A program made the translations under genes and the position numbers. The notes under the pieces are model-generated. The model did no database searches and had not been told where the DNA came from. It worked only from the letters and a program-made list of their open reading frames with translations. From assembly GCA_016839265.1 (NCBI GenBank), contig JAEOUO010000002.1, forward strand, positions 68,778 to 132,777: DNA of 64,000 nt, in the 5' to 3' direction. This DNA comes from Candidatus Odinarchaeota archaeon. GTDB lineage: Archaea; Asgardarchaeota; Odinarchaeia; Odinarchaeales; Odinarchaeaceae. Shown here one piece after another: positions 1 through 64,000 of the stretch. Positions within the stretch are counted from its first letter, which is position 1; each line of letters begins with the position of its first letter.

Positions 1-338
1 GCTATAAGTTCTCTCGTTTTATCTGCTATGTTCATGATCTTTTCTTTCACATCGTTTAATATTATTAGCTGGTTCAATTTTTCTCCTCCTCACATTGGTG
101 TGAATAGCCTTTTTTTATTCCTTTTTAAACACTTCTACTCATTTAAAAAATTATTATAAAATAAGCTTTAAGTTATCTATAAAGTTTTTCTTCTATCTTA
201 ATAGGTTTTTTTATTATTAAAAAAGCTTTTAATCGTTTTATTTGAATTAAATATCTTTTTTATCGTTTTATTCTATACCATATTGGACTCTTAGCATAAT
301 GTTTATATCGAACAATTGCACAATTTTAATTATAATTA

Positions 339-1961
339 TTGTGTTTTTTTTCAGGTGAATTTTTTATGCTGAAAGCGGATTCCCTGTCGATTATCGAAAC
401 AACAATTAACGGCTACCTTGATAAAGAGAATATTTGGGCTGAATTTTTAGATTCCCCAGTTATTTTTAATATGGAGCAGGCTCAATTAGCGCGTAGAATA
501 TTTAAAAAATATGTTTCAAAAATAATTCCTGAGAGTATAATAGAAGATCTTGAATATCTTTTACTCTACAAATTATCTGATGCTACTTTCAGACAAAAAT
601 TATTGAAAGAATGGTGTGAGAAGAAAAATTCAGATGTAGAAGACGCTACTAAAATAACATACGAGTTTGAAGACGGATCCTGTTATAGAGCTGTTTACGA
701 TCTTATTCTTTACGATAAAATGACTAGTGGCTTGTTTCTCCCCACTATTTTAGAAAACTTGAAAAAATTGGAAAAATATAATTATACTCTTAATCTAAAA
801 GATGCATGTCACTATATTCGACTCCACTCACTTTTAACTTATATTGTTGAATTAGATACGACTGATATTAAAATCATAGAGTTACTGAGCAAGGACCCTC
901 TTATCTCAAATAATGATGCTGCTATTAGACTCGGATTATCTAGAAACACTTTCTCAAACCGTGTAATAAGACTTCAGAAACGTGGTTGTATCTTCTTTAA
1001 CGGTAGGATAAATCTTGAAAAACTTGGTTTAAAAATTTTAACGATTATGACTGATCAAATCCTACCTAAACTTCCTTACATGAGAATTGTACAGGAATTG
1101 AGAGGCGGTTCAACATTCTACCTTTATTCGTTTAATATTCCTGAAGAATTTTTAGTCGCATTCATTGAATTGGTTAAACCTTATATTCGAAACGCTGAAT
1201 ACTGGATTGATGAAGGACCTGGGCGTCACTCTCTCTCATTACGAAATTCTTACGACACTGTTAATAAAAAATGGGCTTTTAACTGGGAGAATTGGGCACT
1301 ATGGGTAAGAAAGGTTTTAGACGAATCATGGCATACGCTTTATGTTTCAGGTGACGTTGAAGAAGCCGGTTTAGAGGAGACTTATGAAGTAGGGAAATTA
1401 GATTATGATCTACTAGATTTAGAGTTATTAAATCAATTAAGCTATGATTTCAAACAACCTATACGTGATATTTCACTTAAACTAAAGGTGTCACCGACTA
1501 CTGTTTATGATAGAAAGACACGTTTAATTTCAAAAGGTGTTGTTAAACCAATTTTATTTGTGGAAAATATAGGATTAGACGAACATGTATTTATTAAAAT
1601 TAAAGGATCTGATAAAATCATAAACTCTGTTGAATCTGGTTTATTAGATCTACCGAGCGTCTACATTTTTCGAGTTAGAAATTTAAGAGGTGAAACAGCG
1701 CTTAACGCTTATCTTTTTCTACCTAAAGGTAGTCTTGTAATGGTTGATTACACGCTTAAAAACTATTTAGAAGATATAGGTGAAGAAGTTGATTTCAAAC
1801 TTTTCTATAGGCTTAAACAAAACTACCTCTCTCAAGGGCTCCCATTCACTTTCGAAAATACTTATTTATATAAAGAGAACTTTAAAAAATGGGTTTTTCC
1901 GCAAAAAACTATTATTAAAATATTAAAAGAAAGTGGTGAACTCCATTTCAGCGGAGTCTAA
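339..1961 (+). CDS. Large putative transcription regulator with two Lrp/AsnC-type helix-turn-helix modules
   Basis: Two segments match the Lrp/AsnC N-terminal HTH pattern (IKIIELLSKDPLISNNDAAIRLGLSRNTFSNRVIRLQKRG and LLNQLSYDFKQPIRDISLKLKVSPTTVYDRKTRLISKG). The N-terminal ~170 aa are unassigned. The true start may be the internal Met at residue 10. Confidence 0.4.
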   Translation: MCFFSGEFFMLKADSLSIIETTINGYLDKENIWAEFLDSPVIFNMEQAQLARRIFKKYVSKIIPESIIEDLEYLLLYKLSDATFRQKLLKEWCEKKNSDVEDATKITYEFEDGSCYRAVYDLILYDKMTSGLFLPTILENLKKLEKYNYTLNLKDACHYIRLHSLLTYIVELDTTDIKIIELLSKDPLISNNDAAIRLGLSRNTFSNRVIRLQKRGCIFFNGRINLEKLGLKILTIMTDQILPKLPYMRIVQELRGGSTFYLYSFNIPEEFLVAFIELVKPYIRNAEYWIDEGPGRHSLSLRNSYDTVNKKWAFNWENWALWVRKVLDESWHTLYVSGDVEEAGLEETYEVGKLDYDLLDLELLNQLSYDFKQPIRDISLKLKVSPTTVYDRKTRLISKGVVKPILFVENIGLDEHVFIKIKGSDKIINSVESGLLDLPSVYIFRVRNLRGETALNAYLFLPKGSLVMVDYTLKNYLEDIGEEVDFKLFYRLKQNYLSQGLPFTFENTYLYKENFKKWVFPQKTIIKILKESGELHFSGV

Positions 1962-2169
1962 TCATACATTTATTTTGAGTAACATACACGTGTACTGGTC
2001 TACTGTATTTCTCCTCTAGGTAACGGGCTACTTTTTTAAGCTGATCTGATAACTTGAATCTTCTAAAATCTGGTATATACGCTTCAACCCAGTCGCTTGT
2101 ATACTCTTTTATGACTATCCCGCTTGAAATAAGCTCTTTTAATTCGTTGAGATCACTGTACAAACTCAT
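1948..2169 (-). CDS. Hypothetical small protein (73 aa)
   Basis: ORF preceded on the minus strand by a strong AAGGAGGG ribosome-binding site a few nt before the ATG. It is last in a minus-strand run of three unknown genes. No recognisable motif. Confidence 0.35.
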   Translation of the reverse strand: MSLYSDLNELKELISSGIVIKEYTSDWVEAYIPDFRRFKLSDQLKKVARYLEEKYSRPVHVYVTQNKCMIRLR

Positions 2170-2373
2170 ATATTACCCTCCTTTTTATCTCGGCCATCCG
2201 ATAGGCACCATTTAACTTTTCCCTCCCTCTTTTTTTTTAATATTAAAATATAGACTTTTATTTAAAAATTTAACTATCTACTATAACAAATAATTAATTA
2301 GTTAACTAATAGACGAAATGTTAATTTAACAACTAAAAGTTAACTTAGAAGAAAAAAAAGAAAAAAAGAAAAA

Positions 2374-2880
2374 TTAGAGAATTTTGTCTAAAGCTTTCAC
2401 AGCATAGTCTAGTTCGTCGCTTAACCGTGTTAAATGGTATACTTTACTTGTTAAATGCGTACTATTCAAGAAGAGTTCTAAGTGTTTTTTAATGGTTGCG
2501 GCTATATTCCCGAATAATTCACGGGCAGCATCAGAGTCGTTTGTTTCTTCAGGGGAAGCTATAGATCTCTGCTCTAAAGCTTCGATAGCTATAAGTATTC
2601 TTTTTATATGTGTTTCTTTAACACTTTCCAGACTGATGAGCTTCCCATTGCTATCTTTCAGAACCCCTGAAATCTGGTTTCTAACAAAGTTTATGAACGC
2701 TGGGAGCTTATGACCTATGAATATAACTTCTAGTTTATTTTTATTTTCGACTAGAACCACCGGGCCCTTAGGGAAATTCAGAGAGTTTGGTATTAGAAGT
2801 CCCTTACTCCCACCCCAGTCTCTGATTCTGCTTTTAAAACACTGGTTCAATACTCTACTCTTATTCGAACTGTAAACCAT
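2374..2880 (-). CDS. Hypothetical protein (168 aa), function unknown
   Basis: ORF with a GGGAGGGAGTGA ribosome-binding site directly upstream of the ATG. It has a mixed beta then long C-terminal helix arrangement and no diagnostic motif. It is co-directional with the 299-aa gene upstream. Confidence 0.4.
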   Translation of the reverse strand: MVYSSNKSRVLNQCFKSRIRDWGGSKGLLIPNSLNFPKGPVVLVENKNKLEVIFIGHKLPAFINFVRNQISGVLKDSNGKLISLESVKETHIKRILIAIEALEQRSIASPEETNDSDAARELFGNIAATIKKHLELFLNSTHLTSKVYHLTRLSDELDYAVKALDKIL

Positions 2881-3006
2881 TCACTCCCTCCCTTAGCTTG
2901 CACCCTCTCAACCCCCCATTTTAATTAAATATATTAAAGTGGTTTCTTAATAAATTTACGCTTAAACCTTTAAAAATAAGTTTATGAGTATTAGAAAATC
3001 TTTAAA

Positions 3007-3906
3007 TTAATTTTCAACGCGAATTAAATCTTTTCCAGCATTTTTAACAAATTCTAGTAGTTTATTATAATCTCTGAAGCGTATTTTTCCTTCTACGCTT
3101 AAATATAAGTCTCTTGTTTGTATTTCACTCCAACTTCCAAGTTTACTTAAATCAATCTCCTGTCGTCTATTAAGCTCCGTTAATCCTTTTCCAACATTAC
3201 TTCCATGGAAAACTATTTTTTCAATACCCGCGGTGCCGCTTATTTCTCTTGAACATGTTAGGCTCGCTGTTAATACTTCTTCATGGCTTGAAACAAACTC
3301 TTTTATCACGTAAGCGGGGAAGAGAATTTTATATAATCTTATATTATAATTCTTAATTTCATCTAAAATTTCACTGTTTTCTTTAAAACTGTTCTTTATA
3401 ACAGCTACCGCTTGTTTACCATCTAAAAACCCGATCATATTTTTGCAAGCTTCTTGAATAGTTGATTTAACGTTTAACTTTTCAATGTTAAATAAATAAT
3501 ATACGCCAGATTTCAGCGGTTTCTCGATCCATAGGTAAATTTTACCCTGATTTCTTAAATAATCTTGATTAAGCTTCAAACTGTAGTTTCCAGCTGCCTG
3601 TTCAATTTTGTAGAGTATCCACTCCTCCTCCCAGAAAATATTCTCAAAATTTAAAACTTTTTGTAAACCTAAATATAAGCTGATTAATCTAGGAAGCTTC
3701 TTATGGTCTAAGCCTGCTGCAAGTATTTCTTTTAGTTTAGAGCCTGTTAACCCTAGATACTTATAAAATTCTGTAAGTTCACTTTGACTGTACTGTTTCA
3801 ATAATTTTATAAGCGGTGTTCTATCCGTCGAAGTTAAAACGTTCACTTTTTTCATAACTGTTCTTCCTAATTCTTGATAATTAAAAATATTTAATATTAC
3901 CTCCAA
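3007..3906 (-). CDS. Hypothetical protein (299 aa), divergent from the small GTPase gene
   Basis: Long ORF with an archaeal TATA-like region in the shared divergent intergenic space. No recognisable catalytic motif. Confidence 0.45.
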   Translation of the reverse strand: MEVILNIFNYQELGRTVMKKVNVLTSTDRTPLIKLLKQYSQSELTEFYKYLGLTGSKLKEILAAGLDHKKLPRLISLYLGLQKVLNFENIFWEEEWILYKIEQAAGNYSLKLNQDYLRNQGKIYLWIEKPLKSGVYYLFNIEKLNVKSTIQEACKNMIGFLDGKQAVAVIKNSFKENSEILDEIKNYNIRLYKILFPAYVIKEFVSSHEEVLTASLTCSREISGTAGIEKIVFHGSNVGKGLTELNRRQEIDLSKLGSWSEIQTRDLYLSVEGKIRFRDYNKLLEFVKNAGKDLIRVEN

Positions 3907-3954
3907 CTATATAAGCTATTATAAAAATTTGAATAGTTAATTAGAGGTTTTAGA

Positions 3955-4509
3955 TTGAATCACACATATAGCTTTAAAATTCTTTTACTAGGGGACCCCG
4001 CGGTTGGTAAAACATCACTCATCCACAGATTTATTCAAAACAGTTTTAACAGCGATTATAAAGCAACTATAGGTGTTGATATCATGAGTAAAACACTTCA
4101 AATAAACGAGGTCACGGTGAAACTTTCATTATGGGATATTGCCGGACAGGATAAATTCCGACTTTTCAGAAATGTTTTTTACAGAGGCGCTTCAGCCGCC
4201 ATCATCGTGTTTGATTTAACAAGAATTTCTTCTTTTAACAATTTAAATAACTGGGTTAACGAGCTTCATATGTATGTTAATGTTAAAATACCTTTCATTA
4301 TTATAGGTAATAAATTAGACTTAGACTATATGAGAAATGTTGAGAGAGAGGCCGCTTTAAAATATTCTGAGGGATTAAGATCACCTTATTTAGAGACAAG
4401 CGCGAAAACAGGTAAAGGTGTAAACGAGTGTTTCACCGCTATTTCAAGACAGTTACTTAAAGAAGCTTTAACCTCTACCCGCCACTTTGAAAACACTATA
4501 TATAGTTAA
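3955..4509 (+). CDS. Ras-superfamily small GTPase (Rab/Ran-like)
   Basis: All five G-box motifs are present in canonical order: G1 GDPAVGKT, a switch-I Thr in YKATIGVD, G3 DIAGQ, G4 GNKLD, G5 ETSAK. It is 184 aa and apparently starts at TTG. Confidence 0.85.
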   Translation: MNHTYSFKILLLGDPAVGKTSLIHRFIQNSFNSDYKATIGVDIMSKTLQINEVTVKLSLWDIAGQDKFRLFRNVFYRGASAAIIVFDLTRISSFNNLNNWVNELHMYVNVKIPFIIIGNKLDLDYMRNVEREAALKYSEGLRSPYLETSAKTGKGVNECFTAISRQLLKEALTSTRHFENTIYS

Positions 4510-4562
4510 ATTAATATTTTTTAACATGTTATATTTATTTAAAAAGAATCGAGGAATCTATT

Positions 4563-5006
4563 TTGAAACTTGTAGAGTTGACTAGTAAAGTTGTAGATTG
4601 TCTCAAAAAATCATCTAAACCACTATCTGCAGTTGAAATCACCCGTAAAATAAATTTGCCTATTGAAAAGAAGAGACGGATTTACGATGTCTTAGACGTG
4701 TTAGAAGTTTTAAATATGATAAAAATCTCTAGACGCGGTAATGAAAAACTAGCTCAATGGTTTTCGGCGGAGAAAACTGTTTTAAAAGAGTCTTTAACTG
4801 TTGAGAAAAAATTGGAAGATAAACCTCACTGCGTGGTTAATGTTGATCTTGTTTTTCCCTCATCTGATTACAAGAATCTGAGTAATCAAACCTGGCAGGA
4901 AATGATGGTTAGGGATGTTAAAAGAAATATTAAAGGTTTATTAGATATAATTGTAAATGATATTAAATTAATGGAGGCTAAGAGAGTTTTAGCCACCAGT
5001 CAATGA
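4563..5006 (+). CDS. E2F/DP-like winged-helix DNA-binding protein
   Basis: The N-terminal ~65 aa align with the E2F/DP DNA-binding winged helix. LTSKVVDCLKKSSK..LSAVEITRKINLPIEKKRRIYDVLDVLEVLNMIKISRRGNEKLAQW matches the E2F pattern LtTKFvsLL...vLdL..aA..L.v.qKRRIYDItNVLEGIgLIeK.sKN.iqW, including the RRxYD recognition-helix signature. It apparently starts at TTG with a GAGGAA ribosome-binding site. It lies 53 nt downstream of the GTPase on the same strand. Confidence 0.55.
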   Translation: MKLVELTSKVVDCLKKSSKPLSAVEITRKINLPIEKKRRIYDVLDVLEVLNMIKISRRGNEKLAQWFSAEKTVLKESLTVEKKLEDKPHCVVNVDLVFPSSDYKNLSNQTWQEMMVRDVKRNIKGLLDIIVNDIKLMEAKRVLATSQ

Positions 5007-5011
5007 AAAAA

Positions 5012-5386
5012 CTAGCTTTTATCATCTGCTAATATTTTGGATATATCAGTTTCCTCTTTTCCCCTTCTCTTAATTTTAATTTCAGGTCCGCGTCCTTCTA
5101 TTCTTCTTTCTAAAAGCATTATATCTGTCTTAGATATTTTAGATTGAAGCCCATACTGGTTGACGATCATTATAAGTATATCCTCTATCTGCGCTGCTAC
5201 CGCTGGTTTTAACTTATATATTTCGTTAAGATAGTTTAACGCGTCTTCTTCGCAGATCAATCTGAAGAATTTATCTTTCTCATGTTTCAGCTTCTCCCGG
5301 TATTCTTTTAATTTAACCTGTTCATTGATTTTTTGAATCATTTCTTTCATTTTCTTAAGTCTTATACGCTCCAATTCATCCATCAC
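5012..5386 (-). CDS. PDCD5/TFAR19-family dsDNA-binding protein homologue
   Basis: Collinear similarity to PDCD5 across the whole protein. The N-terminus MMDELERIRLKKMKEMIQK matches MADEELEALRRQRLAELQAK. The central and C-terminal part ...LNYLNEIYKLKPAVAAQIEDILIMIVNQYGLQSKISKTDIMLLERRI...IKIKRRGK matches ...[44 protein letters not shown]...VKFNRRK. Confidence 0.7.
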   Translation of the reverse strand: MMDELERIRLKKMKEMIQKINEQVKLKEYREKLKHEKDKFFRLICEEDALNYLNEIYKLKPAVAAQIEDILIMIVNQYGLQSKISKTDIMLLERRIEGRGPEIKIKRRGKEETDISKILADDKS

Positions 5387-5663
5387 TGTTCACCCGTATT
5401 TAAACCATAAATAGCCGCGGTGAATATAAATATTCGCTTTACTTGAATTAGTAAAATAACTATCACCCTATTTAAAAAATATTGTACTCTAATATTTTTC
5501 TACAGGAAGAGTATTTTTAAGAAGCCGAGTGTTAAATAAATTTTCTCACGGTATTCTTACAATTTAGAGTACCGATTATTCACAGATTTACCTTTATTAT
5601 GAATAAGGTTACGGGTTTAGCGTTATAAGCCGGTTCCCTCTTTATGACTTAATTTATAAAATT

Positions 5664-5900
5664 TTATGTCGACGGTAAACTCTGAATTTTATATACTAAA
5701 CCGTTAGCTCTTTTTAACTCCGCGGCTAATCTAGCTGCTATAAATTTTTCTCTTACAGGCGCAGTATCTGGTATAGAAGTGTATACTACTCTTTTTTCTT
5801 GATCAAGAATGATTATACACGAGTTTTTATCAGCTTCAGCTACCGGCTTTAACTCCCCCTCTGTTGTCACGCAGTAAATTTGCTGAGTCATGTTAACCAC
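5664..5900 (-). CDS. Single gelsolin/villin-type domain protein (short)
   Basis: QQIYCVTTEGELKPVAE..NSCIIILDQEKRVVYTSIPDTAPVREKFIAARLAAEL follows the gelsolin-repeat pattern (LqIWRVe...LvPVP...GDaYILd....iy.W.G..ss.dEk.aAa.lA.eL). At 78 aa it is shorter than a typical 100-120 aa repeat, so the N-terminus may be mis-called. Confidence 0.45.
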   Translation of the reverse strand: MVNMTQQIYCVTTEGELKPVAEADKNSCIIILDQEKRVVYTSIPDTAPVREKFIAARLAAELKRANGLVYKIQSLPST

Positions 5901-6013
5901 ATTTTCGTAGTTTAACTACATATAACCATAAATAATATTTATACTTTTCTACATTTCTATAATATAAAAATATATAAATACAGTGTCTTAAAAAATAAAA
6001 GCTGGTAATCATT

Positions 6014-6610
6014 ATGAAATTTATTTTAACCGGTGTTCCAGGAGCTGGAAAATCTACTATTTGCAGTAAACTCGTTGAGAAAACCAGTGACATTCATATA
6101 GTTAATTATGGTGATATGATTTTTGAAGAAGCTAAAAAATTATACTCAAATATTATTCAAGCACGAGAAGACACGCGTAAACTTCCTAGAAAAAAATATA
6201 AAGATATACAGATTGAAGCGGCTAAAAAAATCAGTTTAATAGAAGGGAATGTGATAATAGACACGCATATGTCGCTTAAAACGCCCTACGGGTTTTACCC
6301 TGGATTAATCCCGGAAACACTTCATATAATTCAACCTGATGGGATAATTATTTTAGAGTTTAATCCAAAGGATGTCATTACTAGAAGGGAGAGAGACAGA
6401 GCTACCGGTAAACGGCTTACACGCGACAGGGAGAGTGAAGATGAAATAGTTCTACATCAACAAGTGAATCGAATGTACGCTATCAGCTACTCTGCTATAA
6501 ACCAGTGTTATATTAAAATAATAGATTTAACATGGCCTCAAGAATATGAGTTTCAACATACAGAGTTCGCTGCAGAAAAGATATTACAGCTTTTAAATTT
6601 TAGAATATAA
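6014..6610 (+). CDS. adk: Adenylate kinase, archaeal type
   Basis: N-terminal P-loop ILTGVPGAGKSTI is typical of archaeal AdkA. The 198-aa length fits. Confidence 0.8.
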   Translation: MKFILTGVPGAGKSTICSKLVEKTSDIHIVNYGDMIFEEAKKLYSNIIQAREDTRKLPRKKYKDIQIEAAKKISLIEGNVIIDTHMSLKTPYGFYPGLIPETLHIIQPDGIIILEFNPKDVITRRERDRATGKRLTRDRESEDEIVLHQQVNRMYAISYSAINQCYIKIIDLTWPQEYEFQHTEFAAEKILQLLNFRI

Positions 6611-6618
6611 TACAGGTT

Positions 6619-8187
6619 TTAGCTGGTAACTTTTTTGAGAAGTATATCCGGGCCAACATATTCTTTAACATACCCGTTTTGAATAGTGTTTTTCAGTTTA
6701 TCCCAGGCCTCCTCGTTTCTTACACAACCCGGGTCAGGCGCTTTAAGATTTTTGAAATAATTAAAAGACCGTGCTCTACAGCCACCGCAATAGTATCTAA
6801 ACTCGCAGCTACCGCAATTATCTTCTAGTATATCTTTATCTCTGCACTCTTTCAGAATCCGGTTATTAACCCATAAATCTTCGAAATCATCTCTGTAAAT
6901 GTTTCCAACTAAAACTTCTTTTTCATGTGGGAAGAAGACACATGGATATAAGTCGCCGTTCGGTTCTATGGCCATGTAGAAGCGGCCGGCACCGCATCCG
7001 CCTATGAAAGAAGCGAGGTTTTTAAGTTTTCCTGAAAATGATGGATTATAGAAGTGTGTGGGAACCACAACTTGATTACATTCTTCTCCGCTTAGAGAAA
7101 CACCCATCTCTCTCTCAGTTTGCTGTATTGCAACTCTCGCAAACTGGGGGGCGGTTGAAAGACAGTTAACTTTCACTTTTTTCTCCGCTAGGGAGCTCCA
7201 TAAAGTTGTTAAAAGTTCCTCTCTCTCCTGGGGTGTGAGATCCTGCTCTATAATGTCTACCCCTCTCCCTGTCGGCACGAAATTGTAAACCATAAACCAG
7301 TTCGCTCCCAAATCGTCAACAAATTTTATTAACTCAGGTATTTCCTTATAATTATAATGAGTGACTGTTGTAGCTACTTCTACGAATAAGCCTTCCGCTA
7401 CACAGTTTTTAATACCTTCAACTGTTTTATTAAACGCTCCTTTAACACCTCTAAATTCATCATGTGTTTTAGGGTCTAAACCGTCTAAACTTATCTGCGC
7501 GAATTCTAAACCCGCGTTTTTAAATTTTTTCACAACATCTCGATCCGCGAAAGTTAAAGCATTCGTAGCACAGGCTACATACATGCCACGGCGGTGAGCG
7601 TGTCTTATCAATTTTAATATATCCTTTCTTATAGTCGGTTCCCCGCCTGAAAAAGCCAGGATTATAACACCAGCATCCGCGAGTTTATCTATAACTTTTA
7701 TCGCCTGCTCGGTTGTTAATTCATCAGGATCAGCGACTCCTGCATTTTCATAGCAATGTTTACATTTAAGATTACATCTCCTAGTTACATTCCAGACGAC
7801 TTGAAAAGGCGCCCCTGGGACAAAAGGTTTCTGGACGCCGAATTGGGCGATTCCTTTTATAACATTAGCTAATCCTCTCCGCCAGTAAATATCTGAGAAT
7901 CTTTCTTTCAAATCTTGAGCGGTTACCCCGAATGAGGACCCCCCTAATTTAAGTATAGGTGTTAAGATTTTAGCTGCAATTTTACACCAAGGACAAGCTT
8001 TATCTCTCTGCCCTGTATAAATTTGTAACGCTACATCCAGCCGATTATCTTTATCAAATTTACAGTATTTAGAAATACCTTTAAGAATTCTTCTAACCAG
8101 AATATTCTCAGTTACACCTTTGAATACTTCTATCATCGAGCCTGTGTCCACTGTAGTTTTAACAGCTTGATTATCTTCCTCAACCAT
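6619..8187 (-). CDS. Radical SAM enzyme with a C-terminal SPASM domain and an N-terminal ~130-aa extension
   Basis: Radical SAM cluster motif CNLKCKHC. The Cys-rich C-terminus (CGAG...C, CRDKDILEDNCGSC, CGGCRARS) is typical of SPASM auxiliary clusters. A CPWC pair sits in the N-terminal extension. Confidence 0.8.
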   Translation of the reverse strand: MVEEDNQAVKTTVDTGSMIEVFKGVTENILVRRILKGISKYCKFDKDNRLDVALQIYTGQRDKACPWCKIAAKILTPILKLGGSSFGVTAQDLKERFSDIYWRRGLANVIKGIAQFGVQKPFVPGAPFQVVWNVTRRCNLKCKHCYENAGVADPDELTTEQAIKVIDKLADAGVIILAFSGGEPTIRKDILKLIRHAHRRGMYVACATNALTFADRDVVKKFKNAGLEFAQISLDGLDPKTHDEFRGVKGAFNKTVEGIKNCVAEGLFVEVATTVTHYNYKEIPELIKFVDDLGANWFMVYNFVPTGRGVDIIEQDLTPQEREELLTTLWSSLAEKKVKVNCLSTAPQFARVAIQQTEREMGVSLSGEECNQVVVPTHFYNPSFSGKLKNLASFIGGCGAGRFYMAIEPNGDLYPCVFFPHEKEVLVGNIYRDDFEDLWVNNRILKECRDKDILEDNCGSCEFRYYCGGCRARSFNYFKNLKAPDPGCVRNEEAWDKLKNTIQNGYVKEYVGPDILLKKVTS

Positions 8188-8376
8188 TCTATAACACCGT
8201 ATCTGAAAATTTAAAATTTCAAAACTTGATTATTCCCTTATAAGTTTAATTATAAAAAGATTATCTTATATTTCAACATATAAAAAGTATATAAATCCCG
8301 TTTAGTTAAACACCGAAATTATTTTTTTCAGTTAAATATTTAAACAGATATTAATCCTTTTAAAATAGGTGGAATT

Positions 8377-9471
8377 ATGACTAAAGTTACACTGATACCT
8401 GGAGATGGGATAGGCCCTGAAATAACAGAGGCTACTTTGAAGTGTGTTGAAGCGGCAGGAGCGAATATTCAATGGGAGAAGATGTTAGCTGGTTCAACCG
8501 CTCTAGAAAAATATGGGACCCCCCTACCGGATGAGACTGTCAATTCTTTTAGGGAAACCCGGGTTCTCCTTAAAGGTCCGATAACTACTAGTTTCGGCAC
8601 CGGATTCAGATCAGTTACCGTAGCGTTAAGACAAACCTTTGATTTGTACGCTAATGTTAGACCAGCTAAATCTATTGAAGGAGTAGAATCACGGTTTAAA
8701 AACGTGAATCTCGTTATTATAAGAGAGAACACTGAAGGCGCATATGCGGGTATAGAATTTCAGAAAGGTTCACCTGAGTTAAAAGAGCTAATAACGCTTC
8801 TTAAACGAACTCATAATATAACACTGGATGAGAATACCGCTATCTCTCTTAAGAAAATATCTGTACACGCCTCTCAGAGAATTGTGAAATTCGCCTTCGA
8901 CTATGCTGCTCAAAATAATAGAAAAAAAGTGACATGCGTTCATAAAGCTAACATTCAAAAGTTTAGCGATGGCCTCTTTCTTGAAGAGGCTAGAAAAATA
9001 GCTCAATCTTATCCTGATATCATATATGATGAAAAAGTTGTGGATAATATGGCGATGCAGCTTGTTATGAAACCTGAAGAGTACGATGTGATTGTAACCC
9101 CTAACCTTTACGGAGATATACTCTCAGATTTAGCTGCAGGTTTAGTTGGTGGTTTAGGTCTTTTAGCCGGAGCTAACATTGGCTCAGAGTACGCTATGTT
9201 CGAGCCGGTTCACGGATCAGCGCCTAAATACACAGGGTTGAATAAAGTTAACCCTACAGCTATGATTAACGCAGCTGTTATGATGCTTAAACATCTTAAA
9301 ATGTTTCATGAAGCTGAATTACTAGAGAAAGCCACCTTAAAAGTTATTAGGGAAGGTGTTCAAGTAACATATGATCTTTATAAAAAACCTGTAGGTTCCC
9401 CGGTTGGAACAATGGCGATGGCTGATGAGATAGTCCGTCAAATAGAATTATTGAAGAATGAAGGTGAATGA
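8377..9471 (+). CDS. Isocitrate/isopropylmalate/homoisocitrate dehydrogenase family (decarboxylating beta-hydroxyacid dehydrogenase)
   Basis: The family signature NLYGDILSDLAAGLVGGLGLLAGANIG, an N-terminal VTLIPGDGIGPEI and a 364-aa length fit. The substrate cannot be assigned from sequence alone. Confidence 0.85.
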   Translation: MTKVTLIPGDGIGPEITEATLKCVEAAGANIQWEKMLAGSTALEKYGTPLPDETVNSFRETRVLLKGPITTSFGTGFRSVTVALRQTFDLYANVRPAKSIEGVESRFKNVNLVIIRENTEGAYAGIEFQKGSPELKELITLLKRTHNITLDENTAISLKKISVHASQRIVKFAFDYAAQNNRKKVTCVHKANIQKFSDGLFLEEARKIAQSYPDIIYDEKVVDNMAMQLVMKPEEYDVIVTPNLYGDILSDLAAGLVGGLGLLAGANIGSEYAMFEPVHGSAPKYTGLNKVNPTAMINAAVMMLKHLKMFHEAELLEKATLKVIREGVQVTYDLYKKPVGSPVGTMAMADEIVRQIELLKNEGE

Positions 9472-9475
9472 GTAA

Positions 9476-10723
9476 TTGGAAATAGAGATACCTTACGGTT
9501 CAACCTCTCAGAAAGTATCTGTAAACGAAGATAATATTCTAAAAGTAGTCTACCCTAATAGTGTTAAAAAACGTGATGAAATGCATGTTCTCGAGCAGGC
9601 TTTTAACAACCCGGTTGAAAGCCCCAAGTTCTTTGAGTTTCTAGATGCAGTTGACCGTTTTATTATAGTAGTTAACGACGCTCAAAGATCCACTCCCACG
9701 TCTAAAATATTAAACTATATTGAGCCGCAGTTAGATGGCAGAGAATTTATTTTCCTAGTAGCTACAGGAGATCATAGACCTCCGACTGAGTCTGAGCTTA
9801 AACAAATTTTAGGTGATAAAGTTTATGCTAAATACCGTGATAGAGTAAAATATCATGATAGTAAAAACTCGCAGTTATATTATTTCGGTAAAAGTAGTAG
9901 GGGAACTGAAATATATTTGAATAAACTGTTAGCTGATTACGGTGCTATTATCGCTATTAACTCTCTTGAACCTCATTATTTCGCAGGGTACACTGGTGGA
10001 AGGAAAAGTCTTGTACCCGGAGTGGCTGGATATAAGACTATTTCTCAGAATCACTCGTTATCCTTATATAGAGAAGCCCAGTTAACGCGGCTTAAAGGTA
10101 ATCCTGTTCACGAAGACTTCGAGGATATAGCTAGAATCGTTTTAGAAAAGATTAAAATATTCGCGGTCAACGTGGTTATTGACGGTGACGGGGATATATA
10201 CGCTTGCGCTACAGGTGACATATTAAAATCTTTTCACAGGCTTGTCGAAGCTGCTGAAGAAGTGTACTGTGCTAAAATACCTTGTAAAACTGAAATAGTG
10301 GTTACAGTAGCCCGCCCCCCTCTTGACTTGAATCTTTATCAAGCTCAGAAAGCGATTGAATCAGCTAAAATAGCTGTTAAAGATAAAGGAGTTATAATAC
10401 TGGTGGCTGAATGCCGTGAAGGAATAGGACCGCCTGATTTTTACAATTTATTAAAGGAATCAAGTGCTCCTGAAGAAGTATTCGCTAAAATAAAAAACAA
10501 TTATAAGCTAGGTTACCATAAGACAGCTAAGCTTATAGAAACCGTTATGTTCTCTAATATTTTTATAGTCTCTAGCATAAATCCTGAAGTATTTGAAGCA
10601 ACATTTATAAAACCCTTCTCAAACATTGAGACCGCTATTCAGGAAGCTTTTAAAATAACAGGCTCATCTTCGAAAATACTCTTTTTAATGGATGGTGGCA
10701 CCGTCGCTCCGATAATTAAGTAA
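9476..10723 (+). CDS. LarA-like (lactate racemase family, DUF2088 N-domain) protein
   Basis: ~415 aa. Its N-terminus (IEIPYGS...VSVNEDNILKVVYPNSV) and the central LEPHYFAGYTGGRKSLVPGV block resemble the LarA/DUF2088 core, including a Lys in the GGRK position expected for the nickel-pincer-cofactor tether. TTG start 4 nt after the upstream stop. Confidence 0.55.
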   Translation: MEIEIPYGSTSQKVSVNEDNILKVVYPNSVKKRDEMHVLEQAFNNPVESPKFFEFLDAVDRFIIVVNDAQRSTPTSKILNYIEPQLDGREFIFLVATGDHRPPTESELKQILGDKVYAKYRDRVKYHDSKNSQLYYFGKSSRGTEIYLNKLLADYGAIIAINSLEPHYFAGYTGGRKSLVPGVAGYKTISQNHSLSLYREAQLTRLKGNPVHEDFEDIARIVLEKIKIFAVNVVIDGDGDIYACATGDILKSFHRLVEAAEEVYCAKIPCKTEIVVTVARPPLDLNLYQAQKAIESAKIAVKDKGVIILVAECREGIGPPDFYNLLKESSAPEEVFAKIKNNYKLGYHKTAKLIETVMFSNIFIVSSINPEVFEATFIKPFSNIETAIQEAFKITGSSSKILFLMDGGTVAPIIK

Positions 10724-10745
10724 ACTGTAATTTAAGGGAGTTTAA

Positions 10746-11876
10746 ATGAACCCGTTTTTAGAAGGAAAACGTGCTCTCATCTGTTTTTTAAAGAAGAATC
10801 CTCATGATCATAAAATTTATAAACTTAAACTAGATGAGTTGGTGAGCCTTGTTAAATCTTTGAATATTAAAATAGTTGATACTATTATTCAAACCAGGCT
10901 TAAACCCACTTCAAACTATTATTTCGGTAAAGGCAGAGTAATGGCGGTTAAAGAACAGGTTAACGCTAACAATATTGATCTTATTATCTTCTATAATCGT
11001 TTAAGTAGTAAGCAGAGATTAAATTTAACCAGGTTTTTAGCCCGCCCGGTTATAGATAGAAACGATGTTATCTTCGAATTATTCAGAAGAGGAGCATCTG
11101 ATAAACTGTCTCTTCTACAAATAGAATATGCGGAAACATCTAGAATGCTGCCATACTATAAATTAATTGTTAAAGAAAAATATATGAGTGATAGAGCTTT
11201 TCTCGGTTCAAGCGGGGAATACGGGTATCATAATACTCTTAAAGCGTATACCCGTAAACTCTGTAAAATTAAAGAAGAGATGGATGCTTACTTCCAGGAT
11301 AAATTATTGCAGATTGAGAAAAGAAAAATTTTAAGTAAACCCACCGTATGCATATCTGGATACTATAATGCTGGTAAAACCACGCTTTTCAATTTTCTAA
11401 CCGGTGAAAACAAGACTGCTAGCAGTAAACCCTTCACTACGTTAGTAAGCAAGTATCAGGCATGTAAATCTGATAAAGATATACTCTTCATAGACACCAT
11501 CGGGTTTGTAGCTGACATGGATTTAAACATGTTAAAATCTTTTTCACTTAACATGTTAGATATTATAAACGCGGATCTTATTCTCTTCGCAGTGAGTTTA
11601 GATGATGATCTTGAAGCTATTATATTTAAAATTCATCAAGGGTTTGAAATATACCGTGAACTTCAAATCGACTTTGATAAAATTATACTTGTTTTTACAA
11701 AAATAGATCTTCTCGACGATGAGGCTTTCAAAAATTACAGTTCTAGGTTATCCGAATTATACCCATTAAATAAAACAGTTTTTATCTCTGTTTTCAACGG
11801 CACCGGCTTAAATGAATTAATGGAGAAAATTAAGTTAAATTTAAAACCCTCGGTTAATCATATGAAAATCTTTTAA
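10746..11876 (+). CDS. hflX: GTPase HflX
   Basis: HflX-type N-domain (TSNYYFGKGRVMAVKEQV resembles the iGkGKveEl region) followed by a G domain with GYYNAGKTTLFN and DTIGFV motifs. 376 aa. Confidence 0.7.
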   Translation: MNPFLEGKRALICFLKKNPHDHKIYKLKLDELVSLVKSLNIKIVDTIIQTRLKPTSNYYFGKGRVMAVKEQVNANNIDLIIFYNRLSSKQRLNLTRFLARPVIDRNDVIFELFRRGASDKLSLLQIEYAETSRMLPYYKLIVKEKYMSDRAFLGSSGEYGYHNTLKAYTRKLCKIKEEMDAYFQDKLLQIEKRKILSKPTVCISGYYNAGKTTLFNFLTGENKTASSKPFTTLVSKYQACKSDKDILFIDTIGFVADMDLNMLKSFSLNMLDIINADLILFAVSLDDDLEAIIFKIHQGFEIYRELQIDFDKIILVFTKIDLLDDEAFKNYSSRLSELYPLNKTVFISVFNGTGLNELMEKIKLNLKPSVNHMKIF

Positions 11877-11956
11877 TCTACTTTTATTTAAGCTAAGCTT
11901 TTAGGGTCTACCTATAAACTAGCTAAAACTTTGATTTAAAATAAAGATTATCACCG

Positions 11957-12559
11957 TTAACAAGATGATTGTTCATAACACCATGGAGCGTTTTTAAAAA
12001 CTATTTTCAAATTCTCATCTTCTTTAAAAAGTTGAATATACCTGTCTCTTCTAAGAGTCTTCAGTAAACTTATCAACTTTAAACTTGAAATCCTGATTTT
12101 AGCTTTCAATGTTTTTAAATCAGTTTCCTTATACTCTTCTAATAACGCTAATATTTTAAATTTAGGTTCTTTAACCAATATTTTTTTTATCAACGCGTTT
12201 TTATCTGCTAAAATTTTATTCAAATATTTTTTCTCATCTTCTAATCTATTTTTAAACTCATTTAAAGACAACTCTAAACTGTTGCTTAAAACTTCAATGA
12301 ATCTTATAACAGTTTTAATACTCTCTTTTAATAGTGAACTCGTTAAATCTTCTATTATCTTCTCTGAAATTTTTTCACTATAAATCATTTGTTGAGCTGA
12401 CTCTGAATCTGATTTAAAAGAACTTGGAAACCTAGCCTTCTTATCGTTTTTAAAAATTATTGACAGTTTTTTCAAAAAATCTTCTTTTATCTCATAGAAA
12501 ACACCGCTTAACTGTAAAACTAGTTTGCGAATTCTCTCATCATTATTCATTTTCAACAA
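11957..12559 (-). CDS. Hypothetical helical/coiled-coil protein (200 aa)
   Basis: ORF starting 2 nt after the upstream nuclease-like gene, so the two are probably co-translated. Sequence features suggest a highly helical protein. No catalytic motif. Confidence 0.4.
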   Translation of the reverse strand: MLKMNNDERIRKLVLQLSGVFYEIKEDFLKKLSIIFKNDKKARFPSSFKSDSESAQQMIYSEKISEKIIEDLTSSLLKESIKTVIRFIEVLSNSLELSLNEFKNRLEDEKKYLNKILADKNALIKKILVKEPKFKILALLEEYKETDLKTLKAKIRISSLKLISLLKTLRRDRYIQLFKEDENLKIVFKNAPWCYEQSSC

Positions 12560-12561
12560 CT

Positions 12562-13239
12562 CTATATATGATAAGTTTTCAAATCATAAAGTTCGAAACC
12601 GTTTAAAAAATTATTTAACTTGTAAACCGGTATTATCGGAACTCCGTTATGAAATTCTATGTTTTCATCATATAACGTTATTATTAACGGTGTTACATGT
12701 TTTACAGGTAGTTGAATGTAATCTTCTTTAAATTTTAAAGATTGGATTAACGCTTTTACCCTAAAATCCTGTTTCTCAGCGTATTCTATGAGCCGCTTTC
12801 TCTTACCTTGTCTAGCTGACCAGTGTTTAACATCAGCTGCGAGGATAACTCCGCTTCTATAACCTAAAATATCTATTTCGAAACGTTTACCCCCCTCTCT
12901 GAAACAATAATGTATTTTATAATCGAATTCATTTAACTCGAATATTCTCGCACATAAATATTCAAATTGAACCCAGTTTAAAACCTCGCTTAAACATTCT
13001 ATAGAAAGATTCTCCTCAATAAGGTTTATTATAATCTTGCTTAACAACTCTTTATCTTTAAGATCAATCCACCCTTCCCATTCTTCATCTCTTTCGAGAC
13101 TCCTATTTATAAATCTTATAATCTCCTCTTCTATAATTTTTTTATTCAAAATTATTCTACCCGAGTTTTCCCCTATCAAATTTCTAGAAATGAACTTCCA
13201 GACTTTTGAAGGTAGATTAGTCTCATCCATTTTAATCAA
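12562..13239 (-). CDS. Putative PD-(D/E)xK (restriction-endonuclease-fold) nuclease domain protein
   Basis: Core spacing of ...E..FEIDILGYRSGVILAADVKHW, with a beta-strand Asp followed by the D-V-K triad, fits the PD-(D/E)xK pattern. The N-terminal part may be a DNA-binding module. Weak, motif-level call. Confidence 0.4.
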   Translation of the reverse strand: MIKMDETNLPSKVWKFISRNLIGENSGRIILNKKIIEEEIIRFINRSLERDEEWEGWIDLKDKELLSKIIINLIEENLSIECLSEVLNWVQFEYLCARIFELNEFDYKIHYCFREGGKRFEIDILGYRSGVILAADVKHWSARQGKRKRLIEYAEKQDFRVKALIQSLKFKEDYIQLPVKHVTPLIITLYDENIEFHNGVPIIPVYKLNNFLNGFELYDLKTYHI

Positions 13240-13373
13240 ACCTAAACTATTCTTACAAAAAATGAATTTAAAATTAACCGCTTATAAGCTCGAGTTTAGA
13301 TATCAGCTTAATAGAATTTTAAGCTGTTTAAAATTATTTAGTATAAGAAAATTTTAGCTAGTCTGGAAGGTGT

Positions 13374-15317
13374 TTAATGTTCTTCTTTATGTATGTTTAA
13401 CCGTTTCTCAGCGGCTTCTAATATCCCCCCTAACATCATTGAATATGATAAGCCTGCGAACTTAGCCATTTTAGCTAGATGCCCATCCCAACACCAACCT
13501 GGGTTAGGGTTAACCTCTAGAAGCTTCGGAACACCGTTCTCATCTAATCTCCAATCGAACCTAGCGTAGTCTCTGCACTCTAATCTTGTAAAAAGTTTAA
13601 CACACCATTCAACTATAATATTATATGTTTCTGTAGGGATATCTGCAACTATTGTTTTAATATCCCAGTAAGGCGAATCAGGTAACCATTTAGCTTCATA
13701 ACCGCATATTTTAGGTAACCCATCCGGTATAGTGCTATAGTCTTCCTCAGTTATAGGTAGAACTGTATACTCCGGCGGGTTTCCGATTATTCCTACGCTG
13801 AGATCCTTCCCTGTGAGAAATTCCTCTACGAGAATATGCTTGTCATATCCAAATTTATCTCTTATCTCCGATACCGCCGCGATAAACTCTTCTCTATTAT
13901 AAGCGACGCTTCTCTGAGTTATACCGAAGCTAGAGTCTCCGAAATTCGGTTTCACAATCACAGGGAAGTCGAAGCTGATTTCAAAAGTTTTATCCTCAGG
14001 TTTAATGAAAACAGCTTCAGGCACCGGTATACCCATTTCTCTTGCTACACCTCTTACAAGAGACTTATCATAGCAAATGGCTAAACATTGCGGGCCTGCT
14101 CCAGTATAGGGAATACTTAGCATTTCAAGTAAAGCTGGCACATGAAGTTCTTTACGCGGATCATTAAAGTAACCTTCATCACATAGATTTAACACTAAAT
14201 CTATTTTATCCTTTAACTTTATAAGATCGCTGATAAGCGTGTCATGATCGTTTAGATAAGTGAAATTATAACCTTTTAACGCTCTTAAAGCATCTTTCAT
14301 CTGGTCTACAGTGTAAATATCATCATCATCGAATACAGTAGCAGGTTTCACAGGGTCTCTCTTAGTCGGGTCTCCTAGAATTACAACCACGTTTTTAACT
14401 TCAGCTTTAGTTTTTCTTTTAACAGGAGACCACTCTTTTTTAACTATCGCGGTTAAAACTATTCTCTGCTCCATCATTCCAAGATCCTGTTTCCTCTTAG
14501 AGTCGGTTTCTATCTCTCCTTCAAAAACCAGCTCAGTGAAACCTGCGGCTGTTAAGAACTTATTTAAATTATCTTTAGTGTAAAGTCTTTCAGCGTAGAA
14601 TTGATCAGCTAAAACACCTTTATTAACATGAGCTACTACTTCTCTGCAAATTAAACGCTGCTCATCTACTGAAAGCGTTCTCTCCCTGCACACATAATGT
14701 TTTTTATCAATCCACTCCCATGATCGTGGTTGAAAATTCTTTTTCACGTATTCCCCGTCAGCTACATCTATAAGCAGCTTACCCCAAGGTTTTAAAACTC
14801 TGAATACTTCTCTTAAAACTTTCATATCATCTTCAACAGTTTCAAAGTAGCCGAAACTGTTACCTAAAATCATAACAGCGTCGAATGTATCCGCCGGATA
14901 AGGAAGCTTCCTAGCATCCCCCTCCCTGAATTTCACAGTTAAATTCTCTTTTTTAGCTGTATGTCTAGCTTTTTGAATAAGATAGGAAGAGCGGTCTAAT
15001 CCCTCCACATTTTTAAACCCGCGTCTAGCTAATTCAAGCGAATGCCGTCCATGTCCGCAGCATAAATCTAATATCCTATCATCTGGTTGAAGCTTCAAAA
15101 TTTCAACGAATAAATCAATCTCTTTAGAAGTGATACTCTGATCTTCAACGACATCTGCATCTGTTTTAAGATATAGCGAAGTGAACAGATTCTTCCACCA
15201 GTCAGGTCTCACATACTTCGCTAAATCATCTATAGGACCTAAAACTTTCACAGGTTTTTTACCGTTCTTCAAAGACTTAGACGGTTTAATTTCTAATTCT
15301 TTTTTCATAGACTCCAC
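13374..15317 (-). CDS. Fusion protein: class I SAM-dependent methyltransferase (N) plus D-Ala-D-Ala-ligase-type ATP-grasp (C)
   Basis: The N-terminal MTase motif I is ILDLCCGHGRHSLELARRG, with KFREGDARKLPYPADTFDAVMILGNSFGYF downstream. The C-terminal half carries the Ddl-family ATP-grasp signature ARFDWRLDENGVPKLLEVNPNPGW (compare R.DFrlde.G.pyllEvNt.PG) and VIVKPNFGDSSFGI. Confidence 0.75.
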   Translation of the reverse strand: MESMKKELEIKPSKSLKNGKKPVKVLGPIDDLAKYVRPDWWKNLFTSLYLKTDADVVEDQSITSKEIDLFVEILKLQPDDRILDLCCGHGRHSLELARRGFKNVEGLDRSSYLIQKARHTAKKENLTVKFREGDARKLPYPADTFDAVMILGNSFGYFETVEDDMKVLREVFRVLKPWGKLLIDVADGEYVKKNFQPRSWEWIDKKHYVCRERTLSVDEQRLICREVVAHVNKGVLADQFYAERLYTKDNLNKFLTAAGFTELVFEGEIETDSKRKQDLGMMEQRIVLTAIVKKEWSPVKRKTKAEVKNVVVILGDPTKRDPVKPATVFDDDDIYTVDQMKDALRALKGYNFTYLNDHDTLISDLIKLKDKIDLVLNLCDEGYFNDPRKELHVPALLEMLSIPYTGAGPQCLAICYDKSLVRGVAREMGIPVPEAVFIKPEDKTFEISFDFPVIVKPNFGDSSFGITQRSVAYNREEFIAAVSEIRDKFGYDKHILVEEFLTGKDLSVGIIGNPPEYTVLPITEEDYSTIPDGLPKICGYEAKWLPDSPYWDIKTIVADIPTETYNIIVEWCVKLFTRLECRDYARFDWRLDENGVPKLLEVNPNPGWCWDGHLAKMAKFAGLSYSMMLGGILEAAEKRLNIHKEEH

Positions 15318-15634
15318 TTCTCTTCAATAATCTTAACTCTTTTAAAAATAAATTTGAAATAATTAGAAAACAAGTAAAACAGATTATTAAATAGAGAACT
15401 AAAGTTTGCTTCTATTTTTGGTAGTTTAAAATAAGAGATTATTTTAGAATCGTTTATTATATAAGTTCTTTGAAGTGTATTCACTTTAATTAAGCTCCAT
15501 GTTTAATCCTTGGGTTAACATCATCAAGTTTAACGATAACTAACATAGACCTTAATAAATATATCGCTGAATTTCTATTAAAGAAAATAAATATTATTAT
15601 GATTAAAACATTCTAAACTGTTCACATATACTCG

Positions 15635-16468
15635 GTGTTAATAATGCGTAATAATAGACCATCCTACCTGTTTAAGTCTTGGAGTGAAATAGAGAAAAGA
15701 ATAAGAGAAGCGGAGAGAATAATTTTATTCCTAGACTATGATGGTACACTCACCCCTATAGTTGAGCGGCCTGAAATGGCTGTAGCCGATGAAGAGTTAA
15801 AAAACCTTTTAAATACTCTCTCCGCTAACCCTAAGATTGAAATAATAATCACTAGCGGTAGAGCTATTCAAACATTAAAACAATTAATTCCATTAAGAAA
15901 CATAGTATACGCTGGGGACCATGGCATAAACATTGAATTCCCTTCAGGGGAAAGCTTTACATGGCATAAAGCTAAACAAGTTAACCCTATTATAAATAAA
16001 ATCTATAATGAACTATCCCAGTACTTTAAAAGTGAACCTAGAGTAATACTAGAAAAAAAGAACTCTAATCTAAGCGTACACTACAGACTTTTAGAAGATG
16101 TTAATAAAATTAATGAAACAATCCAAGCAACTTATAAAATAGTTAAAAAACATGATAAAAGCAGTCTACTTCAAATATTTACAGGCTCTAAAATCGTTGA
16201 AATAAGAGCTAAAGGATGGGATAAAGGTAAAGTAGTTGAAATAATAAGCAAAAAATTGAAAACAACTAACCGCGACCTCATGTTTTTCATAGGCGACGAT
16301 ATAACCGACGAGGACGGTTTTAAAAAAATTAAATCAACAGGTATACCTATACTAGTGAAAAACGATAATAACCGTGAAACATTCGCTGACTATTTTCTAA
16401 ACAATCCCCTACAGGTTCGACAATTCCTATCCTATTTAATTTCAAAACATGTAAACTCTGATATTTGA
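15635..16468 (+). CDS. otsB: Trehalose-6-phosphate phosphatase (HAD family, OtsB-like)
   Basis: HAD motif I as FLDYDGTLTP, characteristic of trehalose-phosphatase. GDDITDE is motif IV. 277 aa. Confidence 0.7.
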   Translation: MLIMRNNRPSYLFKSWSEIEKRIREAERIILFLDYDGTLTPIVERPEMAVADEELKNLLNTLSANPKIEIIITSGRAIQTLKQLIPLRNIVYAGDHGINIEFPSGESFTWHKAKQVNPIINKIYNELSQYFKSEPRVILEKKNSNLSVHYRLLEDVNKINETIQATYKIVKKHDKSSLLQIFTGSKIVEIRAKGWDKGKVVEIISKKLKTTNRDLMFFIGDDITDEDGFKKIKSTGIPILVKNDNNRETFADYFLNNPLQVRQFLSYLISKHVNSDI

Positions 16469-18169
16469 AACATTATAAACTAGGCTGAAAGACGGATCCC
16501 CCTCTAATAAACTAGTTAAATTAGGATAATCATTCGCATTAACTATCAGATAATGATATTCGCTGGTTAAAAGCTCTGATAAAATCGCACCGTTAATAAC
16601 GGTTTCATTAAAAATATGCGTTGAATTTGTTCCAACAATTCTAGGGTTTAACAATGCTCTGGATGGTAGTATAATAGGCGGATAAACTAGCACTCTCTCA
16701 GAGTAGTCCGCGTGGTCGTTTAACCATGTCACAGCCTGATACTCTTTTCTGTTAATAGCGAAATCCCAGTATCCATTTCCTACGAGCGCAGTTAAACCAA
16801 TAGAGGATTGGAATATAACTGTGCCTATTATAAAAAATGGAATCATATATTTAGAATAACTCTTGTTTTTGCCAAATTTTTTAATTATATTAACCGCTTT
16901 CTTCATTCCGAAACAACCTGTTATGCTGCTAGCTATACTCATATACATAATGTATCTTATCGGAGGCCAGGGTACGCCTATAAACCCTGAGGGTAAAAAA
17001 GTGAAAACTGTGGATACAACTAATAGTATAAAGAATATTTTCAGCAAGGGAGCTCCGCCTTTCATAGAGAATACTCCTCCTAGAAATGCTAGAGTATAAG
17101 TTAATATTCCTGCCGAGTAAAACAAATAATGTATTGGCTGAGCTCTAATGCTTGAAGAATAAGTGAATTTTATAAAGTACTCTATGATAAAAGGGAAGAA
17201 TAATTTAACCACTATTATAGATAATAAAGCCAGTGATAGAATAGATGCTATTATTATTTTACTCTCTCGGTAGTGGATTGCCTCTCTATGGGTTAGCAGG
17301 TAGTATAATCCATACAATGAAAGAGTAATTAAAATTATTAGAGCAGTGGGGCTGTGAATAATGTAAACTCCAGCTATTAGAAAAACACCTACCAGTTTTT
17401 TTACACTTCTCTGAGTTGTAAATAACAGGCAGGCTGGTAGAATGGCGAAAGCCAGGTTTTGTGGTAATCCTAGCATACCATAACTAGCTAAAAAATATGA
17501 TCCTGAAAAGACTAATCCTGCGAATAAAGAATAAACTTTGTTATATCCTAGCACTCTGTTAGCTAAAGATATGACGGCAATCACGCCTATTGAAAAATAT
17601 AATCCTACAGATATTAGCTGAATAAATAAATATGTAAGATTAAGATCGATTAGACATGATATCCCTGTTATATATGCGTATCCGCTTGGATATAAAGGTT
17701 TAAAAGATATAAGCGAGTGCCCGTGATAGACGACATTTTTAGCGATATTCAGCCAATACCACGGGTCCCAGGCCATTAAAATCTCGTTAACTAAGGGTAC
17801 AGTGACTCTTATAATTAACCCGAATGTTAAAACTAATATTATAAATATTAAATTTTTATTTTCATCTAACCGTTGAGGTTTAATCTGTTGTACAATGTAT
17901 TTTCTTCGTAGGATGAAAGCGGTTAAAATAATGGCTAAAGTTGGGATTATAACATTAATGAATGTTACTCCAACAGTCCAGTCTAAGATAAATCCTAAAA
18001 TAGCTAAGTAAGCTGCTCCTAAACAAAAAGAATATGCAAATATTTCAAGATCGTTAAATTCGCTTCTAGGATTTTTATATGCTATAAGTATTAAAGCCCA
18101 TCCTGAAATTAAGTTGATAAATATAATCCATAGAATCCATGCTACTATTATGCCTGCTGCAGGGATCAT
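16442..18169 (-). CDS. Polytopic membrane protein, possibly a GT-C-fold glycosyltransferase
   Basis: ~13 predicted hydrophobic helices in the first ~440 aa, followed by a soluble C-terminal domain. Loop motif LMAWDPWYW. The GT-C assignment is tentative. Confidence 0.35.
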   Translation of the reverse strand: MIPAAGIIVAWILWIIFINLISGWALILIAYKNPRSEFNDLEIFAYSFCLGAAYLAILGFILDWTVGVTFINVIIPTLAIILTAFILRRKYIVQQIKPQRLDENKNLIFIILVLTFGLIIRVTVPLVNEILMAWDPWYWLNIAKNVVYHGHSLISFKPLYPSGYAYITGISCLIDLNLTYLFIQLISVGLYFSIGVIAVISLANRVLGYNKVYSLFAGLVFSGSYFLASYGMLGLPQNLAFAILPACLLFTTQRSVKKLVGVFLIAGVYIIHSPTALIILITLSLYGLYYLLTHREAIHYRESKIIIASILSLALLSIIVVKLFFPFIIEYFIKFTYSSSIRAQPIHYLFYSAGILTYTLAFLGGVFSMKGGAPLLKIFFILLVVSTVFTFLPSGFIGVPWPPIRYIMYMSIASSITGCFGMKKAVNIIKKFGKNKSYSKYMIPFFIIGTVIFQSSIGLTALVGNGYWDFAINRKEYQAVTWLNDHADYSERVLVYPPIILPSRALLNPRIVGTNSTHIFNETVINGAILSELLTSEYHYLIVNANDYPNLTSLLEGDPSFSLVYNVSNIRVYMF

Positions 18170-18609
18170 CCTCTAAGCCTCTTAGTGTTTTGATTAAAGA
18201 AGTTATTATAGTTCTCTAGTAATCTATGACAATGTGAACCGAATAAAGCTGAAGCGAATATAATAGATATTACTGCAAGTTTAGCAGTTAACGGAAACTG
18301 AAGCCAGCCGTTTAAAAAAACACCGCAAATCATAATCGTCGTCACTATGATAATGGATGCTTCCACCGCTGTTTTACCAGTTTTTAACAAATAACCGGCA
18401 ACCCCGGCTGAAAGAGCGGAGGCTGTGCAGTATGTGATAAAAGTGTAAATATTAAATGGTTCGATCATTATCATCGTGTTTAAACTGAGTATTAGATGTT
18501 CTAAACCATATGCGGCAATCATGGGAACAAAATTCAAAGGTATTAGAATTAAAAAATAAATCGTTATGAAATAAACGATATTCTTTACATCTTTTTTTAA
18601 ACTCTTCAT
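18166..18609 (-). CDS. Small integral membrane protein (147 aa)
   Basis: Four hydrophobic segments. Its stop overlaps the start of the downstream membrane-protein gene, which suggests an operon. Confidence 0.4.
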   Translation of the reverse strand: MKSLKKDVKNIVYFITIYFLILIPLNFVPMIAAYGLEHLILSLNTMIMIEPFNIYTFITYCTASALSAGVAGYLLKTGKTAVEASIIIVTTIMICGVFLNGWLQFPLTAKLAVISIIFASALFGSHCHRLLENYNNFFNQNTKRLRG

Positions 18610-18686
18610 CTAAGCTCACTTAAAAATAAATTTTTAATGATAATTCTCACAATCTAATATTATACATTTAGTGATATTTATTTCAA

Positions 18687-19862
18687 GTGGTGAAATTATT
18701 GAATTTACTTATGGTTGCAAATATTTCTCTACCTCCATCTACAGGGGATGCAGTTCACTTCCTAGAGCTAGCCAGACATCTTAGTGAATATAACGTGAAT
18801 GTTACAGTAGTGACGCCTAAACCTTTAAAAGAATTTAAAAACGATTCGAAAATTAAATACTATTTTTACCACCGTTTTGCTTATCATAGATTCGGTAATT
18901 TTCTCAGCTTACTGGTTATGGCTTTAACTGTTTTAAGAATTTGTGTTACTAGGAAATTTAACGCAATCTACCTAAGACAGTCCACATTTTTTTTCATAAT
19001 CAACTTTATAGCTAAATTGTTTAAGCTCCCTGTTTTCCTAGAAGTAAACGGATTATACTCTTATGAAGAGAAAACCAGAGGCGGAGGCGCTTTTAAAATA
19101 TGGTTTTATAGAATTATAGATAATCTAGCGATAATCAACGCTGACGGTGTAATATGTGTAAGTTCTGGATTATATAATTACGCGCTTACTATAAGGGGGA
19201 GCGCTAAAAATATTTTATCTTCCTCTAATGCTGTAGATCTTAGATTATTCAATAAAAGCTTTGACAATTTAAAAATCAGGGAAAAATATAGGCTGGGTGG
19301 GAACCCTATTCTAATTTTTATAGGTAATTTAACCCCTTGGTATGATTTTGAAAACATACTTGAAGCTATGCGAATTATTAGAAGCCGTCGCCCTGACATC
19401 AGATTGCTTATAGTAGGGGAGGGCGAACTTTGGAAAAAGATTGAAACATCTATTAAGGAAATGAAGTTAGATAATGTTATCATGCTTGGAGCTGTCCAAC
19501 ACTCTGAAATACCGGAATTATTAAGTATAGCTGAAGTTGGATTACTGCCTTTAAAACAAATACCCCATAATTTATTTGTAGATATTCCAGTAAAAGTATT
19601 AGAGTACTTTGCAGCTGGTAAACCAGTGATCTCATATAACATAGGCGGGGTCTCGAAGATAGTTATTGACAACTATACAGGTTATCTTATTTCTAATAGC
19701 TCTCCTCAAGCTTTAGCTGAGAAAATACTTGATCTTTTCAAACACCCTGATAAAACACGTGATCTTGGTTTAAATGGAAAGGTTATTTGCGCTGAAAAAT
19801 ACTCTTGGAATACTATTTCTAAGCAAATCGCAGATTTTATTAACTCAATTATACAGAAATAG
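18687..19862 (+). CDS. Glycosyltransferase family 4 (GT-B fold)
   Basis: The C-terminal GT1/GT4 motif region is LLPL...VKVLEYFAAGKPVIS with LIVGEG. 391 aa. Confidence 0.75.
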   Translation: MVKLLNLLMVANISLPPSTGDAVHFLELARHLSEYNVNVTVVTPKPLKEFKNDSKIKYYFYHRFAYHRFGNFLSLLVMALTVLRICVTRKFNAIYLRQSTFFFIINFIAKLFKLPVFLEVNGLYSYEEKTRGGGAFKIWFYRIIDNLAIINADGVICVSSGLYNYALTIRGSAKNILSSSNAVDLRLFNKSFDNLKIREKYRLGGNPILIFIGNLTPWYDFENILEAMRIIRSRRPDIRLLIVGEGELWKKIETSIKEMKLDNVIMLGAVQHSEIPELLSIAEVGLLPLKQIPHNLFVDIPVKVLEYFAAGKPVISYNIGGVSKIVIDNYTGYLISNSSPQALAEKILDLFKHPDKTRDLGLNGKVICAEKYSWNTISKQIADFINSIIQK

Positions 19863-19921
19863 TTTTAAATAATTTTTTTAGTAAGGTATAAATTATTAAA
19901 TTTGTTTACGGGTGCCTCTGA

Positions 19922-21040
19922 GTGAAAATTCTTCAAGTTTCAGCTTACCCCCCCGGCCGTTACGGCGGGTCTGAGCGGTTTGCAATACAGTTATCGGAGC
20001 GGTTAGCTGAAAAAGGTCATGATGTGACGCTTGTTACATCTAATTTTGATAAACAGGTATTCTACGAAGAGGTAAAAGGGGTTAAAATTTATCGTTATAA
20101 GTGTATAAATAATGTTTGGAATGTGAATCCTTTAACGATAATTTTACCTAGACTACTCAGATATGGGGATGAATATGACATAGTTCACGCTCACGGTCAT
20201 ATATTCTTCACCTCTAACCAAGTGGCGTTCGCTAGAAAAATTAAAAAATTTAAGTATGTTCTCCATCTTCATGGTGGAATTATTCCTGAAATGAATAGCG
20301 AGCGAGAGAAGCGTTTTTTGATCAAAAAATGGTTATATGACCCAACTCTCGGAATGTTTACTGTGAAGGCGGCTGATATAATTGCTTCTGTTTCAAAACG
20401 TGATATTGAGAGTGCGATCCGCATATTTAGATGTGAACGTGAGAAATTTGTTTGGATTCCCCCCGCTGTTGATGTAACAAAATTCTGTAACAATCATCAT
20501 TCTAACAACGGGGTTAGTAATATAACTTTTATCGGGCGGCTGGAACCTTGGAAGGGAGCTGACTTATTTATTAATATTGCTAAAAAAATCTATAAAATCA
20601 ACCCGGGTGTTCGATTCACTATTGTTGGAGACGGGTCTTTAAAACATGAGTTAGTTAAATCAGCTGCAGGTTATCCTATCAGATTTTTAGGGGCTGTAAA
20701 TCACGATAGTATCCCTAGCATTTTATCGGAGAGCATAGCGTTAATTTTACCTTCAAGACTAGAGGGATTACCAACGGTATGTATCGAAGCTTTAGCCTGC
20801 GGTGTACCCGTTATCGCTTCTGATGTAGGTGGAACATGTGAGATAATACAACATGGTCGAACAGGGTTTATTTTTAATCTTCATGAATTAGATAAAGCTG
20901 TTGACTACGTTTTAAATTTAATAAACCATCCTGATTTGAAATTGAAAATGGGGTTAATGGGTAGTAGAATTGTTGAAAAAATGTTTTCATGGAATGAAAT
21001 AACTAGGAAGGTTGAAGAATTATATTATAAGATTATTTAG
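19922..21040 (+). CDS. Glycosyltransferase family 4
   Basis: SRLEGLPTVCIEALACGVPVIASDVGG is the canonical GT4 E-x7-E region, with TIVGDG upstream. Confidence 0.8.
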   Translation: MKILQVSAYPPGRYGGSERFAIQLSERLAEKGHDVTLVTSNFDKQVFYEEVKGVKIYRYKCINNVWNVNPLTIILPRLLRYGDEYDIVHAHGHIFFTSNQVAFARKIKKFKYVLHLHGGIIPEMNSEREKRFLIKKWLYDPTLGMFTVKAADIIASVSKRDIESAIRIFRCEREKFVWIPPAVDVTKFCNNHHSNNGVSNITFIGRLEPWKGADLFINIAKKIYKINPGVRFTIVGDGSLKHELVKSAAGYPIRFLGAVNHDSIPSILSESIALILPSRLEGLPTVCIEALACGVPVIASDVGGTCEIIQHGRTGFIFNLHELDKAVDYVLNLINHPDLKLKMGLMGSRIVEKMFSWNEITRKVEELYYKII

Positions 21041-21220
21041 TTTTTAAATATCACGATCTGAAATAAGTAAATAACAGTCAACTCCTCGAATTCTAAAATA
21101 AAATAGTTTACAGTCTCCTGGCGATTTAAAAATCCGTTTTCCAATTAAAATAATATGATAACTTAACTTGGCTGTCTCTTTATTTAAAACCGTGTTCTCG
21201 TATTAGATTTTTATAAAATT

Positions 21221-22384
21221 TTATGTTTTAATGATAACTGCATATTTATTACGGACCGCGGAGACACTGAAATCCTTTTCAAAAATTTCTTGAAATCTTT
21301 TAACGCAGTTAACAGATATTTTCTCTCTAAGATTTTCATTATCCAATAATTTTTTAATCAAATCTGCAAGTTTATGTGTCTCACCCGGATTGAAAAGAAA
21401 TCCGTTATAGCCGTCGGTGATAAGGTAGGGCACACCTCCAATTTTAGAGGCGATTACCGGAACCCCGCACGCCATCGCCTCCAAGATTATATTCGGCATT
21501 AACTCTAAATATGAGGTGTTAACTAAAACATATGTTTTTCTTAAAATTTTAATGAGTTCTCTATGAGGCACCGTCGGAATTATTTTAACAATTTCTTGAA
21601 GTTTATTTGCGTCTACAAATTTTTTAATTACATTCTCTAAGCTACCGTTGCCTATAATTAAACTTTTAAAATCACTTCTAATTTTTGAAATATCTAGTAT
21701 GGACTTCAAAAAACTTAACGGCCCCTTCTCTAATTCCAATCTCCCAGCAAATAATATATTTTTTTCACCAAATTTTTCTCTAGCATCCCCAGGAATCTCA
21801 TCTATAATATCGGGGATGAAAACTGTTTTATATTCAAATCCTTTAAGTTTTTGATAATATTTTGGCGGCGATACTGAAATAATTCTATTCGATAATTTGA
21901 ACACTGCTTTCTCTAATATTGAGCAAATTTCGTATACTACTCTGTTCAGTAATCTAGATATACAACCTTTATTTTTATATGAGAATAGAGCCACGTCTAC
22001 ACTCTCAGTGACTCTTAGAAAGTTTTTTCTACCTGTTACTATAGCGGCTAATACATCTACTAATCCTAGGGTGAAGTGTCCTGAGACATTTGTAATGAAA
22101 AAAATTTGCGGGTTCTTCTTTATAACGTCAACTGTTTTTTTAAATAATCTGATTAGAAATATTAGATGATATAATAAACCAGTTGTATTCTTATAAATAA
22201 TATTTTTAACAGGGTGTTTCACCGCTTCTTTTAAACTGGAGTTAACATAATAATTTTCATCGCATATTACATGAATGTTTTTAACTAAACCTTGAACTCC
22301 GTTGATTATTTTCTTTAGTTTATTATCAGCTAATATTATAAAATGCCGGCTGGGTGTTTTCTCATTCACTATAATTAAATCCAT
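21221..22384 (-). CDS. Glycosyltransferase family 4
   Basis: LELMPNIILEAMACGVPVIASKIGG and IIGNGSL motifs. Confidence 0.75.
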   Translation of the reverse strand: MDLIIVNEKTPSRHFIILADNKLKKIINGVQGLVKNIHVICDENYYVNSSLKEAVKHPVKNIIYKNTTGLLYHLIFLIRLFKKTVDVIKKNPQIFFITNVSGHFTLGLVDVLAAIVTGRKNFLRVTESVDVALFSYKNKGCISRLLNRVVYEICSILEKAVFKLSNRIISVSPPKYYQKLKGFEYKTVFIPDIIDEIPGDAREKFGEKNILFAGRLELEKGPLSFLKSILDISKIRSDFKSLIIGNGSLENVIKKFVDANKLQEIVKIIPTVPHRELIKILRKTYVLVNTSYLELMPNIILEAMACGVPVIASKIGGVPYLITDGYNGFLFNPGETHKLADLIKKLLDNENLREKISVNCVKRFQEIFEKDFSVSAVRNKYAVIIKT

Positions 22385-22518
22385 TAAAAAACCAACCTCT
22401 TACAATAATTGTTTCATGTTCTTCTCTTTCTAATACTATTTTATTAAATTGCTTAAAGAAATTGCTATAAATTAAATATATTTTTATATTAATACTTATT
22501 ATAAATTTGTAAATTTAG

Positions 22519-22857
22519 GTGGTTGACATGGAAACAAAATTAAGTTTCACACATATTCCTGGAAGGAGAAATACTTGTAAAATAACTGTTTACGCGCTGT
22601 CTACTTGCGGGTTTTGTAGACGTGCTTTAAATTTTTTGAAGGAGAATGAAGTAGAATTCGAATATATATATGTGGATCAGCTTCCTTTAAATGTTCAAGA
22701 AGAGCTTGTAGCTAAACTAGAGAAGGAATTTAATAGACATGTCGCTTTCCCCTTTCTGGTTGTCGACGGGCGGGAGTGTTATGTGGGTTTTGATCTAGAA
22801 AAATATCAGCGGATTTTAGAGGAAATCGATCTTAAAGAGGCTTTTAAAAATGCCTGA
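22519..22857 (+). CDS. Glutaredoxin-like/thioredoxin-fold protein
   Basis: CGFC active-site CxxC in YALSTCGFCRRALNFLKEN with a Trx-fold-size body. Its 3' end overlaps the next gene by 8 nt. Confidence 0.55.
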   Translation: MVDMETKLSFTHIPGRRNTCKITVYALSTCGFCRRALNFLKENEVEFEYIYVDQLPLNVQEELVAKLEKEFNRHVAFPFLVVDGRECYVGFDLEKYQRILEEIDLKEAFKNA

Positions 22858-23188
22858 AATAAAATCTAATAAAACGACTGCGGATACTGAGAAATATGTT
22901 AAAATGGTAGCTTCCCATAGAGGTTGGGTGCTTAACTGGGATAATGAATTAATGAGCTTTCTTATAGAAGGGCTCACCGCTAATTGGAATAAATACGGCT
23001 ACTATAACTGTCCTTGTAGGCTGTCTAAAGGGGATCGAAATAAGGATAGAGATATTATATGTCCTTGTGTATACGCGGAGGCGGATATTAAACAGTACGG
23101 TCACTGTTACTGTGGTTTATACTTGTCTAAAGAATTTTATGATTTGAAAAAACCTGTCTCCCCTATACCTGACAGACGCTACCTGTAA
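22850..23188 (+). CDS. Ferredoxin-thioredoxin reductase catalytic-subunit-like protein (FTR/FDR-type)
   Basis: A CPC..(16)..CPC..(15)..HCYC cysteine arrangement (CPCRLSKGDR...ICPCVYAEADIKQYGHCYCGLY) matches the FTR catalytic-subunit 4Fe-4S and redox-disulfide signature. Confidence 0.65.
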   Translation: MPEIKSNKTTADTEKYVKMVASHRGWVLNWDNELMSFLIEGLTANWNKYGYYNCPCRLSKGDRNKDRDIICPCVYAEADIKQYGHCYCGLYLSKEFYDLKKPVSPIPDRRYL

Positions 23189-23242
23189 ATTTTATAATTA
23201 CAGATGCTCGGTGTTCTAAAATGGCGTATTTTAATTTATTAA

Positions 23243-24601
23243 TTATTTTATTATTTTTAGAATTAAATCTGTTATTTTTCTAAAAATCAAATTAAATGTT
23301 TTACTTAATGAACCTTTTTTCATTAATTTATGTTGAAGTAGCCCTTTATACATGGCTATTCGAAGTTTTAATTCTGTGAATCCGCTTTTATATAATAGAT
23401 CGTGTCTAGTTGGGGATCCTCTTTTCTTACGCCATTCGCGCTTAGTTATTCTATCTTTAACTTTTTTATATAGTCCTGTTCCTGGTATTGGGTAAGGGAA
23501 ACTATATGAAAGATAATCTAATGGGAGAGTTGATGAAAAATTAACGGTCTCTATTATAGTATTTTTCGTATCCCCTGGATAACCTAAGATAAAGAATCCC
23601 CCAGTTTCTATTCCAGCTTTATGAGCCGCATGCACAGCATGGGCAGCATTTTTCTTTGTTATTCTCTTACCTATTATTTTTAGAACTCTATCGCTGCCTG
23701 ATTCTATACCGAAGAATATACGTTTGCAACCAGCTTTAGCCATTAAATCCGCTACTCTCTGAGTTAATTTATCAACTCTGCTTAGGCACTCCCATTCTAA
23801 ATCAAGTTTTTCTCTAATAATTATCTCACATATTTTTTCAATCCGTCTCAAGTTTTGGGTGAAACAATCATCTGTGAAAAAGATTCTTTCGTATCCTAAT
23901 TCTTTTATTTTTATCATTTCGTGTATAACATTGCTCGGACTTCTCTCCCTGTAGCTTATTCCGAAAACAGGGTTACTGCAAAAATCACATGAATAAGGGC
24001 AGCCCCTTGTTGAAATAATACTTGTAGAAGTATAGCCGTGAAATTTTCGCCAATACCATTTATATTCTTTATTTGGGAATAACTCTCTGGCTGGGAAGGG
24101 GATGTTATCTAAATTTTTGATTAAATCTCTTTTACCTGTTATTATAATTTTATCGTCGTGTTTGTAAGCGATGCCTTTAATATTCTTCCAATTTTTCTTT
24201 GACTCATATTCATTTATTACATCGATTATAGTCTCCTCTCCCTCTCCTAGTATAACTATATCAAAGTTGTTTAAATAGTTCTCAGGTGTTAGAGTTGGGA
24301 GAGGTCCTCCTGCTATCATTAAATCAACATTTTCACGTAAAGCTTCAGCTATTTTAATAGCATTATAATTTATGGTAACCATTGAGTATACTCCTAGTAT
24401 TCTCGGATTCAACTTAGATATTTCTCTGATACTTTTTTCAAGTGTTTTAAAAGTGCAATCTACTATTTTGACATTTAGCTCACTTTTTTTATTCAATATG
24501 CTGGATGCTAGGTATCCTAAACCTAAAGGGGGGTATCTGAAAATAGATCTATCATATTCGACGTTTATATAGGGGTACACTAATACGATATCAGTTTTCA
24601 T
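23243..24601 (-). CDS. B12-binding-domain radical SAM enzyme
   Basis: N-terminal cobalamin-binding-like Rossmann region (ILGVYSMVTINYNAIKIAE...MIAGGP) followed by the radical SAM cluster motif STRGCPYSCDFC. 452 aa. Confidence 0.8.
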   Translation of the reverse strand: MKTDIVLVYPYINVEYDRSIFRYPPLGLGYLASSILNKKSELNVKIVDCTFKTLEKSIREISKLNPRILGVYSMVTINYNAIKIAEALRENVDLMIAGGPLPTLTPENYLNNFDIVILGEGEETIIDVINEYESKKNWKNIKGIAYKHDDKIIITGKRDLIKNLDNIPFPARELFPNKEYKWYWRKFHGYTSTSIISTRGCPYSCDFCSNPVFGISYRERSPSNVIHEMIKIKELGYERIFFTDDCFTQNLRRIEKICEIIIREKLDLEWECLSRVDKLTQRVADLMAKAGCKRIFFGIESGSDRVLKIIGKRITKKNAAHAVHAAHKAGIETGGFFILGYPGDTKNTIIETVNFSSTLPLDYLSYSFPYPIPGTGLYKKVKDRITKREWRKKRGSPTRHDLLYKSGFTELKLRIAMYKGLLQHKLMKKGSLSKTFNLIFRKITDLILKIIK

Positions 24602-25440
24602 TAAACTCCGCTCATATTTTCAATGTTGCCTATTTTTATCTGATAAGAAATTTTTTTAACAGGTGGAGATGATAGTATTATACCACTCCAACTATGTTTC
24701 GGGGAGAAAACCTCTCTACCCATAAAACCTTTTAAACCGGTAGGTATAACTACTTTGAACCCTATTTTTATATTAGGAGAGTAGAATACTGCGTAATCTG
24801 AGTTAATAGTTTGCCAGCCTCTTATTTGAGTGTCTCTAAGTTTAAGCCCGGACCCGTCGAAATAATGTGTGAAAAAATGACCTCCCAGCTCATTGCACAT
24901 ATATATTTTCTGGAGGCCCCTCATGTAGACGTTTTCAAAGAGGGCCTCAATATTAATTCTATTATTTTTCTCTTCGTAATTAAATTTGACTTCTGCGAAA
25001 CCTTTGCTTTTAACTTTAATAAAACATGTTGAGGAAATTTTATCTTCGATTTGAATCCTTTTTCTTAACTTCTCCCACAGATAAAGATAGAAGTAACCTA
25101 AATCAGACTTATATGCACGGTTTACTAATCGAGCTGGAACCCATGAGAAATACTTAATATTTTGAGTTTCTTTTTGATTTCTTTCGATTAAATTAAAATA
25201 GAATTTTTTACTAGTTAAATTCAAATTTTTTTCTAATAGTATTCTACTATCTCCAGGGAAATAAAAATCTCTCTTATATTGTAGAATTGGAACACCAAAT
25301 CCTAGACCTTCCTCACATAAATCTGTTTTTAAACCGTTTAAAACAGGTATTAAACCCTTCTGAACATAAGCCGATTTACCTTTACAGGGGTAGGCGCTCT
25401 CATATAATTTAAAACTTATCATTAAACCCCCTTTCTTCAA
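24601..25440 (-). CDS. Hypothetical protein (279 aa), translationally coupled to the downstream B12-radical SAM gene
   Basis: Its stop overlaps the ATG of the B12-rSAM gene by 1 nt. No recognisable motif. Confidence 0.45.
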   Translation of the reverse strand: MKKGGLMISFKLYESAYPCKGKSAYVQKGLIPVLNGLKTDLCEEGLGFGVPILQYKRDFYFPGDSRILLEKNLNLTSKKFYFNLIERNQKETQNIKYFSWVPARLVNRAYKSDLGYFYLYLWEKLRKRIQIEDKISSTCFIKVKSKGFAEVKFNYEEKNNRINIEALFENVYMRGLQKIYMCNELGGHFFTHYFDGSGLKLRDTQIRGWQTINSDYAVFYSPNIKIGFKVVIPTGLKGFMGREVFSPKHSWSGIILSSPPVKKISYQIKIGNIENMSGV

Positions 25441-25542
25441 GTTAAAATCTTTTTCAACGTTTTAAAATATTAGTTTCAGCCATCTCTCTATATACTTATT
25501 AATAAATTCCTTAATAATAAATATTTAATAGTAATTTTTAAG

Positions 25543-26685
25543 GTGTATCCGGTGTTTGTTGAGGCTATAAGAAAACTTATTGAGAAGCTTAGCGAGCGAA
25601 TGAGCTATGTTGAAGTGGGAAAGCCCTACTTCGCTCACCCCCCTTACAAAGTATATGAGATTAACCCGAGTTGTTTCAATCCTATAAAGAGGCTTGAAAG
25701 CGATCGGCGTATTTTCTTCGTAGACGGGGGTAATAATTCTATTTTAGAAGGTGCTGGTGTTTCAATTCAATATAATCGTGTCTACTTTAATATTTTTAAC
25801 GGTGGCTTAAGGGTTAACCCTGTTAGAATCCCTGAGGGAATTGACTTTCTATCCGCTTCTATTAACGTTTTAAGAGATGAACAGCCTTTCTTTGAAACTA
25901 TTATCCTCCCATTAAACGAGAGTTTTAAAAATTATCTTCCAACTGAATCAGATCTCTTATTCTCCTTCAAAGATCGTAGTATAATAGTCGGCTCATCTGA
26001 AACAGAGGTTACTATAGACTTTAGTAGAGTATCTTCTATGGCTAGAAGATTCGCGGAGCTTCAACTAGCTTATCATCTAGTGAAGGAGGAGATGGCTGAG
26101 GGTGATATTCTTGTCCTCGACAGAACTTTGCAAACATCTTATACAAATGAATCTAAGTATTCTGATAAACTGTTTGAAGCTGCTAATAACAAGGGTGTTA
26201 TTGTTTCAGGGCTGTCTAAAACCAACCGCGTGTTCACCACAACGGGTATGGCTTTACTAGAAGCGGTTCAACTCACAGCTAAAGAAGTTGAATATGATCG
26301 ATGGTATATTCTTTTAGCTGAATCCTCTACTAAAGATCATAATGCAGCTATATTCGCGGTTAAACTTAACCCTATAAGTGAATATGTTTTCAGATATGAA
26401 ATCTTAGGAGAACAATACTCTAAGATGTCTGATAGAGATCTTGGAGAAGTTTTATGGAAGCTTTGTGAGAATTCATCTGATTTATGTTTTCCAGGTTACC
26501 CTTACGGACTTATATCCGTTGATAGATTTGCTCGTGTTCGTTTTAATGAAATTGAAGCTTATAAAACGATTCTAATCTCGGAACTATCTAAAACAGATAT
26601 ATTTGAAAAAATTATAAGTAGAGTGAAATCAGCTAACGCTCACGAGGTGCTTGATAATCTCGCCTCTGAGTTTGGAGGTGTATGA
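25543..26685 (+). CDS. nurA: NurA-like 5'-3' nuclease
   Basis: N-terminal [14 protein letters not shown] resembles the NurA catalytic Asp motif (a/vDGS). The ~380-aa size fits, and it sits immediately upstream of, and overlapping, herA-mre11-rad50. Confidence 0.5.
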
Positions 26686-28231
26686 CTTGGATGTTGTCGG
26701 TAGTGTGATAGGAGGTTCTATCGGTAAAATTATTTTAAGGCAGAAGTCTGGTGAACGAATAGAATTAGGTGATTTACTTGTAGCTGAGGAGGCTGGAGGA
26801 TTAGTTATAATGCAAGTCTATGACTTAGCTTACGGTAGTCAAATACCACTCACAAATATAGAGATGATCGCAGGTCTTCGACTTGAAGGCTACGGTGAAA
26901 GATCTGATTTAAACCTTATAGACGCGGAGCTTAGACACTATGTTATAGCCTTTGTGAAAGCTGTTCTAAGAGTAGAGAACGGTGTTCCAAGGATACCTAA
27001 AAATCTGCCTAGTTTTCTTTCATCTCTTAGAAGAATTAAACCTGAAGATCTCAGCTTTCTCACTAAGCCAGCTAAACCTATATACGTAGGTAATTTGAGA
27101 AGCGGCTCAAAGGTTTTAGGTCTCCCAATATATCTCGACGGCCCTGAAGTTTTAACCCATCATGTTATCATCCCAGCGACTACTGGGAGAGGTAAAAGTA
27201 ATCTAGTGAAGGTTATGCTTTGGAGCTTAATGGATCAAGATAGTTTCGGCGTTCTCGTTTTAGACTCTCATGATGAATATTACGGCCGCCACGGGAGAGG
27301 ATTGAAAGATCACCCTGACGCAGACGACCGGTTAGTCTACTATACGTCAACTACACCTCCTTCCGGCGGGTTCAGCCTTATAATCGACTTAGAATCGATT
27401 AAACCCTTCCACTTTAACGGTATAGCTGAGTTCTCAGACGCACAGTCAGATGCGATATACATGTATAACACTTCGTTCAAGGAGAAGTGGATTGAAAAAA
27501 TTTTAAAAAATGAGCTGCCTGAAGGTGCTGAGAATAAGATTAAACCTGGAACACTCGCAGTCCTTCAACGAAGACTTGAACATTTCTTGGGAGTCAGATG
27601 CACTGAAGAAAATAAATTAGAATTCTTTAATAGTGTTTTCAGCGATAATAAAGGTCAGTCTACGGTGAATGATATTGTAGATTCATTAGAAGAGGGTAAA
27701 ATTGTCATAATAGACACTTCCCGTATATCCGATATCACCGAGCTTCTTATCGGCGTGATAATTGTAAGCGAGGTTTTCCAACGATACCAGAAATATAAAT
27801 ACACAGGTGAACTTGATAGTAAACCTGTTATAAGCATTGTTATAGAGGAAGCTCCACGCGTTATAGGTGAAGATGTTTTAGATAGAGGGGATAATATTTA
27901 CAGTACTGTAGCCAGAGAGGGGCGTAAATTCAAAGTTGGTTTGATGGCTATCACCCAGCTTACAAGTGTGATACCAGGCCCGATACTAGCTAATATGAAC
28001 ACTAAGATAATTCTCGGAAACGAGATGGCTGCTGAAAGGAATGCTATCATCGCTTTCGCACCGCAGGATCTCTCAGATGATTCTCAGACTATAGCCAGCT
28101 TGGATAAAGGAGAGGCTATTATCAGCAGTAACTTCACTAAATTCGCTATTCCTGTTAAAATACCATTATTCGAAGAATATATTAAAGATAAACTCGCTAA
28201 AACCTCTAGTAAAGATATCGCTTATCTTTAA
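26651..28231 (+). CDS. herA: HerA-type DNA helicase/ATPase
   Basis: Walker A as [14 protein letters not shown] (HerA GxTGSGKS-like). Walker B region VIIDTSRI. 526 aa. The true start is probably a TTG or GTG at ~26672-26687, because the listed start overlaps nurA. Confidence 0.75.
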
Positions 28232-28243
28232 AGGTGTAAAATC

Positions 28244-29494
28244 TTGTACAGGTTCGCTCATATAGCTGACTGCCATCTAGGCGCTAACAGGGAGCCTGAG
28301 CTTCGACAGCTTGAAGTTGAAGCGTTTAAAAAAAGTATAGACACGTGTATTAGTAGAGGAGTAGACTTCATTATTATAAGCGGAGATATCTTCCACTCTA
28401 ATCTCCCGGATATGTGGGTTGTAAACGAAGCTGTGAGAAAGATGAGGGATGCTGTTGATAAAGGTATCCCGATATACGTGGTGTACGGTAGCCACGATTA
28501 TAGTCCAACCGGCACCTCTATCATTGATATTCTAGACAGCGCTGGCTTAGTTAAGCGAATCGGCGCCGGCGAAGTTAAAGACGGAAAGCTTTTTCTAAAA
28601 TTCGTTGAAGACCCTAAGACTAAAGCTAAACTGACAGGTATATCTGCTAGAAAACTCGGTATTGAAAAAGAATATTATAAGATTTTAAACCGTGAGCTTC
28701 TTGAAGCTGAAACCGGGTTTAAAATCTTCGTCTTCCACACCATGCTCTCAGAGCTGAAACCAGCTGACTTAGCTAAAACTGATTCAATACCTGTATCATA
28801 TCTACCAGTAGGCTTCAACTATTATGCCGGCGGGCATCCTCATAAAAATATAGTTGAAAACTTCAAAAACTACCCGTACATCGTATATCCAGGTCCATTA
28901 TTCGCTAAGGATTCAAAAGATTTCGAGGAGGCTGCTAAAGATGTTAAAAGAGGCTTCTACATAGTTGATTTCGATTCACAGATTATAAATATAGAGTTTA
29001 TAGAAGTGAAAGTATGCGACTACTATTTCGAAGAATACGATGCAAGCGGTAAGAGCCCCGCTCAAATTATGAATGATTTAACCGAGCGTATGAAGAAAGC
29101 TGATTTAACCAATAAAATAGTATTATTGAAATTAAGCGGAGAGCTAGCCTCAGGTAAAACATCAGATATAGATTTCACAACTATTCGACGGATAATCATG
29201 GATCAAGGTGCGCTACATGTTCGAATAAACCGGTATGCTTTAACCTCTAAAGAATACGCTTCGATTAGAGTTAAAGGCGGCGATGTGCATGAGATCGAAG
29301 AGAAAATATTCGAGGAGAATATTCGCAGTGTTAAAGTCTCCAACCCTAAGCTTACCTCACCTGAAGGCGTGAAGATGGCTGTGAATCTTTTAAAAGCTTT
29401 AAGAGATCCACCTAAAATAAACGAGTCTAAAGAAGACTATTTTAACAGGATTCGAAGCCAAGCTTTAAAAATTTTAGGGCTGCCGGAGGGATAA
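28244..29494 (+). CDS. mre11: Mre11 DNA double-strand-break repair nuclease
   Basis: Phosphoesterase motifs AHIADCHLG, GDIFHS, YGSHDY, HTM and GGHPH in canonical order. Confidence 0.85.
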   Translation: MYRFAHIADCHLGANREPELRQLEVEAFKKSIDTCISRGVDFIIISGDIFHSNLPDMWVVNEAVRKMRDAVDKGIPIYVVYGSHDYSPTGTSIIDILDSAGLVKRIGAGEVKDGKLFLKFVEDPKTKAKLTGISARKLGIEKEYYKILNRELLEAETGFKIFVFHTMLSELKPADLAKTDSIPVSYLPVGFNYYAGGHPHKNIVENFKNYPYIVYPGPLFAKDSKDFEEAAKDVKRGFYIVDFDSQIINIEFIEVKVCDYYFEEYDASGKSPAQIMNDLTERMKKADLTNKIVLLKLSGELASGKTSDIDFTTIRRIIMDQGALHVRINRYALTSKEYASIRVKGGDVHEIEEKIFEENIRSVKVSNPKLTSPEGVKMAVNLLKALRDPPKINESKEDYFNRIRSQALKILGLPEG

Positions 29495-29545
29495 GCGACG
29501 ATTATTAAATCAATAGAGTTAAAGAATATTAGAAGCTACGCTGAT

Positions 29546-31525
29546 GTGAAGATTACATTTCCCACCGGCGTAATCCTATTCGAAGGCGACATAGGATCCG
29601 GTAAATCCACTATTCTTTTAGCTATAGAATTCGCTTTATTCGGGTTAGGTGATTTGAAGGGCAGTTATCTTCTAAGATTAGGTTGCACTAGCGGATATGT
29701 GAAGCTGTGTTTCGAGGTTGAGGGGAAAGAATATGAAGTTTATCGGCGACTTGTTAAGAAAGGTAACTCTGTAGTCCAGGAGGAAGGTTACATAGAATTT
29801 GAAGGTGTTAAAAAGATTCTATCCGCCTCCGAGTTGAAGCAGACTATTCTAGATATTTTAAAATTTAATGAGCCGCCTAACCCTAGAGCTCAAAGCATAA
29901 TATACCGTTACGCTCTTTACACACCTCAAGAACAGATGAAAGAGATATTATGGGCTAAACCTGATGAAAGACTTCAAACATTAAGAAAAGCATTCGGTAT
30001 AGAAGACTATAAGATTGCTTTAGAGAATGTTCATAACTTAGTCGGAGCGTTGAAGGAGCGGGCTAGCATATTAAAAGATCGCATCAGAGATATAAGCGAA
30101 GTGTCAGGTAAACTTGAAAAATCTAGACTTCTTCTCCAAGACTATAAAGCAAAATTCACAGAAGTTAGCGGAAAATATAATGAATTAGAAAATGAGCTTA
30201 AAAGACTTCAATCAGAGTTAGAATCACAAATGAATACTGAGAAAGAGATTGAAGCTTTAAAGCGTCAAATACCTCTTTTAAAAAGTGAATTACAGGAGAA
30301 GACTAACCGGATTATTAAACTATCCGGTGAATCATACACGTTTTATAAGAAAATGTTAGAGGAAATGAATCGTGTAGAAACGCTTCCTAAAATAGATAAA
30401 CCTACAGAGATGGGTGAAGCGGAGATTAAAACTAAACTTAAAGAACTAGATTTAAATATAAGCGAACTGCGTAGGAGAGAGGCTGCTATCGAATCTAAGA
30501 TCAGCGACTACCGTCAGATACTCGATAGACGGATATGCCCTACTTGCGATCGCCCGACTGATCCGGCTGATATTCAAAGTAAAATAAACTCTAAACAGGT
30601 TGAAAAAGACGCGGTTTCCAATAATATTAAGGAACTTGAAAACTCTAAGAATATCTTAGAAAACACCTTAGAAAAGCTGAGAGAATACAACCAGCTGCAG
30701 GCTGAATTAAAAAACCACTTGAATAATTTAGAGCACTATAATAATATTGTTAATAAAAACTATGAGGAGATTACTAGCTTAGCTGACCGCCGTTTAAAAA
30801 TAATGGTGGAAGTTTCGAAATTAGATGATAAAATTCGACTTCAAGAAGATTTAGCTGCTAAAATATCGGCTTTGAAAAAAACTGTTGCAGAGAAACAGGC
30901 AGAGTTAACAAGACTCTCTTCAGAGAGAGGCGGCTTAGAGAAAGCTATACTTAACTTAGAAGAGGAGATTCGAAACCTTGAAAAACAGTTAGCTGAGAAA
31001 GAGGAGTTTAAACGTTTACTAAGTGTTTTCGAAGAGTATCTTATCTGGCTTAAAGAATACTTTGAAAACAGTTTAGTCGATATAGAGAAACATGTGATGG
31101 TTTCCATCAACCAAGAGTTTAATAATAGATTTCAACGCTGGTTTAGCATTCTTGTAGAAGATAACACGAAAGAGGCTCGCGTCGACGAGGATTTCAACCC
31201 AATTATAGAGCAGGAAGGATATGAGCCGCCTATTGAATCTTTAAGCGGCGGTGAGAAGACAAGTATAGCTTTAGCTTACCGGCTTACTTTAAACACGATT
31301 GTTCAACGCTTAGCTGTTGGATTAAAATCTAATCTTCTAATATTAGATGAACCTACAGACGGCTTCAGTAAAGAGCAATTATTCAAGATAAGAGATATTT
31401 TAGACGAGATTAAAGCACCTCAAGTTATAATCGTCTCTCATGAACGGGAGCTTGAAAGCTTCGCAAACCATGTTTTTAGAATCGAGAAAGTGAACGGTTT
31501 ATCTAAAGTTATCTCCACTAGTTAA
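29546..31525 (+). CDS. rad50: Rad50 ATPase (short form with central zinc hook)
   Basis: Walker A GDIGSGKST, central zinc hook CPTCDRP, ABC signature SLSGGEKTSIALA, Walker B LLILDEPTDGF and H-loop VSHERE, with coiled-coil-like sequence in between. At 659 aa it is shorter than typical archaeal Rad50. Confidence 0.85.
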   Translation: MKITFPTGVILFEGDIGSGKSTILLAIEFALFGLGDLKGSYLLRLGCTSGYVKLCFEVEGKEYEVYRRLVKKGNSVVQEEGYIEFEGVKKILSASELKQTILDILKFNEPPNPRAQSIIYRYALYTPQEQMKEILWAKPDERLQTLRKAFGIEDYKIALENVHNLVGALKERASILKDRIRDISEVSGKLEKSRLLLQDYKAKFTEVSGKYNELENELKRLQSELESQMNTEKEIEALKRQIPLLKSELQEKTNRIIKLSGESYTFYKKMLEEMNRVETLPKIDKPTEMGEAEIKTKLKELDLNISELRRREAAIESKISDYRQILDRRICPTCDRPTDPADIQSKINSKQVEKDAVSNNIKELENSKNILENTLEKLREYNQLQAELKNHLNNLEHYNNIVNKNYEEITSLADRRLKIMVEVSKLDDKIRLQEDLAAKISALKKTVAEKQAELTRLSSERGGLEKAILNLEEEIRNLEKQLAEKEEFKRLLSVFEEYLIWLKEYFENSLVDIEKHVMVSINQEFNNRFQRWFSILVEDNTKEARVDEDFNPIIEQEGYEPPIESLSGGEKTSIALAYRLTLNTIVQRLAVGLKSNLLILDEPTDGFSKEQLFKIRDILDEIKAPQVIIVSHERELESFANHVFRIEKVNGLSKVISTS

Positions 31526-31537
31526 ACGTGGTTTTCT

Positions 31538-32317
31538 ATGTCTTCAACAATTAAGAATACTATTATCTTAGACGGTGTCAGCTTAGAATACTATGTGAGG
31601 CGGCGGCGTGTTAAAAACACTCGCATAGAGGTTAAACCTTGGGGTGTTTTAGTTGTGCTGCCGGTGAACTGTGGTGAACCTTTAGAGTTGATTGAACGTA
31701 ATAAGAACTGGATTTTAAAAGTTTATAGGAGATTAAAGGAGAATGAGCTTCTATACCAGTCTCCTGTGAACGTGTTTCCGTTACTAGGCGCTTCGTATAC
31801 TCTTATTTTAGATGAACAAATTAACAAGTTTGAAGTCGACCATATACGTCACCTGATAAGAATAGGGTCTAATTTTAACTTAGCTGGTTTCAAAAATTTT
31901 TTGAAAAAAACTTTACTTGATCGAATACTCCTTTTTTTGAATAGTTTACCAGGTGAAGTTGATAAACAATATAATAAGATCACTATTAAAAATCAGAAAA
32001 CAAGGTGGGCTAGTTGCTCTGTTAAGCGTAATCTGAATTTTAATATTAAAATGATTTCTCTACCTGTTAAACTAATAGAGTTTATAGTATTCCATGAGCT
32101 TATGCATTTTAAAATTAGATCTCACAGTGAATCTTTTTATAAGCTGGTAGCTTGCAGGTACCCTGATTACCAGGCTATTCGAAGAATATTAAATGAGTAT
32201 TTTATCGCGTTTAACTTGAACAAGCTCTGGCAGTTAATCTGTCAACCCCATTTTTCGAAGCAGACTATTTCTTCTAATGTTTTTCGACTGGTGGGCTTAG
32301 GTTCTATGTCAGGGTAG
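31538..32317 (+). CDS. DUF45/YgjP-family zinc-dependent hydrolase (zincin fold)
   Basis: TRWASCSVKRNLNFNIKMI...FIVFHELMHFKIRSHSESFYKLVACRYPDY aligns closely with E. coli YgjP WGSC...MIVVHELAHLKEKEHNKAFYQLCCHMEPQY, including the HExxH motif. Starts 12 nt after rad50. Confidence 0.7.
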   Translation: MSSTIKNTIILDGVSLEYYVRRRRVKNTRIEVKPWGVLVVLPVNCGEPLELIERNKNWILKVYRRLKENELLYQSPVNVFPLLGASYTLILDEQINKFEVDHIRHLIRIGSNFNLAGFKNFLKKTLLDRILLFLNSLPGEVDKQYNKITIKNQKTRWASCSVKRNLNFNIKMISLPVKLIEFIVFHELMHFKIRSHSESFYKLVACRYPDYQAIRRILNEYFIAFNLNKLWQLICQPHFSKQTISSNVFRLVGLGSMSG

Positions 32318-32838
32318 CCGATGGGGATCATAGTGACAACTCTTATATTTTTCGGTATCCCCAGGATTTCTTTAACTTTATCCTCGTAGAAGGCTCCAAG
32401 CCAGCATGTTCCTAAACCTTCTTCAACAGCTTTTAACACTAGATGAGTTACAGCTATTGAAACATCTACTACATAGGATGGTTGACCGCAGGTCATCACA
32501 TAATCTGTTTTAGTCCCGCATGCAACTATCACTACAGGGGCTTGAGCTACGAAGGCTTGGCCTTTAGCTGCTTCCATTAGTTTCTCTTTAGTCTCTTTAT
32601 CTTTAACGATGATAAACTTCCAGTCTTGCAGGTTTCTAGCTGAAGGCGCTAGCTTGGCTGCTTCAAGAACGCGTTTAAGCTTATCTTCTTCTATAAGTGT
32701 TTCTTTAAATCTTCTGATGCTTCTTCTTTTTTGAATAACTTCCATTAACTCCATTTCCCTCACCTTTCCACTTACCAGATCGATTTTATTTTTGTATTTA
32801 ATTACTTCATATATTTTTCGAGTAAATTTTTCAATCAT
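32242..32838 (-). CDS. Nitroreductase-family flavoprotein
   Basis: QKRRSIRRFKE...LEAAKLAPSARNLQDWKFIIV matches the nitroreductase N-terminal FMN-binding pattern. The real start is probably the internal Met just before this block. Confidence 0.8.
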   Translation of the reverse strand: MIEKFTRKIYEVIKYKNKIDLVSGKVREMELMEVIQKRRSIRRFKETLIEEDKLKRVLEAAKLAPSARNLQDWKFIIVKDKETKEKLMEAAKGQAFVAQAPVVIVACGTKTDYVMTCGQPSYVVDVSIAVTHLVLKAVEEGLGTCWLGAFYEDKVKEILGIPKNIRVVTMIPIGYPDIEPKPTSRKTLEEIVCFEKWG

Positions 32839-33214
32839 TTTATGTATTCTAAGGTGTCTTCTGAGATAAAGATTTGAAAAATCTTCATCTAAATCTTTTA
32901 TTACGTTTTCTTCAGTTACTATTAGTAACTCTATGCCTGTTTAGGTTTTCCTCTATTACTGGAAAAGTATTATAAAAGTTGGAGGCGTCTATCTGCTTTT
33001 TAATGATATTTCCTATACTCTTTAATCTTAGACTCGTAAACTTATAACATGTGTTTTCAAGTCTAAGCAGTTTTATGCTCTACGGGATTAACATACATGT
33101 TAAATTATATTTTACTCTATTCTCGCTATTCTTCTATGAATTTTTATTCTAGTATTTTTTGTATTCTATGTGTTTACGATCTTAGATTTCAGAGAATATG
33201 TTTAAACAGTTAAT

Positions 33215-34585
33215 TTACCCTGTGACTTGAAGACTGCTTGCAGCTATGGTTGGTGTTATGGTATTTCCTTCAATCACCTGTTTTTTTGATAACGCGAAGA
33301 TATTTTTAAGAAGGCTGGTCTCCGTCTTCGAGTTCACGGGTTCTATTACTTTCCCGGAGATTTGCCCTCCTTTAACTGTATGAGTTATTTCACCGTTAAC
33401 TATCAGATATCCGTTTCGAATCTCTGACCCGAATGAAGTGGTTATAGGATCAGGGTTAAGCCACGCGAATTTTCTTATTAGAATACCTTTTTTAACGTTA
33501 GCGATGATTTCATCAAGCTCCCAGTCCCCGGGCTTTATCTCCAGGTTGTTTACTGTATTAGATATTTGCCCGTTATATTTCTGCTCAACGGTTGCTCCGA
33601 ATCTAACACCGTTACCTGTCGACTTTCCGCCTGTTAATAAACCGTATAATTGATCGAAAACATGATTTTTGAAAACACCTTTATCTATTATCATTGTTTT
33701 ACGCTGCGGTGTTCCTTCATCATCGAATGGGCTTGTGTTAAGCGCATATGGATATAAACCGTTATCTATTACTGTGAGATTCTCTTTCGCTATACTCTGG
33801 TTTTCTTCGAATAATGAGACCTTCTTATATAAGGCTTGGCCTGAAGCATGATAACCTATTGTCGGCGGCAATAATTCTGCTACTATGTCCGGAGGGAATA
33901 TAACATCCATTACACCTGTAGGAGGCGGTTTAGCCTGGAGGGAGTCCACAGTTAGCTGAACCCAGTCTTCTATAGTCTCCTCTATGTTGAAATCTCTTAC
34001 TCTTCTATAATATTTATCAGGCCAGTACTCCGCTATTTTACCGTCTTCTTCAGCTTTCAACGCCAGTTCTAAGTAGAAGTAGGTTTCTTTTTTTCGAGCG
34101 TCTAGATTATTCGAATTATAGATGTTAGTGTATACTTGATATGATCTAAGTTTGCAGAACGTGAGCTTAACTCTACTATATTTTGCGAGAGCTGTTTTAA
34201 GGTGATCCGCTTTATCTAAAAGAGTATCTAAAGGGTTTTTCATGATTTCATGGTCTACTATTCTTGTTTTAGGATATTTCTCTGGCTCAGGGAACAGGTA
34301 GACTGGCAGATGAGTCATAGAAGCGTTTTTTAAAGCGGTTTGAACTGTTTTCTTTACCGATGTTTCTTTCAGTGAAGAATTTGAAGCGGATCCTATTCCG
34401 ACACCTTGACCTGTTTTTTTCAACACTCTTATACTGTAACCAGTGTTTTCTAAAGAGTCTCTAACCGCTTCTATTTCCAATCCTCTTAAGTGAACTTCGG
34501 ATTCAACTATTCTTTGAATATATATCTCCCAGTCTTTAACTGAGTGTTCCTCTACTACTCCCCTTATATTTTTAACATCTATCAT
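33215..34585 (-). CDS. tldE: TldE/PmbA-family metalloprotease subunit
   Basis: TldD/PmbA (peptidase U62) family architecture without the HExxxH motif. Adjacent to its partner gene. Confidence 0.7.
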   Translation of the reverse strand: MIDVKNIRGVVEEHSVKDWEIYIQRIVESEVHLRGLEIEAVRDSLENTGYSIRVLKKTGQGVGIGSASNSSLKETSVKKTVQTALKNASMTHLPVYLFPEPEKYPKTRIVDHEIMKNPLDTLLDKADHLKTALAKYSRVKLTFCKLRSYQVYTNIYNSNNLDARKKETYFYLELALKAEEDGKIAEYWPDKYYRRVRDFNIEETIEDWVQLTVDSLQAKPPPTGVMDVIFPPDIVAELLPPTIGYHASGQALYKKVSLFEENQSIAKENLTVIDNGLYPYALNTSPFDDEGTPQRKTMIIDKGVFKNHVFDQLYGLLTGGKSTGNGVRFGATVEQKYNGQISNTVNNLEIKPGDWELDEIIANVKKGILIRKFAWLNPDPITTSFGSEIRNGYLIVNGEITHTVKGGQISGKVIEPVNSKTETSLLKNIFALSKKQVIEGNTITPTIAASSLQVTG

Positions 34586-34589
34586 ACGC

Positions 34590-35987
34590 TCAACCTTGGC
34601 TTACTATTCCTTTAGATCTTATATAAGAGCCCCCGCTGCCTACAGGTACATAGTCTTCATGTCCTTTTCCGCAGGTTCCACTGTCTAATTCGAAATCACT
34701 GGCGCAGCTTATAGCGTCGATATCTTTTACAAATTTTAGAACATCTCCTGTTAAAGCTAGATTAGATAAAACTTTGGTGATCTTCCCGGACTCTACTAGA
34801 TATCCTTTTTTAGCTTTTAACTGCATTCCCCCTCCAGCAGGGTCCTCCATTCCAGATTCAAATCTAGTCATTAACACGCCTAGTTTAATATCTGAGATCA
34901 TCTCGTTTAGCTTCCAGTCTCCGGAGGCTATGTAAGTGTTAGTCATTCGAATAAAGTTTTTACGCATGAAACTTTCTCTTCTACTATTCCCTGTCGGCTT
35001 CGCATTCATGTAAGCGGCTGTTACACGATCATGTAGAAATGTTTTTAACACGCCTTTTTCAACGATCGCAGTTTTAGATGTTTTCACACCTTCATCATCG
35101 AATAATATTGTTCCGTAGCCTCCAGGATATGTACCGTCATCATATAATGTGAAGTCTTCTCCGCCTATTTTTTCGCCTATGTGCTTGATTAAATACGATC
35201 TATTTCGTAAAACCTGATCTGCTTCACATCCATGACCGAATGATTCATGTGCGAAGGTCCCGGTCATGCTCGGGCTTAAAACTACTGGTAGACGGCCGGC
35301 CGGGGCTTCCACTGCATTTAACAATTCTACAGCGCTTCTTGCAACAGCAGCCGCGTCTTCTTCTCTAATTCTCTTCACCAACTCGTATCCTCCTGTATGC
35401 CCTAATGATAGATAGTCGTAGTCTACTCTATCAGCTTCTTTTGCTACACATAGAACACTGAGTCTGGTTCTAGGGATTAACTGTCTTAAACTAGAGCCTT
35501 CGCTGTTAACGAATATCTTCTCGTTTATAGACTCCGAGTATACTATACGCGTGTTGATGATTCTCTTATCTGTTTTCGAAGCTATAGTGAATGTGTGTTT
35601 AACGTTTTCAAGTTTTTCTTCTAGTGAAATGTTTTTGAAGTGAACTGACGGTTTTATTTCACTGTTGATTTTCCAAGGCTTCACTGGGTAAAAATTAAAG
35701 TTTCCACCGGTGGATTTACTTCTTCTACTGAGTTTTCTAATAGAATTTAAGAGTTTACGTTTCCCTGTTAAATCGCAGGTTGCAGTCTCCAGCCACACTC
35801 CTTCACCGCTTAATATTCTGATAACTAAACCTGAACTCATATTCGGGTTGTAGATTTTCTCCTCTACTTTATCTTTTAAAATCGCGGTGCTTTCAACCCG
35901 GTCGAAGAGCACGTCAGCGTATAAACTGTTTTTAACAGCTTCAGTTAAAGCTTTCTCCATGAAATCAATGATGTAATTATATTCCAT
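34590..35987 (-). CDS. tldD: TldD-family metalloprotease
   Basis: U62 family with the metal-binding motif HESFGHGCEAD (HExxxH). 465 aa. 4 nt upstream of the tldE-like gene. Confidence 0.75.
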   Translation of the reverse strand: MEYNYIIDFMEKALTEAVKNSLYADVLFDRVESTAILKDKVEEKIYNPNMSSGLVIRILSGEGVWLETATCDLTGKRKLLNSIRKLSRRSKSTGGNFNFYPVKPWKINSEIKPSVHFKNISLEEKLENVKHTFTIASKTDKRIINTRIVYSESINEKIFVNSEGSSLRQLIPRTRLSVLCVAKEADRVDYDYLSLGHTGGYELVKRIREEDAAAVARSAVELLNAVEAPAGRLPVVLSPSMTGTFAHESFGHGCEADQVLRNRSYLIKHIGEKIGGEDFTLYDDGTYPGGYGTILFDDEGVKTSKTAIVEKGVLKTFLHDRVTAAYMNAKPTGNSRRESFMRKNFIRMTNTYIASGDWKLNEMISDIKLGVLMTRFESGMEDPAGGGMQLKAKKGYLVESGKITKVLSNLALTGDVLKFVKDIDAISCASDFELDSGTCGKGHEDYVPVGSGGSYIRSKGIVSQG

Positions 35988-36140
35988 TCATCACACCGTT
36001 AACTCAGCCGCTTAATTCTAGTAGGTTTCTTTTCAAATTTAACTAAAAATTTTAAATACTAGCTTCCTCTCTTATACTCTATATAAATATATATTTTAAG
36101 AATAAAAGTTGACCTATACATATTTCAAGGCGGTTGAAAT

Positions 36141-37682
36141 ATGCACGGCGGTTATAAGATTGTTTTAACATCAGATCGAACGCTTATGAGTAATTATAGT
36201 GGCTCACTGTTCATAGGATTCACTACATGCGGGCCTAAGACGATGATTAACCCTCGTTTATTTTTCACTTTTATAGCTCCTAAAATGAAAACAGTGAATG
36301 GTAGAGTGAAAGCTGCTCCATATGGGTTAAGGAAGATTGAAGCTGCGTTACTCTCAGACGGTTTTACTGAAGAGGAGGTTATCACCGTTAACCCTGATGA
36401 TGTTAAAAACTATATTGGACCTGAGACTCGTGTTATAGGTATATCTGCGATGGATCCTCTAGGTCAGGGCCCTGCTACTAATACGTTCGCAGGACCAGGC
36501 GGGCTTGTAAAAGTGGATTCTTATTTAGCCTGGAAATTTAAAGATTTAGTTGAGGATATTAGATCTTATGCACCGCATGTTAAAATTGTAGTGGGCGGTT
36601 CAGGCGCTTGGCAGCTTAAAAGAGAGTCTGAAGTTCGCAGAAACCTTGGCATTAACACCGTGTTGATAGGTGAGTCTGATTTAACAGCTCCGCAAATTTT
36701 CAGACAGATATTGGAAGGAGACGATGTTCCTGAAATAGTTGATGAAGTGCTTGTTCCAGTGGATAAAATCCCACGGATTAGAAACGCTGCTATCGGCGGT
36801 GTGGTGGAGATTACTAGGGGTTGCGGTCGCGGATGTGATTTCTGTATTCCTACTATGAGGAAGTTACGGTCTAGACCTTTAGAGGATATTTTAGAGGAGG
36901 CTAAAGTTAATATTAAAGGCGGTGAGAGATGGATTACCCTGCACGGTGAGGATGTTTTAAGGTATAAGGCTAAGGGATTGGAGTTAGATCATAATGCGGT
37001 TGTTGAACTTTTCGAGTCTGTGAATAAACTGGATGACTGTCTTGGTGTGGGTGCCAGCCACTTCTCTTTAGCTGCATCTTGTCAAGATCCTAAACTATTA
37101 GAGGATATTGCGCACGCTGTCGGTATCGGTTCTTCTAAGCTTAAACCTTGGATGGGATGTCAGACTGGTGTGGAGACAGGTAGTGTAAAGTTGATTAAAA
37201 AATATATGGAGGGTAAAGTTAAACCGTTTAAACCGGAGGAGTGGCCTGATATCGTTGAGCAGGCTTTCGCTTACTGTCATGATTATAAGTGGGTTCCCGC
37301 GGCTACTTTAATTATCGGTTTTCCGGATGAAACGGTTGACGATATCATGGATACCTTAGAGCTTTTAGATAGGCTTAAAAAATATAAGAGTTTAATCGTC
37401 CCATTATTCTGTGTTCCGATAGCTGAGCTTTCTGATCAGCCTTTCTTCGGAACAGATAGAATGGTTAAAGCTCACTGGGATGTTTTCCTATCGTGCTGGG
37501 ATCACTTGAGAATCTGGTTGAAAGAGTTAGCTGTAGATCATACAGCGGGTATGAATCCTATAGCCGGCTGGTTTATTAGACGCTTCGTAAATTACGCTAT
37601 TAATAAATCTGATAAAAAGGTTAGAGAAATCTTGAAGCGTAAGCGCGATCAAGCCCCTGAGACGTTTTCAACCTCTACATAA
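36141..37682 (+). CDS. Radical SAM enzyme with an N-terminal B12-binding-like domain
   Basis: N-terminal Rossmann-like region (VIGISAMDPLGQG). Radical SAM cluster motif ITRGCGRGCDFCIPT. 513 aa. Confidence 0.75.
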   Translation: MHGGYKIVLTSDRTLMSNYSGSLFIGFTTCGPKTMINPRLFFTFIAPKMKTVNGRVKAAPYGLRKIEAALLSDGFTEEEVITVNPDDVKNYIGPETRVIGISAMDPLGQGPATNTFAGPGGLVKVDSYLAWKFKDLVEDIRSYAPHVKIVVGGSGAWQLKRESEVRRNLGINTVLIGESDLTAPQIFRQILEGDDVPEIVDEVLVPVDKIPRIRNAAIGGVVEITRGCGRGCDFCIPTMRKLRSRPLEDILEEAKVNIKGGERWITLHGEDVLRYKAKGLELDHNAVVELFESVNKLDDCLGVGASHFSLAASCQDPKLLEDIAHAVGIGSSKLKPWMGCQTGVETGSVKLIKKYMEGKVKPFKPEEWPDIVEQAFAYCHDYKWVPAATLIIGFPDETVDDIMDTLELLDRLKKYKSLIVPLFCVPIAELSDQPFFGTDRMVKAHWDVFLSCWDHLRIWLKELAVDHTAGMNPIAGWFIRRFVNYAINKSDKKVREILKRKRDQAPETFSTST

Positions 37683-37687
37683 ATTTT

Positions 37688-38401
37688 TTAGTTTTCATTT
37701 TTTCTACCAGTGGCTCTCACCATAAGATACGCATCCGCGCCGTCGTGATAGTATCCTTTAATAGTTTTAACTGTTTTAAATCCTAGTTTCTCATATATTC
37801 GAATAGCTTCATAATTGCTGGTTCTAACTTCAAGAACCTGCTCCGAGGTATTCGCTTTCTCCATTTCTTTTAACGCTTTAAGTAGGATCGCTTGACCTAC
37901 TCCCTGTTTTCTATAAGGATGGTCTACAGCTATCGAAACTACATGCCCTTTTTTAACCCATTTAAATCCGAAACTTGATATTCCGCTTTCAAGCCTGCAC
38001 ATTATGTAACCGATAATTTTAGGATCGGTGATTAACTCGTATTTGCTTAAACCGTTTTCATAATATTTTTTAAAGAATTTGAATGGAGGGGTGAGTGTAT
38101 CAGAATAGTTTAAAACTTTCTCTAAAAGCATCTTAGATTCATCGTATTCTATGTTCTTCAAATCCATTAATTCTTCAACTGTTATTGTTTTCAAATCTTC
38201 TTCTCTCATTAACTTAATCAGGTTTAAAGCTTCAGGATCCTCTGATAAAACTGTCTCCGAGTTCTTCTCCGCTACTATGAAGAACTTCGGATATGTTAAT
38301 AATAATTCTTTAAAAAATATTTCAGGGTAGTTTTCAGGTAGACATGTTTTATTTAACTCCATCACAGCGGGTATGTCTTTCTCTTCAGCGAATCTTACCA
38401 T
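37688..38401 (-). CDS. GNAT-family N-acetyltransferase (with a large insertion)
   Basis: Acetyl-CoA-binding motif RKQGVGQAIL in a GNAT-like C-terminal half. The N-terminal half is atypical. Confidence 0.6.
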   Translation of the reverse strand: MVRFAEEKDIPAVMELNKTCLPENYPEIFFKELLLTYPKFFIVAEKNSETVLSEDPEALNLIKLMREEDLKTITVEELMDLKNIEYDESKMLLEKVLNYSDTLTPPFKFFKKYYENGLSKYELITDPKIIGYIMCRLESGISSFGFKWVKKGHVVSIAVDHPYRKQGVGQAILLKALKEMEKANTSEQVLEVRTSNYEAIRIYEKLGFKTVKTIKGYYHDGADAYLMVRATGRKNEN

Positions 38402-38494
38402 CCACCCTTTGAAACATTCCGTGTTAATCCCACCTGAAGATACTGGTTTTAAATTTTAGGATTTAATCTATAATTTATATCTTTTGTTAAAAAC

Positions 38495-39685
38495 GTGTTA
38501 AACTATGAAAACGTATATTACTTTTTTCAACTATTATATTTTTATAACTGGTTTTTAGAGATGATTTCGAATATGAGTGGTTTAATCACAGTGGAAGCGT
38601 TGAAGGATATTGATGAAAAAATCAGGGTATTGTTTAATGTTAAAGTTGTTTTTAAAGAAACCGGCTCTGTTACTCCAACATATATTATCAGATTAGATTC
38701 GAATCTTAAAGAGTCTTTTAAAAAACTTTATCTGTTTCTCCGAAATTATGGTTTAATCCCTAAACTATTCGTTGATGAAAAGAACGCTTTCAGTGGCGGG
38801 CATGTTTTCTTAAAGCTTTCATTTTTAAACCCTGTTAAATCTCATCGTGTTTCAATTAATATTCTTCTATTCTTGTTAACGTTAATCACTACGGCTTCAA
38901 CGGGTTTTTATATCTGTTTAAGCGGTCCTTTTTTAGAGGTTTACCCTGAGAGTAATATTTTTCTTGTAAGCTTCAGCTTCACTTTAAGCTTGATAGGTAT
39001 TATCGGTTTACATGAGCTGGGGCATATTTTTTCTTTGAGGAAAGCGGGATGTGAAACCAGTCTACCTTATTTTATTCCAGGTATTCCAATTATAGGGTTA
39101 CCTACTTTCGGAGCGGTGATTCTTCAAAGAACGCCTCCAGTTAACCGTGACGCGCTTTTCGATTTAGGTTTAAGCGGGCCTTTAACCAGCTTTATCCTCT
39201 CTTTTATTGTTATAACTGTAGGTTCTTTACTGTCGAAGACTGTTTCCCTCTCTTACGCTGAGTATCTTTTCGAGAAATATCCGGGGATTTCCACTCTACC
39301 GGTTCCTCTCTTATTTTTAATCATTCAAATTTTAATCTTCCCCTCCTCTGGGGGTGTGGTTTTCATGCACCCTATCGCTTACGCGGGTTGGCTTGGACTT
39401 TTAATAACCGCTCTTAACCTTTTCCCTATAGGTCAACTTGACGGCGGGCACTCTGCTAGAGCTGTTTTAGGCGAGAAATTCAGCCGTTACGCGTCGTATA
39501 TTATGTTGATTTTACTTGTAGTTTTAGGCTACTGGTTGATGGCTTTACTGGTTTTTCTTATCAGCGGTTTAAAACATCAGGGTCCATTAGATGATGTATC
39601 CCCGGTTTCGAGGAGTAGAATAATATTATGGATTATCTCAATGTTTTTATTAGTGTTGTCTTTAACACCTTTACTAGTGTTTTAA
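38495..39685 (+). CDS. M50-family intramembrane metalloprotease (site-2 protease)
   Basis: HExxH within a transmembrane helix (GLHELGHIFSL), a second conserved LDGGH motif near the C-terminus, and multiple hydrophobic helices. Confidence 0.7.
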   Translation: MLNYENVYYFFQLLYFYNWFLEMISNMSGLITVEALKDIDEKIRVLFNVKVVFKETGSVTPTYIIRLDSNLKESFKKLYLFLRNYGLIPKLFVDEKNAFSGGHVFLKLSFLNPVKSHRVSINILLFLLTLITTASTGFYICLSGPFLEVYPESNIFLVSFSFTLSLIGIIGLHELGHIFSLRKAGCETSLPYFIPGIPIIGLPTFGAVILQRTPPVNRDALFDLGLSGPLTSFILSFIVITVGSLLSKTVSLSYAEYLFEKYPGISTLPVPLLFLIIQILIFPSSGGVVFMHPIAYAGWLGLLITALNLFPIGQLDGGHSARAVLGEKFSRYASYIMLILLVVLGYWLMALLVFLISGLKHQGPLDDVSPVSRSRIILWIISMFLLVLSLTPLLVF

Positions 39686-39688
39686 CGG

Positions 39689-40392
39689 TGGTGGAATTGA
39701 AGAAATGGCAGGGTGAACTGGCTGAGTTTTTAGCTAGGCAGGGTGCTCTCTTATTCGGGGAGTTTAAACTTAAAAGCGGCCGTTTATCGCCGTTTTTCTT
39801 TAATATCGCGAAGACAGTTAGTAACGGTGAGGGGCTTTTAAGAATAGGGGAGTTTTATTTTAAAGGGGTCTTGGATATACTAGGCGGTGTTAAATTCGAC
39901 TTTATCCTCGGACCGGCTTATAAAGCTATACCTTTAGCAGCTGTTATCTCGATGCTAATTTATAGTAAACAAGGTGTGAATATCCGTTGGGGGTATGATC
40001 GTAAAGAGGAGAAGGCTTACGGTGTTTCAGCTGAAAAATGGTTTGTAGGTGAACTGTTTAAAGGAGATCGGCTGCTGTTAGTGGATGATGTAGCTACCAC
40101 GGGGAGGACAAAAATCGATCTGATACGTAAACTGAGAGAAGTTTTCAGCGACTATAATCTACGTTTTCAAGGTGTTTTAATACTGTTAGACCGTGAAGAG
40201 ATAGGGGAGGATGGGAGATATAGCGGTGATATTTTAAGAGATGAAGGTGTTCCTCTTTATTCCCTGTTAAAGGTTAGCGAGGTTTTCGAATACTTGTATA
40301 ATAAGCCTGTGGATGATAGAATACTTGTATCGGAGAAGGAGTATCGTTTATTCCAAGATTACAGGAAAAAATACGGTGTTTCAACTCGTTGA
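39689..40392 (+). CDS. pyrE: Orotate phosphoribosyltransferase-like type I PRTase
   Basis: N-terminal GALLFGEFKLKSGRLSPFFFN (OPRT pattern alkfGeFtLkSGrkSpyyfd) and PRPP-binding loop LLVDDVATTGRTK. The likely GTG start is at ~39689, just after the upstream stop. The C-terminal extension is longer than in typical PyrE. Confidence 0.6.
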
Positions 40393-41055
40393 CTACTCTT
40401 CATTTTTATTCTTATACTCTTTTTTCGCTATTTTCTCGGTTTCTCTCAATTCTTCATCTGTCCATAATGTATTCTCGTTTTTACCTAGATTAGTTTTCTC
40501 CGCCGGTTTATAATAATCATACAATATATAGATTATTAATATCGCTACTATTGTAATTAGTAAATATTGAAGATAGCCGGCTATTGGCCTTAATATAACT
40601 AAAGGTAAACCTATTCGCGGTATAGCGAACACAACTCTCCCTATTACGTTAGAGTAGGGGGTGGGTTCAGGGTCTGGGTAGGGATTTGTCTCAGGGTTTA
40701 CTCCTTGAGTCCAAAAATACCATTCTCCTCCTATTAGTTGTTTATCTATAACTCGGTGAACAACAGGTATATTTGCATTGGGGTCTGTTGGCGGTATCCA
40801 ATTGGCGTGGAAGACTATATCTGTTCCGATAGTTATTTCATCCGGGGTAGCGTATTTAACGAATAATATGTCTCCCTCCCAGTATACAGGGTGCATGCTC
40901 CCAGATGTAACTACTACTACAGGTGCGCTGCTTCCCAAATAAACTGAAATGGAGAGGTATCCTACCCCCACCGCGCTTACTAGTATTATTATAGCTGCGA
41001 CTGGTTTAATCAGTGTTTTCAAGTTTCCTGTTTTATTATTTTTTTCTTCGCTCAA
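40393..41055 (-). CDS. sec11: Signal peptidase I, archaeal/eukaryotic Sec11 type
   Basis: N-terminal transmembrane anchor followed by VVVVTSGSMHPVYWEGDILFVK, the SGSMxP catalytic-Ser box of S26B peptidases. It has a Lys/Glu-rich C-terminal tail. Confidence 0.75.
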   Translation of the reverse strand: MSEEKNNKTGNLKTLIKPVAAIIILVSAVGVGYLSISVYLGSSAPVVVVTSGSMHPVYWEGDILFVKYATPDEITIGTDIVFHANWIPPTDPNANIPVVHRVIDKQLIGGEWYFWTQGVNPETNPYPDPEPTPYSNVIGRVVFAIPRIGLPLVILRPIAGYLQYLLITIVAILIIYILYDYYKPAEKTNLGKNENTLWTDEELRETEKIAKKEYKNKNEE

Positions 41056-41077
41056 AAGATCACTCTCTAAAAAATTA

Positions 41078-41536
41078 TTATTTTTTATCTTCTAATTCTT
41101 TTACAAGGATTTCTATGAAAAGAGGGTAACAGCATCCTTTTAGTATATCTTCGTAGGATTGAATGATTTTTCTCTGTGTATAGTATATTTCAAGGTTTTC
41201 TTTGAAACCGTGTAGGAATGGTTTTTTAATTAAGTTTAGGAGGTGTTTACTCACTTTCTCTGGGAGGCTGCTGCTTGTAAGCATGCTGAAAATAATGTTT
41301 CTTTCTTTAATATACCATATTTTATGACAGTTTAACTTGTAGCTGTTTAATTTTCTGCTTTTCATTTTTTTATTGTAATTGTTTTTCATAGCTTCTAGTA
41401 ATTGTGAGTCTATTTCCCTGTGACTGTATGAAACTAATACGCTTCCTGCTTTATCGAATATATAGATGGCGTCAACGCTTTTTTCAAACTCGCATGTTTG
41501 TTTTTCCTCAGCATTATCTCCCAACATTTCTATCAC
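41078..41536 (-). CDS. Hypothetical protein with a longin/SNARE-like (sedlin/Bet5-type) N-terminal signature
   Basis: AIYIFDKAGSVLVSYSHRE resembles the first strand-turn-strand of longin-like domains in TRAPP Bet5/sedlin and sigma-adaptin (lYIFnRsGvCLfsrew). The rest is unassigned. Weak. Confidence 0.35.
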   Translation of the reverse strand: MIEMLGDNAEEKQTCEFEKSVDAIYIFDKAGSVLVSYSHREIDSQLLEAMKNNYNKKMKSRKLNSYKLNCHKIWYIKERNIIFSMLTSSSLPEKVSKHLLNLIKKPFLHGFKENLEIYYTQRKIIQSYEDILKGCCYPLFIEILVKELEDKK

Positions 41537-41588
41537 AATTTTGTAGTAAAACTACATAATTATTTATATTTCTCATATAAAAACCTTG

Positions 41589-42554
41589 TTAAACTGGCAG
41601 AGAGTAAACTGGAAGATATCCAGTGTTATTAGCGATTAACTGACCTACAGGCCCCAGACACCAGTCAATGTAAGCTGCGATGTAACCTCGCGGAACACCG
41701 TTTGTAATCACGTAAAGATATCTTGCGATAGGATAGGTGAAATTTTTAATATTATCAAGGCTAGGCTCAACAGGGATACCTGTAATCGGGTCATTCACTG
41801 ATATAACTTTTACACTAGAGGTTTGAGCGTAAGCTGCACCTACGTAACCTATTCCACTAGGATCTTCAGCTATAGCTGAAATAATCGCGGAGTTTCCTGC
41901 TAAAGACTGAACATTATCCGCGTAATCATCGTTATTCATCACATGCTCTTGAAAATAACCGTAAGTTCCTGAAGACGGATCACGTGAGTAAGCTACTACC
42001 GCTCCTAAAGATGAAAGTGCAGGATCCACCTGGCTCCACTGAGTGATAGAACCGTTATAGATGCCTCTCAGAATAGCGAAGCTTATATTAGTAATAGGAT
42101 TTGAAGGATGAACTATGATAACTATCCCATCGATGCATACAGGTGTTACATGCAGTTCAACTCCTTTACCGGCTGCTATAGAATACTCGGCTGAGCTTGG
42201 AAGCCTAGAGGCGTCCGCTATATCTATTATCCCGTTTATAAGTTGGCTTATCCCTACAGATGATCCTGCTCCACCTACCACAATATTCACTCCGGGATTA
42301 TACTGCATGTAATGGTAAGCCCAAGTTTGTTGTAATTCAAATAATGTATTTGATCCTTCAATGTTTATTTGAGCGTTGAACCCTCCGACTCCTCCAGGTC
42401 CAAGATAAGCGCCTAGAAAGAAACCGCCTAGAAAACCGCCTCCTAAAACGAAGATGAATATTAAAATTAATATTCGCCTACTAAACCCGATCTGGAATTC
42501 CTCTAACTCCATAAATTCACCGTCTTCTAACTGAATTAAGATTTTAGATAACAT
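41589..42554 (-). CDS. pstS: Phosphate ABC transporter substrate-binding protein
   Basis: N-terminal membrane anchor. PBP-fold motifs GSNTLFELQQTWAYHYM and VGGAGSSVGISQ. Divergent from pstCAB. Confidence 0.75.
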   Translation of the reverse strand: MLSKILIQLEDGEFMELEEFQIGFSRRILILIFIFVLGGGFLGGFFLGAYLGPGGVGGFNAQINIEGSNTLFELQQTWAYHYMQYNPGVNIVVGGAGSSVGISQLINGIIDIADASRLPSSAEYSIAAGKGVELHVTPVCIDGIVIIVHPSNPITNISFAILRGIYNGSITQWSQVDPALSSLGAVVAYSRDPSSGTYGYFQEHVMNNDDYADNVQSLAGNSAIISAIAEDPSGIGYVGAAYAQTSSVKVISVNDPITGIPVEPSLDNIKNFTYPIARYLYVITNGVPRGYIAAYIDWCLGPVGQLIANNTGYLPVYSLPV

Positions 42555-42659
42555 ATAAAATTTACTGCTATCTTAAGTTGTATTCTTTAGCTTTTAGATA
42601 AAAATTAATATAGTTGTTTTCTTTTATTGCTTTTTGAAATAGGTTCGGTGTGAATTTAA

Positions 42660-43616
42660 ATGGGGGACGTATCCCTGTCTAATACTGGTGAAAGAATTTC
42701 AGAGCGGGTGAAAACTTCTAATTTAAAGAGGAACTGGGTGGAGTTTTTAATTGAAAAAGCTCTTCTAGCCTCTGGGCTCTTCGCGGTTATATTCGTTATT
42801 TTAATATTCACATATATTATTTATGAAGCGATCCCCTTCTTCCTTCAAGTTAATCCTTTAGAATTCTTTTTAGGCGCGAGTTGGCACCCTGAATCTCCTT
42901 CTAATCCTCAGTATGGTTTACTTCCACCTCTTTGGGGTAGTTTCTTTGTAACAGTGATGGCTTTAGCGATAGCGATACCTGTAGGTGTAGTTTCGGCTAT
43001 GTATATTTCTCAGATTGCCCGTAAACTGGAGAGAAATATATTGAAGCCTTTAATTGAAATCTTAGCCGGGATCCCCTCCGTTATCTACGGGTTCTTCGCT
43101 CTCGTGATAATGGCTTCTGTTTTATCAACTTTATTCGGTGAAGCTGTGCTGACTAGACTTAACGCGTTGAATGGTGCGATTATATTAGCGGTAATGGCGT
43201 TGCCTACGATTATAAGTATATCTGAGGATTCTCTTACAGCCGTACCTAGAGAATATAAGGAGGCTGCTTTAGCTTTAGGTTCATCTGACTGGGAGGCTCT
43301 TAGAAACGTTACTTTACCTGCAGCTAAACCTGGTATTCTTACAGCTATTCTATTAGGTTTCGGCCGTGCTATCGGTGAGACTATGGCTGTTTTAATGGCT
43401 ACCGGTAACAGTCCTCTTTTAGCTTTTAATCCTTTACAGTCTATTCTAGCTATGACTTCTTTAATCGCTAGAGACTTCGGGGAGGTGGCTATCGGCTCAA
43501 TCTGGTATCATTCTATTTTCGCAGTGGCTTTAATTCTTTTAATTATCACGTTACTCGTTAACTGGGTGGCTACATCAGTGGTTTCTAAAAAGATCGGCTG
43601 GAGGATTAGACGTTGA
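42660..43616 (+). CDS. pstC: Phosphate ABC transporter permease
   Basis: Six-TM permease with the EAA-like loop (EDSLTAVPREYKEAALALG). First of two permeases before pstB. Confidence 0.85.
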   Translation: MGDVSLSNTGERISERVKTSNLKRNWVEFLIEKALLASGLFAVIFVILIFTYIIYEAIPFFLQVNPLEFFLGASWHPESPSNPQYGLLPPLWGSFFVTVMALAIAIPVGVVSAMYISQIARKLERNILKPLIEILAGIPSVIYGFFALVIMASVLSTLFGEAVLTRLNALNGAIILAVMALPTIISISEDSLTAVPREYKEAALALGSSDWEALRNVTLPAAKPGILTAILLGFGRAIGETMAVLMATGNSPLLAFNPLQSILAMTSLIARDFGEVAIGSIWYHSIFAVALILLIITLLVNWVATSVVSKKIGWRIRR

Positions 43617-44476
43617 CTTCGAAATATACTAAACAGAAAGTGTATTTTTGGATTATGCGCATAGTTGCGGCTATCCCTTTAATCTTTTTAGCGTGGATTG
43701 TTGGTACTATTCTGTTCTACGGTATTCCCGCACTGAAGCCGAGTATTCTAGGCGCCCCCACTCCTGGTAGCTATGAAACTTACGGTATCGGACCGGCTAT
43801 TTTAGGTTCGATTTATGTGATGGTTTTTACTATGATTTTCAGCCTTCCAATAGGTGTTTTAGCTGCAATCTATCTTGTGGAATATGCTAAAGATAATTTA
43901 TTCACAAGAATTATACGTATGGCTATTAATACGCTGGCGAGTCTGCCATCTATTATTTACGGCGTTTTCGGTTTTGTTTTCTTTCTAATTATTTTACATT
44001 TCCCTAAATCTGCGATTGTAGCTGCTTTAACTCTATCTCTGTTAACTTTACCTGTTATTATATCAGCTTCTCAAGAGGCTCTTTTATCTGTTCCTAAAAG
44101 TTACCGTGAAGCTGCTTTAGCTGTTGGGGCGACTAAATGGCAGGCTATAAGAGATCATGTTCTACCTAACGCGATTTCAGGTATTATGACAGGTGGAATA
44201 TTAGGGTTAAGCAGAGCAGGCGGTGAGACAGCGCCTATTCTCTTTGTTTACGCTGTTGGTTTATCAGGTTTCGTATTCTCTCCTTTAGCTCCCTCCATGG
44301 CTTTACCGTTTACAATATATAATTTAACTCTTCAATCAACCGGTTTAGAATACACTCTTCCGCTTGCATTCGCCGCCTGTCTTATACTTTTAATTATAAT
44401 TGTGGCTTTGAATATTGTAGCGATTTATATTAGAAGTAAAGCTAGGAGAAAACTTGAAAAAGTAAGGGTTTCATAG
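43613..44476 (+). CDS. pstA: Phosphate ABC transporter permease
   Basis: Second permease, with the loop [25 protein letters not shown]. Overlaps pstC by 4 nt. Confidence 0.85.
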
Positions 44477-44487
44477 GTGAAATTGAA

Positions 44488-45297
44488 ATGCTTGTAGATG
44501 ATGACTGGCTTAAAGATTTTCTTGTTAGAGAAGATTTTAAAACATTGCCAAGTGTTATTTCAGTTAAAAACCTTAATTTATGGTTCGGTTCAACGCATGT
44601 TTTAAAATCTATCAGTTTAGAGATTAAAAAAAACCGTATAACCGCTATTATTGGTCCTTCAGGTTGCGGTAAAACTACGCTGATTCGAACATTTAATCGA
44701 ATGTGTGATTTAGATAACGCTCATGTTGAAGGCGAGATTATCTTCGAGGGACATAATATTATCGGGAACAGTGTTGATGTGGTTGAACTTCGGAGACGTA
44801 TCGGAATGGTTTTTCAGAAACCTAATCCTTTCCCTAAATCTATTTTCGAAAATGTAGCGTACGGTCCTCTAATCCATGGGGTGCGAAGTAAATCTAAACT
44901 TTATAAAATTGTTCAGGAGAGTTTAGAACGAGCTGCATTATGGGATGAGGTTAAAGACCGATTGAAGGATAACGCGTTAAGTCTTTCAGGCGGTCAACAG
45001 CAGAGGCTTTGTATCGCTCGTGCTTTAGCTGTTAATCCTGAAATTCTTTTAATGGATGAACCATGCTCCGCTTTAGACCCTATCTCCACAGCTAAAATAG
45101 AGGATCTTATGATAGATCTTAAAGATTCTCTCACTATCGTTATAGTCACTCATAACATGCAGCAGGCTGCTAGAGTATCCGATTACGCTGCATTCCTGTA
45201 TATGGGTGAGCTTGTAGAATTCGGTCCTACTAGTTTAATATTTGAACGGCCTAGGGAGGAGAAGACGAAAGCTTATATAACTGGGAGGTTTGGTTAA
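44488..45297 (+). CDS. pstB: Phosphate ABC transporter ATP-binding protein
   Basis: Walker [13 protein letters not shown] signature LSGGQQQRL, Walker B LLMDEP and H-loop HNMQQA. Confidence 0.9.
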
Positions 45298-45329
45298 ATA
45301 TATTTTAAACTCTTTCATGGAGGTTTTAA

Positions 45330-45989
45330 ATGCAAGTTAGGAAGCGTTATCAGCAGGAGTTAGCTAATTTAACTAGAAGTGTTATTAGAATGGGAGAACT
45401 GGCAGCCAGTCTTATAGATGTGGCTGTGACAAGTCTAGCTAACAAGGACGGTTCTTTAGCGGATAAAGTTTTAGCTGAAGCTGCTAAAATAGACGACTAT
45501 GAGCTTCGAATTGAAGAAACATGTATTCAGCTTATAGTCCGTCAGCAACCTGTGGCTGATGATTTGAGAGCGATTATCTCATACTTGCGAATTATAGGTG
45601 ATTTCGACAGAATCAGTGATTTAGCCTCTAATATTGTTAAAATAACTAAGCAGACGCTTGATAAACCTTTAATTAAACCTTTAATTGACATTCCTAGAAT
45701 GAGTAGAATGACTCAGGAAATGGTTAAATGCAATCTAGAATCGCTTGAAAAAGGTAGAGTACTGGACTGTATAGAGAAACTTTCTGAAAAAGATGATGAA
45801 GTGGACGCTTTATGGTATCAAGTTTACCGTGAACTGGTTTCGATGATGATTGAAAACCCGCGTCTTATAAGCGATGCGACTGATCTTATGTTAGTAGCCA
45901 GATACCTTGAGAGAATGGCTGACCACGCTTGCAATATAGGGAGTAGGATTATATATATGTTTACAGGGGAGCGGCGGAAGCTTCAATAA
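45330..45989 (+). CDS. phoU: Phosphate-uptake regulator PhoU
   Basis: Two-repeat PhoU helical architecture with conserved Asp motifs (ELRIEE...DDLRAI and DEVDALWYQV). 219 aa, directly after pstB. Confidence 0.85.
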   Translation: MQVRKRYQQELANLTRSVIRMGELAASLIDVAVTSLANKDGSLADKVLAEAAKIDDYELRIEETCIQLIVRQQPVADDLRAIISYLRIIGDFDRISDLASNIVKITKQTLDKPLIKPLIDIPRMSRMTQEMVKCNLESLEKGRVLDCIEKLSEKDDEVDALWYQVYRELVSMMIENPRLISDATDLMLVARYLERMADHACNIGSRIIYMFTGERRKLQ

Positions 45990-46108
45990 TTCCAATTCTT
46001 AATAATATTTAAATACTTTTTAAATTATATAATTAAAAAGCCTAAGTAATCTAGTTTAAAATAATTAAAAATATGAATTTGTAAACTGGATGATTTACTG
46101 GTGGTTGT

Positions 46109-46399
46109 ATGCCGTTATTTAAAGATGTGGAGAAAGTTAAATTTTTTGTTAAAAAAGTTTTCGACTTAGCTACAGAGTTGAAAATCCCTATTTTAGATGA
46201 GAAAACTGTTTCCGATTTGAAGATTAATCCAGGAGCGGTTGCCTGGGTTATAGAAATGAAAGTTGAACCGGAGGATGAAACACCGATTAAAGCTTTTCTG
46301 GCTTTAGCCCAGTATTTTAGAAGTATAATTATTAAAAGAGGGGATGTATTCTATATACCGCACGGCTCTGAGAGCTATAAATTAGAATGCGCCGGTTGA
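46109..46399 (+). CDS. Hypothetical protein (96 aa)
   Basis: ORF with an ATG start and no recognisable motif. Confidence 0.35.
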   Translation: MPLFKDVEKVKFFVKKVFDLATELKIPILDEKTVSDLKINPGAVAWVIEMKVEPEDETPIKAFLALAQYFRSIIIKRGDVFYIPHGSESYKLECAG

Positions 46400-46463
46400 T
46401 TTTATAGTCTTCTACAGCTTTAACTTGCCGGCGGGAAGTCTTCTTCCGAGAGGGAGGGGTAAT

Positions 46464-47075
46464 TCACGTCATACCAGTCATAAGCTTCTTAAGTCGTTTC
46501 AACTCTTTCAACATTTCGCTTTTAAGCGAGCTTACTGAAGTTTGATCCATTCCCGCCTCTTCTACAGACGCTGAAGGTATTTGTGGAACGCTTGCAGGTA
46601 TAACAGCCGCTTGTACTTCAGGTTCCGTTTCTACAGCTTCAGCTGCTGGCGGGGTTGGTGCGGGTTCAAAATCCGGAGCCTTCGGCGGTGTGGATATGGA
46701 GGGTGTTTTTATTTCAGGGACTTGTATCCTAGGTGGCGTGGTTGGTGTTACAGATGGAGGTGGCGGGGGTGTTTGCTGAACTGCAGTGGTTTGAATTACA
46801 GGTTTACCTGTTAATAATGTCCATAAATCCTCCGGGGACATGATTTCCCCTCTTTTAGATAGAACAGTTGTTATCACGGAGGTTGAGGTTGCTCTTTCAC
46901 TAGCCGGTAGTTTTCCAAGCTCAATTGATTTTAAATCTTTTTCAATTCTTTTTAAACTGTCTGTAAGTGTTTTCGTAGCTTCGTTGACTGTTTTAGAAAA
47001 TTTATCAATCGCTTCTAGAAAATAGTCTTTTATCCTAGATAGCACTCGGACCGCTTTCTGTGTTTCATCCTCCAA
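46464..47075 (-). CDS. Hypothetical protein with a central proline-rich (PPPPP) linker
   Basis: N-terminal helical ~95 aa. A Pro/Thr-rich low-complexity segment (QQTPPPPPSVTPTTPPRIQVP...PKAPDFEPAPTPPAAE) is followed by a C-terminal amphipathic helix (LKSEMLKELKRLKKLMTG). Confidence 0.45.
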   Translation of the reverse strand: MEDETQKAVRVLSRIKDYFLEAIDKFSKTVNEATKTLTDSLKRIEKDLKSIELGKLPASERATSTSVITTVLSKRGEIMSPEDLWTLLTGKPVIQTTAVQQTPPPPPSVTPTTPPRIQVPEIKTPSISTPPKAPDFEPAPTPPAAEAVETEPEVQAAVIPASVPQIPSASVEEAGMDQTSVSSLKSEMLKELKRLKKLMTGMT

Positions 47076-47261
47076 GATATTCCCCTCAATGTTAGCGTGA
47101 AATTTATTTATTTAAATTTATATAATGTTAACTAGCGCTGTTATATTAATTTTTCTTAATATTGTTTACGTAATTTTACTACGAAATATAATATAACTTT
47201 TCCTTTATAAAGTTCTTTTCAACTCTTAACTGTCTTACCATAATGGCGCTATGAACATATT

Positions 47262-47345
47262 CAAGCGAACTACGGGGCTGCCTTGACACAGCTCGAACTG
47301 GGTAGGATGAAGCATAAGCTGGCAACCCTGGAATCTCCCGACTTT
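47262..47345. ncRNA. Candidate structured small RNA (GC-rich island in an AT-rich intergenic region); type unknown
   Basis: An ~84-nt stretch at ~56% GC, against a visibly AT-rich background, in the 390-bp spacer upstream of the S25e gene. It contains complementary segments (GGGGCTGCC/GGCAACCC, AGCT...AGCT). No tRNA cloverleaf or C/D boxes could be fitted by eye. Strand undetermined. Confidence 0.15.
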
Positions 47346-47467
47346 TCGATTGGCATAGAAAAATTAAAATATATTTTTTTAATTTTATATTTAGCTAGTA
47401 TAAGTTAACATTTAATTGCTAAAACATTAATATATCTGATTGTATACTCAGCTATCGAGGTGTTTTT

Positions 47468-47752
47468 ATGTCTCAACAGGCTAAAGGTAAAGCTAAAGGT
47501 AAAAAGCGGGCTGCTCCTGAAAAAATTGAAAAAAATATTAAAGATGTTGAACTGAAACAGGATTTGCTTCAATCTCTTGTTAAAGAGGTTCCTAAAATGA
47601 AGGTTATTACTCCGAATATGATCGGTGTTAAATATAATCTTCGTTTAAGTGAAGCTAAAAAAGCTCTTCTTCAATTGGCTGAAAAAGGTTTAATTAAACC
47701 AGTCTCCGATAGTAGACGTATTAAGATCTATACGGGGACCGCTGCCTCCTAA
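47468..47752 (+). CDS. rps25e: Ribosomal protein S25e
   Basis: A Lys-rich N-terminus is followed by KEVPKMKVITPNMIGVKYNLRLSEAKKALLQLAEKGLIKPVSDSRRIKIYTG, which aligns with eukaryotic RPS25 [51 protein letters not shown]. Confidence 0.8.
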   Translation: MSQQAKGKAKGKKRAAPEKIEKNIKDVELKQDLLQSLVKEVPKMKVITPNMIGVKYNLRLSEAKKALLQLAEKGLIKPVSDSRRIKIYTGTAAS

Positions 47753-47822
47753 ATTATTTTTAATAAAATTTAATCTTATTTTTTAAACTAATTTTTTAAT
47801 ATTATCGTGCCATACACGGAAG

Positions 47823-47842
47823 CCCATGACTTTAGTCATGGG
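47823..47842. promoter_or_regulatory. Perfect inverted repeat CCCATGAC-TTTA-GTCATGGG (possible operator or terminator hairpin)
   Basis: An 8-9 bp perfect palindrome in the 165-bp spacer between rps25e and the purine operon. It lies ~75 nt upstream of the purC start and ~50 nt upstream of a TATA-like AAAATATAAT. Confidence 0.3.
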
Positions 47843-47917
47843 TAGCTCACAACCATCAAAATACTTATATTCTTTTCTCAAATACTCTAAAATATAATTA
47901 ATTACGGAGTGGTGGAA

Positions 47918-48676
47918 ATGAGTCTTATAAGCGGTAAGCAGCCTATCGCTGAAGGTAAAACTAAACGTGTATACCTTCATGACGAACCGGATAAAGTTAT
48001 CTTATACTTTAAAAACGATATCACCGCGTTAGACGGATTAAAACATGATGTAATCCATGGTAAAGGATATATTAACGCTTATATAACTAAGTATCTTTTC
48101 GAAAAACTTGAAAAAGCAGGTGTTCCAACTCAACTAGTTGAATACGTTTATCCGAATATCATTATCGCTAAAAAAATTCAAATGCTTCCGATAGAAGTTG
48201 TCTGCAGAAACATAGCCGCCGGGCATCTCGTTAAAAAACTTCCGTTTTTTAAAAACGGTCAACCCCTCAACCCGCCGGTGATCGAATTCTTTTATAAATC
48301 AGATGAACTCCACGATCCGATGGTTAACGAATATCATCTTCAAGCTCTCCGTATAACCTCCGAGAAAGAAACACTACAGATGAAAGATTATACGTTGAAA
48401 GCTAACCGTGTTTTAAAAGATTTCTTTAATAAACGCGGCTTAATCTTCGTTGATTTTAAAATAGAATTCGGCCGTTTAAGCGAAGACAACCTTGTTATAG
48501 GTGATGAGTTAAACGGTGACTCTATGCGGCTTTGGGCGTCTCCTGATGGTAGAAAAGCTTTTGATAAAGACGGTTATAGAAGCGGTGACGCTTTAGATAA
48601 AGTGAGGGAAACATATATAGAGACTTTTAAAGTTATAACAGGTGAAGAACCTTTAAAAGAGGGTCTTGAAAGTTGA
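47918..48676 (+). CDS. purC: SAICAR synthetase
   Basis: N-terminal SLISGKQPIAEGKTKRVY, a characteristic body length, and its position first in the pur operon. The ATG at 47918 is preferred over the upstream GTG because it follows the GGAGTGGTGG ribosome-binding site. Confidence 0.85.
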   Translation: MSLISGKQPIAEGKTKRVYLHDEPDKVILYFKNDITALDGLKHDVIHGKGYINAYITKYLFEKLEKAGVPTQLVEYVYPNIIIAKKIQMLPIEVVCRNIAAGHLVKKLPFFKNGQPLNPPVIEFFYKSDELHDPMVNEYHLQALRITSEKETLQMKDYTLKANRVLKDFFNKRGLIFVDFKIEFGRLSEDNLVIGDELNGDSMRLWASPDGRKAFDKDGYRSGDALDKVRETYIETFKVITGEEPLKEGLES

Positions 48677-48939
48677 AAGAGTATACTGTTGAAGTTGTTA
48701 TTGAAAGCAAACCTTACGCGAAGGATCCTGAAGGTATGACTATAATGAGGGATTTAATGCATAAAACAGGATATGAGAGAGTTAACTCTGTGAGAACCGG
48801 TAAATTTCTTAGAATAAAAGTGTCAGCTGAGAACGGTGAAGAAGCTAAAAACTATGTGGTGAAGATGATTAATGATCTTAGAATATATAATCCTGTAGCT
48901 CACACATATAGTATAGTTTTAAAGGAGAGTACCGGTTGA
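48673..48939 (+). CDS. purS: FGAM synthase PurS subunit
   Basis: 88-aa protein between purC and purQ. TTG start overlapping the purC stop. Confidence 0.8.
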   Translation: MKEYTVEVVIESKPYAKDPEGMTIMRDLMHKTGYERVNSVRTGKFLRIKVSAENGEEAKNYVVKMINDLRIYNPVAHTYSIVLKESTG

Positions 48940-49643
48940 AAATCGCTATAATTCAATTCCCTGGATCCAATTGTGAATACGATGCTTTGCACGTGTTAAA
49001 AAACGTGTTTAGACAGGATACTCATCTTGTATGGCATAAAGATTTTAACAGCGGAGACTTCGACGCTGTTATTCTCCCTGGCGGATTCTCTTACGGTGAT
49101 CATCTCAGAGCCGGTGTAATCGCAGCTTACAGTCCAGCTATGCGGCATGTCAGGGAAATGGCGGCTGAAGGTAAACCTGTTCTCGGAATCTGTAACGGCT
49201 TCCAGATATTAATTGAATCAAAACTATTAGACGGTGCTCTTCTTCAAAATAATTGTTTAACCTTTGTCTGTAAATGGGTGAACCTCCGTGTTGAGACTAC
49301 GCGTACACCTTTCACCAAGTTTATTAATGAATCCTCTATTCTCAGAATACCTATAGCTCATAAAGAAGGTAGATATGTTAACACTCGTAGAAGAATCAAG
49401 GAGTTATACGATAACGATCAAATAGTATTCAAATACGTTGATGAAAATGGTTTCGAATCCAGTGATTCTAATCCTAACGGGTCAATGGATAATATCGCTG
49501 GTATATGTAATCTAGACGGGAATGTGGTTGGATTAATGCCGCATCCTGAACGGGCTTCTGAAACGATTCTCAGCCCTTATAAAACCGAGCACGGTCGTTT
49601 AATCTTCGAATCGCTTATAAAATATTTTAACGGTGGTCGTTGA
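48936..49643 (+). CDS. purQ: FGAM synthase glutaminase subunit
   Basis: Class I GATase with catalytic GICNGFQIL and the C-terminal HPER motif. 235 aa. Confidence 0.85.
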   Translation: MKIAIIQFPGSNCEYDALHVLKNVFRQDTHLVWHKDFNSGDFDAVILPGGFSYGDHLRAGVIAAYSPAMRHVREMAAEGKPVLGICNGFQILIESKLLDGALLQNNCLTFVCKWVNLRVETTRTPFTKFINESSILRIPIAHKEGRYVNTRRRIKELYDNDQIVFKYVDENGFESSDSNPNGSMDNIAGICNLDGNVVGLMPHPERASETILSPYKTEHGRLIFESLIKYFNGGR

Positions 49644-51872
49644 ATGACTTTTATTGACGGTGTTAAAGTGAACCTTACAGAGGAAGAAGTTGAAAAAGCT
49701 AAAACTCTTCTAGGCCGTGACCCGAATCAAGTTGAAGCAGGTATGATTGATGTAATGTGGTCTGAGCACTGTTCTTATAAATCTTCTAAACCTTTCCTTA
49801 AACAATTACCTAAAGAAGGTCCTAGAGTACTTGTAGGTCCAGGTATGGATGCAGGTGTCATCGATATTAACGACGGGGATGTGGTTGTCTTCAAAGTTGA
49901 GACACATAATCACCCTTCCGCTATTGAACCGTATAATGGTGCGGCTACAGGTATAGGTGGTATTGTCCGGGATATTCTATGTATGGGCGCTCGCCCTATC
50001 GCGTTATTCGATAATCTTAGATTCGGTAAACTTCGTAGCAATCACTCTAAATGGCTTTTCGAATATGTTGTGAAAGGTATAAGCGACTATGGTAATTGTA
50101 TCGGTGTGCCGACTGTCGGAGGGGATGTTGAATTCGACGACAGTTATGAGAATAATTGTTTAGTTAATGTAGGCTGCATCGGATTAGCTAGGCGGGAGGA
50201 GATAGCTTTAAGCGTGGCTAAAAACATCGGTGATATTCTAATATTGATGGGGGGCTCCACAGGTAGGGATGGGATACACGGTGTAACTTTCGCTTCCCGT
50301 GTTTTAACAGAGGAGTCTGAAGCTGACAGACCGGCTGTTCAAATAGGTGACCCCTTCACTAAGAAACTTATTATTGAAGCTACTTTAGAAGCGTTGAAAA
50401 CCGGTTACGTCACTGGTTTAAAAGATTTAGGAGGGGGAGGTTTAACCTGCGCAGCTTCCGAGATGTCAGGTGCAGGGGGAACAGGAGTTGAAATAGATCT
50501 TGACAAGGTTTTCTTAAGAGAAGAGAATATGATACCCTATGAAATAATGATATCTGAATCTCAGGAGCGTATGCTTTTCGTAGTTAAACCGGAGGGTGTG
50601 GATAAAATAACTCGGATATTCGATAAATATGAGCTCTCTTACAGTATTATTGGAAGAGTTGATGGATCTCAGAAAGTTAACGTTTATAAAAACGGTCAAC
50701 TTGTAGCTCAAGTTCCTTCTAGAATGTTGTCTGATCCGCCTGTTTTAAACAGACCTGTTAAACGCCCATCTTATATAGATCAACTAGCAGAGGTATCAGC
50801 GCCTCCTACTCCTTTAAACTTAGCTGATGTTGTTTACAAACTTGTAGGATCCCCGAATTTAGCGTCTAAAGCATGGGTTTACCGTCAATACGATCATGAG
50901 GTTGGTGATAGAACTGTTATTAAACCAGGTCAAGCGGATGCAGCTGTTCTGAGAATTCTAGGTAAGAATAAAGCTATAGCAGCTAAATCAGATGCAACCC
51001 CCAGTCACTCTTATCTTGACCCTTATAACGGTGGTGCAGGTGCTTTAGCTGAATCATGCAGGAATATCGCTGTTACAGGAGCTGAACCTTTAGCATGGGT
51101 GGATTGTTTAAGCTTCGGTAACCCTGAGAATCCGGAGGTTTTATGGTGTTTCAACGAAACTATTAAAGGTTTAACCGACTATGCTTTAAAATTAAATATC
51201 CCCTGCATAGGCGGTAATGTAAGCTTCTATAATGAAGACCAGGTAAGCGCTCGCGTTGTTAAACCTTGCCCTGTAGTTCTCACAGTCGGCTTAATAGAAG
51301 ACTGCTCATATATTACTACTATGAGTTTTAAACAACCCGGTGATAGAATTCTTATGATCGGTTTAACTTATCGTGAAATGGGTGGTTCTGAATACTATAC
51401 GTTTTATCATAATATTCAAGGCGGTCGTGCGCCTGTCGTAAACCTTGATCTTGAAGCAGTTACATTGAAAACAGTTTTAAAAGCTGTTAGAACAGGTAAA
51501 ATTTCAGCAGCGCATGACTGTTTCAGGGGTGGTATAGCTGTAAGCTTGATTGAAATGGGTATGGAGAATAATCTTTCAGCTAGTGTTAACTTAGACGGGT
51601 TAAGTGACCTTGATTTAAAATTTGATGAGCTTTTATTCTCTGAAAGTCACAGCCGTTACATTCTCACGACTAGAGAAGAATATTTAAATGATATTATTGA
51701 AATCTTCACTCAAAATAATATTCCAGTTAAAGAAATAGGTGTGGTTACTGATTCAGGTAGATTTGAATTCGAATATAAGAATAGAAGGGTATCCTGTTCT
51801 ATGAGTAAGCTTAGAAAACTATATTATGAGACGATACCCAAGTATATGGGTGTTACTGAATGGATGAAGTGA
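49644..51872 (+). CDS. purL: FGAM synthase II (small PurL)
   Basis: 742 aa with duplicated PurM-like ATP-binding domains (DAGV...VVFKVETHNHPSAIEPYNGAATGIGG). Confidence 0.9.
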   Translation: MTFIDGVKVNLTEEEVEKAKTLLGRDPNQVEAGMIDVMWSEHCSYKSSKPFLKQLPKEGPRVLVGPGMDAGVIDINDGDVVVFKVETHNHPSAIEPYNGAATGIGGIVRDILCMGARPIALFDNLRFGKLRSNHSKWLFEYVVKGISDYGNCIGVPTVGGDVEFDDSYENNCLVNVGCIGLARREEIALSVAKNIGDILILMGGSTGRDGIHGVTFASRVLTEESEADRPAVQIGDPFTKKLIIEATLEALKTGYVTGLKDLGGGGLTCAASEMSGAGGTGVEIDLDKVFLREENMIPYEIMISESQERMLFVVKPEGVDKITRIFDKYELSYSIIGRVDGSQKVNVYKNGQLVAQVPSRMLSDPPVLNRPVKRPSYIDQLAEVSAPPTPLNLADVVYKLVGSPNLASKAWVYRQYDHEVGDRTVIKPGQADAAVLRILGKNKAIAAKSDATPSHSYLDPYNGGAGALAESCRNIAVTGAEPLAWVDCLSFGNPENPEVLWCFNETIKGLTDYALKLNIPCIGGNVSFYNEDQVSARVVKPCPVVLTVGLIEDCSYITTMSFKQPGDRILMIGLTYREMGGSEYYTFYHNIQGGRAPVVNLDLEAVTLKTVLKAVRTGKISAAHDCFRGGIAVSLIEMGMENNLSASVNLDGLSDLDLKFDELLFSESHSRYILTTREEYLNDIIEIFTQNNIPVKEIGVVTDSGRFEFEYKNRRVSCSMSKLRKLYYETIPKYMGVTEWMK

Positions 51873-53335
51873 AAGAGGCTTGCGGTGTAGTCGGCGTTTA
51901 CTCTTTAAGCCGTGATTTCAACGTAGCTCATCTACTATATGATGGTTTACTTATCTTGCAGCATAGAGGTCAGGAATCAGCTGGTATAAGCGTGCTCACC
52001 GGTAAAAGCATCCGCTCCATTAAAGGGATGGGTGGAGTTGATGAAGCTATACCTGAAGAAAGCTTGGCTAAATTATTCGGTAATATAGGTATAGGACACA
52101 CCAGGTACTCTACAGCAGGCTCCAGTAATGAAGCTAATATTCAACCTTACACTATTGATATAGGTGACACACAGTTCGCTTTAGCCTTCAACGGTAATAT
52201 TACAAATCATTTAGAGCTTAAAAAAAACCTCATACGCCGCGGGCACACTTTTACATCAGACGCAGACACTGAAGTTATCGCTCATCTTATGATATCTTAT
52301 CTACTAGAATCTGATTTAAACTATAATAAAGCGATTGAACGAACTATGGAGCTTCTTGAAGGAGCTTACTCTCTTGTATTAATAAATAACAGCGGTCAGC
52401 TTTACGCGATCCGGGACCCTCTCGGCTTCAGACCTTTATCTATAGGTGAACTAGATAAAGGCTCTTATGTTATCTCATCTGAAACCGTGGTTTTCGACAT
52501 TCTTGAAATAAATTATCTCCGTGATATTCAACCGGGTGAAATTCTATTAATCAACAACGGTCGCCTTGAACCACGCCGCGTATTCGAGTCATCTAATTCA
52601 GCTCAACCCACCGCTCACTGCATGTTCGAATACGTATACTTTGCTAGACCTGATTCGATTGTTAACGGTATCTCCGTTCATGATGTTCGTATGAAACTTG
52701 GTATGAATTTAGCTAAATTTCACCCTGTGGAAGCGGATGTCGTGGTGCCGATACCGGATTCAGGTAGAGTCGCCGCGATCGGATACTCTCAACAATCAGG
52801 TATCCCTTTAGTTGAAGGGCTTATAAGGAACAGGTCTATTTGGCGTACATTTATACTTCCATATCCTGAGCTTCGTGAAAGATATGTGAAATTGAAGATT
52901 AACCCTGTTAAAGAGGCTATTAAAGGGAAGAGAGTGGTTTTAATCGATGATAGTATTGTTAGAAGTACAACGTCAAGGCGTATAGTTAACATTGTCAGAA
53001 AGGCTGGAGCTAAAGAAGTTCATTTCAGAGTAAGCTGTCCGCCTATAATCTCACCCTGCTATATGGGGATTGATTTTCCGCGTAAAGAGGAGCTTGTAGC
53101 CGCTAATAAATCAGTTGAAGAGATAAAAGAAGAGATAGGGGTTGACAGCTTAGGTTATCAGCCTTTAGAAGGTTTAATTGAGGCTATCGGTCTTGATCGA
53201 AGCCGTCTTTGTATGGCTTGTCTTACAGGATTCTACCCGAATATGAAAGCTAAGAATATTAAACAGAAAAAACTTATACATAAAGAGAATGGTGGTTTTA
53301 TTGATGAAAGTTCTCTTAATCGGTCAAGGTGCTAG
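51860..53335 (+). CDS. purF: Amidophosphoribosyltransferase
   Basis: N-terminal nucleophile region ACGVVGV, the PRTase loop VVLIDDSIVRSTTS and the C-terminal Cys cluster (CMAC). Confidence 0.9.
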   Translation: MDEVKEACGVVGVYSLSRDFNVAHLLYDGLLILQHRGQESAGISVLTGKSIRSIKGMGGVDEAIPEESLAKLFGNIGIGHTRYSTAGSSNEANIQPYTIDIGDTQFALAFNGNITNHLELKKNLIRRGHTFTSDADTEVIAHLMISYLLESDLNYNKAIERTMELLEGAYSLVLINNSGQLYAIRDPLGFRPLSIGELDKGSYVISSETVVFDILEINYLRDIQPGEILLINNGRLEPRRVFESSNSAQPTAHCMFEYVYFARPDSIVNGISVHDVRMKLGMNLAKFHPVEADVVVPIPDSGRVAAIGYSQQSGIPLVEGLIRNRSIWRTFILPYPELRERYVKLKINPVKEAIKGKRVVLIDDSIVRSTTSRRIVNIVRKAGAKEVHFRVSCPPIISPCYMGIDFPRKEELVAANKSVEEIKEEIGVDSLGYQPLEGLIEAIGLDRSRLCMACLTGFYPNMKAKNIKQKKLIHKENGGFIDESSLNRSRC

Positions 53336-54605
53336 AGAGCATGTTATAGCTGAAAGCGTGGTTAAAAGCAACGGGGTTTTATACGCTTATATGAAGACAC
53401 GTAACCCTGGTATAGCTAAACTTTCTAAAGAGGTTAAAATAGGCTCACTTAACGATTTTAATAATATAGTTGATTTCGCTAAAAAAGTAGATTTCTGTAT
53501 TATCGGCCCTGAAGATCCTTTAGCTGAGGGTGTGGTTGACAGGCTTGAAGACGCAGGGATTCCTTGTATAGGCCCTCACAGTTCAACGGCTAGATTAGAA
53601 TCAAGTAAATCTTTTACACGTCTTCTTTTAACTAAGTATATGATTCCGGGTAACCCTGATTATAAAGTATTCGAAGATATGAATGATGTTAGGGAGTATC
53701 TTCAAACTCATAGTAATATTGTTGTAAAACCGGATGGTTTAACAGGCGGTAAAGGTGTGAAAGTTTGGGGTGAACATTTAAGTAATATAAATGAAGCTGA
53801 AACGTATATTAGAGAATTAATTGAGAAAGACGGTAAAGTTGTTGTGGAAGAGAAATTAGACGGTGAAGAATTCACGCTTCAAGCGTTCGTTGACGGTGTA
53901 AATGTAGTTGGCAGCCCTCTTGTTCAAGATCATAAAAGAGCTTATGAAGGTGATCAAGGCCCGAACACAGGCGGCATGGGTTCATATAGTTTTCCAGATC
54001 ACGGTCTCCCTTTCATAAATAGAGAGTATATACCGCAGGCTTTAGATATTTTAAAGAAGACTGTGAACGCTGTTAAAAAAGAGACCGGTATACCTTATAA
54101 AGGGATTTTATACGGTCAATTCATGCTTACAAGAAACGGGCTTAAACTTGTTGAATTTAACTGCAGGTTCGGGGACCCTGAGGCGATAAATATTTTACCT
54201 ATTCTAGAAACCAGTTTCACAGATATATGTCTAAGAATACTAGACGGGAATCTATCAGAGAAACACGTATTATTCGATGATAAAGCTACCGTCGTTAAAT
54301 ATCTAGCTCCGGTAGGCTACCCGGTGAGCCCGGTGCCTACTGAAGTGACGGTTAGCGAAGATGATATTAGAAAACTTGGGGGAAGAGTCTACTATGCGTC
54401 GGTTTCTGAGAAGGATGGGAAAATTTTAACAACAACTTCTAGAAGTATCGCGGTGTTAGGTGTAGGTTCAACGATAGAGGAGGCTGAGCGTATAGCTGAA
54501 AACTCTATATGCTATATCGGCGGAGAGTTATTCCATAGACGTGATATAGGAACCCGTAAACTGATTCAGAAGAGAATAGACCATGTTAAACAGCTTCTAA
54601 GTTAA
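53304..54605 (+). CDS. purD: Phosphoribosylamine-glycine ligase (GAR synthetase)
   Basis: N-terminal MKVLLIGQGAREH (PurD pattern MkVLviGsGgREha) and an ATP-grasp body. The internal ATG at 53304 is preferred over 53289. Confidence 0.85.
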   Translation: MKVLLIGQGAREHVIAESVVKSNGVLYAYMKTRNPGIAKLSKEVKIGSLNDFNNIVDFAKKVDFCIIGPEDPLAEGVVDRLEDAGIPCIGPHSSTARLESSKSFTRLLLTKYMIPGNPDYKVFEDMNDVREYLQTHSNIVVKPDGLTGGKGVKVWGEHLSNINEAETYIRELIEKDGKVVVEEKLDGEEFTLQAFVDGVNVVGSPLVQDHKRAYEGDQGPNTGGMGSYSFPDHGLPFINREYIPQALDILKKTVNAVKKETGIPYKGILYGQFMLTRNGLKLVEFNCRFGDPEAINILPILETSFTDICLRILDGNLSEKHVLFDDKATVVKYLAPVGYPVSPVPTEVTVSEDDIRKLGGRVYYASVSEKDGKILTTTSRSIAVLGVGSTIEEAERIAENSICYIGGELFHRRDIGTRKLIQKRIDHVKQLLS

Positions 54606-54627
54606 ATAAAACTTGAGGGGTGGGTGA

Positions 54628-55707
54628 TTGAAGCTAACTGTGTGGGATCTTGAAGGACCTATAAGCTACGTGGATTTCGCTGCTGATCTTTTTAAAAAAC
54701 TGGAGGAGAGATTAAACCGGTCTAATCTTGATTTATTCTATCAGATGATAAGCAACTATGATGATTATCTTATAGAGAACCCTCAAGTAATTCATTCACT
54801 AGGCGTGGAAAGCTATGAGCCTGGGGATACTCTGAGGCTTTTAGCACCTTTTTACGCTTATTACTTTACAGATGAAGAGCTTATAACTCTCTCTAAAAGT
54901 AATCCGGGTCTTATCCCCGGTAGTGTAGAAGTGTTTAAAAGATTATACGAGAGTTGGCGGGTATACGTTATATCTACAAGTTACACTCAACACGCATATA
55001 ATATTGCGTCTCTTATCGGGTTACCTTTAGAGAACGTGTACTGTACGGATTTCCCTGTGAAAGATTTAAAAAATACTTTAGGGGATATAACTTTCGCTGT
55101 TCAAATTTTAATCGACACTATTTTTCCTAAATATATCTCTGAAGGGTTAACCGGTGTATTAGACGATTTGAATGAATTCTTTTTTAAAACATGTTCAAAA
55201 TATACTGAAACAATGATGAAGGTTACCGTTAGAGGCGGTCGTAGAAAAGAGAAGGCGATGCTTGAAATAGCTGAAAAACACGGTTATCCTTTAAACCAGT
55301 TAATCGCGGTAGGGGACTCGATTACTGATATTAACATGTTGAAGCGTGTTAGAGATGAAGGGGGTGTAGCTGTAAGCTTTAACGGTAACCAGTACTCTGT
55401 TCCAAACGCTAATATTGCTGTAACCTCTCCTAACCAAATGGGATCCTATCTTTTATTCGAGAATTATGATCGGATCTGGGATTGGTTGCAGGAATGGTGT
55501 AGAGAATACCCTAACTTTAAAAACAATCCGGAGAGAATACCAAGCCACCTTATTTCAGAGTCTACTAAAAAATATTTTATTCAACATAATTTTATCCCTC
55601 GCATAGATGATTTAAGAGACGCGGATTCGAATTTAATTAACGAGGTTGTAAACGTGCAGAAGGATATGAGGAAAAAAGTTAGAGGATGGGTTGGAGTTTT
55701 AGGTTGA
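54628..55707 (+). CDS. HAD-superfamily-like hydrolase (putative phosphatase), embedded in the pur operon
   Basis: HAD-like motif I VWDLEGPI, motif II VYVISTS and motif IV AVGDSITDINML. Motif I is non-canonical (DLEG rather than DxDx[TV]), so confidence is low. Confidence 0.4.
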   Translation: MKLTVWDLEGPISYVDFAADLFKKLEERLNRSNLDLFYQMISNYDDYLIENPQVIHSLGVESYEPGDTLRLLAPFYAYYFTDEELITLSKSNPGLIPGSVEVFKRLYESWRVYVISTSYTQHAYNIASLIGLPLENVYCTDFPVKDLKNTLGDITFAVQILIDTIFPKYISEGLTGVLDDLNEFFFKTCSKYTETMMKVTVRGGRRKEKAMLEIAEKHGYPLNQLIAVGDSITDINMLKRVRDEGGVAVSFNGNQYSVPNANIAVTSPNQMGSYLLFENYDRIWDWLQEWCREYPNFKNNPERIPSHLISESTKKYFIQHNFIPRIDDLRDADSNLINEVVNVQKDMRKKVRGWVGVLG

Positions 55708-55720
55708 GGTCTGGAAAGGA

Positions 55721-56662
55721 GTGTTAAACTTGAAATTCGATTTAATATCAGTAGGAGCCTCTCTAATAGATTTAGTTGCTTTAGTTAACCGTTTCCCAGA
55801 ATCGGATGATGAAATTTATATTCCTGATTTAAGAATCGAGTACGGTGGTTCAGCGGCTAACACCGCTGTAGCTTGTTCAAGACTAGGTTTGAAAGTGGCT
55901 TTTCTAGGTAAAATCGGATTAGATTATTTTGGAGACTTAATATTGAAGAAATTCGCTGAGGAGAAAGTTGACACTTCTCTGATTCTAAGAACATCCGCTA
56001 CTCCTACAGGTTTATGTTTCATCGCTGTGGATGCAGCTGGGGATAGGAGAATGTTCGCTTTCTCTGGGGCGGCTAATCAACTATCTATTAGCGAGTTAAA
56101 TATTAACAGTCTTCTAGAATCTCGTTTAATATATATGGCTAGTCTTGAAAACACTGTTTTTCTAGCAGAGTTTTCGAAAAAGATTAGGGAGCACGGTTTA
56201 AAAACGGCTTTAAACCCTGGTGCTTTAATCGCGAACCAGGGTTTAGAGAAAGCTAAACCTATAATCGAAAACACGGATATCTATATTTCCTCTTATAATG
56301 AAGCTGTTAAAATACTACGTGTGGAAGGCTTAGATAATATTAAAAAAGTATTATTTAAGCAAGGTGTATCTAAGATCGCGATTACCTTAGGATCTGAAGG
56401 ATGTATGGTTGCTGATCAATCTGAAACTTATATGATTCCCGCTGTGAAAGTTAACGTGAAAGATACTACAGGCGCCGGTGACGCTTTCACTGCAGGTTTT
56501 CTCACAGGCTTATTAACTAGTAAACCTTTATTGGAAGCAGGTTTTATGGGGGTTTCAGCGGCTGCTTTAAAAATTCAACATATCGGTGCGCGGGGTGGTT
56601 TACCCAGCTTGCAGGAGCTTGAAAACTTTATGAAAGCTCATAGAGTAAAATATTTAACGTAA
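55721..56662 (+). CDS. PfkB/ribokinase-family carbohydrate or nucleoside kinase
   Basis: C-terminal anion-hole motif DTTGAGDAF and N-terminal GG dipeptide (YGGSAANTA). 313 aa. Confidence 0.75.
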   Translation: MLNLKFDLISVGASLIDLVALVNRFPESDDEIYIPDLRIEYGGSAANTAVACSRLGLKVAFLGKIGLDYFGDLILKKFAEEKVDTSLILRTSATPTGLCFIAVDAAGDRRMFAFSGAANQLSISELNINSLLESRLIYMASLENTVFLAEFSKKIREHGLKTALNPGALIANQGLEKAKPIIENTDIYISSYNEAVKILRVEGLDNIKKVLFKQGVSKIAITLGSEGCMVADQSETYMIPAVKVNVKDTTGAGDAFTAGFLTGLLTSKPLLEAGFMGVSAAALKIQHIGARGGLPSLQELENFMKAHRVKYLT

Positions 56663-56703
56663 TTGAACACTTATTTTTTAAAGTTAGTTGAGGAGGAGAT
56701 TAT

Positions 56704-57105
56704 ATGGGTGAAATAGATGTAGCGGTTTTAGCCGGCTCTAAATCTGATAGTGAAGTCGTTGAGAAAGTTACTTCTACGCTTGAAGAAGAGAAGATAAGTT
56801 ATGAAGTTAACTATATTAGCGCTCACCGTGAACCTGAGAAGCTTCGAGCTTATATTAAAGAAAACGATGAGCGGATTAAAATATATGTCTGCATCGCAGG
56901 GCTGGCTGCAGCTTTACCTGGAGTAGTAGCCTCTTACACGAGTAAACCTGTTATAGGTGTGCCTGTTTCAGCTAAACTAGGCGGCTTAGACGCTTTACTG
57001 TCTATTGTTCAAACACCTGCAGGGATCCCTGTAGCTACGGTTGGTATAGATAACGGTCGAAACGCTGCTCTACTAGCTAAAAGAATACTCAGCTTATCTA
57101 AATAG
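56704..57105 (+). CDS. purE: N5-CAIR mutase / AIR carboxylase catalytic subunit
   Basis: [10 protein letters not shown]...SAHR...[12 protein letters not shown] matches the PurE fold motifs. It is a short 133-aa form. Confidence 0.8.
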
Positions 57106-57122
57106 TATAGGAGGATGAAAAA

Positions 57123-58478
57123 TTGTATGTTCACCCTATTGAATACCGGTATTTTTACCCTGAAATGAAGTCGCTGTTCACGGAAGAGTATCGTTTACAG
57201 AAATGGCTTGAAGTTGAAGCTGCTTTAGCTCAAGCTCACGCTGAAGTAGGCGATATCCCCCGTGAAGCAGCTGAAGAGATAACTAGGAAAGCCTCAGTTA
57301 AATATGTGAAGCTGGAGAGAGTTAAAGAAATAGAAGATCAAATCCACCATGATCTTATGGCTATGGTTAAAGCGTTCACAGAGGTTTGTGAAGGCTACGC
57401 TGGAGCTTACATTCATTTAGGCGCTACAAGTTATGACATAGAGGATACAGCTACCGCGCTTCAATTAAAAGATGCGATTAAAATAATTATGGAGGATTTA
57501 ATAAATTTAAAAAATGTAGTGGTGGATTTAGCGGATAAATATAAGTCTGTGATTTGTGTAGGTAGAACTCACGGTCAACACGCTTTACCAATCACTTACG
57601 GGTTAAAATTCGCTATATGGGCTTATGAAATTCACAGACATATAATTCGCTTAATGCAGTTGACACCCCGTGTTTTAGTCGGTAAAATGACTGGTGCTGT
57701 TGGAACTATGGCGGGTTTCGGAGAGAAAGGCTTTCAGATACAGGAACTGGTGATGAAGAAACTTGGGTTGAAACCTGCTGAAACATCGAATCAAATAGTT
57801 CAACGTGATAGAATAGCTGAGCTTATCTTGTTTACTAGTCTTGTAGCTGCTTCTCTTAATAAAATCGGTAAAGAACTTCGAAACCTTCAGCGAACAGAGA
57901 TAGGCGAGGTCTGGGAGGAGTTTAAGGAAACCCAGGTCGGTTCATCAACTATGCCTCATAAAAGGAATCCTCATAAATCTGAGAGAATATGCGGTTTATC
58001 GAGAATTCTCATCGGTAACGTTTTTCCTGCTCTTGAAAACGTTGCTTTAGAGCATGAACGTGACCTTACGAATTCAGCTCCGGAACGCATTATCATCCCT
58101 GAGAATCTGATTCTATTAGATTACATGCTTAAACAACTAACACAGATATTGAAAGGTTTAAAACTAGACGAGCAGAATATTACACGAAACCTCGGTTTAA
58201 CAAGAGGGTTTATAATGGCTGAAAAAATTATGTTAGAGTTGGTTAACAAAGGTTTAGGAAGACAGCAAGCTCACGAGCTTTTAAGAAAATGCGCTATGCA
58301 GTCGTGGAGTCAAAGAGTAGAATTTAAACAAGCTCTTTTAAATGAGCCTACTATTGCAAAAATAGTGTCATCGACTGAGCTAGATGAATGGTTGAATCCA
58401 GCAGCTTATATTGGAACAAGTGTTCAACAAGTAGAGAAAGCTGTAGCTGAACTGAGAGGCTATAAATATGAATTTTAA
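57123..58478 (+). CDS. purB: Adenylosuccinate lyase
   Basis: Fumarase/ASL signature GSSTMPHKRNP. 451 aa. Confidence 0.9.
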   Translation: MYVHPIEYRYFYPEMKSLFTEEYRLQKWLEVEAALAQAHAEVGDIPREAAEEITRKASVKYVKLERVKEIEDQIHHDLMAMVKAFTEVCEGYAGAYIHLGATSYDIEDTATALQLKDAIKIIMEDLINLKNVVVDLADKYKSVICVGRTHGQHALPITYGLKFAIWAYEIHRHIIRLMQLTPRVLVGKMTGAVGTMAGFGEKGFQIQELVMKKLGLKPAETSNQIVQRDRIAELILFTSLVAASLNKIGKELRNLQRTEIGEVWEEFKETQVGSSTMPHKRNPHKSERICGLSRILIGNVFPALENVALEHERDLTNSAPERIIIPENLILLDYMLKQLTQILKGLKLDEQNITRNLGLTRGFIMAEKIMLELVNKGLGRQQAHELLRKCAMQSWSQRVEFKQALLNEPTIAKIVSSTELDEWLNPAAYIGTSVQQVEKAVAELRGYKYEF

Positions 58479-59532
58479 AATGACGTATAAGAATGCGGGT
58501 GTAGATATTATTAAAGCGAAAGACGCTCATAAAAGAATCGGTCGGCTTATCGCCTCCACTTTCAACTTGAGAAGAAACCGGTTCGGCCAGCTTTTAAACG
58601 AGTACGGTCACTACGCTGCTCTCCTAGACATATCTGAAAGCTCCGCTATAGCTTTACACGCTGACGGTGTTGGTACAAAAGTGCTTCTCGCTCAAATGCT
58701 AGGTAAATATGATACTGTTGGAGTTGACTGCGTAGCGATGAATGTGAATGATCTAATATGTTGCGGAGCTGAACCTGTAGCTTTAGTCGACTACATCGCT
58801 TTAGAGTCATCTAACCCTCTGTTAGCTGAAGAGTTGGTTAAAGGTTTAGTTAAAGGAGCTAAAAAATCAGGTGCAGCTGTCGTCGGCGGGGAAACCGCTA
58901 TAATGCCTGATGTGATTAAAGGTGTGAAACCTGGATTCGGTTTCGATCTAGCAGCGCTCAGCGTAGGTGTTGTAGAGAAAAAAAATATTATTTTAGGGGA
59001 CGGTATTAAACCAGGTGATATAGTAATCGGTTTACCTAGCAGCGGGCCTCACTCGAACGGTTACACTCTGATTCGAAGGATTCTGGAAGCTAGAAAAATC
59101 CTGTTAGATTCGAAGCCTTTAAACGGTTCTAAAACCTTAGGTGAACTTCTTTTAACACCTACTAGAATATATGTTAAAGAGGTTTTGAAACTGGTTGAGA
59201 ACCGCCTCGTATCCGGTTTAGCTCATATAACCGGCGGCGCTTTCACCAAGCTTATGAGGTTAACTAAAAACAAACTCGGATTCCATCTTAAAATGCCTAA
59301 ACCCCCGGAGATATTTACGCTTATACAACAGTGGGGTAACGTGGACAGTTATGAAATGTATAAGACGTTTAATATGGGTGTAGGCTTCTGTATTATTACT
59401 TCTCCTGAAAATGAAAGCGAGGTTATTCGTTTATGCAGACGCCCAGGTTTGAAACCTGTAGTGTTAGGTTACGTGTTAAAGGAGCGGAAAGTAAAATTAG
59501 AGACGTATACAGGTGAAATCTTATCCTACTAG
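58468..59532 (+). CDS. purM: AIR synthetase
   Basis: HADGVGTKVLLA motif and PurM N- and C-domain organisation. 354 aa. Confidence 0.9.
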   Translation: MNFKMTYKNAGVDIIKAKDAHKRIGRLIASTFNLRRNRFGQLLNEYGHYAALLDISESSAIALHADGVGTKVLLAQMLGKYDTVGVDCVAMNVNDLICCGAEPVALVDYIALESSNPLLAEELVKGLVKGAKKSGAAVVGGETAIMPDVIKGVKPGFGFDLAALSVGVVEKKNIILGDGIKPGDIVIGLPSSGPHSNGYTLIRRILEARKILLDSKPLNGSKTLGELLLTPTRIYVKEVLKLVENRLVSGLAHITGGAFTKLMRLTKNKLGFHLKMPKPPEIFTLIQQWGNVDSYEMYKTFNMGVGFCIITSPENESEVIRLCRRPGLKPVVLGYVLKERKVKLETYTGEILSY

Positions 59533-59535
59533 AGG

Positions 59536-60630
59536 TTGAAGAATATGATTCTCAGAGAGACTGTTCTAAAAACGGTTGAAGAATATGATGCTAAAAACAT
59601 TCACATAACCACGATTGGAAGCCACTCTGCTTTAAATATTTTTAAAGGAGCTAAAGATGAAGGTTTTCAAACTATCTGTATTTGCGAGCGTGGCAGGGAG
59701 ACTGTCTATCAACGTTTCCCGTTAGTTGACCGTTATATTATATTAGATAAATTATCTAATCTTTTAGATGATGATATTCAACGGCGACTGCTCTCTTTAA
59801 ACTCTTTGATAATCCCTCACGGTTCTTTTAACGCTTATATAGGCTCTGAGCGTATTGAAGAATCTTTTAATCTACCTATTTTCGGTAACCGGGCTCTTCT
59901 AACATGGGAGTCTCACCGGGAAATGCAGGATAAATGGCTTAAACTAGCCGGGGTGCCTGTTCCTAAAACTTACAGTAAACCTGACGAAATCGACACTTTA
60001 ACGATTACTAAGTTTCCTAGAGCTAAAGGCGGTAGAGGCTATTTTCTAGCTAACAGCTTAGATGTTTACGAGAGGAAGGCTGATGAAATGTTGAAGAAGG
60101 GTTTAATATCTGAAGATGATTTAAAGGAGCCTCAAATACAGGAATATATAACTGGTGCACCTGTATACTTGCATTATTTTTACTCTCCTTTAAGTAACCG
60201 GCTTGAATTTCTAGGCGCGGATAGAAGATATGAATCGAATGTGGACGGTTTATCTAGGATACCCGCCGCTGATCAGCTTGAAGCTAAACTAGACGCAACT
60301 TTCACGGTGATGGGGAATTTCATGATAGTTCTCCGTGAGTCTCTGTTATCTCAAGTTTACGATTTAGGTGAAAAAGTCTTGGAGGCTTCTCGTAGAATCG
60401 CTCCGCCTGGTTTAATAGGGCCTTTCTGTTTGGAGACTATTTGCACAGAAAACCTTAAACTAATCGTGTTTGAAATCTCTTGTAGAATAGTCGCTGGCTG
60501 TAATGTAGCTATAGGATACTCTCCGTACACTTATCTATTATACGGTGAGCCTATGTATATGGGGAGGCGTATCGCACGTGAAATAAAAGAGGCGATTCAC
60601 CAGGGTAAGTTGAATTCTCTAATCACATAG
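59536..60630 (+). CDS. purP: Archaeal FAICAR synthetase PurP (formate-dependent)
   Basis: N-terminal ITTIGSHSALNI (PurP pattern ItTlGSHsaL.i) on an ATP-grasp body. 364 aa. Confidence 0.8.
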   Translation: MKNMILRETVLKTVEEYDAKNIHITTIGSHSALNIFKGAKDEGFQTICICERGRETVYQRFPLVDRYIILDKLSNLLDDDIQRRLLSLNSLIIPHGSFNAYIGSERIEESFNLPIFGNRALLTWESHREMQDKWLKLAGVPVPKTYSKPDEIDTLTITKFPRAKGGRGYFLANSLDVYERKADEMLKKGLISEDDLKEPQIQEYITGAPVYLHYFYSPLSNRLEFLGADRRYESNVDGLSRIPAADQLEAKLDATFTVMGNFMIVLRESLLSQVYDLGEKVLEASRRIAPPGLIGPFCLETICTENLKLIVFEISCRIVAGCNVAIGYSPYTYLLYGEPMYMGRRIAREIKEAIHQGKLNSLIT

Positions 60631-60640
60631 GTGGTTAACT

Positions 60641-61318
60641 ATGCAAGATGCATCTCATCTACTTGTTGAAAAACCAGATAAAATTAAAGTCTCCATGATC
60701 ATGGATAAACATATAATTAATCGGGAGAAACTAGATATAGCTGTGCTGGATTTCGGAGGCCAATATACTCATCTGATTAAGAGAATGCTGGATGAACTTG
60801 ACGTTGACGTGGAGATTCTCCCCTATAATGTAAACTATCGGCAGCTGCTCGACTTTCATGTGAAAGGTGTTGTTTTCGGGGGTGGACCTAACTCTGTTTA
60901 CGAGGAGAACGCTCCGCGTTGTGATTTAAATATTCTTCGCAACAATCAGTTGAAGATTCTAGGTATCTGCTACGGTCACCAGCTTATCGCGCATCAGCTA
61001 GACGGTGTTGTTAAGAAAGGTGTTAGATGCGAGTATGGTTTAGCTGAGTTAATTATTGATGATGTTAATGATCCTTTATTTCAAGGGTTACCGGATAGGA
61101 TTCAAGTTTGGGCCTCTCACACTGATGAAGTTGAGAGGCTTCCGTTAGGTGGGAAAACTATCGCTCATAGTTTAAACTGTAGTATTGAAGCGTTTAATAT
61201 TCATAATAGAATCTGGGGGGTTCAATTTCACCCTGAAGTCTCGCAGACCGAGCACGGTTATGAACTGCTTGAAAACTTTGCTGTTAAAATATGTAAATGT
61301 AATAGGATTCAACTTTAA
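60641..61318 (+). CDS. guaA: Class I glutamine amidotransferase, GMP-synthase subunit-A type
   Basis: IAVLDFGGQYTHLI at the N-terminus, catalytic GICYGHQ and the QFHPEV triad region. The true start is possibly the internal Met near 60698. Confidence 0.7.
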   Translation: MQDASHLLVEKPDKIKVSMIMDKHIINREKLDIAVLDFGGQYTHLIKRMLDELDVDVEILPYNVNYRQLLDFHVKGVVFGGGPNSVYEENAPRCDLNILRNNQLKILGICYGHQLIAHQLDGVVKKGVRCEYGLAELIIDDVNDPLFQGLPDRIQVWASHTDEVERLPLGGKTIAHSLNCSIEAFNIHNRIWGVQFHPEVSQTEHGYELLENFAVKICKCNRIQL

Positions 61319-61481
61319 CTATTAAGTTTTTTTTAAAAATATCTAAATACTTTTTTACAAATAGTATATTACGCTTATTAATATAGCTTTACTACATATA
61401 TTATATTTATTTATAGGATTTTTGGAGGTGTTTTAAACGGAAACATTTTGCAATGAATTATTTAAACACCTAAATAATCTT

Positions 61482-61946
61482 ATGAAGATTTTAGACGCTC
61501 CTGATCTTTTAAAATTCGACTGTGTTAAAGATAAAATCAGCTATATTGATGACCTTATTTTTAATCTTGAAACTTTTATCAGAAACTATTTTAAACTGTT
61601 TGATAAAATCAGCCGATTCGCTTCCAACACTATTAGACTCCTCGAAACACTTAAAGGTTTACTAGTTTTACTGCAGGGGTTGCTTGATCAGCCGGATCAA
61701 CTTTATGAAAGAAATGTTTTCAATAATTTAGCTTTATCGAATATACTATACGCCGAGGAACTTACTGATAAGCTTATGAATCTTATAAATGAGTTAAGTA
61801 ATATTAAACTAGGCACTGTTCAAAAATCGCTGATCGGGAATATACGCTCATCTTTTAAAGTTTTTCTTGATCCTTTACAGAATTTAAAAATCGAATTAAC
61901 TGTTTGCGAAAAATTTTTTAAAAAAAATTGTAAGTGTTCTAAATAA
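61482..61946 (+). CDS. Hypothetical helical protein (154 aa)
   Basis: ORF with no recognisable motif. It has a Cys-rich C-terminal tail (CEKFFKKNCKCSK). Confidence 0.35.
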   Translation: MKILDAPDLLKFDCVKDKISYIDDLIFNLETFIRNYFKLFDKISRFASNTIRLLETLKGLLVLLQGLLDQPDQLYERNVFNNLALSNILYAEELTDKLMNLINELSNIKLGTVQKSLIGNIRSSFKVFLDPLQNLKIELTVCEKFFKKNCKCSK

Positions 61947-61953
61947 TTTCCCA

Positions 61954-63891
61954 TCAACCGTTTTTATTCAACTTTTTAACATAATTTAATAACCCGCCTG
62001 AAAGTATTATTTTCACCTGTCGCGGTGTTAAATCATATTTCACTTTGAAGATTAATTTTTTACTCACATTAACAGCGTCCAAGATTTGTATACTGCCGGC
62101 TAACTTTTCTCTAATATTTTCTATGTTAACTATATCTCCCTGCTCTATTTTATTATAATCTGACTGGTTCACTAACTGTAAAGGTATGATGCCGAAGTTT
62201 ACAAGGTTAGCTTTATGGATTCGAGCGTATGATTTCGCGATAACAGTTTTAATTCCAAGATACATCGGAGCGATCGCGGCATGCTCTCGACTAGAGCCTT
62301 GCCCGTAGTTTTCTCCAGCTAATATTAAACCGCCTTTCTTCTTCTTCACTCGGTCTATAAAAGTTGGATCAATATTTTTAAACACGTATTCGCTTATCGC
62401 AGGTATATTGCTTCTTAAAGGCAGTATTTTAGCACCGGCTGGTAGAATATCATCTGTTGATATGTTATCGCCTAGTTTTATAACCACTTCCATGTTAATA
62501 CGGTCAGGTAGAGGGGTGTTTACAGGAAGCGGTTTTATATTCGGACCTCTTACCACTCGAATTTTAGATGAATCCACCGGGGGTTTAACTATTAAATTAT
62601 CGTTTACGCGGATTCTCTCAGGCAGTTTTATAATCGGATAAGCTCCTAGCTTTCGCGGATCTGTGATCTCCCCGTGTAAGGCTGAAGCGGCGGCTACTTC
62701 AGGGCTGGCTAAAAACACTTGAGCGTCTTCAGTTCCGCTTCTTCCTTTAAAATTCCTGTTAAATGTTCTAAGAGATACTCCTCCGCTTCTAGGCGCCTGC
62801 CCCATGCCGATGCATGGACCGCACGCTGATTCCAGGATTCTGGCTCCAGCTGCTATTAAATCAGCTAAAGCCCCGTTTCTAGCTATCTCTTCTAATACTT
62901 GTTTAGAGCCTGGGGAGATAGTTAAACTCACATCCGGGTGAATGGTTTTACCTTTAAGTATCGCTGCAACCGTCATTAAATCTTTTAACGATGAATTCGT
63001 GCAGCTTCCTATTGCAACCTGTTCTACAGGTGTTCCTTCAACTTCGCTTATTTTTTTAACGTTTCCTGGGCTGTGCGGTAGAGCTATCATCGGCTCTAAT
63101 TCATTTAAATTCACAGTCATATATTCATCGTATTCGCATCCCTGGTCAGCTTCCAACTTCACCCAGTCTCCGAGTCTTCTCTGAAGCTTGAAGAAATCTC
63201 TTGTAATCTCATCTGAGGGGAAGATAGAGCTTGTCGCACCTGTTTCAGCACCCATATTAGTTATAGTTGCTCGTTCATAGACATCCAGGTTTTTAACACC
63301 CTCCCCGTAATATTCGATTATTTTACCTACTCCTCCTTTAACTGTTAACCTCTTTAAAACTTCTAATATCACGTCTTTAGCGGAAACCCATGGTTTTCTC
63401 TCCCCTACCAGTTCTACACCTAAAACAGCAGGAGTGTTTAAATAGAATAAGCCTCCGCCCATCGCGACAGCTACATCTAAACCTCCGGCGCCGATGCCTA
63501 GCATTCCAACACCGCCGCATGTAGGGGTGTGTGAGTCTGATCCTAGTAGTGTTTTACCTGGTTTACTGAATCTTTCTAAATTAACTTGATGACATATTCC
63601 GTTTCCAGGTTTAGAGAAGTATACGCCGTATTTAGCGGCTACTGTTTGCAAATATTTATGATCGTCAGCGTTCATGTGATCTGTTTGAAGCGTGTTATGG
63701 TCGACGTAGCTGACTGAAAGCTCTGTTTTAACTTTATCTAAACCTAAAGCTTCAAATTGTAGATATGTTAATGTTCCTGTAGCATCCTGGGTTAGAGTCC
63801 GATCTATTCTTATACCTATCTCTTCGCCTTTAACCAGGCTGCCTTCCACTAAATGATTTTTTAGAATTTTATAAGTTAAATTTAAAGGCAT
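61954..63891 (-). CDS. Aconitase-family hydratase with fused catalytic and swivel domains (aconitase/homoaconitase/isopropylmalate-isomerase type)
   Basis: Aconitase-family Fe-S ligand motifs (GSCTNSS, ACGPCIGMGQAPRSG) and the swivel-domain motif (GENYGQGSSREHAA) in a single 645-aa polypeptide. Confidence 0.8.
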   Translation of the reverse strand: MPLNLTYKILKNHLVEGSLVKGEEIGIRIDRTLTQDATGTLTYLQFEALGLDKVKTELSVSYVDHNTLQTDHMNADDHKYLQTVAAKYGVYFSKPGNGICHQVNLERFSKPGKTLLGSDSHTPTCGGVGMLGIGAGGLDVAVAMGGGLFYLNTPAVLGVELVGERKPWVSAKDVILEVLKRLTVKGGVGKIIEYYGEGVKNLDVYERATITNMGAETGATSSIFPSDEITRDFFKLQRRLGDWVKLEADQGCEYDEYMTVNLNELEPMIALPHSPGNVKKISEVEGTPVEQVAIGSCTNSSLKDLMTVAAILKGKTIHPDVSLTISPGSKQVLEEIARNGALADLIAAGARILESACGPCIGMGQAPRSGGVSLRTFNRNFKGRSGTEDAQVFLASPEVAAASALHGEITDPRKLGAYPIIKLPERIRVNDNLIVKPPVDSSKIRVVRGPNIKPLPVNTPLPDRINMEVVIKLGDNISTDDILPAGAKILPLRSNIPAISEYVFKNIDPTFIDRVKKKKGGLILAGENYGQGSSREHAAIAPMYLGIKTVIAKSYARIHKANLVNFGIIPLQLVNQSDYNKIEQGDIVNIENIREKLAGSIQILDAVNVSKKLIFKVKYDLTPRQVKIILSGGLLNYVKKLNKNG

Positions 63892-64000
63892 GTTTTTAAA
63901 ATAATGTTAAACAACTTTTTAATATTATGGATTACACGCTTTAACTCTTAGATGAATATTTAATTTTTTTAAAGCTTAAACTATTCTCTCTACTAGTTTT

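Follow-up and report, generated by a model that had tools for sequence, protein, structure and literature searches.

The window analysed here, a 64-kb stretch of Odinarchaeota DNA (G+C 36%), carries a gene for a 75-residue protein in which the gelsolin/cofilin actin-binding fold is smaller than in any version seen before. The coding sequence of this protein, which we refer to as mini-gelsolin, lies at 5664..5891 on the minus strand (ATG 5891-5889, stop TAA 5666-5664), and homology and fold place its product in the ProGel-type gelsolin/cofilin family of Asgard archaea. We consider it likely that mini-gelsolin is a stand-alone, C-terminally minimised gelsolin/cofilin domain, the Odinarchaeial counterpart of ProGel, and predict that it binds the cell's own actin independently of calcium. 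Family membership is assigned because three lines of evidence agree, namely the matches of an Odin-only profile, a profile-profile comparison, and the AlphaFold fold. The protein stands alone, its 75-aa ORF is closed on both sides, and it is encoded in an Asgard genome, as is characteristic of the single-domain members of the family. A preliminary description of the locus had proposed a stand-alone, unusually short gelsolin-type domain of the Asgard kind, and this is supported by the fold, by homology to Asgard gelsolins, and by the Odinarchaeia taxonomy.

Pfam and NCBIfam scans of the window protein returned no usable family, and a Pfam scan of seven short-clade members likewise returned none. 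The search against the Pfam Gelsolin model suggested in the preliminary description (PF00626, gathering score 21 bits) came back empty, neither the window protein nor any of the seven short-clade members giving a match at E<=10. The sole Pfam match was to Cofilin_ADF (PF00241), with 12.9-13 bits and an E value of 0.08-0.09 over profile positions 70-109 only, which is below the gathering score of 22.4 bits for the ~125-position ADF-H domain. Sequence searches of the PDB with Odin-only queries (phmmer and profile) were marginal, the yeast cofilins giving E values of 0.02-0.1 and Thor ProGel (7c2f_B) 0.21. The Odin-only HMM, built from four sequences, found 26 proteins at E<1e-3 (best 5e-8) among 1.84 billion cluster representatives. 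All but one of these (25/26) are Asgard-gelsolin-like by sequence pattern, the exception being P0008, a repetitive 590-aa protein. They comprise single-domain proteins of 87-113 aa, 1DGelX-like proteins of 280-320 aa, and two-domain proteins, and the named matches come from Thorarchaeota, Hodarchaeum, "Promethearchaeota", and Odinarchaeum. When ten of these profile-search relatives were scanned, eight matched PF00626, three of them above the gathering score (P0009 with 43 bits, P0007 with 31 bits, and P0025 with 24 bits). Comparison of the short Odin clade with non-Odin Asgard gelsolin domains, including Thor ProGel, by hhalign gave a probability of 99.5% and an E value of 1.4e-22 over residues 2-75. 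Searched against solved structures, the joint family profile matched Thor 2DGel3 (2e-15) and Thor ProGel 7c2f_B (1e-13), and also the 2DGel proteins of Loki and Heimdall, villin, adseverin, and gelsolin.

Modeling with AlphaFold2 (AF2), run on alignments of 4 and of 20 sequences, gave the same topology both times, b-b-b-b-long helix-b, with a mean pLDDT of 85; all five models of the second run lie between 82.7 and 84.9. The strands comprise residues 3-8, 14-17, 26-30, and 35-39, followed by the helix (46-62/63) and a last strand (68-71). The five strands form a mixed sheet packed on the long helix, which runs roughly parallel to them, and structure prediction thereby returned the gelsolin-type fold of five strands and one long helix that had been anticipated. 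In a Foldseek search of the PDB, the top match was the Thor ProGel chain of a complex with rabbit actin (E 1.2e-6, TMq 0.83, rmsd 1.7 Å, 75 columns). Matches 2-50 are all domains of gelsolin, adseverin, villin, fragmin, severin, or Asgard 2DGel proteins, and no cofilin is among the best 50; 30 PDB chains have E<=1e-3.

A match to the gelsolin repeat over the whole length, as had been claimed, does not hold: the sheet and the long helix are covered, but the last ~12-15 residues, which form the GEEPxxF helix, and the W-x-G motif are absent. In the AF2 models the chain stops four residues past the last strand ("YKIQSLPST"), and the short C-terminal helix is missing. Other family members run on for ~12-25 alignment columns with the motif "xDxGEEPxxF(L)", which forms the gelsolin repeat's short helix and normally covers the other face of the sheet. 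The absent segment corresponds to the last ~12-15 positions of the Pfam gelsolin model. Mini-gelsolin also has 5-9 residues fewer than the family in the loop that connects strands 2 and 3. As judged from the alignments, the shortness is due to the C-terminus together with this trimmed loop, and not to the N-terminus.

Strand 4 of gelsolin domains ends in a signature motif, W-x-G ("DWG"), where cofilin has W-x-P (PMC7444086). In mini-gelsolin S39-I40-P41 takes its place, aligned with W-K-G in Asgard gelsolins and W-S-P in cofilin, leaving a protein without the gelsolin Trp but with cofilin's proline (P41). In the alignments, the stretch that begins here, S39-I40-P41-D-T-A-P-V-R-E-K-F50 (codons at 5742..5777, minus strand), includes a cofilin-like P-D-x-A-P-V-R-x-K at the helix start and is aligned with "TWSPDTAPVRSKM" of yeast cofilin. 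Among the Odin relatives the W position is occupied by W, by F/Y, or by S/A, and these proteins form a graded series. An 88-aa member (P0006) keeps the C-terminus "EEGEEIEEL" and has W; members of 78-79 aa (P0045, P0005) have a short tail and F or Y; and in members of 72-75 aa (P0044, P0001-4) the tail is absent and the residue is S or A. We read the series as a correlated loss of the short helix and of the Trp that presumably packs with it. Mini-gelsolin is a minimal variant of the known Asgard family rather than a different kind of system.

Conservation is highest in the long alpha-helix, residues 46-63 (VREKFIAARLAAELKRAN; 5703..5756, minus strand), which is present in both AF2 models. Helix and N-terminal cap together make up the most conserved stretch, A44-P-V-R47-x-x-F50-I-x-A-R54-x-A-x-E-x-K-R61, and the invariant columns of the helix are R47, F50, I51, A53, R54, A56, E58, K60, and R61. 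The long helix is the actin-contacting element in gelsolin G1, ProGel, and cofilin. HMMER aligned residues 32-70 with residues 81-120 of yeast cofilin, with 18/39 positions identical, and placed R47 and K49 opposite cofilin R96 and K98, which are essential actin-binding residues. R47 is invariant in the family alignments A2, A3, and A9, and K49 is nearly so. Thor ProGel has F at the R47 position, and for that reason the argument from a cofilin-like R-x-K pair is not transferable from ProGel.

The residue between the two basic positions varies among Asgard proteins. At codon 48 (5748-5750, minus strand) all 72-79-aa Odin members have an acidic residue, E or D (VREKF, VRDKF, VRERF). The remaining single-domain and 1DGelX-like Asgard proteins have a basic residue or Q there (VRKKF), and the two calcium-binding domains of Thor 2DGel3 both have E ("AREKF", "VDEKF"). 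We take this position to correspond to the Glu of the gelsolin type II calcium site; the acidic residue 48 may be a remnant of a partial calcium site or a coincidence.

With sheet and long helix kept, the helix starting P-D-x-A-P-V-R47-E-K49-F would bind the organism's own Lokiactin-type actin in the manner of ProGel and cofilin. Its target would be actin monomers, bound weakly, and/or the sides of filaments, and binding without calcium control could modulate filament stability or bundling. We infer actin binding, the binding mode, and calcium independence by analogy with characterised relatives. In gelsolin domains the C-terminal part supplies one backbone ligand of the type II calcium site. 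Thor ProGel, which is without calcium sites, binds actin at the gelsolin G1/cofilin site, the cleft between subdomains 1 and 3, and bundles filaments calcium-independently (PMC7444086). Calcium independence would be the default expectation for mini-gelsolin, because ProGel does without calcium sites and the C-terminal part of the domain is missing here. Actin binding itself is not to be assumed, since the short C-terminal helix and the W of W-x-G are missing. Gene context gives no functional support either, because the neighbours are housekeeping genes: we found no actin, profilin, or other cytoskeletal gene near mini-gelsolin, and no gelsolin paralog and no actin within the 64-kb window.

The same losses, of the short helix and of the W-x-G motif, would also be expected of a degenerate or repurposed gelsolin-fold relic, a ProGel homologue that has lost actin binding and whose helix or exposed sheet face binds another partner or dimerises. 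Both strand faces carry hydrophobic residues, so one face may need a partner, and the missing PF00626 match and the housekeeping gene context fit such a protein as well. Moreover, the genome of Odinarchaeum LCB_4 also encodes a full-length 1DGelX-type gelsolin, OdinLCB4_005275, which could cover the actin function. We nevertheless regard a relic as unlikely. Purifying selection on the gene is strong, most of all on the helix, through which all characterised relatives bind actin. The cofilin-type R-x-K pair is kept, and in the structural search the full length of the chain aligned best with ProGel in its actin-bound form. Those gelsolin-like domains that do not bind actin, such as that of Sec23, sit in large proteins and do not stand alone (PMC7444086).

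A good deal less probable is that mini-gelsolin is a true ADF/cofilin (ADF-H) member, a miniature cofilin that would sever or depolymerise filaments. This reading draws on the sub-threshold Cofilin_ADF match, the only one in Pfam, and on the yeast cofilins as best PDB sequence matches, in which the 18/39 identities span a strand-helix segment including PDTAPVR-K; in addition, Pro41 is at the position of the W-x-P proline of cofilin. However, the cofilin matches are non-significant (13 versus 22.4 bits) and cover half the protein only, and the exact "PDT" is not kept in the orthologs, which have PDN or PEE. A 75-aa protein with a single helix has no room for the extra helices of a ~125-residue ADF-H domain, the best 50 structural matches are all gelsolin-type, and the significant homology is to Asgard gelsolins.

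Read as an Odinarchaeial counterpart of ProGel, mini-gelsolin resembles the Thorarchaeota protein (PDB 7C2F chain B; PMC7444086) in being a stand-alone Asgard single domain with the same strand order and the same long helix, and, by analogy, calcium control is not expected. The two differ in that ProGel has 92 aa and keeps both the short C-terminal helix "EGSEPAAFLDLL" and W-x-G (LWRG), whereas mini-gelsolin ends right after the last strand, has S-I-P and a shorter strand 2-3 loop, and shares ~16% identity with ProGel. The closest sequence relatives outside the short clade are Asgard gelsolins of the 1DGelX type (27-36% identity), with which mini-gelsolin shares the motif APVR-KFI-AR and the last strand YK(V/I). 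In these proteins of 280-320 aa the gelsolin domain is complete (IWKG, GEEPxxF) and is accompanied by a Pro-rich linker and, at the C-terminus, by domain X; mini-gelsolin has none of these extras. Thor 1DGelX severs filaments (PMC7444086). ADF/cofilin proteins (PF00241; yeast Cof1, PDB 1CFY/4KEE) belong to the same structural superfamily and have the same actin-binding long helix; T-x-x-P-D-T-A-P-V-R-x-K occurs in both, and the W-x-P proline is present. Cofilin differs in its size of ~140 aa, its additional helices, and its N-terminal actin-binding extension, and there is no significant global similarity. Eukaryotic gelsolin repeats (PF00626; gelsolin, adseverin, villin, fragmin) have the same core fold but, unlike mini-gelsolin, occur in 3-6 tandem copies, are calcium-regulated, and carry the short helix and W-x-G.

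One of the 26 profile matches, P0017, is OdinLCB4_005275 itself, a 286-aa protein that UniRef names "Gelsolin-like domain-containing protein" and that is encoded in the same LCB_4 genome as one of the 75-aa orthologs. This makes the 75-aa protein the second member of the family in LCB_4, one that has escaped annotation, and the idea that mini-gelsolin is the sole gelsolin-family protein of Odinarchaeum is refuted by this 1DGelX-type gelsolin.

ProGel (92 aa), 1DGelX, and 2DGel have been described and characterised for Thorarchaeota, and for Odinarchaeota "similar architectures" or "orthologous sequences" are mentioned generically (PMC7444086; bioRxiv 10.1101/768580). As of 2022, Odin was reported to be without 2DGels, that is, the two-domain calcium-regulated gelsolin (PMC9433394). 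In the literature searched, we found no description of a 72-75-aa form without the short helix, although this exact protein may be among the Odinarchaeota sequences to which Akil et al. 2020 refer.

The 78-aa ORF from which the preliminary description started is present at 5664..5900 on the minus strand, where it begins with GTG and has the translation MVNMTQQIYCVTTEGELKPVAEADKNSCIIILDQEKRVVYTSIPDTAPVREKFIAARLAAELKRANGLVYKIQSLPST, in which all strings quoted there are found. On the opposite strand at 5664..5900, no rival ORF of at least 40 aa was found. The start of mini-gelsolin is most likely the ATG at 5891, three codons downstream of GTG 5900, since all orthologs begin at this ATG, and the protein would then have 75 aa and not 78. 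The GTG is contained in a Shine-Dalgarno-like GTGGTT (5895..5900, minus strand) located 5-7 nt ahead of ATG 5891, which we read as a putative ribosome-binding site; in a four-genome upstream alignment the ortholog versions are GTGATT or GGGATT. An N-terminal extension is impossible because an in-frame TAG (5916..5918, minus strand) closes the frame, the stop-to-stop ORF being 5667-5915. The shortness had been put down to either a minimal variant or a wrong start. The minimal variant stands, and the start was indeed slightly wrong, but its correction shortens the protein, and the alternative upstream in-frame start that was to be looked for is precluded by the TAG. A wrong start or a missed N-terminus as the cause of the shortness is ruled out by this in-frame stop and by the ortholog starts. 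Longer public gene calls exist for two orthologs, P0031 (87 aa) and P0032 (96 aa), and their upstream start codons are not conserved.

Upstream of the gene, a BRE/TATA-like archaeal promoter element, GAAAAGTATAAATATTA, lies at 5933..5949 (minus strand), ~49 nt ahead of ATG 5891. Its core, AAAAGTATAAAT, is identical in all four Odin genomes compared, and its likeness to the archaeal TATA consensus points to a putative promoter. The element is part of a divergent intergenic region of 122 bp (5892..6013) between mini-gelsolin (minus) and the adenylate kinase gene (6014..6610, plus). Two blocks of this region, TGTATTTATATATTTTTATATT and AAAAGTATAAATATTA, are nearly invariant across four Odin genomes; they are probably back-to-back TATA-type promoters for the adenylate-kinase-like gene (plus) and mini-gelsolin (minus). 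Mini-gelsolin would be a small monocistronic gene, transcribed from a conserved TATA-type promoter of its own.

Four close relatives were found among 5.8 billion proteins, all of them 75 aa long and one 100% identical to the query, and every named close relative is from Odinarchaeota/Odinarchaeia. The ortholog in the closed Ca. Odinarchaeum yellowstonii LCB_4 genome, OdinLCB4_000100, is annotated as "hypothetical protein", and public records of short-clade proteins in general are "hypothetical" or unnamed. Orthologs with 63-84% identity occupy the same genomic place in four other Odinarchaeia assemblies, LCB_4 included, the most distant syntenic ortholog being 63% identical and 72 aa long. A related-locus search with the Odin alignment gave matches in two Odinarchaeia genomes only, and mini-gelsolin orthologs were found in Odinarchaeia records only.

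Gene order was compared in LCB_4, two other MAGs (RPA3 and HHBFW), and one more distant assembly. The shared order is LarA, isocitrate/isopropylmalate dehydrogenase, a radical-SAM/SPASM protein, the adenylate-kinase-like gene, mini-gelsolin, a PDCD5-type dsDNA_bind protein, an E2F/DP winged-helix protein, and a Ras GTPase. In the core of this arrangement, adenylate kinase and mini-gelsolin diverge, mini-gelsolin is followed on its own strand by the PDCD5-type gene, and the E2F/DP winged-helix gene points toward the latter. The 75-aa orthologs align without gaps and stop at the same codon, and their pairwise dN/dS is 0.07-0.18 at dS values of 0.7-2.9, which are saturated or near-saturated. Mini-gelsolin is a real gene under strong purifying selection, because synteny and length are kept, dN/dS is low, and both the promoter-like and the Shine-Dalgarno-like elements are conserved. 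From the small size, below that of any described gelsolin domain, and from the "hypothetical" or unnamed public annotation, one might suspect a spurious ORF or a pseudogene, the fragment left when a recent mutation cut a longer gelsolin gene. Either is scarcely credible given that three 75-aa orthologs share the stop position despite such dS values and with dN/dS this low, that more distant Odin relatives are also short (72-79 aa), that the promoter-like element is conserved, and that the fold is predicted with confidence; a recent truncation is effectively refuted by dN/dS and the conserved stop.

Several neighbours have features of their own. Three genes from mini-gelsolin, at 3955..4509 (plus), the window encodes an intact Ras-family small GTPase of 184 aa (Pfam Ras, 178 bits). 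Its ortholog in the closed LCB_4 genome is split into two ORFs (94 and 83 aa), and in the RPA3 MAG it has no tblastn match, the flanking genes there being only ~450 bp apart (comparison coordinates L001 7380-7918 and L003 5336-5782). Within the clade, the Ras GTPase gene seems either to be in decay or to be dispensable. Next to it are an E2F/DP-family winged-helix protein (4563..5006, plus; 147 aa; PF02319, E 6e-9) and, adjoining mini-gelsolin, the PDCD5-type dsDNA_bind protein (PF01984; 5012..5386, minus). Both contain eukaryote-associated domains, and their position is kept in all Odin loci examined. Two further ORFs on the minus strand, 2374..2880 (168 aa) and 3007..3906 (299 aa), have orthologs that are 58-87% identical in other Odin loci, and neither has a Pfam match at E<=0.001.

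Eukaryotic actin disassembly relies mainly on gelsolin and cofilin, and the Asgard single-domain ProGel proteins are a proposed record of their common ancestor. It is possible, though on balance doubtful, that the 72-79-aa Odin clade represents the smallest natural actin-binding gelsolin/ADF-H module, a two-layer sheet-plus-helix core of gelsolin type that functions in the absence of the short helix and the conserved Trp and has cofilin's proline and R-x-K actin-contact motif. If true, the clade would come close, in a living organism, to the minimal gelsolin/cofilin ancestor that Akil et al. postulated or, alternatively, would be a streamlined derivative in a thermophile, showing how much of the fold actin binding can spare. 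Should actin not be bound, mini-gelsolin would be just a divergent small paralog, and its interest modest. Because Pfam models and annotation miss the short clade, Asgard actin regulators are being undercounted. With its mixed gelsolin and cofilin features in a natural minimal core, the protein is useful for work on the structure, function, and evolution of actin regulators, and it offers a compact, probably thermostable object for testing gelsolin-like against cofilin-like features and for studying Odinarchaeial actin regulation. A conserved 72-75-residue form without the short helix and the Trp, in which the long helix and the critical basic residues known from cofilin are nevertheless kept, would show how small the functional core of this fold can be.
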